From Endomicrobiales bacterium (GTDB lineage Bacteria; Elusimicrobiota; Endomicrobiia; Endomicrobiales; CAWCFT01): a stretch of 64,000 bases of DNA. Where the stretch lies: the NCBI GenBank assembly GCA_963794945.1, contig CAWCFT010000004.1, positions 160,001-224,000 of the forward strand, given 5' to 3'. The position numbers and the translations under genes were made by a program. Of this stretch, positions 1-64,000 are shown one piece after another. Position 1 is the first letter of the stretch, and the number at the start of each line of letters is the position of its first letter. Under the pieces are notes generated by a model, which was not told the origin of the DNA, ran no database searches, and saw nothing but the letters and a program-made list of their open reading frames with translations.

Positions 1-98
1 CCTCTCGTCGGCTTTTTACTCCTAAGGCCGTAATTCTAATCTAATCGAATTTCATTGATTATTCAATCACAACTGCCGCAATTAATTTAAGAAAACCA

Positions 99-127
99 TT
101 GAGAAAAATATTATATTCATGTATAAT
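99..127 (+). promoter_or_regulatory. sigma70-type promoter for the sensor kinase cluster
   Basis: TTGAGA-17 bp-TATAAT (TG-extended) upstream of the ORF at 182/194. Confidence 0.55.
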
Positions 128-181
128 GAATTGCGTTTTTAACATTTTCTCGTTAAAAATAGTTAAATTTTCGCAAATTTT

Positions 182-1805
182 TTGGCAAAAACTATGCTAA
201 AACGGATACGTATCGGCTTACCTCTTAAATTCGTCATTTCCATATCTATTGTTATTATTCTCACTTCGCTTTCCCTCACGTGGTTCTTCATTACTAACCA
301 AACGGTCCAGATCAGGACCGCCCTAGAAGACAGGTGTAGCATGCTCGCGCGGAACCTCGCCAGCAACAGCGAGTTTGGAGCGTTTACCGGGAACAAAGAA
401 TACCTTAATAAACTTAACGAACAGGTAATAAAAGAAGAAGATGTTTTTTACAGTGTTATATATGACAAGAACGGCAAGATCCTCACGCTTACCGAAAACG
501 CGAATTTCAAGAACCTTTATAAAGAACTCGAACCGCTGCTTGCCTATAAAATGCACGCGGCGATAAGGAAAGCTCCTTCCGGTGATAACCAGCACGCCAA
601 AGATATAATTAAAATTTCTTACAATTCGCAAACAGGAGGGCCTATACATGACACCATCTGCCCGATAATGATAGACCGCATGCCGACCAAAGATGCCGGA
701 CAGGCTCTCGCTGCCGAGCCTAAAGACATAGGGGAAAGACAGGAGCTCGTAGGGTTTGCAAGAGTCGGCATATCCCTTTCGAGAATGCAGAAACAAATCA
801 CGGATATCAGGAAAGGAGTGTTCGTTCTTACGTCCATAGTAGTACTGTTCGGCATACTTCTGTCGATATTCCTCGTGCGCATAATTGTACAGCCGATCGA
901 ACAGCTTTCCATCGGGACAAGAATACTCTCCGGCGGAGATTTAAACTACAAGGTGCAGGTCAGGTCAAACGATGAGATTGGCGAGCTGGCCAACTCGTTT
1001 AACCAGATGGCAGCGGACATCCGTAAATACGTAAGGGAGCTTAACAAAGAAAAAGAAGATCTGCTTGTTTTGAAATCAGCTCTCGAGCAAAGGACCGATG
1101 AACTTGAACAGAACTATACTGAAAGTGAAGAACATACAGCAGGAACTGCTTCGTTCTGAAAAATTCGCGACAATAGGAAGGCTGGCCTCATCTATCGCTC
1201 ACGAACTGAGGAACCCGCTTGCAAGCCTTAAAAATATTTCGTATTATTTGATCAAACTCGGCGCGTTCAATATTGACGAAAAAGCGAAACAGATGCTTGA
1301 ATTGCTGTCGATCGACGTAGCTCGGGCCAATCGGATAGTAACCGACCTGCTGGATTTTTCCCGTATTAAAAAGATCAACAAGACACCCACAAGGGTAGAT
1401 GATCTCATAAACAATTTTCTTGACAGCCTGGACTTCGGGCAGAATATCCGCATTACTCGCAGGCTCGAACACGTAGTCGCCAACATCGACCCTGACAAGG
1501 TGAAGCAGGTTTTAGTAAATATTTTCTCGAACGCTAGGGACGCCATGCCCGAAGGCGGCGACATATCCATAAGTACGCGCAAAGTTGACTCAAGCGCCGT
1601 GATCACAGTGGCAGACACCGGCAACGGCATGGATGATGAGACCTTGAGCCATATTTTTGACCCGCTGTTTTCCACTAAGAACAGGGGGCTGGGATTAAGC
1701 CTGGCTATAGTCAAAGAAGTCATAGAACTGCACTCAGGCAGGATATTGGTTGAAAGCAAGAAAGGTTCCGGCACCACGTTCGAGCTTCGCCTGCCGCTGG
1801 AATAG
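182..1805 (+). CDS. HAMP-domain membrane sensor histidine kinase, split by a frameshift near 1100-1130 (ORFs 182..1159 and 1098..1805)
   Basis: Two TM helices, periplasmic domain and HAMP (NDEIGELANSFNQM) in the first ORF. H-box AHELRNPL and HATPase N/G1/F/G2 boxes in the second. Confidence 0.85.
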
Positions 1806-1875
1806 AATTACACGGGTTTTTGAGTGGGGCATATCCCCTTCATGCCTGGATTTTTAGTTAATGCCGGAGGGATCA

Positions 1876-2982
1876 ATGGGCAAAAAAAAGCTTAAAATTC
1901 TTATAGCCGATGATGAGGACGGCCTCAGGCTTTCCATGGCAGGCATTATCGAGATGGAGGGGCACGAAGTGATCACAGCGGCCGATGGGTATGAAGCCAT
2001 TGAGTGCGCGAAAGAGCATTCTTTCGACATAGCCTTCCTTGATATAAAAATGCCCGGCATAAACGGTGTGGAGACGTTTAAGCAGATCAAGAAAATAACG
2101 CCGGAGACCGTTGTTGTCATGATGACGGCGTACGCCGTGCAGCACCTTATAAAAGAAGCTATCAGCGAAGGAGCCTACGCCTGCATAAATAAACCTTTCG
2201 ACATGGATAAGATCATGGAGACTATTAAAGAAGTTTCCAAAAAACCATTCGTGGTTGTCATCGAAGATGACCCGAAGCTCTGTGTTGAGCTGGACCACAA
2301 ACTCAAAGAACACGGATTTAATGCCGTAACAAAACCGTCCGGCGCCGAGGGCACCGAGCTTGTTCAGCGCAAAATACCTGACATGATTTTTCTGAAGATC
2401 AACAAAAATACCCTGGAAACATTCAAGAAAATAAAAGAATCGCTCGGGGATAAGACCCCGAAAGTTATTCTTCTCGGGAACGACCCGTCTGACCCGGTTA
2501 TAGATGAGATAAAAAAACTTGGCAACGCCGAATATATGCCCAGACCGCTCAACGCCCAGGAAATGAAAAACACTATCAGCAAAGTAATTTCTAAAAACAA
2601 CAACCTCAAGATATGCGTAGTGGACGACGACAAGCCGCTTTGCGACTCGCTAAAGAACCTGCTCGTGTCAGGCGGGTACGACGTAGACACGGCTTACACA
2701 GGAGACGAGGCTCTTAAAAAAATGGAAGGCGATGCTTTTAAAGGCGACTCACTGAAGATCATTATTCTAGACGTGCGTCTCCCTGATGTAAACGGGGTTG
2801 AGATCTATGAAAAAATAAAAAGCACAAATCCCGGAGTCGGCGTGATATTCATAAGCGGCGTCCCGCTTAACGACAGCGCGGACAACACCATTAAAAAGAA
2901 CAACTATGTGTATCTTCACAAACCGTTTGACCCCGAAAACCTCATCAAGATGATAGAGCGAATAAAAGAAACAAAGCTTTAA
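1876..2982 (+). CDS. response regulator made of three tandem receiver domains, no output domain
   Basis: ILIADDE..FLDIKMP..KPF; degenerate middle REC (VVVIEDD); ICVVDDD..ILDVRLP..KPF. GGAGG RBS before ATG 1876. Confidence 0.85.
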   Translation: MGKKKLKILIADDEDGLRLSMAGIIEMEGHEVITAADGYEAIECAKEHSFDIAFLDIKMPGINGVETFKQIKKITPETVVVMMTAYAVQHLIKEAISEGAYACINKPFDMDKIMETIKEVSKKPFVVVIEDDPKLCVELDHKLKEHGFNAVTKPSGAEGTELVQRKIPDMIFLKINKNTLETFKKIKESLGDKTPKVILLGNDPSDPVIDEIKKLGNAEYMPRPLNAQEMKNTISKVISKNNNLKICVVDDDKPLCDSLKNLLVSGGYDVDTAYTGDEALKKMEGDAFKGDSLKIIILDVRLPDVNGVEIYEKIKSTNPGVGVIFISGVPLNDSADNTIKKNNYVYLHKPFDPENLIKMIERIKETKL

Positions 2983-3025
2983 ATAATACTTAGGCAAGGC
3001 CGTAGCTATATAAGGGGTGTAAAAA

Positions 3026-3955
3026 ATGACTGCAAATCCAACACCTTCAACCGTGAGCAAACCTGACATTTCAAAGATCTACCCCTATGCCTTTCTTGGG
3101 GCGGCGGCGTTATTTATCTTCTGGATCACTTTCTTCTTTCCGTGCCCGCCGCGTTTGAAATTGATCTTAGTGGGCGCCTTCACGGTTATCGAAGTGCTTT
3201 CTTTTCTTTATTATAAATCCGAGATGAACAATACTATAAAAATAAAGAAGAGCGGCATGGATTCTATTATAAGGGAAATCAAAGACTGTCAAAAAATGCT
3301 CGTTAATGAAGAGATCACTTCCGCTGTATCGAAATTCGCGTCAGTAATTTCCCACGAGCTGAAAAACCCGCTTTCCAGCCTGAAAAATATCGCCTATTAC
3401 CTTATCAAGACGGTCAACAGCGAAGACGCGAAAGGCAAGCGGATGATGGAGATCCTTTCAAGCGAAGTAGACAGAGTAGATAGGATGATAGGCGAGTTCT
3501 CCAATATCTCCCATGCTAGAAGGATAACTAAAACCATGACGAACGTTTCCGACCTCACTGAAAGCACGTTAGGCGGATACGCGTTAGCGCCGGAAATAGA
3601 GCTGAAAAAAGAGATAGAGCCAGGAATTCGAGCCAATATAGACCCCGAAAGAATAGAAGTGGTCCTTAAATACCTTCTTAAGAACGCTGTTTACGCTATC
3701 GGCAAGAAAGGCAGCATACTGGTAAGCCTTAAAACGGTTGGGACATTTTTTGAACTAGCCGTAGCTGATTCCGGCTCGGGCATAGACGATGAAACCGTTG
3801 AACATATCTTCGAACCGATGTTCACTACCAAAACAAAATCGTTAGGCCTCGGTCTTACCGTGATCAAGGAAACCGTCACCGGCCATGACGGAAAGATCGA
3901 TGTAGAAACAAAAAAAGACAAAGGCTCGACTTTCAGGATTTTCATACCTCTTTAA
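3026..3955 (+). CDS. membrane sensor histidine kinase
   Basis: Two N-terminal TM segments, SHELKNPL H-box, DSGSGI and GLGL HATPase motifs. Confidence 0.85.
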   Translation: MTANPTPSTVSKPDISKIYPYAFLGAAALFIFWITFFFPCPPRLKLILVGAFTVIEVLSFLYYKSEMNNTIKIKKSGMDSIIREIKDCQKMLVNEEITSAVSKFASVISHELKNPLSSLKNIAYYLIKTVNSEDAKGKRMMEILSSEVDRVDRMIGEFSNISHARRITKTMTNVSDLTESTLGGYALAPEIELKKEIEPGIRANIDPERIEVVLKYLLKNAVYAIGKKGSILVSLKTVGTFFELAVADSGSGIDDETVEHIFEPMFTTKTKSLGLGLTVIKETVTGHDGKIDVETKKDKGSTFRIFIPL

Positions 3956-4105
3956 ACATCTATCGGTGCTCAAATCTTTAAAACCAAAGGCATTGACATT
4001 AATCGATTGCGGGCTACACTCAGTTTACGAGCATCCGTAAAACCCGGCGAATTCTATTCGGTTATCATGCAGATTAAGCTTTTAATTAGTATTTGCGCGT
4101 ACCGG

Positions 4106-4134
4106 TTGACTTTTATAATCAATTAATATATAAT
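4106..4134 (+). promoter_or_regulatory. sigma70 promoter of the tRNA-tuf operon (a second candidate, TTGACA-16-TACACT, lies at 3993-4020)
   Basis: TTGACT-17 bp-TATAAT. Confidence 0.7.
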
Positions 4135-4230
4135 TATCAAGCGTATAAATATATCTGATGTGAAATCCAGGCTTAGATACAGCTGGTTTTTTCTTTTTTT
4201 GATCCACTGGTTTTCTTTGAATTTCTTAAT

Positions 4231-4315
4231 GGACGGGTGGCAGAGCGGTCTATTGCACCAGACTGTAAATCTGGCGGGCTTACGCCCTTCGGTGGTTCAA
4301 ATCCATCCCCGTCCA
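4231..4315 (+). tRNA. tRNA-Tyr (GTA)
   Basis: Cloverleaf with CCAGA-CT-GTA-AA-TCTGG anticodon arm, long variable arm and GGTTCAAATCC T-loop. Confidence 0.97.
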
Positions 4316-4325
4316 CTTTATTACA

Positions 4326-4396
4326 CAATTACAGATTTCAAATTACAGATTAAATCATACCCGTGAAGTCAATTTGTAATATGTAATCTGCAATTG
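4326..4396. repeat. inverted heptamer-repeat hairpin (ACAGATT)n / (AATTTGT)n
   Basis: CAATT ACAGATT TCAAATT ACAGATT..AATTTGT AATATGT AATCTGC AATTG. Right arm 4371-4390 is identical to 57651-57670. Confidence 0.85.
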
Positions 4397-4403
4397 ATGC
4401 TAC

Positions 4404-4474
4404 GCGGGAGTAGCACAATGGTAGTGCGCCAGCCTTCCAAGCTGGTCACGCGGGTTCGATTCCCGTCTCCCGCT
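4404..4474 (+). tRNA. tRNA-Gly (TCC)
   Basis: GCGGGAG acceptor, CCAGC-CT-TCC-AA-GCTGG anticodon arm, GGTTCGATTCC. Confidence 0.97.
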
Positions 4475-4504
4475 CTTTAATAGTTCTTTAACATTTTAGG
4501 AAAG

Positions 4505-4632
4505 GTTCAGCTCATCCCGCAGGGCGGGATGAGCAACGATGAATGGGGAAACCTAGGTTTCCCCTTGTGGAGCGTTCCGGCGTCGACAGCTGGAACCGCG
4601 AAGTAAGTCCGAGTATTAACGAGGACGCGACT
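4505..4632 (+). other. multi-hairpin structured spacer between tRNA-Gly and tRNA-Thr
   Basis: Consecutive stems GCTCATCCCGC/GCGGGATGAGC, GGGGAAAC/GTTTCCCC, GTTCCGGC/GCTGGAAC, GTCC/GGAC. Confidence 0.55.
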
Positions 4633-4634
4633 AT

Positions 4635-4706
4635 GCCGGGGTAGCTCAGTGGTAGAGCACTTCATTGGTAATGAAGTGGCCGTGGGTTCAATCCCCATCC
4701 CCGGCT
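4635..4706 (+). tRNA. tRNA-Thr (GGT)
   Basis: GCCGGGG acceptor, CTTCA-TT-GGT-AA-TGAAG anticodon arm, GGTTCAATCCC. Confidence 0.96.
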
Positions 4707-4780
4707 TAAGATATAGAATAGGCGAACAATAAAAGACATCCAACGGGATACAGCATATCCCAAATTCGGAGGAAAGTATT

Positions 4781-5980
4781 ATGGCAAAAGCGAAATTTGA
4801 CAGGACAAAGCCGCATGTGAACGTAGGGACGATCGGTCACGTAGACCACGGCAAAACGACATTGACAGCAGCGATAACGAAAGTATTAGGCGACAAGGGA
4901 TTAGCGACGTACGTGCCCTACGACACAGTAGCGAAAGCCTCTGAGTCACAGGGGCGCCGCGACCCGACCAAGATCCTTACGATCGCGGTCAGCCACGTAG
5001 AATATTCCACAGAAAAAAGGCATTACGCGCATATAGACTGCCCTGGGCACGCCGACTACATTAAGAACATGATAACCGGCGCGGCGCAGATGGACGGAGC
5101 GATACTGGTGGTATCAGCTACTGACGGCCCGATGCCGCAGACCAGAGAGCACATACTTCTTGCGCATCAGGTGAACGTGCCGAATATAGTGGTATTCATG
5201 AACAAGTGCGACGCCGTTGATGATAAAGACCTATTGGACCTTGTGGAGATGGAAGTAAGAGAACTTTTGACGAAGTACCAGTTCCCCGGGGATAAGATTC
5301 CGGTGATCAGGGGATCAGCGACCAAAGCGATCGCGGGCGACCCTGCGGGCGTAGAATCGATAATGAAGCTTGTGACAGCGTTGGACGAATATATACCGAT
5401 GCCTGTCAGAGAGATAGACAAACCGTTCCTGATGGCCGTTGAAGACGTGTTCTCGATAACGGGGCGCGGAACAGTGGCTACGGGCAGGATGGAAAGAGGC
5501 AAACTGAAAGTGGGCGATGCGGTAGAGCTTGTTGGCATAACAGACACGATGAAATCGGTAGCTACAGGCATAGAGATGTTCAGGAAGCTGCTAGACGATG
5601 CGCAGGCCGGCGACAACGTTGGCGTGCTTTTGAGAGGCATAGAGAAGAACCAGGTGCAGAGAGGCCAGGTAATAGCGGCGCCGGGAACGATCAAACCGCA
5701 CAAGAAGTTCAAGGGACAGGTATATATATTGACAAAAGAAGAGGGCGGCAGGCACACACCGTTCTTTACGGGATACCGTCCGCAGTTTTACTTCAGGACG
5801 ACAGATGTGACCGGAGTAGCGAACCTACCTGCTGGAATGGAGATGGTGATGCCCGGGGATAACGTTAAGATGGACATTGAGCTGATAGCTCCGATAGCTA
5901 TGGAGACGCAGCTGAGGTTCGCCATAAGAGAAGGCGGACACACAGTTGGTGCTGGCGTGGTTACTGAGATCGTGGAATAA
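4781..5980 (+). CDS. tuf: elongation factor Tu
   Basis: [34 protein letters not shown]. Confidence 0.99.
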
Positions 5981-6029
5981 TAAGAGATAGGCTCGTAAGA
6001 GCTAAAGAAACTGAAAGAGGATTAGATAT

Positions 6030-6185
6030 ATGGCTAACGAGAGAGTAATTCAAACATTGGCGTGCAGCGTTTGCAAAGAAAGGAATTATACTTACGCCAA
6101 AGGCAAGAAGAAAGAAGGCAAGCTTGAATTAAGCAAGTTCTGCTCCAGATGCGGAAAACATACTTTGCACAAAGAAACAAAATAA
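6030..6185 (+). CDS. rpmG: 50S ribosomal protein L33 (Zn-binding C4 type; not in the ORF track)
   Basis: [51 protein letters not shown]; canonical position between tuf and tRNA-Trp. Confidence 0.95.
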
Positions 6186-6195
6186 TATAAAAGCA

Positions 6196-6278
6196 GCTGT
6201 AAGTCATAAGCTGTAAGCTATAAGTTGAATCCGGGCTTTAAGACTTTTCTTACAGCTTAACGCTTAAAGCTTAAAACT
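6196..6278. repeat. inverted heptamer-repeat hairpin (GCTGTAA)n / (TTACAGC)n
   Basis: GCTGTAA GTCATAA GCTGTAA GCTATAA ... TTACAGC TTAACGC TTAAAGC TTAAAAC. Confidence 0.8.
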
Positions 6279-6287
6279 GTTAGTATA

Positions 6288-6361
6288 GGGAGCATAAGCT
6301 AATGGTAAACTTCCGGTCTCCAAAACCGGTCTTGAGGGTTCGAATCCTTCTGCTCCCGCCA
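6288..6361 (+). tRNA. tRNA-Trp (CCA)
   Basis: GGGAGCA/TGCTCCC acceptor, CCGGT-CT-CCA-AA-ACCGG anticodon arm, encoded 3' CCA. Confidence 0.97.
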
Positions 6362-6407
6362 TTAAATGCGGAAAGCACAGCGTTTTGAGCGACAAAAGGA
6401 ATACAAG

Positions 6408-6599
6408 ATGAATAATTTTTTCAACCAGGCCTTACAGTTCGTCAAAGAAGCTTATGCCGAGCTGAAAAAAGTGTCGTGGCTTTCAAGGAAAGAAGCCATT
6501 GCGTCAACCATTGTAGTTATCATCATCGTGATCCTTGTAGCCATCTACGTGGGTTTTGTCGATTTTGTACTGGCAAGGTTGTTGGGCGCGATACTCTAA
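6408..6599 (+). CDS. secE: preprotein translocase subunit SecE
   Basis: ELKKVSW motif plus one TM helix; synteny; AAGGA RBS before ATG 6408. Confidence 0.95.
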   Translation: MNNFFNQALQFVKEAYAELKKVSWLSRKEAIASTIVVIIIVILVAIYVGFVDFVLARLLGAIL

Positions 6600-6618
6600 A
6601 TATTTAACGAGGTAAAAA

Positions 6619-7146
6619 ATGGCAAATAAATGGTATGTGGTTCACACTTATTCCGGTCACGAGGACCGCGTCAAGTCAAGCCTGGAAAAAGCCGTGGCGA
6701 ACCTTGGGCTCGGGGCGCGCATCTCGCAGGTGCTTGTGCCTACAGAAGACGTGGTCGAGATAAAACGGAACAAGAAACATTTCAAAAAACGCAAGTTTTT
6801 CCCCGGATATTGTTTTGTAGAGATGGAGATCGACAACGAAACCTATTGGCTCGTGCGCAACACAGCGGGGGTCACAGGCTTTCTCGGTGGCGTCAAACCC
6901 GTCCCGATGCCTGAAGACGAAGTTAAGAACCTCATAGAAACCAGCACGACGCCGGCCGCCAAGCCGCGCCCGGCTATAATGTTCGAGAAAGAAGAGAACG
7001 TAAGGATAATCGAAGGGCCTTTCAAACATTTCATAGGAGTAGTCGAAGAAGTCAACGAGGAGAGAGGCAAACTGAAGGTCATGGTAACGATCTTCGGCAG
7101 GCCTACGCCGGTTGAACTTGACTTCCTGCAGGTTGAAAAATTATAA
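6619..7146 (+). CDS. nusG: transcription termination/antitermination factor NusG
   Basis: WYVVHTYSGHE, FPGY, KOW domain, IFGRPTPVELDF. Confidence 0.98.
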   Translation: MANKWYVVHTYSGHEDRVKSSLEKAVANLGLGARISQVLVPTEDVVEIKRNKKHFKKRKFFPGYCFVEMEIDNETYWLVRNTAGVTGFLGGVKPVPMPEDEVKNLIETSTTPAAKPRPAIMFEKEENVRIIEGPFKHFIGVVEEVNEERGKLKVMVTIFGRPTPVELDFLQVEKL

Positions 7147-7151
7147 AACCA

Positions 7152-7230
7152 GCGATAAGATATAAGCAATAAGCTGTAAGATAATTTCAAAGGACTTAAA
7201 CTTATAGCTTAAAACTTACAGCTTATAGCT
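7152..7230. repeat. inverted heptamer-repeat hairpin between nusG and rplK
   Basis: GCGATAA GATATAA GCAATAA GCTGTAA ... TTATAGC TTAAAAC TTACAGC TTATAGC. Confidence 0.8.
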
Positions 7231-7249
7231 AATAATAAGGAGTAAAATC

Positions 7250-7684
7250 ATGGCAGTAAAAAAGAAAGTCAAAACGCAGATCAAACTTCAAATACCGGCG
7301 GGCAACGCGAATCCCGCTCCCCCGGTAGGGCCGGCGCTGGGTCAGCAGGGCGTTAACATCATGGATTTCTGCAAACAATTCAACGCCAAGACAGCCTCTA
7401 TGGAAGCCGGCATGACGATACCTGTGGTAATAACCGTTTTCGAAGACAGGTCATTTACCTTCATAACGAAAATGCCCCCTGTTTCCGCTCTTGTTAAGAA
7501 AGCCGCGGGTATAGCTAAAGCCAGCGGAGAGCCGAACAAGAACAAGGTTGGCAAGATAACCAAAAAACAGGTCGAAGAAATAGCTAAACAGAAAATGCCC
7601 GATCTCAATGCCAACGACCTCGAAGCCGCGAAGCTCATGGTGGAAGGCACGGCCCGCAGCATGGGCGTAGAAGTGGTAGAATAA
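7250..7684 (+). CDS. rplK: 50S ribosomal protein L11
   Basis: [20 protein letters not shown]. Confidence 0.99.
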
Positions 7685-7691
7685 ATTTAAC

Positions 7692-7724
7692 GTGGGAGTC
7701 CGCCAAAGGCGGACGAAAAACCAC
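7692..7724 (+). promoter_or_regulatory. putative L1-binding autoregulatory mRNA site before rplA
   Basis: GTGGGAG-hairpin(GTCCGCC/GGCGGAC)-ACCAC next to the rplA RBS, matching the typical L1 target architecture. Confidence 0.65.
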
Positions 7725-7735
7725 ACGGAGGAATA

Positions 7736-8419
7736 ATGAGTAAACGACTGACAGAAACATCAAAACTGGTAGACAAAACAAAGCTTTATGAGATTGCTGA
7801 CGCCATTAATCTCGTAAAACAGACCGCCAAGGCGAAATTCGATGAGACGATCGAGATCCATATACGCCTGAGCATCGACCCCAAGAAAAGTGACCAGAAC
7901 GTGCGCGGAACGGTAACGCTTCCACACGGGATAGGAAAATCCAGGAAAGTAGCCGTCATAGCCAAGGGCGACAAACTGAAAGAAGCAGAGACAGCCGGTG
8001 CCGATACCGTTGGCTCGGACGACCTGATAGATAAAATAGCTAAGGGCTGGCTTGATTTCGACGTGCTTGTCTGTACGCCTGACGTCATGAAAGAAGCCTC
8101 AAAACTTGGTAAAGTGCTCGGCCCCAAAGGTCTTATGCCGAACCCCAAATCAGGCACGGTCACTTTTGATGTGGAAAGAACCGTAAAAGAACTCAAACTG
8201 GGCCGCGTTGAATATAAGAACGATTCATACGGCATCATCCACTGCCCGGTAGGAAAAGCCTCTTTTGACGCGTCAAAGCTCCTGGAGAATACAAAGACGC
8301 TCCTGGACGCTGTGGTCCGCTCAAAACCTTCATCATCGAAAGGCCAATATCTCAAAAGTATATCGGTTTCTTCGACAATGGGACCCGGTATCAAACTTGA
8401 TCCTAGCCAAAAGTTATAA
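7736..8419 (+). CDS. rplA: 50S ribosomal protein L1
   Basis: KFDETIE, LGPKGLMPNPKSGTV, SSTMGPGI. Confidence 0.99.
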   Translation: MSKRLTETSKLVDKTKLYEIADAINLVKQTAKAKFDETIEIHIRLSIDPKKSDQNVRGTVTLPHGIGKSRKVAVIAKGDKLKEAETAGADTVGSDDLIDKIAKGWLDFDVLVCTPDVMKEASKLGKVLGPKGLMPNPKSGTVTFDVERTVKELKLGRVEYKNDSYGIIHCPVGKASFDASKLLENTKTLLDAVVRSKPSSSKGQYLKSISVSSTMGPGIKLDPSQKL

Positions 8420-8487
8420 TTACTAGGATTTAAAGCCGGATTGTACCCAATGCAAATTCCGGATATTATGAAACTTCTCAAATAAGA

Positions 8488-8524
8488 AAGCTGTCTTCCG
8501 GTCTTGCCGGCAGGCAGCTTTTTT
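8488..8524 (+). terminator. intrinsic terminator after rplA
   Basis: AAAGCTGTCTTCCGG..CCGGCAGGCAGC followed by a T run. Confidence 0.7.
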
Positions 8525-8543
8525 ATTAGCATTCGGTGGGGAT

Positions 8544-10622
8544 ATGCTATTACTTCAATTCGTCAAAAGCCGCCCGTTCATAGCACTGACTATTCTGTAC
8601 TGCGCTGTCCTTGTAGCCCTTGGCTACAGCGGTTTTTTTATTTCCCCTCCAAAACACGATATCGCGCGTTATATCTCTCCGTACGTTACTGAAGTGGCCG
8701 GCAGAGTAACGTCAATTACTGAAGAAACCGAGAACAAACAGGTGTTTATCTTAAAGGCAACCAGAGCGAACGGGCGCCGGTGCGGCGGGATGCTGCTTGT
8801 TCATTCGTTTTCGAAAGATATCAGGGCTAACGAAGGCGACATCATAAGGTTCCACTGCCTTATTGCCAAACCGCCGCCCTTGAGAAATCCCGGAGGGTAT
8901 GATTACGCCGAACGCCTCAGGCGTATGAACATCTATGCCGTTGCCTACATTTCATATTTCGAGAAAACCGGCTACAAATCCCCATCTTTATACAGCCGCC
9001 TGGCGAAAGCAGCCCACAATGATATGGTCGAGACCATGCGGAGAACGCTTGCCCCAGAAGCATCAGCCGTCCTTATACCAATGCTCATAGGCGACAAGCA
9101 GAGTTTATCGAATGAAGAAAAGGACAGGTTCACTGACGCCGGTGTAATGCACATACTGGTAGTGAGCGGCCTTAAGGTCGCTTATGTCGCGGGAACATTC
9201 TTGCTGCTGTTCCGTCTTATGGGCCTTAAACGCAGGTACGCTTCACTGCTCACGATACCTTTCCTGCTCATTTATATGACCGCAACGGGAAACAACCCGC
9301 CTGTCGTACGGGCAACTATAATGGCGATATGTATTTTTATCTCTATGTCGCTTAACCGCAGTTCCATCACTTACCAGGCGCTCGCAATCGCGGCCGCGGC
9401 AATACTTATTTTTGACCCCCAAGCGATTTTTTCAGCCAGCTTCCAGCTTTCGTTCGCGGCTACCATAGGCATTGTTTACCTTTACCCGTATCTGTTAAAA
9501 CCCTTCCAAACCTTCCCGTGGTGGTTTCGCAATCCTATCGGAGGGTCCATTGCGGTTTCTCTAGCATCACAGTTCGGGGTCATGCCTCTTCTATCCTACT
9601 ATTTCCATAAAATGTTCTTTGCCGGCATTATCAGCAACATACCGATAGTGCCCCTTACCGGCATAGTAACGGGCCTCGGTATCGTGCTCTATCTCGTTCA
9701 CTTTGTGTCCGGCCCCGTCACATCACTGCTAGCCTGGGTTACATCGCTTCTCATTAAAATACTTCTAATCCAAGTGCACTACTTTGCCGGCCTTCCTTAC
9801 GCGGCCGTGCATGTCGCTACTCCCAGCCTTTGGGTAATAGGCACGTATTATTTCTTTCTTTTGGGGATAGTGCAGGTACGTAGAATAAGGTATATGCCAC
9901 TTATACTCTGCGCAAGCGCCTCACTCATTCTTGGGGTGTTCCTTTTTCAGCACAATATGGATCAAAAGCGTATGGAAATAACATCACTCTACGCGGGCAA
10001 TGGAAGCGCGGCGCATATAATGTTCCCCGGAGGCAGGCATTGGCTGATAGATTGCGGCAGGGAAAGGGACGGGAAAAGAACTCTTTGCCCGTATTTATGG
10101 AGCAAAGGAATAGTAAGCATCGACAGGATCGTTATCACATCTGAAGATAAACGGCACTACGGCGGGTTGGATGCCGTAACAGATAATTTCGCTACTGCCG
10201 GTACAGTCCGCCCCGATTCGGTAACAAAACAAGAACAATACTTTGTTAACGGCGGCACAGTCACGATCGTGCCATTCTCGACAAAACAGGGGGCCTCGCT
10301 TAGTGTCCGCATCGATTATGCCGGCAAGAGGGTGGCTTTTGTCCAGCAGGAGAATTTGGCGGGAGACCGGTCGTGCGCCGCGTCAGATGTCCTCAATGTT
10401 TCTTGCCATGGAAAAGAACTTTATGCGATGTCTTCTATCCGGCCGCTGAAAGCACGCTCAATTATTCTCTCTGGGACCGTGCCGAAGGATACACCGGACA
10501 TGGAAGGCGTTTATCCTTTAAAGAAATGCGGGGCTGTTTCGTGCGTTGTAACATCCCAAGGGATAAGAGTTAAAGAGTTTATTGAAGCGAAATACTCTGC
10601 GGATACATACGATGACGAGTAG
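8544..10622 (+). CDS. comEC: DNA uptake competence protein ComEC/Rec2 with degenerate beta-lactamase-like C-terminus
   Basis: RNPGGYDY, HILVVSGL, SFQLSF, many TM helices, LIDCG. Confidence 0.92.
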   Translation: MLLLQFVKSRPFIALTILYCAVLVALGYSGFFISPPKHDIARYISPYVTEVAGRVTSITEETENKQVFILKATRANGRRCGGMLLVHSFSKDIRANEGDIIRFHCLIAKPPPLRNPGGYDYAERLRRMNIYAVAYISYFEKTGYKSPSLYSRLAKAAHNDMVETMRRTLAPEASAVLIPMLIGDKQSLSNEEKDRFTDAGVMHILVVSGLKVAYVAGTFLLLFRLMGLKRRYASLLTIPFLLIYMTATGNNPPVVRATIMAICIFISMSLNRSSITYQALAIAAAAILIFDPQAIFSASFQLSFAATIGIVYLYPYLLKPFQTFPWWFRNPIGGSIAVSLASQFGVMPLLSYYFHKMFFAGIISNIPIVPLTGIVTGLGIVLYLVHFVSGPVTSLLAWVTSLLIKILLIQVHYFAGLPYAAVHVATPSLWVIGTYYFFLLGIVQVRRIRYMPLILCASASLILGVFLFQHNMDQKRMEITSLYAGNGSAAHIMFPGGRHWLIDCGRERDGKRTLCPYLWSKGIVSIDRIVITSEDKRHYGGLDAVTDNFATAGTVRPDSVTKQEQYFVNGGTVTIVPFSTKQGASLSVRIDYAGKRVAFVQQENLAGDRSCAASDVLNVSCHGKELYAMSSIRPLKARSIILSGTVPKDTPDMEGVYPLKKCGAVSCVVTSQGIRVKEFIEAKYSADTYDDE

Positions 10623-10646
10623 AGGCCCGCTTTAAACCAAAAAGAA

Positions 10647-10683
10647 TCTGACTGCCCAGTACATTATAACTGGGCAGTCAGAT
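10647..10683. terminator. hairpin between convergent genes
   Basis: ATCTGACTGCCCAGT / ACTGGGCAGTCAGAT perfect inverted repeat. Confidence 0.7.
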
Positions 10684-10714
10684 CAAGGTTCAGCTTATAG
10701 CTCATCCCGATACC

Positions 10715-11740
10715 TTACTTACCGACAACCAGGATAACAAATGTATTTTTAATCGCTACCGGCCGCGGATTCGGATTTGCCTTAGTCGCCAGAGGCGCGG
10801 GCCCGAAATCGGCCGTGGGCATATATATGTAGTGAGTGGCGTAATCGATCGCCATGGTGCGCGCACCGCGCTGCGTAGGAACGGTCTCAGCCACAGTATA
10901 AGCGCCTGAAGACAATTGTACAACAGTAAGCGTACCTTCCCCGTTCGCGCTGAAGGCCAGCCCTGTCGCCGGGTCAAAACCGTTTCCGTCAACACCAGCA
11001 CCTATGGGCACAGTTGTAATTACTTTGCCGGCATCGGCGTCAACAACCGTCATCATGTTGTTGTGGCATCCCGAAAAGACTATATGGTGTTCCGCGTCGA
11101 GCCCCATGCCCGACGGTTCCTCGCCCGGCTTTATTGAAATTCGTTTCGTTAAAACAAGAGCTTTGCTGTCTATCTCAACGACTTCACTCGTGTCTTCCAT
11201 GTTAACATAAACTTTACCTTTGCCATCGGCAGCGGCGTACTCGGGCTTACCGCCAAGCGGGATAGTTTTTACCAGCATTCCCGATGCGGCGTCCAGTACG
11301 GCCGTGTCTTTACTGCGCCCGTTGAAAGAAAATATTTTTTTTGAAGCGGGATCGTATATGATGGCATCCGGGTTATCCCATACCTTCACCTGGCTGACAA
11401 CCTGAAGTAGATTCGTGTCAAATATCACTATCATATTGGCCTTGCCGCAGCTTATAAAACCGCGGTGGAACTCCGGGGCGATCGCTATGCCGTGCACGCC
11501 CTGGGTGTTGGGTATATCTCCGACAAGCTTGTTTGTGCCCAAGTCAATCACCGCCACGTGCGTCCCCCTGGAAACGAACAACCGGTGGGTAGCACTGTCT
11601 ACCGTCAGATAGTCCCATCCGCCCTCGCCGCCAAGTTTTATCTTATTAATCACATGGTACCCCGGCGCGTCCGTGAAAGCCAGCGCGCAAAACGCCATAC
11701 AGCCGATCAGATAAACTGTTCTTAAACAAAATCTTTTCAT
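10715..11740 (-). CDS. YncE/YVTN-type beta-propeller secreted protein
   Basis: Signal peptide; GGEGGWDYLTVD, GVHGIA, GARTMA motifs. Confidence 0.85.
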   Translation of the reverse strand: MKRFCLRTVYLIGCMAFCALAFTDAPGYHVINKIKLGGEGGWDYLTVDSATHRLFVSRGTHVAVIDLGTNKLVGDIPNTQGVHGIAIAPEFHRGFISCGKANMIVIFDTNLLQVVSQVKVWDNPDAIIYDPASKKIFSFNGRSKDTAVLDAASGMLVKTIPLGGKPEYAAADGKGKVYVNMEDTSEVVEIDSKALVLTKRISIKPGEEPSGMGLDAEHHIVFSGCHNNMMTVVDADAGKVITTVPIGAGVDGNGFDPATGLAFSANGEGTLTVVQLSSGAYTVAETVPTQRGARTMAIDYATHYIYMPTADFGPAPLATKANPNPRPVAIKNTFVILVVGK

Positions 11741-11758
11741 TGTGTTTCTCCTTTTTTA

Positions 11759-12583
11759 CTATCTCAGATTTGAAAGCCTGAACTGTGCTCGGCTGATTAT
11801 GTCTTTTTGCATCGGATAATTATGGATGATCCTTAAGTATAAATTGCGGGCCTTATTTACAGCATTATTCTGTTCAAATAGTTTTGCCATATTAAACAGG
11901 GCGATCACTTGTACCCTTCTTGTATTTGAGCCCTCGGTTTCCTGCATTACAGCGTTTTTAAATCTCTGTTTCCAAAAATTCATCTTATTATCCCAGGACA
12001 TATTTGTTACTTCGGGCGGTTGCTCATCGACAGATGCCTGTACGGGCTGGCCGGGCTGCGCCTTGGCCGGTTGATTTGCCGTCGCCGCGCTGCTGCGCGG
12101 AGAATCTTTCCAGTTTCTTTCGACTTCTACCGTGCAGGCTGTCAGCACCTCGCCTGTTTCGGTTTTAATAAGCCTCGCGTTGACTTCCGTTTTGTCCTGC
12201 GACAGGTCTATAAGCGTTCCCGTTACGATCGCTTCCACACCCAGCACTTTACCGATCTGTTTTGTGGTGTCCGGGTCTACAACCCCGGATTTTTCAAGGT
12301 TCATTTCATTGAAAACTTTATCAAGAAGGCTTCTTTCGATGACGACAATTCCATTCTTGCCCACGAGCCTCGTTGTGAGCCTCTCGGATATCTCTGTCGA
12401 GCCGCTGCTGGTAGATCCGTCGTGATAAGGAAATGCAAGTACCGCTATTTTTTTGTTCTTAAGTTCCTTAGCTCCTTTAGCGAGCGTCTTTGCGATCTTG
12501 TCATACTCGTCCGCCCTGGCAACACCCGCTACCCCGATGATCAATACCAACAAAACCGCCATACTTCTCATGAATGCCGTCAT
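11759..12583 (-). CDS. FlgO/CsgG/TolB-N-like periplasmic protein with C-terminal TPR-like helices
   Basis: IAVLAF, VIERSLLDKV, IGKVLGVEAIVTGT, VNARLIKTETGEVL. Confidence 0.75.
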   Translation of the reverse strand: MTAFMRSMAVLLVLIIGVAGVARADEYDKIAKTLAKGAKELKNKKIAVLAFPYHDGSTSSGSTEISERLTTRLVGKNGIVVIERSLLDKVFNEMNLEKSGVVDPDTTKQIGKVLGVEAIVTGTLIDLSQDKTEVNARLIKTETGEVLTACTVEVERNWKDSPRSSAATANQPAKAQPGQPVQASVDEQPPEVTNMSWDNKMNFWKQRFKNAVMQETEGSNTRRVQVIALFNMAKLFEQNNAVNKARNLYLRIIHNYPMQKDIISRAQFRLSNLR

Positions 12584-12665
12584 TTTCTCCTCCGCGCTTG
12601 CCTTAATATGACAATATCATACAATAAGATTTTTGTAGAAACAATACCTTTTAGAATTACTAAAT

Positions 12666-13530
12666 TCAGATCGTCCACTGGAACGCGGCGTACGCGAAAC
12701 GAGTGTTCGGGCCGTTGGTATCGCCTCCCGCCGAGAACAGGATATGGTGTTCATCGCTTAAATTTATGATAGCGCCGGCGTTCAGCCCTGTCTCACTGGT
12801 CACACTCTCGTCTTCAGGAGTAAAAGTGAATATCTCGGCGCCCAGCGTCAGCGCCTTTGAGAGGTCTCTCTGCAGCACCCATCCGCCCTGCCAAAAATCT
12901 TTGTCACCTGCGGCTGTCTTGTTGAACCAGTACCCGCCGCCCGCGTAAGTTGTCCAAGGACCAAAACTTTTCTGCAGCCATACCGGGATAAAAAGCGTTG
13001 CATGCCCGGCTCCCAAGCCTTGCGTACTGTCGCCGGTCGGCAGCCCTATGTGAGGGTAGACCGCCGCCTGCGGGCGCCATGACGTCTCCCGCGCAAATCG
13101 GTACTTAACGCCCACTGATAGGTCGCCTAAGCCAAATCGCGTTGATCTGCCCGGCATACTCGCGTAAGCCATGGGGGCCACCACATTGATATGCATTTCC
13201 GGCGCGGCGCCGTAGTTAGCGTCGATGTGAGGGGCTGTCCCGGTTGTATCAGCCATGCCGCGGTTATACATGGACGCCAGGTATACTTCCCAATGGCGCA
13301 GTTCCACGGGTTCGGGGTCATCGGTAACAAAGGGCTGGCCCGGCCCATGCGTTAGACGCAAGGCAAAATAGCGAAAAGCAGATAAAGAGTTTTACTAAAT
13401 GAGATGGTTGAAAATAACTTCCAATGATGTCATCCCCCGAATCCCGCAAGGCGGGATGAGGGATCTTGTCTATAACGAAAGGCAAGATTTCTCCCTGCCT
13501 CTTGGGCAGGTCGAAATGACAAAACTTCAT
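12666..13530 (-). CDS. outer-membrane beta-barrel 'transporter' (MetA-pathway/phenol-degradation-like), frameshift near 13340
   Basis: PFVTDDPEP, GLGDLSVGVKYRF, C-terminal FQWTI. The signal peptide (FSLFCLASNAWAG) is in the upstream frame; start uncertain. Confidence 0.7.
13428..13521. repeat. GTCAT..ATGAC palindromic MITE/REP-like element
   Basis: TGTCATCCCCCGAATCCCGCAAGGCGGGATGAGGGATCT...AGATTTCTCCCTGCCTCTTGGGCAGGTCGAAATGACA. Confidence 0.8.
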
Positions 13531-13598
13531 ATTTTTCAATTTTCCTAAATTGTATTCTCTATTCATATAACGATTGGCGAGCTGCCTGTTCACTAAAT

Positions 13599-13712
13599 AA
13601 AAAAGCTATACCGCAAAAGCGATACAGCGTTCAGATGGTCAACAGATTGTAATTAATCGCCCCTGCATGTTGTTCCCGACGATATAGATATACCTTCAGC
13701 CATATTATAGCA
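13599..13712 (-). ncRNA. candidate leader/attenuator or small RNA, copy 1 (extended -10, hairpin, intrinsic terminator)
   Basis: Homologous to 51943-52060. TGCTATAAT..CTGA A GGTA/TATC G TCGG..CTGAACG GCTGTATCGC/GCGGTATAGC T-run. Confidence 0.55.
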
Positions 13713-13772
13713 TATTATTTGTGACGGGCGGAAAACCCGTATTCTAGCCGCTATTCATGCGACTGTAACATA

Positions 13773-13801
13773 TTGACTCCGTAAAATGAATTTTATATGA
13801 T
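13773..13801 (+). promoter_or_regulatory. sigma70 promoter
   Basis: TTGACT-17 bp-TATGAT; AGGAGG RBS before 13876. Confidence 0.6.
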
Positions 13802-13875
13802 TGAGGCGACTTACACAGAACAACATTTTTCCTTTAGCAGGCGGGTAAGTTCTCACAAAGAGGAGGTGAAACCAC

Positions 13876-14280
13876 ATGTTTAAGAAATTAAGTATTCTTA
13901 CGGCAGCTGCATGCGTGTTCGCGTTCGCGGGGACAGTACTCGCCGACGATATGACAGCCACGCCGGCAGCCACGACAACTCAGACAGCGCCGGCTAAGCC
14001 TCACATGAAGACGTCGCTTATCTCCGGAGCAGTTGTTTCAGTTGACGTCGCGGCCAAGCAGCTTGTAGTAAAGAATTCGGAAGGCAAAATGGACAACGTC
14101 ACATTTGACGTAAGTGACCATGCGAATATCAGAAAGATGGGCAAAGAGATCGCCCTTACTGATATAGCCGCCGGCGACAAGGTAATGGTAGCGTTCATTC
14201 ACAAAGATGATAAGAGGATCGCTACTTCTATCAAAGTCAGAGCGCCAAAAGCCGCACCTGCTACACCCGCCGCACAGTAA
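13876..14280 (+). CDS. small secreted OB-fold-like (DUF5666-like) protein
   Basis: Signal peptide; GAVVSVDVAAKQLVVK..DIAAGDKVMV; strong RBS. Confidence 0.7.
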   Translation: MFKKLSILTAAACVFAFAGTVLADDMTATPAATTTQTAPAKPHMKTSLISGAVVSVDVAAKQLVVKNSEGKMDNVTFDVSDHANIRKMGKEIALTDIAAGDKVMVAFIHKDDKRIATSIKVRAPKAAPATPAAQ

Positions 14281-14295
14281 GAGCTCATAAATTCA

Positions 14296-14339
14296 TAAAT
14301 AAAAAACCCTCTGCGTCAAAACAGGGGGTTTTTTATTTA
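14296..14339. terminator. bidirectional intrinsic terminator
   Basis: TAAATAAAAAAACCCTCTG..CAGGGGGTTTTTTATTTA. Confidence 0.85.
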
Positions 14340-14363
14340 CCCAATTCCTTTATCTCGGTTTCA

Positions 14364-15015
14364 CTAATTGTTCAATGGCAAGCGCACTATAACCGTTGTC
14401 CCTTTCTTGGGCTCGCTTTCTATTTTTATTGTACCGTTGCGCAGCATAACTATCTGATGGCAGACAGCAAGGCCAAGCCCGGTGCCCTTTGCCTTTGTTG
14501 TAAAGAACGGGTCAAACAGCTTGTCCATCATTTCTTTCGGTATACCAGTTCCGTTATCCTCAACGCTTACCGTGAGATGCCCTTCCTCAACTCCGGCTTT
14601 CACCACGATCTTTCCCGACACATCCTGGACAGCGTCATATGCGTTATTTAAAATGTTGCTGAACAGCTCTTTCATCTGCACCTGGTCGGCTGTAAAAGTG
14701 ATATCGCCTTCTGTTCCGTACTCGGTTTGGACAGTTACTTCGCTGTTGGCGAACCGCGCTACCGCTATCTCAACGCAATCGTTGAGGATATCCCTCATAT
14801 TGATCTTTTCGAAGTGAGGCACCTTCAGCCTTGAATAAAAAAGCAGGTTGTTGATTATGTGGTCGCTCTCCGCTACTTTTTTTTGTATGTTGAACAAATG
14901 CTTGTCGAATTCATCTGTTTTTGACTTCCTTTTAATGTTATGGGCGGCCATCTTTATCGCGGCCAGGGGGTTCCTCAGCTCGTGAGCGACGGTCGTGGCG
15001 AGGGTGCCGATATCA
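14364..15015 (-). CDS. HisKA/HATPase C-terminal part of the frameshifted CheB-CheR-PAS kinase
   Basis: In-frame upstream of ORF 14951: DIGTLATTVAHELRNPL; then DNGTGI and GTGLGL. Confidence 0.85.
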
Positions 15016-18000
15016 GAACAGCCGCCGCGCGTGTTCCAGCTCTATCTGCTTGTCCAGCAGCTCCTTTGTCCTTTCTATCACCAGCTTTTCAAGAGTGTCT
15101 TTGTCCCGCTGTAAAACCTCTTCGGCCATTTTCTTTTCGGTGATATCCTGCACCAGCGACATGATGGATGACATACGCCCGTTTTTGTCTAGCATGACCG
15201 TGTTGTACCATATGCATTCGATGACATCACCGGCCTTGGTATAGTTCCGGTTGGAGGAAACCACCAGGGGTTCCTTGCCGCTGCCAAGCCTTTCTATTGT
15301 GCGGTTAACTTTGGGGATGTCGTCAACGTAGATCATGTTGAGATCCATTATCGGCTTGCCTATTGTCTCTTCCCTTTTCCAGCCGAACATCCGCTCGGCC
15401 TCGGCCGACCACTGGGTAACTATGTAATTGGAGTCCCACTCCACCACTGCCAAGGGCGAATTCTCAAAATGGAACTTCAGCCGCTGTTCGCTCTCCCGCA
15501 GAGCCTCTTCCACATACTTGCGTTCACTGAAGTCTTCGGTGTGCATGATGATTTTGTCAGTTGGAATATATGCAACAGTGATACGAACAAATATTTCTTT
15601 TCCCGTGCTATTCATACGATAATTCTTTTCAATATTTATGGTACTTTTGTTTTTATAGACTACCGCGAAAGCTTCTAATATATCAGGATCAGACTTATAT
15701 ATTTCACTTGCTGATTTACCGACATATTCCGGCATCTTGCCATTCGTAAATTTTATCGCTGCTTCGTTGTATTCCTTTATAATAAAATCATTTCCGGTTT
15801 TCTCAAACACAACGGTTGAATAGGGTAATCCTCGAAATAGAGACCTGAATCGTTCCTCGCTTTCCCGCAGAGCTCCCTCCGCTTTCTTGCGCTCTGTAAT
15901 ATCTAGGTGGACCCAAAGGCGTCCATACAACTTATCGTTGAAGCGTATAGGAATAAAATTCCTTAGCAAAGTCCGTTCACCGGCCATCAGGACGTCTTCG
16001 CCTATGGCAGGTTGGCCGAGGCTTATAATCTCTCGGATACGGGCCAAGGCCGCATCGGGGTCTCTGTAGCGATCCTTTATCTTTTCGATCATTTCATTAT
16101 CGGTCAGGTTTGCAAGGCTTTCGGGGCGATCTTTCAGAGAGAATATATTGCAGAAAGCCTGGTTGGCAAATTCCACCCGGTCTTCATCGGTCACTAAAAG
16201 TACCGCCGATTGCATATTGGAAAGGATAAGATAGAACCTCTGCATGGTGGCCTGCAGTTTCTCCTCGGCCTGTTTGCTCTCGGTTATGTCGCGATTGGTT
16301 TCAAGCACTATTTGCCGGCCAATGTTATCAGTAATCAACTGGTGCCGGCTCTCAACGATGATAGTTCTGCCGTCCTTCGTAGTATGTTCCAATTCCCCGG
16401 CCCAGGTTTTGTCCTTAGCGAGAATTTCTTTAATTTTGTTTAACCCCTGAGTGTGCACTGTCTTTAACAACTCGTGGCTGACCCGTCCCAGCGCTTCTTC
16501 GCTGCTGTACCCGTACATTTGCCTGGCTCCGTTGTTCCAGGAGATAATTGCTCCGTCATATTCCCACGCGAATATAGCTTCATAGGACAAATTGAGCATC
16601 TCCGCCTGCCTGCGAAGCCGGTTCTCGGAATTTTTCAGATCAGTTATGTCGTTGCCTACGCAGAGTATTTCCTTGAGCGCGCCCTTCTCGTCCCTGATGG
16701 CCTTGTTGGCCCAGATTATCCATGCCCGTTCGCCATTCTTTTTAATGTTCTGGTTCTCGCTGTACTTGAATTTCTCAGGGTCGTTTAGCACTTGTTCTGA
16801 AAGCCTGGTCAGGTCCGCGCCAGTGACAGAATCGCTGTCCGGCACCATTTTCATGATGCTATGGCCCACGATCTCTTCCCGCGAGTACCCAAAAAACGCC
16901 AGGCCGAAATCATTGATGTAGCTGACTGTGCCGTCCGGTGCATAGCGGATTATGATACTGTTGGCGGTCTCAATAAGGTCTCTGTAGCTCTTCTCGCTGG
17001 CCTTCAGATCCTGTTCCATGCTCTTCTGGTCGGATATATCATTGAACGAAGCAACGACACCGAGCATATTTCCGTCTTCGGTACGGATCGGGGCCGCGCT
17101 GGCCGAGATCCACAGTTTACGGCCGTTAATTTCTATGCCCAGTATCACGTTTGCTGTTGTTTCCCCGCGCAGGGCGCGGGCCACAGGGATCTCATCGGGA
17201 GGGAACGGCTGGCCATTTTCTTTGATCCAGAGCAACTTGCGTGACCGCTCGTTTAAAGTTGCGCCGAAAAATAACTCTTGCGGCAGAACATCTCTTGCCG
17301 CTTTGTTCATGCGTAAAGCTTTGCCATTCATGTCATAGATGATAAGGCCGGTGGCCGCAGATGATATTGTCGCTTCCAGCTCAGCAGCCCGATTCTCTGC
17401 TTCGGTCTTTAGATAGGCCATCTCCTCTGCGACACGCTTGCGTCCGGTGATATCCGTAACAAACGAGTAGTAATAAAGCGGTTTCCCGTCCGAATCTTTC
17501 ACCAGGTGCACCAGCAGTTCGACGGGCACACGGGTGCCGTCTCTTCTAATATATTCTTTCTCGTAGCGAACGGACAATCCGGTCTTGTGCAGCTCTTCCA
17601 GTTTCGCCCGCTCTATCTCATGCCATTCCGCCGGCGTAAGGGCTTTGTCCCAATCGATGGACCCCAGCTCGGCTTTGGCGTATCCAGAAAGCTCTTCGAA
17701 TGCCTTATTCATAAGCCCCAGTTTTCCGTCAGGGTAGCCGATAGCGAACGGCTGGGACGATGACTCAAGGATGTCGGCGAGGAACTCATTTTGCCGCCTG
17801 CTGGCCTCAAGAGCTTCTTCGGCTTTTTTTCGTGTAGTTATATCTTTTCCATAAACGTTGACATATCCCTCTTCGGCAATAGGCGTGAAAGTCAGCTGAT
17901 AAACAGCTTTCCCGTACTCTATTTCAATTTCACACGTCTCTAAGGTTTCTGAACACCGTGCGGCCGCCTCTTGTATATTCTGCGGAACTATATCATTAAC

Positions 18001-19059
18001 CTTTGTCCCCCACGCTTCCAGCAATCCCCCGCTGCTTTTATTCGCGTAAATAAGCGTGCCGTCTTTTGAGATGCGCATTACGGGGCCCGGGTTTTGTTCG
18101 GGATATTTCGCGAGCTCAACCACAGCCGCCTGGGCAAGCTTTATGGCATTGATATCGACGAAGACTAGTATCGCCCCCTCCGCCTTGGCGTTCTTGTTAA
18201 TATAAGGGCGCACCCTTAAAAGATGCCATTTCCCTCCCCTGTCACGAACTTCCACCTCTTGCGGGTTAAGGCTATCTATAACCGAACGGATCATGCCTTC
18301 AAGGTTTGGCACGTCGATGCCGAGGTTTATATCTTTGATCGGCCGCCCTATATCCGATGGAATGAGGTTGAAAAGGTCTTTTGATGCCGGCGTAAAATGA
18401 CGGATGTTCAGCCTGGCACCAAGCACCAGGACAGGAGTGTACAGATTACCCAGAAGGTTATTGAGGTCGGAATTCGCACGCCCCAAATCAATGTTGCGGT
18501 TCTTCAGCTCCTCGTTGATGGTGGTCATTTCCTCGTTGGCGGACTGCAGCTCCTCTTTTGATGTCTCAAGCTCCTCGTTGGCGCTCCTCAGCTCCTCGTT
18601 GCTTGACTGTATCTCTTCGTTAGCCGTTTTCAGTTCGTCAACCGCTTTGTCCTTATCGTTCGCTATAAGCTTCAGGTACTCTCTGGTGGAATAAAGGTCA
18701 TTTTTCAGCCTTGTGTTGGCAGACCCGCCTGCCCTGGACTTCCCCTTTCGTCCATCCTCATGAAACGGGACCGTTTCGTGAAAAAATATAATAAAGTACC
18801 TGCTCTTCGCGTTTGCTGAATTCAACGGCATAACCTCGGCGCCGGCTTCGGAAACTATCCCGTTATTTTCCAGCCTTACCGGCAGCGTTCTCACGGACGC
18901 GCCCAGCTTTTTGGCTTGCCTGACGGCGGAATGGACATGCGCTATAAGTTCCTGCCTGAGCATTTTTAAAAGGTTGAAGCTCGCTTTGCCCTCGGAGTGG
19001 CCGAGGTATTTCCCGGTTTGCCCCATGAACTGAATTACGTCCAGCGACTCGTTGATCAC
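15013..19059 (-). CDS. coiled-coil plus about nine PAS/PAC domains, middle part of the CheB-CheR-PAS kinase
   Basis: ANEEIQSSNEELRSANEELETSKEELQS (CheBR-fusion signature) and repeated DITERK motifs. Confidence 0.85.
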   Translation of the reverse strand: MINESLDVIQFMGQTGKYLGHSEGKASFNLLKMLRQELIAHVHSAVRQAKKLGASVRTLPVRLENNGIVSEAGAEVMPLNSANAKSRYFIIFFHETVPFHEDGRKGKSRAGGSANTRLKNDLYSTREYLKLIANDKDKAVDELKTANEEIQSSNEELRSANEELETSKEELQSANEEMTTINEELKNRNIDLGRANSDLNNLLGNLYTPVLVLGARLNIRHFTPASKDLFNLIPSDIGRPIKDINLGIDVPNLEGMIRSVIDSLNPQEVEVRDRGGKWHLLRVRPYINKNAKAEGAILVFVDINAIKLAQAAVVELAKYPEQNPGPVMRISKDGTLIYANKSSGGLLEAWGTKVNDIVPQNIQEAAARCSETLETCEIEIEYGKAVYQLTFTPIAEEGYVNVYGKDITTRKKAEEALEASRRQNEFLADILESSSQPFAIGYPDGKLGLMNKAFEELSGYAKAELGSIDWDKALTPAEWHEIERAKLEELHKTGLSVRYEKEYIRRDGTRVPVELLVHLVKDSDGKPLYYYSFVTDITGRKRVAEEMAYLKTEAENRAAELEATISSAATGLIIYDMNGKALRMNKAARDVLPQELFFGATLNERSRKLLWIKENGQPFPPDEIPVARALRGETTANVILGIEINGRKLWISASAAPIRTEDGNMLGVVASFNDISDQKSMEQDLKASEKSYRDLIETANSIIIRYAPDGTVSYINDFGLAFFGYSREEIVGHSIMKMVPDSDSVTGADLTRLSEQVLNDPEKFKYSENQNIKKNGERAWIIWANKAIRDEKGALKEILCVGNDITDLKNSENRLRRQAEMLNLSYEAIFAWEYDGAIISWNNGARQMYGYSSEEALGRVSHELLKTVHTQGLNKIKEILAKDKTWAGELEHTTKDGRTIIVESRHQLITDNIGRQIVLETNRDITESKQAEEKLQATMQRFYLILSNMQSAVLLVTDEDRVEFANQAFCNIFSLKDRPESLANLTDNEMIEKIKDRYRDPDAALARIREIISLGQPAIGEDVLMAGERTLLRNFIPIRFNDKLYGRLWVHLDITERKKAEGALRESEERFRSLFRGLPYSTVVFEKTGNDFIIKEYNEAAIKFTNGKMPEYVGKSASEIYKSDPDILEAFAVVYKNKSTINIEKNYRMNSTGKEIFVRITVAYIPTDKIIMHTEDFSERKYVEEALRESEQRLKFHFENSPLAVVEWDSNYIVTQWSAEAERMFGWKREETIGKPIMDLNMIYVDDIPKVNRTIERLGSGKEPLVVSSNRNYTKAGDVIECIWYNTVMLDKNGRMSSIMSLVQDITEKKMAEEVLQRDKDTLEKLVIERTKELLDKQIELEHARRLF

Positions 19060-19822
19060 GACAGCGGCTGGGGCGTACTTCTTGAGGATGGCGGCGTTCC
19101 ACTTCTTTTCTTATGTCGAATTCATTGTTAAGCGGGCTGTCGGCGTCGTACCTGCCCGGAACCTGGCCAAAGGCGTCTTTCGGCAAAGTGAACTCGGGCG
19201 CCGGCTGAGCGCCGGTTTTTTCGTTTATGTACATATTGTATTTCATGTCCGAGGCAGCGAAATCGCTGCACAGGCCTGTGATGCTCTCCGAGCTGCCCAG
19301 CACAAGGTAACCGTTGCTGTTAAGGCCGTAGCGGAACGAGGCGAGCGCTTTTTTCTGCAGCTGCTGGTCCATGTATATTAGAAGGTTGCGGCATGTGATC
19401 ATGTCGAGGTGCGAGAACGGCGGGTCTTTTGTCACGTTGTGCCTGACAAAAGTGCACATCTCCCGCAAGGCATTATTTACGCGGTAACCGTTTTCAGCCT
19501 CAATGAAATAACTCCTGAGCCACTCTTCAGGTATAGGGCCGACCGACTTTTTTTTGTATACACCGAGCCTTGCCTTTTTTAGCATCTCCTCATTGATGTC
19601 GGTGGCAAATATCTGCACCTTGCCCTTGAAGTAGCTGTCCCCAAGCAGGTCGAGGAGCGTCATGGCGAGGGAATACACCTCTTCGCCGCTGGAGCAGCCG
19701 GCAACCCAGATGCGTATGGGCTCGTCGGCTTTTTTCTTTTTTATTATTCCGGGGAATATCTTGTTTTTAAGCGCGTCGTATATCTGCCGGTCGCGGAAAA
19801 AGCTTGTTACTCCGATGAGCAT
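18863..19822 (-). CDS. cheR: CheR methyltransferase domain (fragment of fusion)
   Basis: IGVTSFFRD, RIWVAGCSSGEEVYS, CRNLLIY. Confidence 0.88.
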   Translation of the reverse strand: MLIGVTSFFRDRQIYDALKNKIFPGIIKKKKADEPIRIWVAGCSSGEEVYSLAMTLLDLLGDSYFKGKVQIFATDINEEMLKKARLGVYKKKSVGPIPEEWLRSYFIEAENGYRVNNALREMCTFVRHNVTKDPPFSHLDMITCRNLLIYMDQQLQKKALASFRYGLNSNGYLVLGSSESITGLCSDFAASDMKYNMYINEKTGAQPAPEFTLPKDAFGQVPGRYDADSPLNNEFDIRKEVERRHPQEVRPSRCRDQRVAGRNSVHGANREIPRPLRGQSELQPFKNAQAGTYSACPFRRQASQKAGRVRENAAGKAGK

Positions 19823-20738
19823 ATCCTGGTAAAGCAGGAAAGCCTCGTCTTTGTCTGCCGGCCAGGAGGTGAATGTAGGCCCTCACGTCCGGCATATTCA
19901 TGAAAAGCATGCGCCGCGAGATCCTTCTCATTATCGTAGAGCGTTTGTAGTTGGTAAAATCGACGCCGCTTATTTTGTGAAGTATCTCAAATATCTCTTT
20001 GAGGCCGCTATTATCCAGGCAGCGTTTGTCCTTAAAATATCGTTTGAGCTCCTGAAGTTTCTCCGCGATGGGCTCCGGCTGGAGGATGTAGTTCGCGTAG
20101 GGCGCGGCGTTGCAAGGCATATCCGCATATTCAGCCGACCTCTTTTCCTGCGCGATAGTTATCCCTCCCGCGTCCCGTATGGCCTTGGCGCCCGCTGCGC
20201 CGTCGCAGCCGGTGCCTGAGAGTACAATACCTACTGCTTTTTCCGGGCACGTTTCGGCGAGCGAAGTCATGAAATGGTCTATCTGGCTGTGCGCGATGTC
20301 GCGGCTGAGTGCGGGTTTTACCCTGAACTTGTCCCTGCTTAACCGGACGTCGTCTCCGGGCAACGCGATAAATACCGTATTTTCTTTTAATCGCACATTG
20401 TCTTTCGCGTTTAGCACGGGCATGGATGTGTGTTCGGACAGGATATTCTGAAGCAGGCTTCGGGAGCTTGGGTCGGAGTGCTGGATGATAACGAACGCCA
20501 TCCCGCTTTTTGGGGATAGCTTGCCAAATAAATTGATGAGAGCTTTGAGCCCGCCGGCGGAAGCGCCTATGGCCACGACGGGAAAAGGCAGGTCGAAAGC
20601 AAAGTGATCATCGCCATTACTAAGTGGGTTTGCAGCTCTGCTTTTGGTGAGTCCGGCTGCGGGCTTTTTACTTTCGAGGATCTTTTTAGGGTTCTTGTGG
20701 TTCTTACCGGCTTTTGTGCGCATACTGGCCTTGTTCAA
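19767..20738 (-). CDS. cheB: CheB methylesterase domain plus CheR N-terminus (fragment of fusion)
   Basis: GASAGG, IQH and GTGCDG catalytic motifs; DFTNYKRSTIMRRISRRM. Confidence 0.88.
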   Translation of the reverse strand: MNKASMRTKAGKNHKNPKKILESKKPAAGLTKSRAANPLSNGDDHFAFDLPFPVVAIGASAGGLKALINLFGKLSPKSGMAFVIIQHSDPSSRSLLQNILSEHTSMPVLNAKDNVRLKENTVFIALPGDDVRLSRDKFRVKPALSRDIAHSQIDHFMTSLAETCPEKAVGIVLSGTGCDGAAGAKAIRDAGGITIAQEKRSAEYADMPCNAAPYANYILQPEPIAEKLQELKRYFKDKRCLDNSGLKEIFEILHKISGVDFTNYKRSTIMRRISRRMLFMNMPDVRAYIHLLAGRQRRGFPALPGYAHRSNKLFPRPADIRRA

Positions 20739-20808
20739 TTATCGCTGCCAATACTATATAAGCGAATTATATATTTTTGATAATGTGAAATCAAGCTGGT
20801 TAGGTATG

Positions 20809-20974
20809 CCGTCTTTGCGAGGCGGTTTATGCCGAAGTAATCTCGGTTTTGTTCGGTCTTTGCGAACCCGAAGGACGAAGCCGAAGGCTCACCGGCAGTT
20901 TGGGGAGCAATCTCGTCTCTTCCACACAAACGACGGGATTTCCGCGCCCGAAACAACGTGGGCTCGCAAAGACA
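20809..20974. repeat. GTCTTTGCGA..TCGCAAAGAC palindromic element (nested/duplicated)
   Basis: Two GTCTTTGCGA..AATCTC left halves and a GGCTCGCAAAGAC right end. Confidence 0.75.
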
Positions 20975-21008
20975 GGCTAAATCATTGATATTGCAATTAA
21001 ATCGAACT

Positions 21009-22836
21009 TTATACTTCTCGCCCTCTGTTTGCCTGTCGGCTGGATTTGTGAATGGGTGGCGGGCCGGTAGAGCTATGGTAAACATTGTGCCTTCGCCTTT
21101 GACACTGCGAGCGGCTGATGCTTCCGCCATGCATATCTGCAATCTGGCGGCATATGGCAAGCCCAAGTCCGGTGCCTTTGGCTTTAGTTGTGTAAAACGG
21201 AGCGAATATCTTGTACATGTCGCCCTCATCTATGCCAGAGCCTGTGTCCGCAATAGATATTGACCAAAACTCCTGGTTCTGCCTGCTGATGGTTACGGTT
21301 ATAGCGCCGCTTTTGTCACACAGGGCCTGATAGGCGTTATCAAGAATATTGCTAAATAGTATCTTGAGCTTGGTTGGGTCGGCCTCAATAACGGCGCCTT
21401 CATTGCAGTCAAAATGCTCCGCCAGTTTAACTTGCCAGTCAGCGTATTTTGTGGTTACTGAACTTATGCAGTCGCTCATCAGGTCGCAGATGTTTATCGG
21501 CTCGATGTTCAGCGGCCCAAGATTGGTAAAACTTAAAAGGTTAGTGATTATCTGGTCGCTTTCGAGCAGCTTCTTGTTGATACTTTCGAAATGCTTATCC
21601 AGCAGAGGGCCGCCGGATTTCTTACGGATGTTAAAGATTGCTGTTCTTATCACCGCAAGCGGGTTACGCATCTCGTGGGCTATGGTAGCCGAGAGCCTCC
21701 CTATGTCGGCCATTCTTTGCGAGCGTTCCAGCTCCGCATGGGTTTTCAGCACTTCTCTGGTGCGGCTTTTAACCGCCGTTTCAAGGGCGTCTTTGTCGCG
21801 CTGGAGGACATTTTCGGCATGCTTGCGCACCGTTATGTCGCGTATGTTGCCGTTCCTGTAAAGCGGACGGCCGGCTTTGTCTTTGACAAGCGACATGCGG
21901 TTGGAGAACCAGCGGTACTCGCCGCTCTTTGCGCGCTGGCGGTACTCCACGTCCGCTTTGCCTGCGTACTCCAGCTGCTCAAGGGCTGCCCGCATGGCTG
22001 GAAGGTCATCGGGGTGGATAAGGGCCATCGAGGCCTCGGCGTCCTGAGCTGTTAGTTCTTCAGCAGAAAACCCCGCGACCTCTTTGCACGCGGGGCTGAT
22101 ATACTCGTAATGCCCGGTTCTGAACGTTTAACCGGTAAATGATGTCCCGGGAACTGTCCAGCACGGCGCGGAACCGCTCTTCGCTTTCGCGCAATAGTTT
22201 TTCCGACTTTTTGTGCTGGTCAAGCAGCGAGCGCGCTACAAGCTCGCGGAAAGTTATTTCTGCGTTGTGTTTCTGTTCGGTCAGGTTGGTTACCAGCACG
22301 CAGCGCAGTTCGGAACCTTTGAGATGGATATTCGAAATAGAAAGCTGTACCGGTATGACCGAACCCTCGCTGGTTTGCAGTTCGGTTTCCCCCCTGCATT
22401 CCTTGACTTCGGACTGCCTGAGGAACATGGTCACAAGCTCGTGGTGTTCGGCGGGTATATATTTTAAGAAAGTGGTGCCTGTTATCTTTTCGTGTGGCTG
22501 CTGCGTCAGCATCGCGAACCGGGCGTTGCAGTAAAGGATGGTGCCGTCCGGGGAAAGAGTGACCGCGCCTTCGCCTATGTTCTCAACGAACACGCGGTAG
22601 GGATGCTCGGCCCCTTCCAGCGTGAAAGCCCGCTCGCCCTCGGGAGTCGCAACAAGGACCGCGTCCACTTCCCCGCTGTGCACGGCCCGTATCACTTCCT
22701 GGGCTTCATCTAGCTTGGCGCGCAACTCCTGCAGCTGCCCTTCCAGTTCTTTTACACTGTTAGAAGCTGCCGCCGGCTTTCGCGGGGGCTTTGTTGAGTT
22801 TTTTTCAGGTAGATGTTTTCTTGTTTTGTTCTTCAT
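21009..22836 (-). CDS. PAS sensor histidine kinase downstream of kaiBB, frameshifted near 22060 and 21110
   Basis: N-terminal coiled coil with SGEVDAV and PAS (22060..22836); AHEMRNPL, DTGSGI, GTGLGL (21009..22028). Confidence 0.85.
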
Positions 22837-22846
22837 CTTAGCTGTT

Positions 22847-22938
22847 CCCCTCTCTTTTGTTTAAAGAGGGGTAAGGAGGAGTTCAGTTGTACAACTTCAA
22901 ACTCCCCTTGATCCCCTCTTTGTGAATAAAGAGGGGAA
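22847..22938. repeat. CCCCTCTTT..AAAGAGGGG double-hairpin element
   Basis: Similar copies at 23299-23396 and 42844-42943. Confidence 0.8.
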
Positions 22939-22993
22939 CCGCGGCAATATCGATGGCATCCCGGCACCATAGCCGGCAACGGAAAACAGCCCG

Positions 22994-23275
22994 CTATTTA
23001 AAACCTTCTAAAACCTTTTCGGTATTCGATATATCGCCGATAAACCTTTTTAAGGGGACCGGCTGTTTTTTGACAAGCGTCGGCACCGCGATTATCTGTT
23101 CCCGCCTGGCAAGCTCGGGCTGCTGGTAAATATCCACAACGGTAAGTTCATAATTGTCCTCAAGGTACGCGCTGCATATCTTTTTAACGCTTTCTATGGC
23201 GTTCGCGGAACGCATTGAAGCGCCCGCGACAAAAAGATAAAGAATGTATTTTTTAGCATCAATTGCTTTTGCCAT
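22994..23275 (-). CDS. kaiB: KaiB family protein (second paralog)
   Basis: YILYLFVAG, VDIYQQPELA, QIIAVPTLVK, FIGDIS. Confidence 0.92.
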   Translation of the reverse strand: MAKAIDAKKYILYLFVAGASMRSANAIESVKKICSAYLEDNYELTVVDIYQQPELARREQIIAVPTLVKKQPVPLKRFIGDISNTEKVLEGFK

Positions 23276-23298
23276 GGTTTTTCCTTTATGTTGCTATA

Positions 23299-23396
23299 CC
23301 CCCTCTTTCGTCTAAAGAGGGGGTAGTGGGAGTTTGCTTTAAACAATTCAAAACCCCAACTCCCCTTAATCCCCTCTTTGTGAATAAAGAGGGGAA
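23299..23396. repeat. CCCCTCTTT..AAAGAGGGG double-hairpin element
   Basis: Shares ATCCCCTCTTTGTGAATAAAGAGGGGAA with the 22847-22938 copy. Confidence 0.8.
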
Positions 23397-23413
23397 AACC
23401 GCGTTAGCACATT

Positions 23414-23719
23414 TTACCCCACCAGCTTGTAGTCGAGCCCTATCAGTACTCTCTCTTTGTTCGAAAGGTCGCCTATTATCTTGCGCATCGGCAGCGGCAG
23501 CTTCTTGACCAGCGTTGGTATGGCGAATATCTGGTCGCCCGCGGCAAGCTGGGGGTTTTTAAGCAGGTCAACGACCTCTATTTCATATAGCCCCGGGAAG
23601 TTCTCTTCGCAGATGGCCTTAAGGTTCGCTAAGGCTGTCAGGCATTTAGGCGTTTGGCCCGCCACGTAGAGCCTCAGGCTCCACGCCTTATTTTTCTTTT
23701 TCGCTTTTTTCTTGTTCAT
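23414..23719 (-). CDS. kaiB: KaiB family protein (first paralog)
   Basis: [36 protein letters not shown]. Confidence 0.95.
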
Positions 23720-25196
23720 TGCGCCACCTGCCCTTCCTGGCCCATCCTGCCGTAGATCTTGTCTTTGTTCTTAAAGACATCGGAAATTTCTATTCCCTTC
23801 CCGCTTAGAATAAAGCGGTAGGAGAGGCTGGAGTTCGCCATGCCGCGCGACTTAATAACGCGTATGGTGCGCACGTGGTCGCCGGCCAGCTCAAGGTTTG
23901 TCAAAACCATCCAGGTATCCATCAGCGACGATATCTCAAGTTCCGTTTTTGTCAGTTCCGCGCTGTTGTTGTGCGAGAGGTCGGTGAATACGCAGGTAAT
24001 GTTTTTCCCTTTAAGAAAATCCAGCATGCGGGTTAGCATGAGCTTTACATCCGATTCAACTCCGGCCGAGACCAGGTTCGATACCGGGTCTACCACCACG
24101 ACGTCGGGCTTAAATTCATTTACCAGCGCGTGCATGTTCACCAGGTACATTTCCAGCCCCGTAATAGTAGGCCGGGAAGCGTGGATATAGAGAAGCCCCT
24201 TTTTGAGGCAGGGGTCGAGGTTTACGCCTATGGAACGCATGTTCCGCACAATCTGGCTGACGGATTCCTCCATGGCAAAGTACAGGCATTTCTTTCCTTT
24301 GGCGCAGGTTGATTCGGCGAACTTAAGCGCTATGCTGCTTTTGCCGGTGCCCGCGGTTCCGGATATAAGAATGCTCGAGCCGCGGTAATAGCCTTTGCCG
24401 CCGAGCATATTGTCGAGCGCGGGTATGCCGGACGAAACAAGGGCCGCGTCTACCTTATAATCAAGCCCCACTGAAGTGATAGGAAATATCGAAAAACCGG
24501 TTGAGCCGATGAGGAAGGGATACTCGTTGGTCCCGTGGGAAGTGCCGCGGTATTTAACTATGCGCATCCGGCGGGTGCATATCTGATCTATTATGCGGTT
24601 GTCCAGCACTACGACGCAGTCGGCCACGTATTCTTCGATGCCGTAGCGGGTAAGCGTGCCCTCGCCTTTTTCGCCCGTTATGACCACGGTCACGCCCTTG
24701 TCTTTAAGCCAGCGGAACAGGCGCCAGAGCTCGGCGCGGAGTATTACCGTGTTCGAAAGGCCGGAGAACAGCGCTTCTATTGTATCGAGAACGACGCGCT
24801 TCGCGCCTATGGATTTTATGGCATTGTCGAGGCGAACGAAAAGCCCCTCCAGATTATAGTCGCCTGTTTCTTCTATTTCGTTGCGTTCTATGAATACGTA
24901 ATCAAGCAGGATCTTTTTTTTGGCGATAAGCGCCTTGAGGTCGAACCCCATAGAGGCGAAATTTTTGGTGAGCTCTTCGGCATTCTCTTCGAACGACATT
25001 ATCACGCCGGGCTCGTTGAACTCGGTGGCGCCGCGCCAACGAATTCGGCCCCGAACACGGTTTTTCCGCAGCCCGCCCCGCCGCAAACAAGCGCCGGCCG
25101 CCCCCTAGGCAGGCCGCCGCCAGTGATCTCGTCGAACCCGCGGATGCCGGTAAGGCATTTTGGCAGGTTCTCCGGTTTAACTTTCACTTTTTTCAT
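23716..25196 (-). CDS. kaiC: double-domain KaiC ATPase/kinase, frameshift near 25040
   Basis: [15 protein letters not shown] and GGAGCGKT (CI); GTAGTGKS and ISSLMDTW (CII); GGAGG RBS before ATG 25196. Confidence 0.93.
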
Positions 25197-25392
25197 GGCC
25201 CCTCCCATTATAAAGTGTCGGAAAGTCTTCTATTTAGGCATGTTAGCCGTAATATAAGCTAAATATATATAATTAGTATTTAAAATGCAATATTAGGAAT
25301 GAACCTCCACCCTGCAAGTCAAGGATCTGGAACAGCCGCCGGCTGTTTGGAGACCGCCGGTTTGTTGGCGGGCAGGGCGGTATCAAAGGACT

Positions 25393-25513
25393 GTCTTCGC
25401 GAGTCCGCCTCAGACGGACGTGGCGATCTCGATATTAGCTTTCAAAATTGCTTTGAGATTGCTTCCCGCCACCAGGCACAGGCGGGCAGGCTGCTTCGCC
25501 CGCAAAGACGACC
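25393..25513. repeat. GTCTTCGCGA..CGCAAAGAC palindromic element
   Basis: Reverse-complement homolog of 30377-30471. Confidence 0.75.
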
Positions 25514-25631
25514 AAAGTGGAACTCCGCCAACAGGAGCTAGCGGTTTAACGTGGCGGACTATGAACCTCCACACATCAAGTTGCGCGGAATAGTCAAGTT
25601 TAATAAATTGATCGCTAAACCCAGGAAAAAT

Positions 25632-25679
25632 AAAAAAGAACAAGCCTTGCAAATTCTATCGCAAGGCTTGTTCTTTTTT
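25632..25679 (-). terminator. intrinsic (bidirectional) terminator after the TonB receptor
   Basis: AAAAAAGAACAAGCCTTGC / GCAAGGCTTGTTCTTTTTT. Confidence 0.85.
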
Positions 25680-25693
25680 GAAAACTTATAACT

Positions 25694-27745
25694 TTACAGC
25701 TTAACGTTGACGCTGAGCATGTACTGCCTGTCAGGCATAGGATAAAGCGGCACGCCATTTTCAGGAACAAGGTAATCTTCATTACCAAGGTTCTGGATGG
25801 CAAATTCAAGCGTGGTCGCAGCCGCGATCTTCGCGCTTACTTTGAAATCCACGACTGTGTTGCCGTTCGGTTGATTGTTGCCGTTTGTCGTAGTATATTT
25901 ATCTATGTAACGGCACACCGCAGTACACTTCAGGTCGCAAGAACTCGGGATCTTACAAACCACACCGGCGTTAACCATGTTGACCGGTATATCCGCGAAT
26001 TGCTGGCCATTTTCATCCGCGAAATACGCAAATGAATAATTGGCAAACAATTTGAATGCGCGGGACAACGCGTAATCGCCGGTCACTTCAACTCCATGGC
26101 CCTTTGACTTGCCTGAAGCGTTGACATCGTACGATATATTGTTGGCTGCCGCGTGCTGAATAATTGCGTTATCGATCTCATCGCTGAACATAGTGATCGT
26201 TCCTAAGAAATGCTTATTCTCATAAGTGATTCCGCCCTGATAACTCTGGATGGTTTCGGGGTCGATAGAACTGGGCAAAGTGCTTGGCAGTCCGTATTGA
26301 GCGAACTGATAACCGGCTTCAACGTTCCTTGAATAATCCTTTAACGTCGGGACTCTAAGCGCCGTGTCATACATTACTTTTACATTCCAGTTGTCGTTGA
26401 GCTTTTGAACGAGGCCGGTTCTTGGCGAGAACTGCGAATAGCTTGAGCTTCCAAAAATACCGTCGTCGTAACGCGCGCCCAGTATCAGGTTCAGTCCGGC
26501 TAACACATCAAACTGCTGGCGGCGAAGCTGGGCGAACGCCGACATCGTTTTAATGTGTATATTTGTGTCATTAACCTCTGAAAAAAGAGTGCCTTTGCCG
26601 CTGGCATTATAGGTATACCAATAACTGCCGTTGTCGGGGTTGCCAGGATCTACCCAATAACGCTCATCATACTCAAGGCCGGCTATAAGGTCATATTTTG
26701 CGTTTATCTTGTACTTAATTTCGGCCATTGTATCGTAGCCGGCGCAATCTTTTCTATAGATATAGTCAGACTGCTGGTTGGAGCTCCGCGGAACCTCCGC
26801 GAAATGCCCGGTTTCTTCTCCCATATTGCTCTTTATATAACCGTCAATGGAAAAACTATCGGAGAATGCATGGTCATATTTAAGATACGGCGCTACCGTT
26901 CTGAACTCGTTATAATTGTCGGGTTCCGTAAACGTACCCATCCAGCTCTCGGACAGATCGTCGTTTTCATCAATGTATATCAAGCCAAGCCCAAAACCTT
27001 TAAGGGCGCCTTTGGTTATTTTATAGGAAGAATTTATAAAGGTATCCTTTTGGCCGTCATAAAGAAGATTGTCCGGCGGATTCATAGTAGGTATCGGCCT
27101 TAATGACGAGTCTTTTTGGAAATAACTGGCGCTCAATTGGGTTTCGCCGTTATCATTCTTTGAAATTATGTCAGTCATGAATTGCTGGCTGTTTTGGAAG
27201 CCGCCGGAGAACCGCGATTCGGTCTGGGTTCCGTTCTCTTCCATTTTTTTGGATGTGATGCTGACAACTCCGCTGAACGCGCTCGCTCCATACAAAGCGG
27301 AAGAAGGGCCCCTCAGGAACTCAACTTTATCTGCGAACAAAAGGGGCAGGTCCTGCTGGTCGCTTCCTTTATAGCTCAAAGGAAAATTTATCGGTATGCC
27401 GTCTATAAGGATAAGGTTATCCGCGTTCTCGAATGAGAACTGATCGCCTCGGGTGGTGAGGGTCAATTGGCCCCAGCGCGGAGAAACGTTGTACCCTGGA
27501 GTTATTTGCGCGAGATCTGCGATCGTGTAATAACCCAAGTCTCTGATGTCTTCACTGGAATAAGAAGTAACAAACGCTGGAGCATCTGTTAATTTTTCCG
27601 CCACTTTTGACGCTGAAACCACCATGGGGACTTCCATAAACAACAGGCTTTCTTCGCCGCTCACAGCGAAAACCCTTGAAAAAGGCTGAAACTGAACCAC
27701 TGCCGCAAGAAACATGACCAACATTACAGTTTTTAGCATTTTCAT
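25694..27745 (-). CDS. TonB-dependent outer-membrane receptor
   Basis: Signal peptide; plug VVSASK..LILIDG..VEFLRGPSSALYG; barrel strands; terminal NLGN..R motif. Confidence 0.92.
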   Translation of the reverse strand: MKMLKTVMLVMFLAAVVQFQPFSRVFAVSGEESLLFMEVPMVVSASKVAEKLTDAPAFVTSYSSEDIRDLGYYTIADLAQITPGYNVSPRWGQLTLTTRGDQFSFENADNLILIDGIPINFPLSYKGSDQQDLPLLFADKVEFLRGPSSALYGASAFSGVVSITSKKMEENGTQTESRFSGGFQNSQQFMTDIISKNDNGETQLSASYFQKDSSLRPIPTMNPPDNLLYDGQKDTFINSSYKITKGALKGFGLGLIYIDENDDLSESWMGTFTEPDNYNEFRTVAPYLKYDHAFSDSFSIDGYIKSNMGEETGHFAEVPRSSNQQSDYIYRKDCAGYDTMAEIKYKINAKYDLIAGLEYDERYWVDPGNPDNGSYWYTYNASGKGTLFSEVNDTNIHIKTMSAFAQLRRQQFDVLAGLNLILGARYDDGIFGSSSYSQFSPRTGLVQKLNDNWNVKVMYDTALRVPTLKDYSRNVEAGYQFAQYGLPSTLPSSIDPETIQSYQGGITYENKHFLGTITMFSDEIDNAIIQHAAANNISYDVNASGKSKGHGVEVTGDYALSRAFKLFANYSFAYFADENGQQFADIPVNMVNAGVVCKIPSSCDLKCTAVCRYIDKYTTTNGNNQPNGNTVVDFKVSAKIAAATTLEFAIQNLGNEDYLVPENGVPLYPMPDRQYMLSVNVKL

Positions 27746-27952
27746 TCCGGTCTCCCTTTTTGCATACTTTAATACAGTATGCCGATTTTAATGCGAAATG
27801 CTGACAACACAACAACTTCCATCTATTTTCCATGCTCCAAGTTTACAAAACTTTTTTTTATTGTACAATATATTTATCAATAAAGTCAATACAATTTAAA
27901 CCTCCCGCTGCATGTAAAAGATAATGACATTAATTTTGCATTTTCCGTAGAT

Positions 27953-28729
27953 TTACATACCAACCGCGAAACAGCGCATGGATATGGAAGAGTGCTGGAA
28001 GCCCTCGTAGAAATACTCGAGGTTCTCGCCTTTGTTCCTCAGGGCGCAGGCGTAAAGCATTGGGAGGTAGTGTTCGTTGGTGGGTACGGCGTAGGGTGAG
28101 TTGATGTCGTTATCGTTATAGTTTACAAGAAGCCTGTCGTATCCGGAATCGAGCGCGGTTTTGACGTATTGGTCGAACTCTTTGGCCCAAACCGGCGTTT
28201 TCTTCGCGAACTGCGCCCAGTCTATCATAGAAAGGTTGTGGACTATGTTCCCGCTCCCTAGGACAAGCACACCTTCTTTTCGCAGAACGGACAGCGATCT
28301 AGCAGCATCAAAATGCTCTTTCTCGGATCTCGCGGCGTCGAGGCTTAGCTGAACCACCGGTATATCGCACTTGGGGTACATGTGCTTTAGAACCGACCAT
28401 GCGCCGTGGTCAATCCCCCACTCGCTGTTGAGGCTCGCGTTCACACGGCTCAAAAGTTTTGCGGTTTGTTTGGCAAGCTCCAGCGAACCTTTCGGTCTGT
28501 ATTTTATCTCGTAAAGCGCCTGCGGAAAACCGTAGAAATCGTATATCTGCTCGGGCTCATCCGAACCCGTGACAAACGTTCCGTTAGTCACCCAATGCGC
28601 CGAGACGCAGAGGATCGCTTTCGGCTTCGGTATCTTTCCCGCGAAATCGCTTAACGCTTTAGTGAAATCGTTGTCCTGCCCCGCGTTCATAGGCGAACCG
28701 TGGCCTACGAAAACTACAGGCATAAGCAT
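27953..28729 (-). CDS. ygiD: DODA-type extradiol ring-cleavage dioxygenase
   Basis: FVGHGSPMN, SAHW, DHGAW, GSGNIVHNL, PTNEHYLP. Confidence 0.92.
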   Translation of the reverse strand: MLMPVVFVGHGSPMNAGQDNDFTKALSDFAGKIPKPKAILCVSAHWVTNGTFVTGSDEPEQIYDFYGFPQALYEIKYRPKGSLELAKQTAKLLSRVNASLNSEWGIDHGAWSVLKHMYPKCDIPVVQLSLDAARSEKEHFDAARSLSVLRKEGVLVLGSGNIVHNLSMIDWAQFAKKTPVWAKEFDQYVKTALDSGYDRLLVNYNDNDINSPYAVPTNEHYLPMLYACALRNKGENLEYFYEGFQHSSISMRCFAVGM

Positions 28730-28740
28730 TTTTATTTCCT

Positions 28741-28946
28741 TGTCGTTTCGAAAAACCAAGATCTCTCACCCAAACACCGGGATTCGAGATGACAACCAAA
28801 CATAAGACTGTCATTTCGATCCCGCCGTGGCGGGAGAGAAATCTTTAATCAAAACAAAATCCAGATCTCTCCCGCCAAACGACACGACGGCGGGCAAGCA
28901 TCCGCGCGCCGGCGCATCTTTGACCTCTGATGGATTCGAGATGACA
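28741..28946. repeat. tandem GTCATTTCGA..TCGAGATGAC palindromic elements
   Basis: TGTCATTTCGATCCCGCC..GGGAGAGAAATCT..AGATCTCTC..GATTCGAGATGACAACCAAA, with the right end present twice. Confidence 0.8.
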
Positions 28947-28966
28947 ACCAAAATACGAACGCTTTT

Positions 28967-29470
28967 TTATTTTGCTATCAGCATGAATTTGTCTTTCGGC
29001 GCTCCGCATATCGGGCACTTGTCCGGAGCGGAACCTACCACGGTATTCCCGCAGATGGAACAAACATATATATCAGCTTTGGGCAGGTCTTTGGACGCTT
29101 CAATGGAGCTTAGCGCCTGCGAATACAATCCGTGATGGATCCCTTCAACGGCCATCGCGGCCTTGAACGATATCTCCGCGTGCTTATTGCCTTCCGCCTG
29201 CGCGGTCTTTATGAACTCGGGGTACATTTTCACATATTCATAATTCTCGCCGGCTACCGCTTCCTGAAGGTTCTCTTTTGTCGTCTTTACCCCGCCCATC
29301 ACGCGCAGGTGCGCGAGGGCGTGAACGGTCTCGGCTTCCGCCGCGGCGCGGAACAGCTTTGCCACCTGAGGGAACCCGTCCCCCTCCGCCTTTTTCGCGA
29401 ACGCGAGATATTTCCTGTTAGCCTGGCTTTCCCCGGCGAACGCCGCCTGAAGGTCGTCTTTTGTTGCCAT
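28967..29470 (-). CDS. rbr: rubrerythrin
   Basis: AFAGESQANRKY, EAETVHA, C-terminal CSICG..CPICG rubredoxin domain. Confidence 0.95.
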   Translation of the reverse strand: MATKDDLQAAFAGESQANRKYLAFAKKAEGDGFPQVAKLFRAAAEAETVHALAHLRVMGGVKTTKENLQEAVAGENYEYVKMYPEFIKTAQAEGNKHAEISFKAAMAVEGIHHGLYSQALSSIEASKDLPKADIYVCSICGNTVVGSAPDKCPICGAPKDKFMLIAK

Positions 29471-29516
29471 AAATAGTTCTCCTTTATTTTTTGCTGTTGC
29501 GGACCTGCCGCAACGC

Positions 29517-30248
29517 TTAACGCATCTTTTTCATCCAGTCATGGACATATTGTTCCGGCTCGCCGGTTTCTATAACTTCCAGTATCTGTTCCGCCACGTA
29601 CTGCGCTGTGTCGGCAGGCGGGCGGCCTTTTGTCATCTCTTCCACGGGCGCTTCTTCCCCGTTTTTGGCCCGCAACGTATTCTTATGGAAATCGCTCAGG
29701 GTGATGTAAGGATAGACTATGCTCACAACTATTTTATCCTTAGCGAGCTCTTCTCTGGCGGTCAGCGTTATGCCGCCTAGCGCCCGTTTAGTGGACGAGT
29801 ACCCGCCAAGCTCGGGCCTGTACATGAGCGCCGTGCCGGAGCTTATGTTAACGATGGACCCGCCTCCGCGTTTTCTCATAACCGGTATAACCGCCTGCAT
29901 GGCGGCGAGCGGGCCGACTACGTTTAGGTCAAGCAGTTTGCGGTATTCCGTCAGGTCTATAGACTCCACTGAAGAATTATCGCCGCGGCCGGCGTTGTTG
30001 ACAAGTATGTCTATCCCGCAGAACTTCTCGTCAACTTTCGCTACCATGTTTTTAACGGCATTCTCATCCGACATATCCGTCTGGAACACGGCCGAGCCGG
30101 GCAGTTCTTTAGAGAGCTCTTCGAGCTTGTCTTTTGACCTCGCCACGAGCGCCACTTTCGCGCCCATTTTCGCCAGAAGCCTGGCGGTCTCAAGGCCTAT
30201 ACCGTAAGAGGCTCCGGTCACTATAGCTACTTTGCCTTTAGGTTCCAT
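29517..30248 (-). CDS. short-chain dehydrogenase/reductase
   Basis: TGASYGIG, NNAG, YSSTK. Confidence 0.92.
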   Translation of the reverse strand: MEPKGKVAIVTGASYGIGLETARLLAKMGAKVALVARSKDKLEELSKELPGSAVFQTDMSDENAVKNMVAKVDEKFCGIDILVNNAGRGDNSSVESIDLTEYRKLLDLNVVGPLAAMQAVIPVMRKRGGGSIVNISSGTALMYRPELGGYSSTKRALGGITLTAREELAKDKIVVSIVYPYITLSDFHKNTLRAKNGEEAPVEEMTKGRPPADTAQYVAEQILEVIETGEPEQYVHDWMKKMR

Positions 30249-30376
30249 TCTTATCTCCTATTAATTTGCGTATTCCACCCAGCCCGCCAATATACCCGGT
30301 GGATCTTCGACTTTCTGGGCGGTCACCTTTGTTGGTTGTGCCCTAAAGGGTACTTCCAATAGATATTCTAATCGTG

Positions 30377-30471
30377 GGTCGTCTTTGCGAGCGAAGCGAA
30401 GCAATCTCAAAACAATTTTGAAAGCGAACATCGAGATCGCCACGGTCATCTGCGATGACCTCGCGAAGACA
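30377..30471. repeat. GTCTTTGCGA..TCGCGAAGAC palindromic element
   Basis: GTCTTTGCGAGCGAAGCGAAGCAATCTC..GAGATCGCCAC..CTCGCGAAGAC. Confidence 0.8.
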
Positions 30472-30521
30472 ATCATTTGATGCCGCCCTGCTTGCAGATC
30501 AGAGGCTCATTGAACACAAGG

Positions 30522-31664
30522 TCATTTAAGTTTTTCGTCGATCTCCGGCATTAGCTTGCTTATCTCTATGCCCTGAGGGCACTTTTCCTCGCACATTTTG
30601 CACTGTATGCAGGCGCTTGCGCGCTCGCCCTCGGGAAAGAACCTTCCGTATATGAACTTTGAGGAGCCCATATCGTTGTATATAATGCCGTTGTTGTAAA
30701 GCTCGATTATGCCCGGTATGTCTACACCCTGCGGGCACGGCATACAGTAACCGCACTTCGTGCACGGAACGGATGCCCTCTTTAGGAACTCTGAGCGCAC
30801 TTTTTCAAAAAGCTTCATGTCTTCCGGGGAGAGCGGCAGGGTGCTGAGCGAATCGGCCGCGCCGATATTTTCGTCAAGCTGTTCCATCCTGTTCATGCCG
30901 CTGAGCAGCATGCTCACCCCCGGCTGGTTCCACACCCACTGGAGGGCCCACTGCGCCGGCGTCCGTTTTACGGAGTAACCCTCGAAAATCTTGCGCACGT
31001 CCGCGGGCGGGTTGCCGAGCCTTCCGCCGAGCAGCGGCTCCATGACTATGACGGCCAGCCCTTTTGACGCGGCGTAGTTCAGGCCCTCGGTGCCGGCCTG
31101 GTTGTTTGTGTCCATATAGTTGTATTGTAGCTGGCAGAAATCCCATTTGTCGTAACCGTCCACGATGGGTTTAAACGCGCGTCGTCGTCGTGGAACGAAA
31201 ACCCGAGGTGCCTTATCCGTCCGTCCGCGATAGCCTTTTCCGCTTTTTCCAGCAGGCCGAACTTGAGCACTTTATTTTCCCAGCTCTCTTTGCCGACACC
31301 GTGAATGAGGTAAAAATCTATGTGGTCGGTCTTCAGTTTTTTTAACTGTTCATCCAGGAATTTATCGAAATCTCCGGGAGAGGCGATGAACCACAAGGGG
31401 GATTTCGTCGCGAGCTTTACTTTCTCGCGGTAACCGCCCAAGAGCGCTTTGCCGGTTACTACCTCGCTTTGCCCGTTATGGTAAGGGTAGGCCGTGTCAA
31501 TATAATTTACCCCGCGGTCGATAGCGGAATGTATGAGGCGCACCGACGCGTCTTCATCTATCTCGCCGCTCATGGGCTTGTTGTCTTTCGTCGGGCACCG
31601 GCATACAGCCGAACCCGAGCGCCGACACCTGGTAATCAAGTTTTCCGAATTTTCTATACCTCAT
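30522..31664 (-). CDS. aldo/keto reductase with C-terminal 4Fe-4S dicluster, frameshifted near 31600 and 31170
   Basis: MRYRKFGKLDYQVSALGFGCM, YIDTAYPYH, GFSFHD, MEPLLGG, CTKCGYC, CIQCKMCEEKCP. Confidence 0.88.
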
Positions 31665-31750
31665 AATAGCACCTCTCTACCGCCTTTAGAAATATTTTAT
31701 CTATTAAGGAATAAAGAGTCAATCACGGTTTAGTTCGCACGGCCGGCAAG

Positions 31751-31879
31751 TTAACGGCGTTCTTCCCAACGGCCGCCGTCCCGGCCGTATCCTCTCTCTC
31801 TCCAGCCATCACGGCGCCACCAACAGCCTGAAATGCCCGCTATGCTTAAGATCAATAAAAGTACAAATAACTTTTTCAT
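31751..31879 (-). CDS. 42-aa putative lipoprotein (not in the ORF track)
   Basis: MKKLFVLLLILSIAGISGC-WWRRDGWRERGYGRDGGRWEERR; AGGAG RBS; lipobox ISGC. Confidence 0.65.
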   Translation of the reverse strand: MKKLFVLLLILSIAGISGCWWRRDGWRERGYGRDGGRWEERR

Positions 31880-31891
31880 AAACGGCTCCTT

Positions 31892-34399
31892 TTATCGGCT
31901 TTGGTTGTCGAAGTTTTTTCCGACTGGCCTTGCTTTGCCACGGTCGATAACCCGGTACGCGAGCAGTTTCACGCGGTCGTTGAACAGGAACCACACCGAT
32001 GAGTAACCCCACACCATGAGAGCACGGCTCCAGCCGATCGGCGGTATGAACAAGCCGTAAACGGCTATCAACGTTGCCGCGATCTGCGTGCCGAACACCG
32101 CGAACAGAAGGATCGGCGCGGGGCGGATTGACCAGAACGGCCCGCGCGTGCGTGTTTGGAATATCTTGAAATGCCCCGACACGGACAGTTTCAAGTACAT
32201 TAGCGTCTGAATGAGCGCGCGGTCGAGATGGAAGACCCGCTCACCAAGATAGAACAGGCCGAACGAATCCAAAACTCCGATTGTGCCGATCACTGAGGCG
32301 ATACCCAGAACCAGCCGCATGTTCCATGCCTCGGGCTTGTTCGAGTAGTGGACGTTGTCATAGGCGATGGCCAGTATCGCGCCGTCGTTAAGCAGCGCGA
32401 GCATGACGATCATGACCGCGGTCACCGGGTAAAAGTTAAATATTAGTATCGATAGTGTCATGAGCAGCAGCACGCTAAGCGTCTCGGTAATGCGGTAGAT
32501 CGCGTAGCTCTGCATCCGCTGGAAGATCCTGCGGCTCTCTTTGATGGCGTCAATTATCACCGACAGGCCGGGCATCATCAGCACGATGGATGCCGCCGCG
32601 CGCGCAGCGTCCGTCGCGCCGGAAACGGCTATGCCGCAGTCGGCTTTCTTAAGCGCGGGCGCGTCATTGACCCCGTCGCCGGTCATGCCGACCATGTGCC
32701 CGAGTTTTTGCAGTATGTCAACTATGTGGAACTTGTGTTCGGGGAACACCTGCGCGAAACCGTCGGCCTTCTCGATGGACTCGGACATCGCGCGGTTTCC
32801 TGCCGTTTCGCGTCGCCGAGGCCCGCGGCATCAAGAATGTTAGTGCCCATGCCGAGTTTCTTTGCGGTTTCCAGGGCGATAGCCAGCTGGTCGCCTGTAA
32901 CCATCTTGATCTTTACTCCCATCTGAAGCGCCGTCGCTATGGTTGCCGGCGTCTTCACGCGGCGGGTCGAACAGCGGCAGCACGCCGATAAACCGCCATT
33001 GCCCGTCGCCTTCGGCCCGTGCCACCCCCAATGAACGAAAACCCCGACCCGCGAATTCGTTGACCGCTTTGTCTACGACATTCTTAACCTGCCCCGCATC
33101 AGCCGATAGCTCCAGGATCACCTGCGGCGCGCCCTTGGTTACCTTGAACGTCGTTCCATCCGCGGCTTTGACAGAAGCTTCGGTGCGTTTATGCACCGCG
33201 TCGAACGGCTGAAAATGCAACACCTGATAACCCTTCAGTATGTCTTTATTTTTCAGCCCTGCCAGCACCGCCAGGTCTATGGTGTCGTTATCGTCTTCAC
33301 GCGACGCAAGGGAAGCATTTAAAATAACTTGCTCGGGCGGGACATTGTTCACGCTGAACGGTTCGCCAAGCGTCAGCTTGTTCTGGGTTAGGGTGCCCGT
33401 CTTGTCCGCGCACAATATATCCACCCCGGCCAACTCCTCTATGGCAACCAGCCGGCTCACGACCGCCTCTTTTTTGGCAAGCAGACGCGCGCCGACCGCC
33501 ATGGTCACAGACAGCACCGTGGGCATGGAGACGGGGATAGCGGCAACGGTCAGCACCAGCGCGAATTGCAAAGTGGTAAGGATAGGCTCACCGCGGTGGA
33601 TGGCGAAAGCGACGATAACTGCCACCAGGGCCGAGGCGAGGATTATAAGGTAATTGCCGATCTTCAAAACCGCTTTCTGGAAGTGGCTGACTGTGTGCGC
33701 CTCCTGCACCAGCTGGGCCGTCTTGCCGAAGAATGTCTTGACTCCCGTGGCATAGACCATCGCGTCGATCTCACCCTGGCGAATTATAGAACCGCAAAAC
33801 ACGGCCTCGCCCGGTTTGCGCGTGGCGGGCAGGGACTCCCCTGTCAAGGCGGACTGATCCACTTCCACAGGGTCGCCGGGAAACAGCCGCGCGTCCGCGG
33901 GAACGATGTCGCCCAGCCGCAGGCGTATGACGTCGCCCGGCACAAGCTCGCGCGCCGGCGGATTAACCCACTTTCCGTCCCGCAGCACCCGGGCCTTTAC
34001 CGACATCTTAGCTTTCAACGCGGCGATCGCGTTGCCAGCCTCGTGTTCTTCCCAGAACCCTACTGTGGCATTGGCCAAAAGCAGGAGCAGAATAATGACA
34101 AAGTCCGGCCAATGGCGGGCTAACGCGGAAAGGATCACGGCCGCCTCTATCATCCAAGGTATAGGCCCCCAAAAATAGGTAAGGAATTTCAGGAAAGGAT
34201 TGGTTTTCTTTTCTTCGATCTCGTTGGGCCCGTATTGAATGAGGCGTTTCTGAACCTCGGCCCGGCTTAAGCCTTCCGGCGACGACCCCAATTTTGCCTG
34301 CAGTTCCGGCATGGGAAGGGTTTTTAGGTCATCCTTTGTATCAGTTTTTAAACCCTGTTTCGGTTCTGAAGCCTTGGACGGTCCATTATCGGTTTTCAT
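31892..34399 (-). CDS. plasma-membrane-type (P3A) H+-exporting P-type ATPase, frameshifted near 32950 and 32790
   Basis: FWGPIPWMIE, DQSALTGESLP, DKTGTLT, TGDGVNDAPALKKAD, ALLNDG..IAYD. Confidence 0.9.
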
Positions 34400-34453
34400 T
34401 GCGGTATTCTCCGTATCGCTATATTCGTAAATTCTTCGGTGTACTGCACAAAA

Positions 34454-35572
34454 TTACAGCTTATAGTCTATACCGAAAAACAGCGGCCATTGCCCCAGAG
34501 GCTGGTTCCAATCATAATTCGAGCCCACGATCAGGCCAAAACTCCCGGCTGATTTGTCTTTCCATTCGTTTGTATAAGGGGCAAACCTTAACCCTATAAT
34601 ATCGCTGGACGACTGCTGGAGATTTACTCCCAGTACGAGCGCGAGCCACCGGTTCCATTTCCAATCATCATTATTAGTGGCAAGGGCGCTCCAGTGAAAC
34701 GTGAAAAATTTATCCCAGCGCACTTGCGTGAGCAGTTGTGATGCGTAAAGATGAAAGTATACATACGCGTTCAGGCCGGAGCCATTCAAGGCACCCACGC
34801 CGAGGCCGAGGCCGAACATCGACAGGGCAATATTCGCAAAATGATACTCATAACCCGTCACATCCTCATCTTGAGGAAGTAAGCTGACCCTATATATAGA
34901 ATCCTTTTCCAGGTCTATCTTGTATGTGTAAAGATAAAGGTCATTCTTCCCCTTCGCCTCGTATTTGAAAGGCGCCGGGCTCAGGTAACGCTTGACCGGG
35001 GCTTCGTTTATAGAAATGGTCTGCTGGGCCGGAAGGATGTTCCCCGTGGGTTTTTGAGTAATCACCGAAGCGATAACATCCGCGAAGCCTCCGCTCTGCT
35101 GATAAGCCAACCCTTCGCAGGCGACATACGTTGTTGTGTCGTCATATTTTTCGTATCGGCCGCTAAACGCAAAGGTGGAGAAAATAAGGACCCAGAGGTT
35201 GGATTCATTAGACAGCACCCGCACAGGTTTATCGTTGAGATTGATCACCACGGCCGGCGCCCCGGTTATTGAGGCGTAAGCAACGACCAGGTCCGGGAAA
35301 TAAGGGTTGCGCGTGCTCCCATAATACGCATTCAGCAGATCTCCGCCTGCCATCTGTTTAGCTGTTTTATTGCAGGCGCCGGTAGACACAAAAGTGTTAA
35401 AAGCGTCTATAACTTTTGCGCTTTGTGTTAAATCCCGGCCAAAATTGGTTTTAGGCCCTCCCCCGTTCAATAAGGGGTGTACCGCCCCGCATCCCGTCAG
35501 AATTGCGGTTAACGGCGTACAAATTAACAATATATAGAAGACGCGAACAGGTTTTAAAAACTGTAGTAACAT
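34454..35572 (-). CDS. hypothetical lipoprotein
   Basis: Long ORF with lipobox LTGC and aromatic C-terminus (FFGIDYKL). Confidence 0.6.
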   Translation of the reverse strand: MLLQFLKPVRVFYILLICTPLTAILTGCGAVHPLLNGGGPKTNFGRDLTQSAKVIDAFNTFVSTGACNKTAKQMAGGDLLNAYYGSTRNPYFPDLVVAYASITGAPAVVINLNDKPVRVLSNESNLWVLIFSTFAFSGRYEKYDDTTTYVACEGLAYQQSGGFADVIASVITQKPTGNILPAQQTISINEAPVKRYLSPAPFKYEAKGKNDLYLYTYKIDLEKDSIYRVSLLPQDEDVTGYEYHFANIALSMFGLGLGVGALNGSGLNAYVYFHLYASQLLTQVRWDKFFTFHWSALATNNDDWKWNRWLALVLGVNLQQSSSDIIGLRFAPYTNEWKDKSAGSFGLIVGSNYDWNQPLGQWPLFFGIDYKL

Positions 35573-35731
35573 AAAAGTGAAATATTTTCCCCGGAGATCA
35601 CCGGGAAAAACATAGATTCTATCTTCTTACCCGTATAATATCCCAAAGCCGCTGCGGGCAGGATATCTGAGGCCCAGTGTTCATTCGGCCCCATTATTTG
35701 ACGATTTTTTGTTCAAACAGGCCGGCATTTG

Positions 35732-36583
35732 TTAAAAAACAATACCGAAACTTAGGTTTAAAGTAGAATACCGCACATCAGCCGAATTGCTGAAAGAATC
35801 GTAATTTCCGGTTGCGTTGTTTAAAATCAAACCCGACTGGCTGATGCTCCCGTAATTTACCGTATACAAAAGTTCTACCTGTAAAAAATTAAATACCATG
35901 CCCCCGCCTGCGGCCCAATACAGCCCTCCGCCAAAGGAAGCGTTGTCCCCCGCGAAATTATTGTCTGCCGAGAACGTATTTCCGCCCAGATGCGCGGTTA
36001 AATATTTATAATAGTACCTTTCGTCGGGAATTGTCCTTACCCTTATCAAAACGTAAAGCGGAGCGAAACTAAAATATCCGTCTTGACTTGTCTGCTTGCG
36101 CGGTAATTGTTCGGTTAACCCTATGCCAAGCCCCACTTGATTGGTGACATAACCCAGGTATTCAGTAGTCAGCGTCAAGGCGCTGGTAGTATCGCTGGCG
36201 CCTGACAACAGTGTCGTGCCGAAGTTACCCTGATAATAGCTTCCGTTATATATATCTAACTGCCCGCCAAAATCCGACCCAAGCTTGAATATAAGTTCCG
36301 CCTGCTTCAGCCGGCGCTCACTTCTGTAACCCCGGGTTGAGCCGTCCCCTCCGCCGTAGCGCGAACGGGAAAACTCTATCCTGTTTATCTGTCCCGCTTC
36401 AATTGTTTCCTGCCCAGAGTTCGTTTCAATTATGACCGTTTCGTTGTTCTGAGAGATCACTCTGCCTCTTAAAGCCTGCCCGTCATTGAGATATATTATA
36501 TCGGCAAACAAAGAGCCCATAGCCGCCGTAACCATTATCAATGACAGTATTGTGTTACGTATTGACCATATCATCTTTTTCAT
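35732..36583 (-). CDS. secreted protein with N-terminal DIIYLNDG domain and outer-membrane beta-barrel
   Basis: Signal peptide; amphipathic strands; terminal LSFGIVF. Confidence 0.7.
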   Translation of the reverse strand: MKKMIWSIRNTILSLIMVTAAMGSLFADIIYLNDGQALRGRVISQNNETVIIETNSGQETIEAGQINRIEFSRSRYGGGDGSTRGYRSERRLKQAELIFKLGSDFGGQLDIYNGSYYQGNFGTTLLSGASDTTSALTLTTEYLGYVTNQVGLGIGLTEQLPRKQTSQDGYFSFAPLYVLIRVRTIPDERYYYKYLTAHLGGNTFSADNNFAGDNASFGGGLYWAAGGGMVFNFLQVELLYTVNYGSISQSGLILNNATGNYDSFSNSADVRYSTLNLSFGIVF

Positions 36584-36962
36584 GGATAACTCCTTTTTCT
36601 AACACAAAGTATTGTTTACCGTTGTCTTCAACGAAGAGGATCCTGTCAGCTCCATTGACTTCGCCACACTTCTCTTTTTCTGTATGATAATTAGTGGATA
36701 TTTCATTGTTCATTTAGCATCATAACACTTATATTTTGGTTATTTGATGCCATTTTGCCACCTTATACTGACTTGTTTCCGGCAATTCTGCCAGGCTGCC
36801 TGGAATACAGTTCTTGGGTTAAACTGGAACAGGTCAATTGCGCCTGGGCACAATTGACCTGTAACTACCGTGCTTGCTAAAGATAGGTGTCTTGAATTAA
36901 GTCATTAAGATTAGCTGGTGGGAATTGAAGGCGGGACAAATTTTAGTTGCAAAATGTTTGTA

Positions 36963-37631
36963 TCAATTGTGCGACGGCCAGCCGAACGTCTGTGCGAAAA
37001 GAGCGCGCTGGCTGGGCCTGAGGCCGAGCTTCTCCGCGAGCGCGTCCCTCTGGCAGTTATGGAACCACGCCGTCATGCCTTCCGACGCGGCATAAACCGA
37101 GGCGTTGCCCGCGATGAGGCCGGTGTCAGCGTAGTAATAAGCTTTCTGGGTCTCCGGGTCGTAAAGCCCCGGCTCCTGGAACCCGGCCTTCTTAAATTTG
37201 TCGATGTCAACGACGTAAATGATACGCACCGGAGCGTTAGCTCCTGCTCCGCCCTGTCCGCGGCCTATGGCCAACGCGCGCAGGTCGCCTTCCACAATAG
37301 GCTCGAGGCTGTGAGAAATTGCCTCATAGAGGTAAACCCCTTCGGGCAAGGCCACATAGAGGCCTATCTCCTGCGAGTTGCTGGCGGAGGCAGCCGTCCT
37401 GCCCGCTGTGCCGAACGGGCCGTTCTTCCTGTTTATCCCGAACGCCGACCACAGGAGGTTTGAAAGAACCTGTAAAGGTATCTTTCTGGCGCTGATCTCG
37501 CGGGCAGTGCTTCTTTTACGAAGCGCAGCCATAACGGTTTTGCGGCCTTCGTCCTTAGGCTTCGGAAGTTTTATCGCTTGAAGGTTGGAGATGTCCACCT
37601 TTGTGTTTTTGATAGAAGTTTTTCGGTTCAT
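36963..37631 (-). CDS. nitroreductase / SagB-ThcOx family flavoprotein
   Basis: ALRKRSTARE, LLWSAFGIN, RTAASASN, DTGLIAGN. Confidence 0.85.
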   Translation of the reverse strand: MNRKTSIKNTKVDISNLQAIKLPKPKDEGRKTVMAALRKRSTAREISARKIPLQVLSNLLWSAFGINRKNGPFGTAGRTAASASNSQEIGLYVALPEGVYLYEAISHSLEPIVEGDLRALAIGRGQGGAGANAPVRIIYVVDIDKFKKAGFQEPGLYDPETQKAYYYADTGLIAGNASVYAASEGMTAWFHNCQRDALAEKLGLRPSQRALFAQTFGWPSHN

Positions 37632-37701
37632 TTGACACCCCTGCCGTAATAGTCCTCCAAATAGTTTTACTAATTTTGGAATAATTGGTCAATCCTTAAA
37701 C

Positions 37702-37860
37702 AGACTGTTTCGCAACTACTTGAAATACCCTTTTTTGTCATTTCGATCCCGCTTGGGCGGGAGAGAAATCTTTATTTCGTCAAACATCAAGATCTCTCGC
37801 GGAGTCCATCCGCCTTCGGCGGGCTCGAGATGACAACATAAGAGTTATGACACAGTTCTC
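37702..37860. mobile_element. MITE-like shell (imperfect TIRs) around a GTCAT palindromic core
   Basis: AGACTGTTTCGCAACT ... AGTTATGACACAGTTCT flank a core at 37736-37835. Confidence 0.55.
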
Positions 37861-37984
37861 TTGAGCCGGAGAGGTCGCCGCTGGCTGCTGTCCGGATCAG
37901 GCAAAAAAAATCTCCGGAGCTGAGAGAGAGAGGTCACACGAGTGCTCCGGAGATTAATATATATATTTAGATTATGCCGTCAAA

Positions 37985-38342
37985 TTACTTTTTGGTTTTA
38001 CCTTCCTGCGGCGCGGGCATGGCGGCTGGAGCGCCCATCTGGCATTTTTCATCCATCGTTCCCATTTTCACTGTGCCGGCACATCGGGCAGCCCATCTGG
38101 CCGTGCATAAAAGCCGTGGGGTGCATCCCCATTTCTCCCTGCATGCGATGACATTTGAAATGGTGCCTCATCGCAACACCTGAAACTAAAGCCAGCCCCG
38201 CGAAAACAAAAATGATTATCGCAAGTATCTTGCCGAACTTGGACACACCGGCGTCAACGCCGTTCTGTCCCGCTGTCCACAAAGCTAAATAACCCATGAA
38301 AACCAATACAACTGCTGCTACGACCGGCATCATAATACACAT
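37985..38342 (-). CDS. small two-TM protein with Met/His/Cys-rich tail, frameshift near 38077
   Basis: Removing one base at GCCGGC extends the ORF to ..PMCGTVKMGTMDEKCQMGAPAAMPAPQEGKTKK; GGAG RBS. Confidence 0.6.
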
Positions 38343-38406
38343 TTTGCTCTCCTTTGCTCCGCGCTGCCGTTTGACCGGCGCCTCGCGCGTTTTTTCCAGC
38401 TAACAA

Positions 38407-38435
38407 TTAGACACCCTGTCCCTTCAAATAGTTCC
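38407..38435 (-). promoter_or_regulatory. putative ECF (sigmaE-like) promoter
   Basis: GGAACTA-16 bp-GTCTAA on the minus strand. Confidence 0.45.
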
Positions 38436-38522
38436 AGCCGCGGAAAAATATTTAGTTTGTACAAAACAGAAGAAGCTCCGGGCGCGTAAGCGCCGGGAGC
38501 TTCTCCTTAAAAAGTTTAATTT

Positions 38523-38662
38523 GAGATTATTGAAAAACACCAATAATCTCTGATTACAGTGATCCAAAAAAGAAGATTACGGTGATTTAAAGCTTTTAAT
38601 CGCCGTAATCGCAGTTGTTAATCATCGTAATCAAGGCCGTTGAGGACTTTTTCAACGGTCTC
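38523..38662. mobile_element. 140-bp MITE-like element
   Basis: TIRs GAGATTATTGAAAAA / TTTTTCAACGGTCTC; flanking AATTT direct repeats; internal GATTAC/GTAATC hairpin. Confidence 0.55.
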
Positions 38663-38671
38663 AATTTAGTT

Positions 38672-39446
38672 TTATCTGAGGTAATAAACTGCCAATACGG
38701 CTGCGCCCATAGCCAGCCTGTACCAAACGAAGATATAGAGCGTGTGCTGCTGAAGGTAGCGTAGAAGGTACTTTATCGCGAGAAAGCCGACTATGGCCGA
38801 CAGGAGTATCCCGACCGCGAACGGCTGTACGTTCTGATTTAGGAAGTCCGTGGTGGACTATGTGCATGAGCTTAAGAAGCCCCGCCCCGGCCGTTATCGG
38901 CGTCGCGAGCAGAAAAGAGAACTTCGCCGCCGACTCCCGCTTGAACCCGGAAGCCACGCCCGCCGTCATGGTTATGCCGGAACGCGACACCCCCGGCATA
39001 AGCGCCAGCACCTGCGCGCATCCTATAAAGAGCGATTTGCCCCAGGTCATCGAGTCCATATCCTCGAGCTTCTTTCCGAACTTTTCCGCCAGGCCCATGA
39101 CCGCGCCCATGACCATCATGAACACTCCTATGATTAGCGGCGCGTGGAACACCGTGTCAAAATATTTTTCATACTTGTAGCCGAACACCGCGCCGGGTAT
39201 GCTCGCTATCACTATGAACCAGAGCATCGGTTTGTTCCACTCGGTGAGTATCTTCACCCAGTCGCGCCAGAAGAACGCCAGAAGCGCGGCAAGCGTCCCC
39301 ATATGGAGCGCCACATCGAACGTCGCGCCGGGGTCTTCCCAGCCGGCGAACCACGGTATGATTATAAGGTGGGCTGAACTGCTTACCGGCAGGAACTCGG
39401 AGAGCCCCTGAACTATCCCCAACACCGCCGCATGAAATATTCCCAT
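38672..39446 (-). CDS. uppP: undecaprenyl-diphosphate phosphatase, frameshift near 38820
   Basis: GIVQGLSEFLPVSSSAHL, PGVSRSG, FSFLLATP; FVWYR in the shifted frame. Confidence 0.93.
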
Positions 39447-39524
39447 GTTAAACTCCTTAGATGAACTTCCGCACAGCAAGCAGCGCGGTATCAAATATTA
39501 AAATCTTATCTCAACTCGTACGTT

Positions 39525-39667
39525 CCTCTCCCTTCACGGGAGAGGATTGAGGTGAGGGTGCGCCTTGATAGATCCTGTCTACTTAGCCCCCTCATCCTAA
39601 CCTTCTTCCTTTTCGGGGCCTGCTTTTTGCCCCTCAAGGCCCAAAATCTTGCCCACCAGGGGAGAAG
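39525..39667. repeat. CCTCTCCC..GGGAGAGG hairpin element
   Basis: CCTCTCCCTTCACGGGAGAGGATTGAGGTGAGGG..CCCCTCATCCTAACCTTC..GGAGAAG. Confidence 0.65.
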
Positions 39668-39792
39668 ATAAATTCGGTAACCCCGCCGTCCCGGGGGAAT
39701 ACTCAAGTTTAGTATGAGTAAAATACACAAAGCATAATACTATATATTTTGCCGTGAGACAATATGTCACAGCGCGCGGAACAACGGTTATT

Positions 39793-39884
39793 TGTCATTT
39801 CGATCCCGCCGCGTCGGGAGAGAAATCTTTCCTTACGAAGATCTCTCGCGGAGTCTATCCGCCTTCGGCGGGCTCGAGATGACA
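39793..39884. repeat. GTCATTTCGA..TCGAGATGAC palindromic element
   Basis: Nearly identical to 37736-37835. Confidence 0.85.
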
Positions 39885-39900
39885 GGCGCACGGACCGGCA

Positions 39901-40509
39901 CTATATTAGATACCCTTTCAACAGATAGAACAGCATCTTTTGGTATTCCATATCGACGGCCCAGAAGCCTGGTTTGACCTTCCACCAGGCGTTTGGCCTG
40001 TACCAGCTTTTCTGCACCGGGTATATCATTATCTTTATACCCGAGCCCCTGTAGACCTTGTTGAAAATAAAGTGCGCGCGCTTCAAGTGGTATGGCTCGC
40101 TGACCACGATGAGCGACCTGAAATGTTTTTCGATACATATAGTTTTCGACAGAGTGGCGTCGCTGCGCGTGCTGTCCGAGTTATATATAGGTATCATCTT
40201 GTCTTTGTCGAGCCCCTTGGAAACTGCGAGCTTCGAGGCCTCGTCCGCCCAGTGTGTGGGCGCTCCGTAGACCGGCATGTGGTACTCGCCCGTGAACATC
40301 ATCCAGCTCGCGTACTTGTTTTTTGCGAGCTCGATCCCCTGCGTGACCCGCTCCCTTTCGCCGCCCCCAAGCACCAGTATCGCGTCCGCCGGCTCTATCT
40401 TGTCCTGGTACACAAGGAACGCCCCGGCCTGCGTCATCCAGAAATGGCGGAACAACATAAACTGGAGAACTATCAAAAGAAATACAGCTAATAATTTGTG
40501 CCGTTTCAT
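39901..40509 (-). CDS. YdcF/DUF218 (ElyC/SanA-like) family protein
   Basis: ADAILVLGGG, RVTQG, IVVSEPYHLKRA. Confidence 0.88.
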   Translation of the reverse strand: MKRHKLLAVFLLIVLQFMLFRHFWMTQAGAFLVYQDKIEPADAILVLGGGERERVTQGIELAKNKYASWMMFTGEYHMPVYGAPTHWADEASKLAVSKGLDKDKMIPIYNSDSTRSDATLSKTICIEKHFRSLIVVSEPYHLKRAHFIFNKVYRGSGIKIMIYPVQKSWYRPNAWWKVKPGFWAVDMEYQKMLFYLLKGYLI

Positions 40510-40580
40510 ATTTGCCCCCATGAATGTTCAAAATTGAGCCTGATTGCCGCGCACGCCTTTGGCGGGCTCGCAAAGACATT

Positions 40581-41246
40581 TCAAACCCGCGCTTTAACTC
40601 CGGATATCGTCAACCCCATCATATCATTTTTTACTTCGCAGCCGGAAAGTTTTGTGGCGCTCAATATCTTGCTTATCTCGCCGGAGGTGTACGCGGCGCC
40701 CAGTGATGACATAAACCCTTGCCGCATATCCCGCGGACAGAGCGCCAGCATAAGCCACTTCGCGGGCAGGCTGATGTCCCTGCGCAGGTCGCTTACAAAA
40801 TACCTTCCGCCGGTTTTAAGCACGCGGTATATCTCATCGAATATGTTCTCAGGTTTTTCCCACTCGTGCAGAGAGCCCGTAGCGAAAACCACGTCGAACG
40901 AGCCGTCCGGAAAAGGCAAACCGTCCACCGCGTTGTAAATGACATATTTCGCCCTGTCGGATAAACCGTACTCCGCCGCGTTCTTCCCCGCCACAACTAT
41001 CATGGCCGGGCTTATTTCCACGCCTATCAAACTGCTGCTTTTCGTTTTTTTCAGCCACTCAAGGCCGACGTACCCCGGCCCGGGGCCTATCTCAAGAGCG
41101 GCGCCGTAAATTATCCCCGACTTTATTATCGCGTCCGTTTCGATGAGGCGCCTGTCCCTCATTTTTCTTTGGAACTTGTCGTAGGCTTCTACGTCAGGCG
41201 CACGCTGGATGCCGTCCCTGGTTTCCGCGACTCTAGGCCTGGTCAT
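40581..41246 (-). CDS. class I SAM-dependent methyltransferase
   Basis: LEIGPGPG, LPFPDGSFD, SLHEW, RVLKTGG. Confidence 0.9.
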   Translation of the reverse strand: MTRPRVAETRDGIQRAPDVEAYDKFQRKMRDRRLIETDAIIKSGIIYGAALEIGPGPGYVGLEWLKKTKSSSLIGVEISPAMIVVAGKNAAEYGLSDRAKYVIYNAVDGLPFPDGSFDVVFATGSLHEWEKPENIFDEIYRVLKTGGRYFVSDLRRDISLPAKWLMLALCPRDMRQGFMSSLGAAYTSGEISKILSATKLSGCEVKNDMMGLTISGVKARV

Positions 41247-41929
41247 TTGATTTCCTCACTGTGAAAACCTGCGCCGTTCTCGCCGCCCTGTGACTATCGG
41301 CCCACCACGCCCAGGCAACTGTCAACGCCGTGCCAAAAAAACCGCTCAGCGCGAGCGCGCGAACGTTCGGCGGCGGTGCGTTAAAAAGGCTCAATACCCA
41401 CATGGCCGGAAGGAACACCACCAATGACCAAAAACCGTAAAAACCTGCCTTGTCTTTCGCGGCTGTAGCCCGGGTATAATAGTATATCCCAAGAACGTAA
41501 ATGACTCCTTCAAGAGTCAGGCTTGCCATGTAGTTGTTCCAAAGCCCCAGCCCAAATAAAAGTTTTGAGCCCGGCGCGAGCGCGAGGTCAGGCTTGTGCA
41601 CGATGAGGTCCAGCGCCCAGTGGCTGAAAACACACGCAGCTACGACAAGCGAACCCCTGTAATTCCGTCTTAAAGCAAAATAAACCAGCCCGAACACTGC
41701 CGCCCATATCAAAGAGAAAACGAGGCTGTGCGAATACGGAAAATCGTAAAGGTCTAAAGGGTTCACCTTAGTTATGCCCGGTACAACCCGGAAATGCTCT
41801 ATATTAAAGAACACGAGAATATTCCAGAACAACGTCCATGAACAACGCCGCGAACACCAGCGTACCCGCCGACGCCTCCGGCGCCAGCTTCTTCGCCCCG
41901 AACCCCACCGCGTAATGCCCGATGAACAT
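41233..41929 (-). CDS. membrane-bound metal-dependent hydrolase-like protein, frameshift near 41833
   Basis: MFIGHYAVGF start, PYSHSL, SHWALDLIVH, GLGLWN. Confidence 0.8.
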
Positions 41930-41948
41930 TTTGTTCCTCCGAAATATT

Positions 41949-42099
41949 CAGATTGTATCGCGACTCTCATGTTGTCATCTCGAATCCGCCATAGGCGAAT
42001 GAGAGATCTCGGTTTTGCTTTACAAAAGATTTCTCCCCGCCTCTTCGGCGGATCGAAATGACAAAGAAAGAGATTTTAATCAGTTGTGACACTGCCTGA
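41949..42099. mobile_element. MITE-like shell with GTCAT palindromic core
   Basis: CAGATTGTATCGCGACT ... AGTTGTGACACTGCCTG around TGTCATCTCGA..TCGAAATGACA. Confidence 0.55.
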
Positions 42100-42123
42100 T
42101 TCAGTAGATCAGTATTTTCATAA

Positions 42124-42329
42124 GTGTCCAAATTAACCCTTTTAGTGTCATACCCGAATTATTTTATCGGGTATCCATTTCCAAAAATGATTCTCTTATG
42201 TCGTTAGAACTTAAAGCATTAACATTGTTTTGGTTGTGGATTCCCGATAAAGAATTTCGGGAATGACCATCTTTTTAAAATTCAAATCCAGAATTTAGTA
42301 TCGACATAAAATATGTTCAATTTAGACAC
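42124..42329. mobile_element. MITE-like shell with GTCATACCCGA..TCGGGAATGAC core
   Basis: GTGTCCAAATTAAC / GTTCAATTTAGACAC termini; palindromic core 42146-42267. Confidence 0.5.
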
Positions 42330-42336
42330 ACATACG

Positions 42337-42801
42337 CTATTTTACCATTTTTTCCATAAATATCATCTTAATTCCGTAAACTTCCGCGTACGTTCCTGTT
42401 ACCTTGTACCCAAGCTTGCTGTAGAGGCAGATATTTTTTTCGTCCTTATATCCGGTAAAAAGCTCGTACTTCAAAACGTTCGGGAAATATTTTTCTATCT
42501 CACCCATCAGCCGCTTTCCAATGCCTCTGTTTTGGTATTCCGGATGGACTATAACTTTTCCAATGTGGCAGGCGCCGCCGTCTTCGTAAGCCCTCACACT
42601 GCCTATAATTTTATCGCCGTCGACAGCTTTTAGAATAACGCCGCGGACAAACTCGGCCTCCACCTCTTTCAACGTCTGAGTGAGCGGCTGCATCTTAAAA
42701 TCGTTATAGCGCCGCGCGTTCTCCTGATAGCAAAGTTTCTGCAGTTCCAGTATCTCGGCGAGGTCGACGAGCCCGGCCTTTGTTATCTCTATGTTTTCCA
42801 T
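42337..42801 (-). CDS. GNAT family N-acetyltransferase
   Basis: IVHPEYQNRGIGKRLM, LYSKLGY. Confidence 0.9.
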   Translation of the reverse strand: MENIEITKAGLVDLAEILELQKLCYQENARRYNDFKMQPLTQTLKEVEAEFVRGVILKAVDGDKIIGSVRAYEDGGACHIGKVIVHPEYQNRGIGKRLMGEIEKYFPNVLKYELFTGYKDEKNICLYSKLGYKVTGTYAEVYGIKMIFMEKMVK

Positions 42802-42843
42802 TTCCAGTATCTTCCGTCTGCCTGTGCAGTTGAGACGTTTACA

Positions 42844-42943
42844 CCCCTCTTTAGTTCAAAGAGGGGCGGGGGGAGTTCTTCGATGCTTTCTTGTGTCTCA
42901 CTTTTCTAACTCCCCTCGATCCCCTCTTTACAAATGAGGGGAA
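42844..42943. repeat. CCCCTCTTT..AAAGAGGGG double-hairpin element
   Basis: Same family as 22847 and 23299. Confidence 0.8.
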
Positions 42944-43030
42944 GATTATTTTTCTGCTTTCTGCCCTTGAGCGAATTTATTAACCATTTTGACTATATCA
43001 ACTTACGTTTCACACTTTAACTACTTCATT

Positions 43031-44050
43031 TCAATGGGCAAACAGCAAAACACAAATATAAACAACATAGAACGACCCGCAAAATATCAGCGTCACGGGC
43101 GAGACCCGTTCGCGTATCTTAAGTTCTATCAAAATTATCAAGGCGCAGGCAAGAGCTATCACCGCGGAAAAAAGCGCCATGCCGGCTATGTGCCAGTCAG
43201 TAAACAACAAACCGATCGAAACCGGGAACGTGGACTGGAACACCATCGCGCCGGTGATGTTGCCGAACGCGAGGCCGTCTTTGCCTTTCAGCGTCCACGA
43301 AACGCTGTTGAACTTTTCGGGCAGTTCGGTCGCGATGGGCGCGAGCACGAGCGCGAACAGCAAAGGGTTGAGGCCGAACCGCGTTGACACGGCCTCAAGG
43401 CCTTTTACGAACACCTGCGCGCCGTAAACCATTATCACAAGCGCCGCCGCCACCTGCGCCGCGATAAGAAAAGTGCCCGGCGAAGCGCTCTTAATAAACC
43501 GGATCTTCGCAAAAAATGTGTTCAGGTGCAAGCCCTCGGGATGCTCTATCTCAGCGCTCTCTCCGTTGACTGTCCTTTGCACATACACCGCGTAACCCGC
43601 TATAAGCAATACCGCAAGCGGTAACTGCGCCGCTTTACCGGCAATCATCGGAATGAACACAGCGGCCGAGTACATCGCTATAAAAAATGTAAGGTCCCTG
43701 GCGGCGGACCCCGCCTCAATATTTATCTCGAATTCTCTCCTCTTGCAGATAAAAGTTATAAGAGCCGTGAGCCCCACAAGGAAAAACGCGAGAGTTGAAA
43801 GCATGAACGGCGCCCCGAGTATCGCGCCCGTCCCTATGGCTTTTCCCGCCCCCTTGCCGCCGAAGATTATCGCGACTACAGGCAAAATGGTTTCCGGCAG
43901 GGCCGTCCCCACCGCCGCGAGTATGCTCCCCACGACAGCCTGCGAGAACGAGAACCTCCTCCCCGCCGCTTCAACGCCGTTCGTAAACCCCTCGGTGGCC
44001 AGAAGTATCAGCCCAAGCCCCGCGATAAGCAAAAGAATGTTAATTATCAA
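43031..44050 (-). CDS. sodium:calcium antiporter (CaCA) family protein
   Basis: Two alpha repeats GTALPE and ATELPE; GNITG; about 10 TM helices. Confidence 0.9.
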   Translation of the reverse strand: MIINILLLIAGLGLILLATEGFTNGVEAAGRRFSFSQAVVGSILAAVGTALPETILPVVAIIFGGKGAGKAIGTGAILGAPFMLSTLAFFLVGLTALITFICKRREFEINIEAGSAARDLTFFIAMYSAAVFIPMIAGKAAQLPLAVLLIAGYAVYVQRTVNGESAEIEHPEGLHLNTFFAKIRFIKSASPGTFLIAAQVAAALVIMVYGAQVFVKGLEAVSTRFGLNPLLFALVLAPIATELPEKFNSVSWTLKGKDGLAFGNITGAMVFQSTFPVSIGLLFTDWHIAGMALFSAVIALACALIILIELKIRERVSPVTLIFCGSFYVVYICVLLFAH

Positions 44051-44083
44051 AATCTTCCTTTTTATAATTTAAGTTTGATCGCT

Positions 44084-45445
44084 TCAATTACTTCCTGCAT
44101 CATCTGTATCCATGCTTTGAGATAGGCGGCTTTTGGCTTCATCAATACCCGGTTTGAGCAGCTCCTGCTGGGTTTGTGGGATGAAGGTTTCATACTGCGC
44201 CTTTATGCTTGCCATATCCGCGGGGGACATCCGCCCGCTGTTTATCAGCTCAAGCATTTTCCTTTTCTGTTCTTCAACTTCCGCTGCCGCACCATTATCA
44301 GTTCTTGGGCTTTGCTTGCCTGCCCCTGCCTCTTCGGCAGGCATTGATGGGGCAGGGCCAGCAATGACGGTCTCAGTATTGTCTTTGCGAACCGGAGGTG
44401 AAGCAATCTCGTTCTTCTTGGAGCCAGATTTGCTGGCAGGATGTAATGCCTGAAGCTCGGCCTTTAAGTCTGATATTTCTTTCAGGCAGGCAGATGTGTC
44501 TTTGCCCGCCTTTTTTAAATTACTGATATGGGCTTGAGCGGACTTTAAAAGTTTCTGAACAGTGGCTATTTTGGCCGCGGCTTCCTTCTTTTGGGCTTTG
44601 AGGTTGGGTTTGGGAGGCTTGGGCTGGTTCTGTTCTTCCCTAAACTTCTGGCGAGCGTCTAATACGGCCTTGGTTATTACATCATCCGGGGTGTCTTCTG
44701 GGAAGTAGGCTTCTATCTTTATTCCCTTGCCTGACTTGGTGCACTTGACGCCCTTCGGCCTGGCAACCTGAGCCTTGTGTGCTTCTTCAGCCGTCTTTGA
44801 TGGGTCGGCCAACATAGTGTCAACCAGCTTCCGGGTAGCGTCTCTGGTTAAATTTTTTGAAATTATAATGTTAAATGCCTTTTCCTGAAGCTCGGCATTG
44901 GGCAGGCGGGTAAGTTCCACTGCATGGGTTCTGGAAAAGTTCTGCCCGCAGAACTTTTCTATAATGGATGCGGGCAATTCTAATATATTAAGAGATTCGC
45001 TTATATAACTGGGTGCTTTCTCTGCCGCTACTGCTATTTCTTCCTGGCTCATGCCATCATCCTTAAGCTGTTTGTAATCAGCAGCCTCTTCCCAAAAATT
45101 CAGGTTCTGCTTGAGGTTGTCTATCATACAGGCTGTTTTGGCCTGCTTCTCGCTATCAAAGGTCATAACCAGGACGTCTACCATACTAAGGCCGGCCATC
45201 CCGCAGGCCCGAAGCCTACGCTCGCCGCCAATAAGCTCGTAGAGTTTGCCTTCAAACAACTCTATGCCCTCAGGCAGGGTGGCCGGAACCGGCACCTCGC
45301 GAACTTTCAGTGGTTCTTCTAGCCCATTGGCTTTAATTGACTCCGCAAGGGCTTTAATACCCGTTTCATTAAAATCCTTCCTTGTCTGATACCTGGACAC
45401 CAAAATGCTCTTCAAAGAAACCTTCTTGACAACCGGCTCAGCCAT
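44084..45445 (-). CDS. orphan ParB/Spo0J-family protein with long low-complexity C-terminus
   Basis: YQTRKDF, LAESIKANGLEEP, GGERRLRA CTPase motif, MSQEEIA HTH; no adjacent parA. Confidence 0.85.
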   Translation of the reverse strand: MAEPVVKKVSLKSILVSRYQTRKDFNETGIKALAESIKANGLEEPLKVREVPVPATLPEGIELFEGKLYELIGGERRLRACGMAGLSMVDVLVMTFDSEKQAKTACMIDNLKQNLNFWEEAADYKQLKDDGMSQEEIAVAAEKAPSYISESLNILELPASIIEKFCGQNFSRTHAVELTRLPNAELQEKAFNIIISKNLTRDATRKLVDTMLADPSKTAEEAHKAQVARPKGVKCTKSGKGIKIEAYFPEDTPDDVITKAVLDARQKFREEQNQPKPPKPNLKAQKKEAAAKIATVQKLLKSAQAHISNLKKAGKDTSACLKEISDLKAELQALHPASKSGSKKNEIASPPVRKDNTETVIAGPAPSMPAEEAGAGKQSPRTDNGAAAEVEEQKRKMLELINSGRMSPADMASIKAQYETFIPQTQQELLKPGIDEAKSRLSQSMDTDDAGSN

Positions 45446-45754
45446 AAAAAACCTCCCTCATTTTTTATTGGGCCTTTAATTTTAAGCGCCTCGGGCCCTG
45501 CGCTCTTCCTTTTGACTATGTCCCTCCCTATTTCTTCACTGACACCAAACCTTACTTATAGTTCATATTACATCATTTGTAGGTTAGTGTTAATAGTGAA
45601 ACTTTAACGGAACGCTAGCTACGAGTTCTTCCTTTTGAATCTCCAACTCCGGCATTGTCAGTTTTAAAATTATGTCAAATTAATTAGAACCGTCCCTATT
45701 TATATTTTTAAACAACTCAAGATTGATAACATTTCTTCATTTCGCCCATATTCC

Positions 45755-47281
45755 CTATATCTTTTTGCTGAGATCTTCTGTTAAATATTTCCCTTCAAGA
45801 ACAGCTGATGGGTTCCTTAACAGAGCAAGCCAAGTAAATATCGCCAGGGATGATATTTTGTTAGTAATATTTCCATCATGGATAGTTAAATATTCAGGTT
45901 TTTCTATATTATACCCATGATGAGTATTTCTTATGCCCCTTATGAAACCTGTTACATATTCTTCAAAATCTACCTGTTTTGATTTCGTTCCTTTTAAAAT
46001 AACACTTCTACCTACTAGTCTACCAGATACAAATATCCCTTCCTGGATAGTTTTATACAACTCTTTAATAGTATCATTACATCTATTTCTAAAGAAATTA
46101 TTAAACGGAGAAGGATATTTTCCACAAAGAAACGATATATTTTTAAGGCAACGCTCTTTGAAGTATTCCTTGAAAGCTTCACCATCTGATGTAATTGATG
46201 ATTTCGAATGTTTATGAATAATAGAAGACAATTGATCAATCATTGAAAACAGCATAGTACGTTTTATAAAGTGATTAAAGAATTCTGTTTCAATTAAAAG
46301 TGTTTCATGTGCTATTCTTCTTATAGTTAGATTATCAAAGTGCCATGCTAATACATCTAGATATGGTCTATTCTTTATATCTTCATAATTTGTAGGTTCT
46401 AGAAGATATTGATATAACCTATTCATTCCGCCTACATAATCATGCAAAAAGCAATCTAAATCTTTTATATCCCATTGTATTTTCTCAATTTGTTTTACGT
46501 GTTCTTTGAGCGTTTTGAATGTCTCTGAAAAAAATGTACTGTCTTTACGAATAATATCTTGAATTCGCCCAGGAAAAGGCTCAGTATATTCTGTTGGTTT
46601 ATCAAATAACAGTATGAAAGCCCCTCCAACTCTTTCAGAAGATATGCCTGTAAGATATGGAGGGAATAATCCAAAAAATGGGTTCAATGTTGTCGAACCT
46701 CCCAACTCTACCTGACAATCAAGAGAATGAAGTGTTTTAATACCTTCAAATTTATTTCTATCATTAGTCAACACTTCTGGTATCTCTCTAGAAGCGAACA
46801 GAATCCTCATCGCACTCATGTTTAGGTTTACTTCTTCATGCACCTTAAGAAAATATATTCGTCCATTCCGAAACATTTTAACGAATTCCGGATTAATCAT
46901 ATTAATTACTTTATCAATCTGATCATTTCCTGACCTAAATAGATATTGAGTGAAAAGAGCCAATTTATCTTTATATTCTTTCTTTTCTGCTACCAATGAA
47001 CCAAATCTATTTAAGTCTTTATCATTAATTATAGATGGATATGTAAATTTATATTCTCTTAGCCACTTCTTTAATGCCTCAATGCTATTTTCAATGATAT
47101 TGCTACCTTCACTTATCTGTAATAATTCAAAATATATTTCTGTTGACTTTTTCTGATAAAATTCAAGCTCATCTCCTATTTGTTTAAAATTGTATTTAGA
47201 ATGTGTGGCGAGATAATTAATAAATGTACTATAATCCCTTTTTCCAGGACAATAATCGTTCAACTTAATTTTTACGCCCAT
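45755..47281 (-). CDS. AT-rich hypothetical protein with a possible C-terminal HEPN-like motif
   Basis: 508-aa ORF in low-GC DNA; IRGIRNTHHGY near the C-terminus. Confidence 0.6.
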   Translation of the reverse strand: MGVKIKLNDYCPGKRDYSTFINYLATHSKYNFKQIGDELEFYQKKSTEIYFELLQISEGSNIIENSIEALKKWLREYKFTYPSIINDKDLNRFGSLVAEKKEYKDKLALFTQYLFRSGNDQIDKVINMINPEFVKMFRNGRIYFLKVHEEVNLNMSAMRILFASREIPEVLTNDRNKFEGIKTLHSLDCQVELGGSTTLNPFFGLFPPYLTGISSERVGGAFILLFDKPTEYTEPFPGRIQDIIRKDSTFFSETFKTLKEHVKQIEKIQWDIKDLDCFLHDYVGGMNRLYQYLLEPTNYEDIKNRPYLDVLAWHFDNLTIRRIAHETLLIETEFFNHFIKRTMLFSMIDQLSSIIHKHSKSSITSDGEAFKEYFKERCLKNISFLCGKYPSPFNNFFRNRCNDTIKELYKTIQEGIFVSGRLVGRSVILKGTKSKQVDFEEYVTGFIRGIRNTHHGYNIEKPEYLTIHDGNITNKISSLAIFTWLALLRNPSAVLEGKYLTEDLSKKI

Positions 47282-47453
47282 ATTGCCTCTTAATCGTTAT
47301 TTACTCTTTTCAATCAACATCCTTTTTCTCAATCGGCCTCTTCTATCATTTATTTCCTGCAAAAGCTCGTCGGTGGCCCCGCGCTCTTCATTTTGAATCC
47401 CCGACTCCAACTTTGAGTCAATTTACAGAACATGACTGAAAAATAAATTAAGT

Positions 47454-48140
47454 TTAAAAGATTATTGAAATCGGTGCATGCGTTGTGAAATCGTCTACCA
47501 AAAAACCGCTAATTGGGTTTAAATGTAAAACGCGATAATATTTGTCAACAATATTTTTAATAGAGTCAGCTGCGCTGTACAATTCCCTATAAATCATGGG
47601 GTTTTCGTCTATGTGTTTGTAGTGGTTTTTATCAAGATGCCCAAATCTCTTATTTCGGTACACTTTCGGCTTTTGCGTAACTTCCATCAACTTAGCTATA
47701 TCGGCTTTTATAGCCTTGATACTAATGTAATCATCTTTGCTAATATACTCTTTCCAATCAATTTCAGCAGCTTTGTTTTGATCACTTACATCGTCGGAGC
47801 TGTTAACAACCCCCGTTGCGAACCTATTCCATTCCTTACAGAATTGTCTAAGATTAAATATACTTTCTTCGGGTTTACTAGATAAATTTATTGATTTATT
47901 CAAGAAATTTACAAGCGAAACACTTTCTTTATTTTCATCAATATGGCGACAGAGCGATAATACCATAGCAACTGTCGAATTATAACTTATTACCTGAGTA
48001 AAGATATTAATAGGCCGCGGTGTTTTAACAGAACCTCTAAATCTCTTATCAAATTCAACGAGCGTTATTAAATCGAGAGTATCATACAATATTAATTTTA
48101 TTTCTTTTCGCAATGAGTCCAATCTCTCTTTATCAATCAT
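47454..48140 (-). CDS. putative HEPN-domain protein (AbiU2-like)
   Basis: LSLCRHID..VSLVNFL and YRNKRFGHLD (Rx5H); low GC. Confidence 0.65.
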   Translation of the reverse strand: MIDKERLDSLRKEIKLILYDTLDLITLVEFDKRFRGSVKTPRPINIFTQVISYNSTVAMVLSLCRHIDENKESVSLVNFLNKSINLSSKPEESIFNLRQFCKEWNRFATGVVNSSDDVSDQNKAAEIDWKEYISKDDYISIKAIKADIAKLMEVTQKPKVYRNKRFGHLDKNHYKHIDENPMIYRELYSAADSIKNIVDKYYRVLHLNPISGFLVDDFTTHAPISIIF

Positions 48141-48206
48141 TAGTTATCCTCTCTTTGCCCGCAATGAGGCCAGATCTTGCCTCTTGTTCTAGAAATACTT
48201 TCCCAA

Positions 48207-48982
48207 CTATCTCATCAACTCTTGTAATTTAATATCCGGGTTGTGATACCTTGATCTGCCGACTGTGTTTTTGCCGTATTGGATCGCCGTCATGGGGCAC
48301 CACTGGATGCAGGCCATGCATTGCTCGCACTTGTGGCGCCAGACGGGTTTTCTGTTCTCGATAGATATGTTTTCCACGGGGCAGATCTTCGCGCATATGC
48401 CGCAGGCGTTGCAGGTATCCTGTGCCCAGAATTTAGCGTCCATCCCGTGTATCCTGGGCATCGATGTTTTATAAAGCATACCTGACAACATATTTATAAA
48501 TATATTGCTTTTTTCGAGTATGCCGCTTTCATTATTCTTTACCACACGGACTATTTCGGCTATTTTGGCTTTCGCGTTCTCAAACAGCTTCGCCTGCGCC
48601 TGCGGCGGTTTCGCGCCGTACATCACTACATAATTTCCCGGCATATTGACTACGAAACCGGCGCTTAAAACCCCGCCGCTTTGCTTTAACAGGCCTTTAA
48701 ACTGCGCGTTAGTCGCCCCGGGGCTTCCGCCGTGGGTAACTACAGAAAATACATATTTCCCTTTCAGGCCCTGAAGCTTTTTTATAAACTCGACGACAAG
48801 CAAAGGCACACCGCACATGTAAACCGGGAACACAAAACCAACCTTATCGGCGCCGGCTCGCCGTCTTTCTTAATAGCCTCGCCTATAGAAATAATTTCAG
48901 TGTCTCCAAGCCCGGCGGCGATATCCTTAGCCACCTTAAGCGAATTCCCCGTTCCCGAAAAATAATATATTACAGCCTTCAT
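48207..48982 (-). CDS. EFR1-family ferredoxin (flavodoxin fold plus 4Fe-4S), frameshift near 48850
   Basis: YYFSGTGNS, FPVY, MPGNY, CNACGICAKICP, CEQCMACIQWCP. Confidence 0.88.
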
Positions 48983-49039
48983 ATTACCTCCATACCACGC
49001 CCCGCTTATTCCGCATATTACTTATTTCCGCTCTTTGAA

Positions 49040-49636
49040 TCAATAATACTGCAGCCCTTTAAGGAAGGCTTCAAGCTTTTCCTGGTAAGCCTTGGGGTCT
49101 TTGTTCTTTATCTCTCCCGCGAAAAAACCGCCTGCGGAAACGGCTTTTTTGCCGGCAAGGGTTTCTATCTTTTTAATTGTTTTATCAGGCTTGCTGCCGC
49201 CGGATGTCGTGAAAACGGATATACTTTTGAACGATTGTTTGTTGTTGGTTATGTAGGTTCTGATAGCAGGCGTCATGTTCCCGGCCCAAATAGGCGTGCC
49301 CAGTATTACCATTTCGTATTTTGAAGGGTCATACTTTACCGTTTCTATATCCGCCAGTTTCTCCTGCGAGGCGTCTTTGCCGGACTTTATCCAACCCATG
49401 ACGCCGCTGCGGTCTTTTTTATCGACAAGTTGTTCAACATCCGCGTTAAGAGCCGCGGCAATATCCGCGGCGACTTTTTTGGTGTTGCCGGTACGGCTGT
49501 AAAAAACTACCAGAGCTTTCTTTTGGGGTGTCACTTGCGCCCCCTCTTTAGCCTGACCTGTTTGAAGCCCCGCCGCGAACAACTGTCCGGCGGCCATAAG
49601 CGCCACAACCACAATAAAACAATGAACAATACGCAT
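49040..49636 (-). CDS. exported flavodoxin family protein
   Basis: Signal peptide; VVFYSRTGNTKKVA, LGTPIWAG. Confidence 0.85.
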   Translation of the reverse strand: MRIVHCFIVVVALMAAGQLFAAGLQTGQAKEGAQVTPQKKALVVFYSRTGNTKKVAADIAAALNADVEQLVDKKDRSGVMGWIKSGKDASQEKLADIETVKYDPSKYEMVILGTPIWAGNMTPAIRTYITNNKQSFKSISVFTTSGGSKPDKTIKKIETLAGKKAVSAGGFFAGEIKNKDPKAYQEKLEAFLKGLQYY

Positions 49637-49841
49637 GTTATTCCTCCTTTGGGATATGGGGTCAGGTCTTGATTCTTGCCTAACCACATTTTTCAACTTC
49701 TTGATATATTTATCGTTTGTCTCAACCGGTCTTCTTCTGCTCCTTTACCACATTAATGGAAGGAAACGCTTCAACGATTCTTTATTTTATCTATTGTATT
49801 TATTTTACGAGCTTGATCAGTACCAATACAAATATTTGGTG

Positions 49842-50503
49842 TTACTTTAGCCTGCTTTTTCCCTTTGGGCATACCTGCATACACAATCCACAAGGGTGTT
49901 TGAAACCAAGTATTTTCTTTAATTTCGTTCGCTCGCCGCTGCACGTGAAAGCATCTATCAACGTTGTGCGTTCGCAGCCTGGTGACCATGTACCTCCGCG
50001 AAGTGCGCCGTACGGGCACACGTGCACACAAAGCATGCAACCGCCGCACCGGCTTTCGGTTACTGGTATACCCGGCTTCAGCGGGGCATCGGTAAGAACA
50101 GTAGCGATCCGTATGCCGCAGCCGTAATCGTCTGAAACAAAAAGGCAGTTCCTACCGACCACCCTAAGCCCGCACGGGTAGCGGCTATTTTGTGTGAAAA
50201 GTCAGCGGTAAGTACTCTACGCTGGCTTGAAACAGCGGGCGAAAACGTGCGAAAGCCCCGGCTAAGAAGCACTTGTTCCACCCGGGCTATGACCGAATGT
50301 ATCTGTTCCCTGGTTTCAGCAAGATGCCAGTGGAACCGAGCAGGGTCCTTATGCAGCGCGGCGACCACGCCAGCGGCGTAAGCGATGCCAAGCGATACTG
50401 CACGCTGAAATTTACCCGCGCCCCGCACACCTCGAACATCGGCGAAACCTATAATATCAGCTCCTGCCCGCAAGGCCGAGTCCCTTAAAGCCTTTTCGAT
50501 CAC
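49842..50503 (-). CDS. QueG-like 4Fe-4S protein, frameshift near 50160
   Basis: GADIIGFAD, FSHKIAATRAGLGW/VGRNCL, CGGCMLCVHVCP, CGLCMQVCP. Confidence 0.8.
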
Positions 50504-50555
50504 TTAATTTTGTCCTTTCTGTTTATAAAATGCCTTCGAGCCCGCCGCCAGCTTG

Positions 50556-51824
50556 TCAAGGCGTCTGGGAATCACCGAGCGTTGCCGCTATCTTATCTTC
50601 TTCAAGGTCTTCGAGCTCCCGCTTGCGGTTTGCCCCCGTCACAGCGGGGCGCCCGTAAAGCATTCGGAAAACCCATGCGGCGTTCAGCAGCAAAAGTCCG
50701 CTGGTAACAAAGAATACTGAGCGTATCCCGAACAAGGCCGCCACCTGTCCTCCCAGAACCGAACCCGCGAAAATACCTAAGTATTGGCCCGATATATTGA
50801 AGCCGAATACCCTGCCGGTGATAGACTCCGGCACGGCGTGTTTTACCATGGCATTGAGCGCAGGCATCAGCCCGGCGGTAGCGAGGCCCAATAGGAAGCG
50901 AAGGCCCATGAGCTGCCAGGGATTATGCACGAAAGCCTGAGGTACGAGCAGCACTCCCGCGGCGGCCAGCGCCACGAGCGTCACTTTTTGTGGCCCGATC
51001 CTGTCGGTAAGCTTTCCCAGGCGCGGGGCGGCCAGAACGCTGGACAGGCCGGAAGCCGCGAAAACCATCCCCGACATGAGCGCGACGTGAGCTCCGGTTT
51101 TGGAGAGCTGAGAGATATAAATAGTGATTATGGGCTCGATTGTGCAGAGAGCCACCGACACCATGAACGTAGACGTAAAGACTATGAAAAGCAGTCCCGT
51201 ATCCGGCACCTGCCGCCATATCTCTCTTATGCCAGGGGCTTTCCGGCCGGTTCGGACAAAATGTTCTTCCACCCGCAAGAGGGTAGCGGCAAAGACGGCT
51301 ATCATCAGCGCGCCGGTTATCCAGAATATGCTCCGAAGGCCCGCGGTTTCCGCCAGAAAGCCGCCAAGCAAAGGGCCGAGCAGGGAACCTGCGATGGAGG
51401 CTGTGCTAAGCGTGCCCAGCGCCCAGCCCGCGTTTTCCATCGGCACCTGGGTAGCTATCAAAGTTATGCAGGCTGTGCTGTAGCCCGTGATGACACCCTG
51501 CAGCAGCCGGAGCACGATCAACTGATGCACGTTCTGCGCAAACCCCATTGAAAAGATAACGAGCGCCATACCGAGGCTTGCCCGCAGAAGCATGGGCTTG
51601 CGCCCGAAAGTATCCGCGGCGTGGCCCCAGACCGGTGAGAATACCGCAGAGAGTATAAAGGTAGCGCCGAAAGCGATGCCCGAAAGGCGTGCGATGGAGG
51701 CGGAGTCCGCCACGCCGAGCATCTTAATGTAAAGCGGCAGTATAGGGGCAAGCTGGCTCATCCCGATAGAGGTGATGAACATGCCGAACCAGCAAACTGT
51801 TAAATTCTTCTTCCAGATATCCAT
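50556..51824 (-). CDS. MFS multidrug efflux transporter (MdtG-like)
   Basis: WKKNLTVCWFG, WGHAADTFGRKPMLLRA, 12 TM helices. Confidence 0.9.
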   Translation of the reverse strand: MDIWKKNLTVCWFGMFITSIGMSQLAPILPLYIKMLGVADSASIARLSGIAFGATFILSAVFSPVWGHAADTFGRKPMLLRASLGMALVIFSMGFAQNVHQLIVLRLLQGVITGYSTACITLIATQVPMENAGWALGTLSTASIAGSLLGPLLGGFLAETAGLRSIFWITGALMIAVFAATLLRVEEHFVRTGRKAPGIREIWRQVPDTGLLFIVFTSTFMVSVALCTIEPIITIYISQLSKTGAHVALMSGMVFAASGLSSVLAAPRLGKLTDRIGPQKVTLVALAAAGVLLVPQAFVHNPWQLMGLRFLLGLATAGLMPALNAMVKHAVPESITGRVFGFNISGQYLGIFAGSVLGGQVAALFGIRSVFFVTSGLLLLNAAWVFRMLYGRPAVTGANRKRELEDLEEDKIAATLGDSQTP

Positions 51825-51942
51825 GTTTATTTATTCTTTTGAGAAATAGTGATGTTAGCCAAAACCGCTGTATCTCCAAACTCACCCTGCCCTCTCTTTA
51901 TCAAAAAGAGAGGGTAACTGTGCGTAAAATTAGTGATAAAAT

Positions 51943-52060
51943 AAAAAAAGCCACACCGCGAGAGCAGTATAGCCGTTCAGTATTTGGAATAAGTTTTTAT
52001 TAGCCGTCCCACCGCACTGACCCCGATGATACAAATTCATCCTCAGGGAATATTATAGCA
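51943..52060 (-). ncRNA. candidate leader/attenuator or small RNA, copy 2
   Basis: Homologous to 13599-13712; terminator GCTATACTGC/GCGGTGTGGC plus T7. Confidence 0.55.
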
Positions 52061-52132
52061 AATTATTTCTCAATTACCCTATCCTTCCTCCCGTCCCAGC
52101 TCCATAGCCGGGACGGGCTGATAATTTGCGGC

Positions 52133-52685
52133 TTAGGCAGAGGCCAGCGCCGAACCAGCTTTTTCAAGTTCTTTTATAAGCTCCCCGTTTTTCGCGTGAG
52201 CACCGGGGACGTTCCCGTTGCCTTCAATAACTACTTCCGTTACGGGAAAACCGAGCATGTTAAGCGCTTCTTTCGCGCACTCGAGGTTTTTAAGAAATAC
52301 TTTTTTGTCGGCCATTCCCTGTGTCACCGCCACGAGCGTTTTTTTGTTGACCTTTGACGTAAAATCGTTATTGAGGTACGGGTAGAACCTGTCAAGCACG
52401 GTTTTTGTTCTGGGCGTTCATGCTGAGCATGTAAACGGGAAAACCTATAACAACGGCGTCCGATGTCTCGATCTCCTTATATATCTTCTGCATATCGTCT
52501 TTTACGGCACAGCCGTCGTGAGTCCGGCAGTACATGCATGCCTTGCACCCGCTGATATTTAACTGCGGGATATTTATGATGCTTGTTTCCGCGCCGGAGT
52601 CCTTGGCCCCTTTAAGCGCCGCCTTTACCATTACCTCTGTGTTGCCGTTCTTTCTTGGGCTGCCGACTAATCCTAATACTTTCAT
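52133..52685 (-). CDS. NADPH-dependent FMN reductase / iron-sulfur flavoprotein, frameshift near 52405
   Basis: GSPRKNGNT, GCKACMYC, GFPVY, then LDRFY in the next frame. Confidence 0.87.
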
Positions 52686-52722
52686 TGTCCTCTCCTTGAA
52701 TTTAGTTTTTGTCTTGCCTAGC

Positions 52723-52742
52723 ATAGTTTGATATCATACTAT
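52723..52742. promoter_or_regulatory. putative MarR operator
   Basis: ATAGTTTGATATCATACTAT near-palindrome matching the site at 53188-53205. Confidence 0.6.
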
Positions 52743-52756
52743 AATGCCAAAAAAAA

Positions 52757-53178
52757 TCACAGGTTGCCGCTGATCCTTTCAAGATAACCTATAAGCGCCT
52801 CCTTCTCCTTTTCTGCGAATCCCTTATAGGCTGTTCCCAGAAGTTTTTCGGATATTTTTTTAAACACCGGTTCGAGCTTTTTGCCTTTCCCGGAAAGTTC
52901 AATCATGGTGGTCCTGCCGCATGTCTCGTGGCCGCGCCTCTTGACGTAACCGCTTGCCTCAAGCTTATCTATGAGCGCGGTAACGGTGGACTTGTGCTTG
53001 TGGATGCAGTCCGCCACCTGCCTCATAGAAAGCGGGCCGCTCCTGTACAGAGCGGTAGAATGCTGCCGTGCGACGGAACTATGCCTTTTATCCCGTTCGC
53101 GTTGAGCTCGCTTACGATCATCTTGTTCGCTTTATCGCGGACCTTTGAGACCAGGGATATTACGTGGCTTGTTTTCAT
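52757..53178 (-). CDS. MarR family transcriptional regulator, frameshift near 53055
   Basis: GIVPSHGSIL, then KHKSTVTALIDKLEASGYVKR..ELSGKG. Confidence 0.88.
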
Positions 53179-53185
53179 ACCTGCT

Positions 53186-53214
53186 ATTATAGTTTGATAT
53201 CAAACCTTTGTCAA
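53186..53214 (-). promoter_or_regulatory. sigma70 promoter of marR with a palindromic operator in the spacer
   Basis: TTGACA-17 bp (containing GTTTGATATCAAAC)-TATAAT, 7 nt before the ATG. Confidence 0.75.
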
Positions 53215-53355
53215 GCCCCCCGCAACTATTTTTTTGTGCCGCCCTTAATGGAACACCGGAAAAAAACGGAGCCTGGCAGGCTATTGGCCCTCCGGGCTCT
53301 GTTTTAGTATTTTAACCGCGCCCAGCCGCGAGAATTACCGCGGCCGGTGTAAAAG

Positions 53356-53706
53356 TTACTGGCCGGTTGTGCCTGTATTGCCGGTGTTTGTGGCGGCCGG
53401 ATGTTTTTCCTGGTATATCTGTTTGCTGCTCTGGTTAAGGTTCTGCCTGAGGCTCTTGCGCTGCTGAGCGGTAAGAGGCTTGCCGCCGTTGGCCTTTATC
53501 ATGGCCTGTTTTTCCTGTTTGTCGCCTTTGATTTCACTCCTGAGCTGCTTTGCCTGCCCTTTGGTCAGCTTGCCTTTTTTTACTCCCTGATTTATGCGCT
53601 TCTCCTGATTTTTCTCCCTGGCGTTAATTACCGGCGTATCCGCGAAAACGCACGAACCGCCCACCGTAAGAACACACACTGCTGCAGCTAAAATTCTTTT
53701 AAACAT
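53356..53706 (-). CDS. small secreted helical protein
   Basis: Signal peptide; INAREKNQEKRINQGVKKGKLT; GGAGG RBS. Confidence 0.7.
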   Translation of the reverse strand: MFKRILAAAVCVLTVGGSCVFADTPVINAREKNQEKRINQGVKKGKLTKGQAKQLRSEIKGDKQEKQAMIKANGGKPLTAQQRKSLRQNLNQSSKQIYQEKHPAATNTGNTGTTGQ

Positions 53707-53808
53707 TTTTCCCTCCGATAATAAGATGACAACTGACATCTGCTGCGTTTAACCACCTCCTTGAACGCGTTCCGTCACTTCGGACAATGATATCCGACAA
53801 AAGCTGCT

Positions 53809-54852
53809 CTACCAGATCCACTTTACGCCCGTCAGCACGTACACGGCCTGCGTAGAGAGCACGTTGTAGCCGGCCTTAAGCTGTATGGTTGATGATATCG
53901 TATAGAATACCGTGAACGTTGTAGAGTCTTCCTGAGGCTGGTCGAGCACGTAAGAGGTACGCGCCCAGTCCAGTTCCAGCTTCAGGCTGTCCCACGGCGA
54001 CACCGACACCCCGGCCGAGTAGACGCTATCCGGAAACCCGTCGATAAGAGCCGTATTCGTGCCGAAACTGCCGTTCTTGACGCCTTTTGTCCCGGAAAGC
54101 TTCGCCAGCTTCTGAGAGAAAAGGCTCACGTCTTTGTCGTACGTGTATTTCGAGCAGCCAAGATTGAAGTCGAGCAGTTCAAACAACTCGCACGTTAACG
54201 CAGGGTCAGCGTGCGTCTGCTTAAGGTCGTACCAGTCGGAGTGGTCTATGGCAACGAGTTTCGCTTTGCCGTTTTTCGCGAGCCTTTTCTGGTACGTGTT
54301 GTAGTCGATGAATTCCGATAGAGTGGCCGCGTTGTACGCAAGCGAACAGCCCCAGGTGAAGGCTTCGACATCTTCATCCTTATCCGCGGCCTGCGCAGCG
54401 TCTTGCGTATCGCCTTGATCATCGTGATCTCCGGCTTGTGCCGCATCCGGCGCCTTGACAGCCGCCTCGCCCGGCTTTTCTTCAGGCGGCGCCGGTTTCG
54501 CGCTGTTATAAGAAATGCTAGCTCCCCATCCGGACGATTTGGTGTCGTTCGCCTCCGGAGAGCCAAGCAGGTTAAACCCGAACGTAAGATGGTCGCCAGA
54601 TTTTATGGAGATGTTCCCGGTGTAGGTTTTTGTGAGGTTTGGCGTGACCGAGCTGGAACTTGACGCCTGCTCGTAACCGAGCCCGAAGTTCACTTGTTTA
54701 GTGATGTTCGCGTCAAGGTTTAATGAGCTGTCCTGGTAGGATCCGGGCCCTTGAGTGTTATCAACGCCTATGTCCGCGATGAGCAGCGGCGGTAACGCAC
54801 ACAAAAGCGCGGCGAGTGAAGACCCCAAAAATAGAATTTTGCAGCGGTTCAT
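53809..54852 (-). CDS. hypothetical outer-membrane beta-barrel protein
   Basis: Signal peptide, amphipathic strands, terminal GVKWIW; promoter TTGACT-17-TATAAT at 54863-54891. Confidence 0.65.
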   Translation of the reverse strand: MNRCKILFLGSSLAALLCALPPLLIADIGVDNTQGPGSYQDSSLNLDANITKQVNFGLGYEQASSSSSVTPNLTKTYTGNISIKSGDHLTFGFNLLGSPEANDTKSSGWGASISYNSAKPAPPEEKPGEAAVKAPDAAQAGDHDDQGDTQDAAQAADKDEDVEAFTWGCSLAYNAATLSEFIDYNTYQKRLAKNGKAKLVAIDHSDWYDLKQTHADPALTCELFELLDFNLGCSKYTYDKDVSLFSQKLAKLSGTKGVKNGSFGTNTALIDGFPDSVYSAGVSVSPWDSLKLELDWARTSYVLDQPQEDSTTFTVFYTISSTIQLKAGYNVLSTQAVYVLTGVKWIW

Positions 54853-54926
54853 TTGCAGATAAATTATACTGTCTAATATAACACAAGTCAATGGGATTTT
54901 TCGCACAAGAGAGAACCGGGTTCGGT

Positions 54927-55373
54927 TCAGGCGCTCTTGGGAAGCTGTTTGAGGGCGTGGGACATTTCCTCGACTAACGGTACGGGGAAAGATATGCCTT
55001 TGCCGGGAAGGTACTCGTTGTCTTTGAGATAGAAAGTGCGAACGTGGACTATCTTTGAGCCTTTGTATTCCTTTACGTAAACCCTTATCTTTTCGTTCTC
55101 TTTAGACTCGAGATCAAAATCGAACTCCTTTTCCGGGTTCTTGATATACCTGTCGAAAGCGCAGAGTATGGACGGCACGTGCCTGTAAGAGAGCCATATA
55201 CCTTTTCTAGTAGGCCTGTGCTTCGGCTCGCCTGGGTAGAGAAAGAAGGTCCTCACATCTATCTTGTTATTCTTGAGAACCGAGACGCGTATCTCTTCAA
55301 GCTGGTTCTTTGGGATCTTAGCGACTAACGTAGCGTTCATGAATATTACGCCCGGATCTTCTCTTACTCTCAT
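54927..55373 (-). CDS. tandem PC4/YdbC-type ssDNA-binding domain protein (start may be 55340)
   Basis: Two repeats: EEIRVS..IDVRTFF..PTRKGIWL and EKIRVY..VHVRTFY..PGKGISF. Confidence 0.75.
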   Translation of the reverse strand: MRVREDPGVIFMNATLVAKIPKNQLEEIRVSVLKNNKIDVRTFFLYPGEPKHRPTRKGIWLSYRHVPSILCAFDRYIKNPEKEFDFDLESKENEKIRVYVKEYKGSKIVHVRTFYLKDNEYLPGKGISFPVPLVEEMSHALKQLPKSA

Positions 55374-55394
55374 TTTATTTCCTTTTATAAACAG

Positions 55395-55501
55395 TGATAA
55401 GGGTTAAGCGGTAAGGGGTAAGTGAACTACACATAACAACCCAAACATACCCCGTTGTTGCTCAGTTGACTTTCTTACCACTTACACTTAACGCTTATCG
55501 C
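55395..55501. repeat. degenerate inverted heptamer-repeat hairpin
   Basis: GTGATAA GGGTTAA GCGGTAA GGGGTAA ... CTTACCA CTTACA CTTAACG CTTATCG. Confidence 0.6.
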
Positions 55502-56225
55502 TGATTTTGTTGTAATAATCATACGGCACGAATACACCTTCTCTATACTCAAGCACCATAAGATGCACGTGCGTGGGCGACGTCTTCATGTCCGCGAGGC
55601 GTCCGGTTCGGCCGACGATGCCGAGGGCTTCGCCCTTCTTTACCAAACGGCCAGGCTCAACGAATATGTCGTTTAAGTGCGCGTAATAGAAGAACTTGTT
55701 GTCTTTCGGGTTGTAGAGCCAAACGTATTTACCACCCCTGAGTTTACTTTTGGGTTCCCATACCTTATTTACAAACAATACAACACAATCTTCCATGGCG
55801 AGAGCCCTTACGGGCTGGTTCGTAACATCGTCGAGGCAGCGCCTGAACTTGTCTCTTATAAATATATCGTGGGCTGGATGGCCGCCATGCTTATTGCCGT
55901 CAAAGAAATCGTAGCCTTTTATATTGTACGGGCCGTAGACCGCGTTCGGTTGGAAATCTGTCTTCTCGAGCGCCCCACGGCCGTATGAGTCGAGCGGGAA
56001 GGCCCAGCTTGAGATCCCCAGTTCGTAAAGCGTTAGGACATAGGAAGAAAGCTCTGGCACCAGCGAATCAAGCTTAAGCTGTGCGTCTACCTTAGGTATG
56101 TTTCCATCCCTTACGGAAACCTCGTATGCCTGCCAGTCCTCAAGCGGGCCCGCGAACGCCGAGCCGCCAAAACCCAGCGCGACAAAAGATATTATAATGA
56201 GTGTTTGGAATATTTTTGTATTCAA
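55488..56225 (-). CDS. M23 family metallopeptidase
   Basis: HPAHDIF, YYAHL, VGRTG, HVHL; probable TTG start at 56225. Confidence 0.85.
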   Translation of the reverse strand: MNTKIFQTLIIISFVALGFGGSAFAGPLEDWQAYEVSVRDGNIPKVDAQLKLDSLVPELSSYVLTLYELGISSWAFPLDSYGRGALEKTDFQPNAVYGPYNIKGYDFFDGNKHGGHPAHDIFIRDKFRRCLDDVTNQPVRALAMEDCVVLFVNKVWEPKSKLRGGKYVWLYNPKDNKFFYYAHLNDIFVEPGRLVKKGEALGIVGRTGRLADMKTSPTHVHLMVLEYREGVFVPYDYYNKISDKR

Positions 56226-56326
56226 GACAGTGATAATGTTATCTAATATAAAATATTTTTGCAACCGGCGGTGATTTTGGTATAATAGTTGCGTTGGGTA
56301 TGCGAGACAGCGCACCGGAGGCTATC

Positions 56327-57151
56327 ATGAAGACCGTCGGCATTATCTACAACGACGAAAAACCCCGCGCCATAAAAGAAACGCAGAAGATAAAGAACTG
56401 GCTGAAAAAACGCGGTTGCAAAGCTGTTGTTCTTCCTTCATCCGGCAAGAACGCGGGCGAGCTCGATTTCGCTGTCTGCCTTGGCGGCGACGGAACTATG
56501 CTCAAGGCGAGCTCCTTTTTGGCGCCCGCGGGCATCCCGGTGCTGGGCGTTAACCTGGGATCGCTGGGGTTCCTTGCGGAAACCAACCCCGAAGAATGCT
56601 ACTCCTTCATCGATGGCATACTCAATAACGGCTTCAATGTTGAAGAGCGTACGATGCTCTCTGTCGGAATTACTAAAGGCTCAAAAAAGATAACACACAC
56701 AGCGTTAAACGACTGTATGATACACTCGGGCAACAACGGCCGCGTGATAACTGTAAGCGTTCATGTAAACGGTGATTTCCTCGCGGACTACGTAGGCGAC
56801 GGTTTGATAGTAGCGACGCCCACGGGTTCAACCGCCTACTCCTTAGCGGCATCGGGGCCCATCGTGCACCCTCACCTGTCTGTTTTCCTGCTTACGCCAA
56901 TATGCCCGCACACGCTGACGCAGAGGCCTATGATAATATCGGCCGGCCACACACTGTCTTTGACCGCTGACTCTGCTATAGTCCGCGAGAAACCGATACT
57001 CTCTATTGACGGGCAGACGAGTTACCTGCTTAAATCCGGCGACAGGATATCAGTTTCGCTTTCCGACCACCCGCTTAAACTTATAGTTAACCCTAAAAGG
57101 AAATACCTGGAAGTCCTGAGGACCAAACTAGGCTGGGGTATAAGGGGTTAA
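56327..57151 (+). CDS. nadK: NAD(+) kinase
   Basis: LGGDGTML, NLGSLGFL, DGLIVATPTGSTAYSLAA. Confidence 0.97.
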   Translation: MKTVGIIYNDEKPRAIKETQKIKNWLKKRGCKAVVLPSSGKNAGELDFAVCLGGDGTMLKASSFLAPAGIPVLGVNLGSLGFLAETNPEECYSFIDGILNNGFNVEERTMLSVGITKGSKKITHTALNDCMIHSGNNGRVITVSVHVNGDFLADYVGDGLIVATPTGSTAYSLAASGPIVHPHLSVFLLTPICPHTLTQRPMIISAGHTLSLTADSAIVREKPILSIDGQTSYLLKSGDRISVSLSDHPLKLIVNPKRKYLEVLRTKLGWGIRG

Positions 57152-57168
57152 GCATGCTTAACACCTTT

Positions 57169-57682
57169 ATTACAGATTTTAGAGCCAATTACAGATTACA
57201 GATTGTAATTCAAAGTCGAAGCTTTTTAGTTTCAATTGAATCTCTATGGCAACATATAAATCATTTGAAGAATTGCCAGTCTGGAAATCTGCCAGTGAAT
57301 TAGCTGCGGATATTTACAAGGCGTCTTCTTGTGGAAACATTGATAAGGACTATTCTTTTAAAGATCAAATTAGAAGGTCAGTTTTATCCGTATCGAGTAA
57401 CATCGCGGAAGGTTTTGAGCGCGGCGCAAAGAAAGAACTAATTCAGTTTTTATACATTTCGCGAGGTTCCTGCGGTGAGCTGCGCAGCCAAATCCATGTT
57501 GCAAAGAATATAGGCTATTTAACTGATATTGAATACCATAAATTACTAGATAAATGCATGCTCGTATCAAAACAAATAAACGGTTTCATTGAATACTTAA
57601 AAAAGTCGACATCCACCGGCCAGAAACTATTTATAAAGGACTTATCTGTTAATTTGTAATATGTAATCTGTAATTTGTAATT
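57169..57682 (+). mobile_element. four-helix-bundle gene cassette bounded by inverted heptamer repeats
   Basis: (ACAGATT)n at 57169-57204 and (AATTTGT/AATCTGT)n at 57651-57682, between nadK and recN. Confidence 0.55.
57246..57659 (+). CDS. four helix bundle protein (23S rRNA IVS protein / Avd-like family)
   Basis: SFEELPVW, DQIRRSVLSVSSNIAEGFER, FLYISRGSCGELRSQ. Confidence 0.93.
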   Translation: MATYKSFEELPVWKSASELAADIYKASSCGNIDKDYSFKDQIRRSVLSVSSNIAEGFERGAKKELIQFLYISRGSCGELRSQIHVAKNIGYLTDIEYHKLLDKCMLVSKQINGFIEYLKKSTSTGQKLFIKDLSVNL

Positions 57683-57688
57683 AATTCT

Positions 57689-59359
57689 ATGCTTCTAAAT
57701 TTGCATATAAAAAACTACGTTTTGATAGATGAACTGAGCCTTGAGTTCGGTGAAGGGCTGAACATTTTCACCGGCGAGACCGGGGCCGGCAAATCTATTA
57801 TAATCGAGTCCATCGGCCTCGTGCTGGGCGACAGGGCCGGCGCGGGGCTCGTCCGTAAAGGCTCAGAACGCTGTTCTATCTGTGCCGAGTTCGATATTTC
57901 AGGTTACTCCGCGCTTGAAAAATTCCTCGAACAATCAGCCCTGGCCGACGAGAACACGGGATCGCTCATCATACGCCGCGAGATAGATTCCACCGGCAAA
58001 TCCAGAGCCTTCATAAACGACCGGCCCGCGGGCATATCGACGCTTTCCTCTGTAGGCAACTTCCTTGTAGATGTTCACGGCCAGCACGAACACCAAACGC
58101 TGCTGCAGGGCAAAGTGCAGAGAGAGCTAGTCGACCGGTTCGCGGGCAACGAAAACCTCCTTGCCGACACAGCCAAACACTACGAGGCCTGGCGCGGGCT
58201 CGTCGCCCAGAAAGAGGCCAACACGGTCTCAACCCAGGAGAAGGAACGCCTTGTTGACTTATATAGTTTCCAGCTTAAAGAGATAACCTCGCTTAAACCT
58301 GTCCCGGGTGAAGACGAAGAGCTGGAACAGAAACTGCCGGTGCTAAAGAACGCGGAAAAACTGCGGGCCCTGAGCTCCGAGGCCTACGATCTCTTGTACG
58401 GCCGGGAAAGCTCGGCCATGGAGAACACGGGCAAGGCGCAGAAACTTGTAGAAAACATAATATCGATATCCGGCTCGCTTTCAGGTTCTGCCGAAACATT
58501 AAAGAACGCCTCGTCGCTTTTAGACGACGCTTTGAGGGACATAGACAAATTCCGCGGAAGCCTGGAGGCCGACCCAGACGTGCTAAATGAGCTCCTGACG
58601 CGGCAGGACCAGCTTCACAGGCTCAAAAAAAAGTACGGCAAGGACATAGCCGAGATACTCGCCTACTCCGACAAAATATCCAAATACCTCGACACTCTTA
58701 CAAACGCTGAAAAGAACTCAAAAGAGCTCGACGAAAATATAAAGAAAGCGGAGTCATCCCTTTCCGCCCTTTGCGAGAAGCTCTCCGCCTCAAGGAAGAA
58801 GGCATCTAAGAAACTTTCGGAAGGCGTGGAAAATGAACTCGGAGCGCTCGGCATGAAACGCGCGAAATTCTCGGCGGAAATTATGAAACAGGATTCCCCC
58901 TCAGGCCAGGGCTGGGACAGCGTAGGGTTCATGTTCAGCGCGAACACCGGCGAGGACTCAAAACCGCTCAAAGAGATCGCATCAGGCGGCGAGATGTCGC
59001 GTGTGATGCTCGCGCTAAAAACCGTTCTCGCGAACTCTGACGAGGTGCCTGTGCTTATATTCGACGAAATAGACGCCGGCATAGGCGGCCCGATGGGCCA
59101 GGTAGTCGGCTCTAAGCTCAAAACCCTGTCCAAACACCACCAGATACTCTGCATCACCCACCTGCCGCAGATAGCCGCGTTCGCCGAGAAACACTTTAAC
59201 GTAGAGAAAGCCGCGGATGCCGGGCAGACACTGACGCGGGTGCGCACGCTTGCGAAGAACGACCGCCTTGAAGAAGTGGCGCGGATGCTCTCCGGAAAGG
59301 AGATAACACCGGCCGCCAGAAAACATGCCATGGAACTTATTGAGCAGAGTTCGTTGTAA
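57689..59359 (+). CDS. recN: DNA repair protein RecN
   Basis: TGETGAGKS, HGQHEHQ, ASGGEMSR, FDEIDAG, ITHLPQIA. Confidence 0.98.
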   Translation: MLLNLHIKNYVLIDELSLEFGEGLNIFTGETGAGKSIIIESIGLVLGDRAGAGLVRKGSERCSICAEFDISGYSALEKFLEQSALADENTGSLIIRREIDSTGKSRAFINDRPAGISTLSSVGNFLVDVHGQHEHQTLLQGKVQRELVDRFAGNENLLADTAKHYEAWRGLVAQKEANTVSTQEKERLVDLYSFQLKEITSLKPVPGEDEELEQKLPVLKNAEKLRALSSEAYDLLYGRESSAMENTGKAQKLVENIISISGSLSGSAETLKNASSLLDDALRDIDKFRGSLEADPDVLNELLTRQDQLHRLKKKYGKDIAEILAYSDKISKYLDTLTNAEKNSKELDENIKKAESSLSALCEKLSASRKKASKKLSEGVENELGALGMKRAKFSAEIMKQDSPSGQGWDSVGFMFSANTGEDSKPLKEIASGGEMSRVMLALKTVLANSDEVPVLIFDEIDAGIGGPMGQVVGSKLKTLSKHHQILCITHLPQIAAFAEKHFNVEKAADAGQTLTRVRTLAKNDRLEEVARMLSGKEITPAARKHAMELIEQSSL

Positions 59360-59400
59360 ACTCTTCCAATCGCGATTTTTTCAAGCTGTTTTGCCCGTGT

Positions 59401-59429
59401 TTGACATTTTTATCTCAAAGAGCTAAAAT
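59401..59429 (+). promoter_or_regulatory. sigma70 promoter of the oxidoreductase operon
   Basis: TTGACA-17 bp-TAAAAT; GTG start 7 nt downstream. Confidence 0.7.
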
Positions 59430-59435
59430 ATTTTT

Positions 59436-59639
59436 GTGGAAAAAATAAAGATTGACGTAAATAAATGCAAAGGCTGCACGCTTTGCGTAATAGCGTGCCC
59501 CAAAAAGAGCCTTAAAATATCAAAAGATTTCAACAAAGCCGGGTATCACCCGGCTGTTTTTGTTGACGAGGGAAAGTGCACATCCTGCGGTTTCTGCTAC
59601 CAGGTATGCCCGGAAGTCTGTATAGAAGTGCATAAATAA
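59436..59639 (+). CDS. 2-oxoacid:ferredoxin oxidoreductase delta subunit (2x4Fe-4S)
   Basis: CKGCTLCVIACP, CTSCGFCYQVCP. Confidence 0.92.
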   Translation: MEKIKIDVNKCKGCTLCVIACPKKSLKISKDFNKAGYHPAVFVDEGKCTSCGFCYQVCPEVCIEVHK

Positions 59640-59646
59640 CAAAGGC

Positions 59647-59733
59647 ATTACAGATTACAAATTACAGATTTCAGATTTAAATTCAATGTCAAAGGCTTTC
59701 AATTTGTAATATATAATCTGTAATTTGTAATTG
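59647..59733. repeat. inverted heptamer-repeat hairpin (gene-less copy)
   Basis: ACAGATT ACAAATT ACAGATT TCAGATT ... AATTTGT AATATAT AATCTGT AATTTGT. Confidence 0.85.
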
Positions 59734-59740
59734 AGAAATT

Positions 59741-60793
59741 ATGAAACAGTTAATAAAAGGCAACATTGCTTTGTGTGAGGGCGCGATAGCGGCCGGGTGC
59801 ATGGCATATTTCGGCTACCCGATCACACCTCAGAACGAAGTGCCGGCTTACATGTCCAGAAAGATGGTAGAGCTGGGTAGGGTATTCCTGCAAGCCGAAA
59901 GCGAGCTTGCGGCGGTAAACATGGTTCTAGGCGCGGGCGTAACGGGAACGAGGGCGATGACATCATCTTCTTCACCCGGAATATCGCTAAAGCAAGAAGG
60001 TATATCTTACCTCGCTGCATGCGAAGTGCCAAGCGTTATAGTTAACGTCCAGCGCGGAGGGCCCGGCCTCGGAAACATAGCTGGATCGCAGGCAGACTAC
60101 TTTCAGGCTGTCAAAGGCGGCGGACACGGCGACTACCGCATGCCGGTGCTTGCCCCGTACTCTGTGCAGGAAATGTACGACCACGCTGTGCTCGCGTTCG
60201 ACCTTGCTGACAAGTACAGGACGCCTGTAATGATACTATCTGACGGCATTGTAGGCCAGATGATGGAGCCGGCGGACATTGATTCGCCAAAAATCTCTAA
60301 AGACAAACCTTCTTATGACAGGTCGTGGATTCTGGACGGTGCAAAAGGCAGGGAACCTAGGTCCGTAAAGTCGCTTCTCATGGGAGAGGGAGATCTTGAA
60401 AAACATAACCTTGACCTTGCCGCAAAGTACGATAGGATAAAGAACAGTGAAGTTAGGTTCGAAAAATACGATATTGAAGACGCAGATATAATACTTGTCG
60501 CGTTCGGAGTTTCGGCGCGCGTGGCAAAGGCCGCGATGTGGCGGGCGAGACAGAAAGGCGTGAAGGCAGGCTGTATAAGGCCCATCACTCTCTGGCCGTT
60601 CCCGGAAAAGATAATAGCGGACTCGGCTAAGCACGGCAGGAAGTTCCTCGTTGTAGAGATGAACATGGGCCAGATGGTGGAAGACGTAAGGCTCGCAGTA
60701 AACGGCAAATGCCCGGTCCACTTTCACGGAAGGGCCGGCGGCGCGACTGTAAACGAAAACGACGTCTTAGACGCCATAATGAAACTCAAATAA
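59741..60793 (+). CDS. vorB: 2-ketoisovalerate/2-oxoacid:ferredoxin oxidoreductase alpha-type subunit
   Basis: FGYPITPQ, QAESE, SSSPGISLKQE, RPITLWPFP. Confidence 0.9.
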   Translation: MKQLIKGNIALCEGAIAAGCMAYFGYPITPQNEVPAYMSRKMVELGRVFLQAESELAAVNMVLGAGVTGTRAMTSSSSPGISLKQEGISYLAACEVPSVIVNVQRGGPGLGNIAGSQADYFQAVKGGGHGDYRMPVLAPYSVQEMYDHAVLAFDLADKYRTPVMILSDGIVGQMMEPADIDSPKISKDKPSYDRSWILDGAKGREPRSVKSLLMGEGDLEKHNLDLAAKYDRIKNSEVRFEKYDIEDADIILVAFGVSARVAKAAMWRARQKGVKAGCIRPITLWPFPEKIIADSAKHGRKFLVVEMNMGQMVEDVRLAVNGKCPVHFHGRAGGATVNENDVLDAIMKLK

Positions 60794-60794
60794 C

Positions 60795-61544
60795 ATGAAC
60801 AAAATATTTGGAAAACCCGAAGCCTTAAAACCAGCGTGCCACCTCTACTGCCCCGGCTGCGGCCACGGCGTAATTCACAGGCTTGTGGCTGAGGCGATAG
60901 ACGAGCTTGGCCTGCGCGAGAGAACAATAGCCGTCGCGCCGGTCGGCTGCGCAGTTTTCGCTTACGACTATTTCAATTTTGACGTTACCGAAGCTCCGCA
61001 CGGAAGGCCGCCTGCTGTTGCGACCGGCATAAAGAGGGTCATGCCCGACAAATTCGTGTTCACGTACCAGGGCGACGGCGACCTTGCTTCTATAGGTATG
61101 GCAGAAACACTGCACTGCGCCAACCGCGGTGAGAAAATAACCATTATTTTCGTCAATAACGCCAATTATGGTATGACCGGCGGCCAGATGGCCCCGACTA
61201 CCCTCATCGGGCAAAAGACGGCAACGAGCCCCTTCGGCAGGGACCCGGAACGTGAAGGCTACCCTCTGAAAATATGCGAATTGCTTTCCACTCTCGAAGG
61301 CGTTGAATACCTTGAGAGGGTCGCAGTCAATAACCCTAAAAATGTATTGAGCGCGAAAAGAGCGATAAAAAAAGCTTTCAAAAACCAGATAGACGGCAAG
61401 GGGTTCTCGCTTATCGAAGTTCTCTCCCAGTGCCCGGTAGACTGGGACAAAACCCCTGAGGATGCCGTTAAGTGGGTTGACGAAGTGTTTATGAAAACGT
61501 TCCCGCTGGGTGTTTACAAAGACAAAACGGCAATTAAAGATTGA
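60795..61544 (+). CDS. 2-oxoacid:ferredoxin oxidoreductase beta (TPP-binding) subunit
   Basis: YCPGCGHG, YQGDGDL, NNANYGMTGGQMAPT. Confidence 0.93.
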   Translation: MNKIFGKPEALKPACHLYCPGCGHGVIHRLVAEAIDELGLRERTIAVAPVGCAVFAYDYFNFDVTEAPHGRPPAVATGIKRVMPDKFVFTYQGDGDLASIGMAETLHCANRGEKITIIFVNNANYGMTGGQMAPTTLIGQKTATSPFGRDPEREGYPLKICELLSTLEGVEYLERVAVNNPKNVLSAKRAIKKAFKNQIDGKGFSLIEVLSQCPVDWDKTPEDAVKWVDEVFMKTFPLGVYKDKTAIKD

Positions 61545-61607
61545 AAATTGAAGATTTGGAAAATTAATAGACGTGAATCTTGAATTTTCTAATCTTAAAT
61601 TTTCAAT
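61538..61607. repeat. inverted heptamer-repeat hairpin (AAGATTG-type)
   Basis: AAGATTG AAAATTG AAGATTT ... TAATCTT AAATTTT CAAT. Confidence 0.65.
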
Positions 61608-61619
61608 ATGGTGTTAACT

Positions 61620-62159
61620 ATGCAAACAGAGATAATAATTGCGGGGTTCGGCGGACAGGGCGTGCTCTTTGCTGGCATGCTGCTGGCCCAGGCGGCTGTT
61701 GAGGAGAACAAACAAACCACATGGTTCCCTTCCTACGGCGCCGAGATACGCGGCGGCACCGCAAACTCAACCGTGATAATATCGGACGATGAAATAGGTT
61801 CACCGGTGGTAGTCAACCCATCCGCCCTTATAATCCTAAACGAGCAGTCGCTTAACAAGTTCATGGGGAGGGCTGCTGAAGGTGCAGTTATCGTAGTGAA
61901 CTCCTCACTCTGCGGCAAGAACGCCGCAAAGACTGGCTCAACAGTCGTCTGCGTGCCGGCCTCCGAGATAGCGGACAAGCAGCTCGGCGACGGCAGGGTG
62001 ACAAACATGGTCATGATCGGGGCATACCTCAAGGCGAGCGGCGTCCTCAAGCTGCGAAGCGCGCAGGCCGCCTGCGAAAAAGCGCTGAAGGAAAAACCCA
62101 AGCTTATAGACGTTAACAAGAAGGCACTTGAACTAGGATTTAACTACGGAGATATATAA
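61620..62159 (+). CDS. 2-oxoacid:ferredoxin oxidoreductase gamma subunit
   Basis: AGFGGQG, PSYGAEIRGGTA, NMVMIGA. Confidence 0.93.
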   Translation: MQTEIIIAGFGGQGVLFAGMLLAQAAVEENKQTTWFPSYGAEIRGGTANSTVIISDDEIGSPVVVNPSALIILNEQSLNKFMGRAAEGAVIVVNSSLCGKNAAKTGSTVVCVPASEIADKQLGDGRVTNMVMIGAYLKASGVLKLRSAQAACEKALKEKPKLIDVNKKALELGFNYGDI

Positions 62160-62620
62160 TGAAGATAAGGCCCGCAAAAGTTACTGACGTAAAAACTATA
62201 CAATCCATAATCGCGCACTACGCCGAAAAGAAGGAAATGCTGCCGAGGTCGCTTAACGACATCTATGAGAACATCCAGGAGTATGTGGTATGCGAAGACA
62301 AGTCCAAGGTTGTCGGCTGCTGCGCCCTGCACGTCTCGTGGGAAGATTTAGCAGAGATAAAAGCGCTGGCCATAGCCCAGAACTATCAGGGCAAAGGCAT
62401 AGGCACTAAGCTTGTCAAGACTTGCCACAAGAAAGCGAACGATCTTGGCATAAAGAAGGCTTTCGCCCTGACCTTCAAGCCCCGGTTTTTTTTAAAACTC
62501 GGGTACACACAGATATCCAGAGAATCCCTGCCGCACAAGATATGGGGCGAATGCGTTAAATGCCCCCTCTTCCCTGACTGCGGAGAAGTGCCACTCATAC
62601 TGGACCTCAACGAAAAATAA
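62159..62620 (+). CDS. GNAT N-acetyltransferase, short ArgA-like (amino-acid N-acetyltransferase)
   Basis: MLPRS, WEDLAEIKALA, LPHKIWGECVKCP. Confidence 0.82.
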   Translation: MKIRPAKVTDVKTIQSIIAHYAEKKEMLPRSLNDIYENIQEYVVCEDKSKVVGCCALHVSWEDLAEIKALAIAQNYQGKGIGTKLVKTCHKKANDLGIKKAFALTFKPRFFLKLGYTQISRESLPHKIWGECVKCPLFPDCGEVPLILDLNEK

Positions 62621-62678
62621 GAATTATCTTAGGTGGGAGATTGATAAGCGCGCGGCCTATGCGCGACCGGACTTCTAT

Positions 62679-63236
62679 CTATACTTGTGCTTCGCCGCCG
62701 GGTTTTTCCGTTTCTTTAATGAACGGCGAGAGGAAGAAGCTCTGAACTATTACGAACAGCAGCATAAAACCCATTATGCCGAACAACTTGAAATTTACCC
62801 ACGTGCCAGTGGGATATCTGTAAGCCACGAACAGGTTTAATCCTCCCAGAACAGCGAAAAATATACCCCACGCAGCGTTGAGCCTGGCCCAAACCACTTC
62901 AGGAAGGACGACCTGCTTTCCCAGCACGCCTTTCATAGTATTCTTGGCGAACAGGGCCTGCCCAAAAAGAATTATTGCGGCGAACACCCAGTATAGTATC
63001 GTCGGTTTCCATTTAATGAATATCTCCTTGTGCAGAAGGAGCGTCGAGCCGCCGAAAAGAAGTATTATGGCCAAGCTTATCCACATCATCTTTTCAACAT
63101 TGCGCGTTCGGACATAAGATATTATTATCTGCAGCATGCTTGCGACTATCGCCACACCTGTCGCAAAGTATATCCCCTTTATCTTAAACGCCACGAAAAA
63201 CAGTATGATCGGCAGCAGCTCGAACAACATTTTCAT
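62679..63236 (-). CDS. yciB: inner membrane protein YciB / septation protein A
   Basis: LFELLPIILFF, FIKWKPT, WVNFKLFG. Confidence 0.93.
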   Translation of the reverse strand: MKMLFELLPIILFFVAFKIKGIYFATGVAIVASMLQIIISYVRTRNVEKMMWISLAIILLFGGSTLLLHKEIFIKWKPTILYWVFAAIILFGQALFAKNTMKGVLGKQVVLPEVVWARLNAAWGIFFAVLGGLNLFVAYRYPTGTWVNFKLFGIMGFMLLFVIVQSFFLSPFIKETEKPGGEAQV

Positions 63237-63276
63237 AGTCAGACTCCTCTATTAGTTACGACCAAAAGAAACGACC

Positions 63277-64000
63277 CTACGATCTTTTGTATATTCTGAT
63301 GACGGGGCATATGTACCTCCAATCATGTGGCGCGCTGCCGTCGATCATCTTTATCCCAAGAAATTCTGGATACCTCTCAAATGTCTTCACAAGCCGATAG
63401 TTACTGCCGCTCATTATATCGTTAAGCATAGGCAGCACCTCCGGATGCGGGAACTTATTATTAAGGCACAGCACCGGGTAATATTCGTAATCGCTTAGTA
63501 TAACGTAATCGGGATTTTCCTTTTTGAGGTTCTCGATCTTTTCCGTTAGCTGCACCATATCGTACTTTTTTAGTCCCTTCAAGACAGATTCATCTGACTT
63601 ATACCAATACTCGGCCATCACTATCGATGGATTCCAGAAATACATGTAGGGAACCCCTATTTTAGACCCCTCCGGGATGTTCTCTTCGATCCAATACGAT
63701 GCCTCATCTCTAACATCCGTTTTCGACATCAAATTAACGTGCGCATAAGAGTAGGCGAGCGTGTATACTGATATCAGTCCAACCGCAACCAATGAAATAA
63801 CTCTGTATCTTTGAATTGACATTACAAACCTCGCGCTGAGCACGCATAGCACCGGTATGAACGCTACCGACCATCTAGCGAGCCGCCAGGGAGAAGCCCC
63901 AAGAAGAGCCCAAAGAAGAATTAACACCGCTAATAAGAGAATATCGGTTTTCTCCCGCTTTATGAACGCGTAAATTACCGAGATCCCGGACAAGAGTAAA
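63277..64000 (-). CDS. C-terminal part of a membrane glycosyltransferase (GT39/ArnT-like), truncated by the window end
   Basis: TM helices with LARWSVAFIP, then DVRDEASYWI..PDYVIL soluble domain. Confidence 0.6.
   Translation of the reverse strand, partial: LLLSGISVIYAFIKREKTDILLLAVLILLWALLGASPWRLARWSVAFIPVLCVLSARFVMSIQRYRVISLVAVGLISVYTLAYSYAHVNLMSKTDVRDEASYWIEENIPEGSKIGVPYMYFWNPSIVMAEYWYKSDESVLKGLKKYDMVQLTEKIENLKKENPDYVILSDYEYYPVLCLNNKFPHPEVLPMLNDIMSGSNYRLVKTFERYPEFLGIKMIDGSAPHDWRYICPVIRIYKRS

Follow-up and report, generated by a model that had tools for sequence, protein, structure and literature searches.

Inverted repeat doublets with a dedicated protein partner are best described in the REPIN-RAYT system (Bertels and Rainey 2011, PMC3337134), in which the doublets have variable spacers, lie in extragenic positions and are accompanied by a single-copy partner gene per repeat group, several such groups being present per genome. 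The intervening sequence (IVS) in the 23S rRNA of Coxiella burnetii contains an S23p gene inside its terminal stem, carries tandem GACAGAT heptamers at its 5' arm, and is described as sporadic and horizontally acquired (PMC4990558). Heptamer repeats of the unit GGGAATC have been published for Xanthomonas and were read as G-quadruplex DNA (Rehm et al. 2015, PMC4692102). A supplementary table of that article places a four-unit GGGAATC array over the start codon of XCC0516, the gene of PDB entry 2GSC, and its main text contains no mention of XCC0516, S23 or "helix". The TAACTGA repeats of the Beggiatoaceae are short intergenic heptamer arrays before start codons, mostly single and direct, with a patchy distribution across phyla, and it was suggested that their binding protein may be the mobile part (MacGregor 2015, PMC4679880); that report does not mention a four-helix bundle, S23 or Avd. 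Finally, Avd, the accessory protein found with reverse transcriptases of diversity-generating retroelements (DGRs), is a pentamer with no catalytic role of its own; it binds an RNA stem-loop and holds flipped bases in crevices between the five protomers (bioRxiv 10.1101/2023.10.23.563531).

The locus described here lies in a window of 64,000 nucleotides, the whole stretch of Endomicrobiales DNA that was analysed, and resembles each of these systems in part. Like the Xanthomonas heptamers, its repeats have about four units per arm and form inverted pairs behind stop codons and between co-oriented genes; unlike them, the units are AT-rich, the class-A unit of the window cassette has no G run, so that no quadruplex is possible, and several unit classes, each with its own gene, coexist. 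The protein family and the terminal stem enclosing the reading frame are shared with the Coxiella IVS, whose GACAGAT heptamer is, when rotated, one letter away from the class-A unit. By contrast to the IVS, the window cassette occupies a junction of protein genes rather than an rRNA helix, a gene-less copy lies at a tRNA junction, and there are many gene-less copies in all. An IVS is cut out of its rRNA by RNase III, and the ends are not rejoined. With respect to REPIN-RAYT, the partner is a four-helix bundle and not a Y1 HUH transposase, the arms are tandem 7- or 8-mers and not palindromic REPs, and the bundle genes appear to cross phyla and decay often. The predicted fold is that of Avd, but the gene is flanked by nadK and recN, neither a template nor a variable repeat is seen, and no reverse transcriptase (RVT_1) match was found in the 86%-complete genome. 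The system works like REPIN-RAYT while failing its defining feature; it differs from an IVS in its position, and it is not a DGR. Gene-less inverted heptamer pairs and rRNA IVS heptamers are known; a literature search, mostly at the level of titles and abstracts and with thin coverage of subscription journals, returned no report connecting the PF05635 family with intergenic repeat hairpins.

The first-pass annotation had placed a four-helix-bundle gene between nadK and recN and proposed that inverted arms bracket the whole gene in one stem. Profile matches and the models of the flanking genes agree with this arrangement, which comprises the following features:

56294..57151, + strand: nadK, the upstream host gene (NAD kinase models; stop at 57151)
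57169..57205, + strand: 5' arm of the filled cassette, ATTACAG units (sequence, fold, class-A profile)
57207..57232, + strand: inner segment, homologous with the loop found in class-A hairpins that have no gene (20/26 identical to 59680-59705)
57246..57659, + strand: intact four-helix-bundle gene, 137 aa (TIGR02436 and PF05635; match to PDB 2GSC)
57651..57682, + strand: 3' arm, four (A/C/T)TGTAAT units (sequence, fold, class-A profile)
57689..59359, + strand: recN, the downstream host gene (TIGR00634, 556 bits)

The core of the 5' arm spans 57187-57205, its outer units being degenerate. In a fold of 57140-57700 this core pairs with 57664-57682 in a predicted 19-bp stem that contains two G.U pairs and loops out the entire gene (z -3.9; none of 100 shuffles as good). 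The 3' arm overlaps the stop codon of the bundle gene and ends 6 nt before the recN ATG, upstream of which no Shine-Dalgarno-like run is present. As had been noticed at first reading, the inner segment resembles the loop of the gene-less copy at 59647 (20 of 26 bases; z 5.4; 0/200 shuffles), and it is likely the remaining loop of a 5' hairpin that has lost its 3' arm to decay. Two relatives of the cassette (L031 and L033) have a complete hairpin at this position, and the 5' part of the window cassette matches the hairpin-gene-hairpin layout of L033. Recombination between such direct hairpin repeats would leave a solo hairpin. Reads of a single DNA run, which contained 0.09 of the sequence words, matched 52000-64000 in short, dispersed fragments and showed no junction spanning the cassette. 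The hexamer ATGCTT, found 2 nt after the nadK stop and again at the recN start, was considered as a target-site duplication and set aside in view of the lack of a genome-wide excess.

A separate 13-bp hairpin (57140-57170) covers the nadK stop codon and holds an ATG in its loop. This ATG lies at 57154 behind a GGGG run, and the six bases beginning with it are those with which recN starts. Its frame, 49 codons long, crosses the 5' arm and enters the small gene, which is read in a different frame (57140-57303). The ATG could be the former start of recN, or it could belong to a leader with the role of unfolding the stem.

The protein encoded by 57246-57659 scores 111.9 bits against TIGR02436 (cut-off 24) and 114.3 bits against PF05635 (E 4e-33; cut-off 33.8), the only family of the latter collection that it matches, and its sequence also matches the four-helix-bundle protein of PDB 2GSC (E 6e-13). 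A single-sequence fold model (pLDDT 68) is all-helical, and its comparison with 48,161 chains revealed a predicted four-helix up-down bundle closest to 2GSC (Z 16.7, rmsd 1.6, 112 aligned), followed by 2RLD (Z 14.3) and, in third place, Avd (4DWL; Z 12.8, rmsd 1.9, 106 aligned, 10% identity); helical bundles score high by default in such rankings, and 2GSC is additionally backed by the sequence match. Because 2GSC has five chains, and is described as a homopentamer (PMC4990558), an Avd-like homopentameric ring is predicted for the window protein. No match was found in 50,697 phage records, and 32 of 72,556 plasmid records match. Bacteroides thetaiotaomicron, a commensal in the control set, has the family.

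The same arms had been reported without a gene at two other places in the window. Both copies were located and fold beyond shuffled controls, with z values of -3.7 (59635-59750) and -4.2 (4315-4405) and 0/200 shuffles as good in each case. A 20-mer is identical at 4371 and 57651 and carries one mismatch at 59701, as first annotated, and has a further exact copy at C10:8185. Hairpins and arms of other unit classes are also present (no strand is assigned to any of these features):

4328..4394: gene-less class-A hairpin between tRNA-Tyr (4231-4316) and tRNA-Gly (4404-4475)
6200..6273: gene-less hairpin of the TAAGCTG class, whose own paralogue is on contig C6
7155..7235: second TAAGCTG-class hairpin (class profile)
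55398..55425: TAAGGGG-class arm, with no cognate paralogue found in the assembly
59647..59731: class-A hairpin without a gene, 4+4 units, 7 nt past the oxidoreductase delta stop codon
61533..61607: ATT(N)AAG-class hairpin without a gene; the paralogue of this class is on contig C5

An Rfam scan of the window returned four tRNAs and nothing else. The stretch 54927-55373 (- strand) encodes a 148-residue protein that matches the PC4-type single-stranded-DNA-binding domain, with the motif apparently in two copies.

We further analysed the repeats across the assembly (2.9 Mb, 86% complete). Arrays of period 7 number 236, and the control lags 4, 5, 8, 10, 11 and 13 give 5, 3, 18, 4, 7 and 2, respectively; a chance origin is excluded by this difference. 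Profiles of eight unit classes detect 329 arms, 220 of which form 110 inverted pairs, two of these being mis-pairings across neighbouring hairpins; class A accounts for 28 arms and 11 pairs. The single repeat family initially recognised is real, and it is one of eight modelled classes, seven of which have inverted pairs. The arms mostly contain three or four strong units, and in all 104 close pairs the purine-rich arm comes first. By our own gene calls, 186 of 2521 co-oriented junctions (about 7%) carry an array.

A simple gene caller of our own places 106 of the 110 inverted pairs at junctions of co-oriented genes and none at divergent junctions. The 5' arm starts at most 15 nt past the upstream stop in 77 of 106 cases, and some arms overlap it. 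A gene's stop codon, a tRNA end, or a stretch behind a promoter-like site describes the target better than the earlier, more general proposal of co-transcribed gene junctions. Flanking direct repeats show no excess over shuffled pairs (98 and 108 elements), which sets the elements apart from the MITEs of a DDE transposase, two single-site exceptions aside. The 10-bp direct repeat that flanks one gene-less copy (C4:148565) was, as with ATGCTT, set aside as a general feature. Two further ideas were not convincing. Stops in all frames as the purpose of the period yielded 2.06 vs 1.82 frames for 5' arms and 1.14 vs 1.01 frames for 3' arms over 51 loci, and a common core motif in loops and flanks was only about two-fold enriched, mostly in one class.

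The genome contains five genes of the four-helix-bundle family, each with its own unit:

window paralogue: ATTACAG unit, both arms
contig C5 paralogue: ATTTAAG unit
contig C6 paralogue: TAAGCTG unit
contig C8 paralogue: ATCAAAA unit
contig C2 paralogue: ATCTCAG unit, clear 5' arm only, plus units inside the reading frame

All five paralogues thus carry flanking arms, a clear one at the 5' side only in the case of C2. Among ten relatives of the window protein from a genome collection, nine (44-65% identity) have class-A arms of the form ATT(A/T)CA(G/A) at unrelated sites, in metagenome-assembled genomes labelled Planctomycetota, Bacillota, Omnitrophota and Nitrospirales, and the tenth and most distant (39% identity) has a different unit. 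A larger sample of 83 stretches combined these ten relatives with the surroundings of 74 of the 78 family matches (61 genomes of the order); it gave 81 profile matches, 77 of them with both flanks. Inverted arrays were found at 54 of the 77 loci (36 of period 7, 17 of period 8 and one of period 6), compared with 52/400 (13%) for swapped flanks, 18/77 in direct orientation and 13/736 for small host genes; several of the 23 loci at which the test failed show arms by eye. A protein tree (80 sequences, 125 columns) leaves many forks unresolved; sister proteins in it often have the same units. The window protein groups with L031-L037 in a clade supported at 98/97, to which the C2-like ATCTCAG group also belongs, and one locus (L099) has a similar unit beside a distant protein.

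Within genomes the coupling is looser. The class-A hairpin pattern occurs in two of the 61 genomes of the order, and its strict form in three of five genomes with a class-A protein. One genome (G008, 92% complete) has 69 class-A pattern matches, counted with overlaps and on both strands, and no class-A protein was found in it, the best match being 45% identical and placed elsewhere than in the class-A clade. Three paired unit classes of the present genome (E, F and I) have no paralogue in the assembly. For class D, the pattern is most frequent in the two genomes that have the class-D protein, with a few matches in three others. At the level of the sequences compared, the repeat unit is shown to track the protein subfamily across phyla, and its coupling to the protein within a genome is imperfect.

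Some loci of the sample depart from this layout. The sister proteins L048 and L080 vs L069 differ by a switch between period-8 and period-7 arms. In the clade of the C2 copy (C2:164419-164817), L100, L102 and L104, repeat units lie inside the coding sequence and are translated in the region of the last helix; the C2 copy appears to have a frameshift close to its end. In five Planctomycetes loci (L032, L034, L035, L036 and L040) the 3' arm enters the start of the next gene, which we take to be miaB-like, and may be translated as its N-terminal extension.

The three window junctions were compared with those of relatives at the level of the order. Between nadK and recN, no family gene is present in 29 relatives; the two genes are 21 nt or less apart in 20 of 28, and one relative (L005) has a hairpin of another unit. 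Of 19 relatives compared at the delta/alpha junction, 11 are near-empty there and two have decaying cassettes of another unit (L135 and L139). The tRNA-Tyr/Gly junction is short in 8 of 16, with hairpins of other units in two. The presence/absence polymorphism anticipated in the first-pass annotation is therefore observed, the three junctions being empty, filled or occupied by another unit in relatives. At another junction of the order, one genome is filled (G038), two have other units (G035 and G023), one has a REP-like element (G044) and one has no arms (G039). A site in genus g17 is empty in seven of 12 relatives, the same in two, a remnant in one and occupied by another unit in two. In the empty form the stop codon is one base from the start codon; the filled form begins at that stop and brings its own ribosome-binding site, and no duplication is seen in filled vs true empty alleles. 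At a second g17 site, five unit types occur at the same stop among 8 genomes. Internal stops interrupt 7 of the 78 family matches across the order. The gene has the orientation of both flanks in 31 of 35 cases.

In g17, a tiny hairpin with a three-base loop accompanies L171-L175 and their orthologues, often after the 3' arm and before the ribosome-binding site; it persists when the arm class changes.

Since the repeat letters follow the protein subfamily and the gene-less arms turn over behind stop codons, a selfish element is likely. We give a probability of roughly one half to the reading that the arms and the bundle protein form a selfish pair of the REPIN/RAYT type, in which the partner would be an Avd-like ring and not a known transposase. 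The element would be a promoterless piece of DNA in which a four-helix-bundle gene is enclosed by two inverted arrays, each of about four units. The predicted five-part ring would read the letters of its own repeat on a single strand, more likely RNA than DNA, and bind about four units, much as Avd holds the flipped-out bases of its stem-loop between subunits. Such binding would keep the unit letters fixed and mark the hairpins for copying. Strand breakage, which would proceed without target duplication, is likely provided by the host or by a partner enzyme, as Avd serves a reverse transcriptase. The paired arms would make the insert tolerable, and RNase III, whose gene is present in the genome, may cut the stem as in the Coxiella rRNA IVS. 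The more specific version, in which a pentameric ring accommodates one 7- or 8-base unit per subunit crevice and directs hairpin copying without a transposase to positions behind stop codons, with elements of unlike units displacing one another there, is offered tentatively and is the less probable claim.

The conservation of the arms bears on what is recognised. Within the five main classes the core letters of the unit are constant at 97-99%, neighbouring units seldom have the same sequence, and no covariation was found between the variable letters of paired arms. In all six classes tested, pairing between the two arms of one copy is slightly weaker than their pairing with arms taken from other copies. 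An artefact of orientation was considered as the source, but the correction reduced the deficit and did not remove it (+1.3 to +4.4 kcal/mol). For this reason the stem receives no support from covariation, and the conservation of letters rather than of covarying pairs favours sequence-specific recognition over a purely structural role of RNA. The pattern fits arms in which perfect repeats and perfect palindromes are disfavoured and the letters are what is recognised. The transcribed strand gives the better arm duplex in 61 cases and its complement in 33 (p 0.002, the copies not being independent), and the sense-strand bias in folding of whole elements is modest (64/98 vs a background of 168/300, p 0.02); the strand bias is a weak hint at RNA. 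Most copies have one polarity relative to transcription and some are flipped, and because inversion between the arms could explain the flips, polarity decides neither for DNA nor for RNA.

The constancy of the letters and the number of about four units per arm would also suit a host regulatory network, in which the bundle protein acts as an RNA-binding regulator in the manner of TRAP and the arrays are operators for the next gene, kept by selection. The position of the arms, behind a stop codon and ahead of the next ribosome-binding site, points the same way, and Shine-Dalgarno words are enriched directly downstream. A similar idea has been proposed for the TAACTGA repeats (PMC4679880). Operators kept by selection are, however, difficult to reconcile with orthologous junctions that switch among empty, filled and five different units in close species, with hairpins that persist where the cognate gene was not found, or with family genes that are often broken and common to several phyla. 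We regard this explanation as unlikely.

Equally improbable in our estimate is that only the filled cassette moves and that the gene-less copies are passive scars, left where the gene was deleted in place. Such deletions do occur: at the junction filled in G038, the gene-less allele of G042 (L112) is an internal deletion of the filled cassette (L055). The decaying cassettes at the delta/alpha junction and the resemblance, by eye, of several class-B loops to the ends of the C8 cassette point in the same direction. Against this, genome G021 has gene-less copies at five unrelated sites with one common loop and nearly one length (77-78 nt), the present genome has twin gene-less copies at C1:325983 and C4:148565, and there are up to 55 pairs per class vs one gene per class. 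The filled/empty relation put forward at the outset is seen directly: gene-less forms are shown to arise by deletion of the gene and also to occur as near-identical copies at unrelated sites.

HUH elements move without target duplication, and the lack of such a duplication would suit hairpins moved by a Y1 transposase encoded elsewhere, with the bundle gene as cargo. Five Y1_Tnp matches are present in the genome and REP-like palindromes nest in several loops. Such cargo would need no unit of its own, though, whereas the unit follows the four-helix-bundle clade across phyla, and only one of three identical IS200-like copies lies in a hairpin, which also led us to discard targeting of the hairpins by IS200; we consider this explanation doubtful, more so than the two preceding ones. 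Class-B loops were seen to nest an IS200-like transposase gene, short derivatives with its ends, and REP-like palindromes:

C11:109946-110591: nested element in a class-B loop
C2:73225-73593: nested element in a class-B loop
C2:74490-74847: nested element in a class-B loop
C1:81080-81271: nested element in a class-B loop
C4:57903-58171: nested element in a class-B loop

RNA processing as the main role, with the stems serving as RNase III sites at which polycistronic transcripts are divided and the RNA of the small gene is set free, draws on the 19-bp stem, the slight transcribed-strand bias and the RNase III cut in the first GACAGAT repeat of the Coxiella IVS (PMC4990558), but is similarly improbable, as the arms do not covary and neither unit-protein coupling nor turnover is explained, and it may be a side effect.

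The selfish pair of repeat and ring would tie together a protein family of no assigned function, the ORF-bearing rRNA IVS and the heptamer repeats of many bacteria. If true, the ring reading would explain the PF05635 family as well as the excess of heptamer repeats in bacterial genomes, and would provide a small, re-specifiable reader of nucleic acid. With arrays at about 7% of co-oriented junctions, the elements could affect operon expression and serve as landing sites. Five paralogues with five units in one genome offer an unusually clean test. A single gene of the GxxExxY family (TIGR04256) at G000:C1:343700-344100 is, by eye, apparently flanked by inverted 9-base units, and this second sporadic protein family may use the same packaging.
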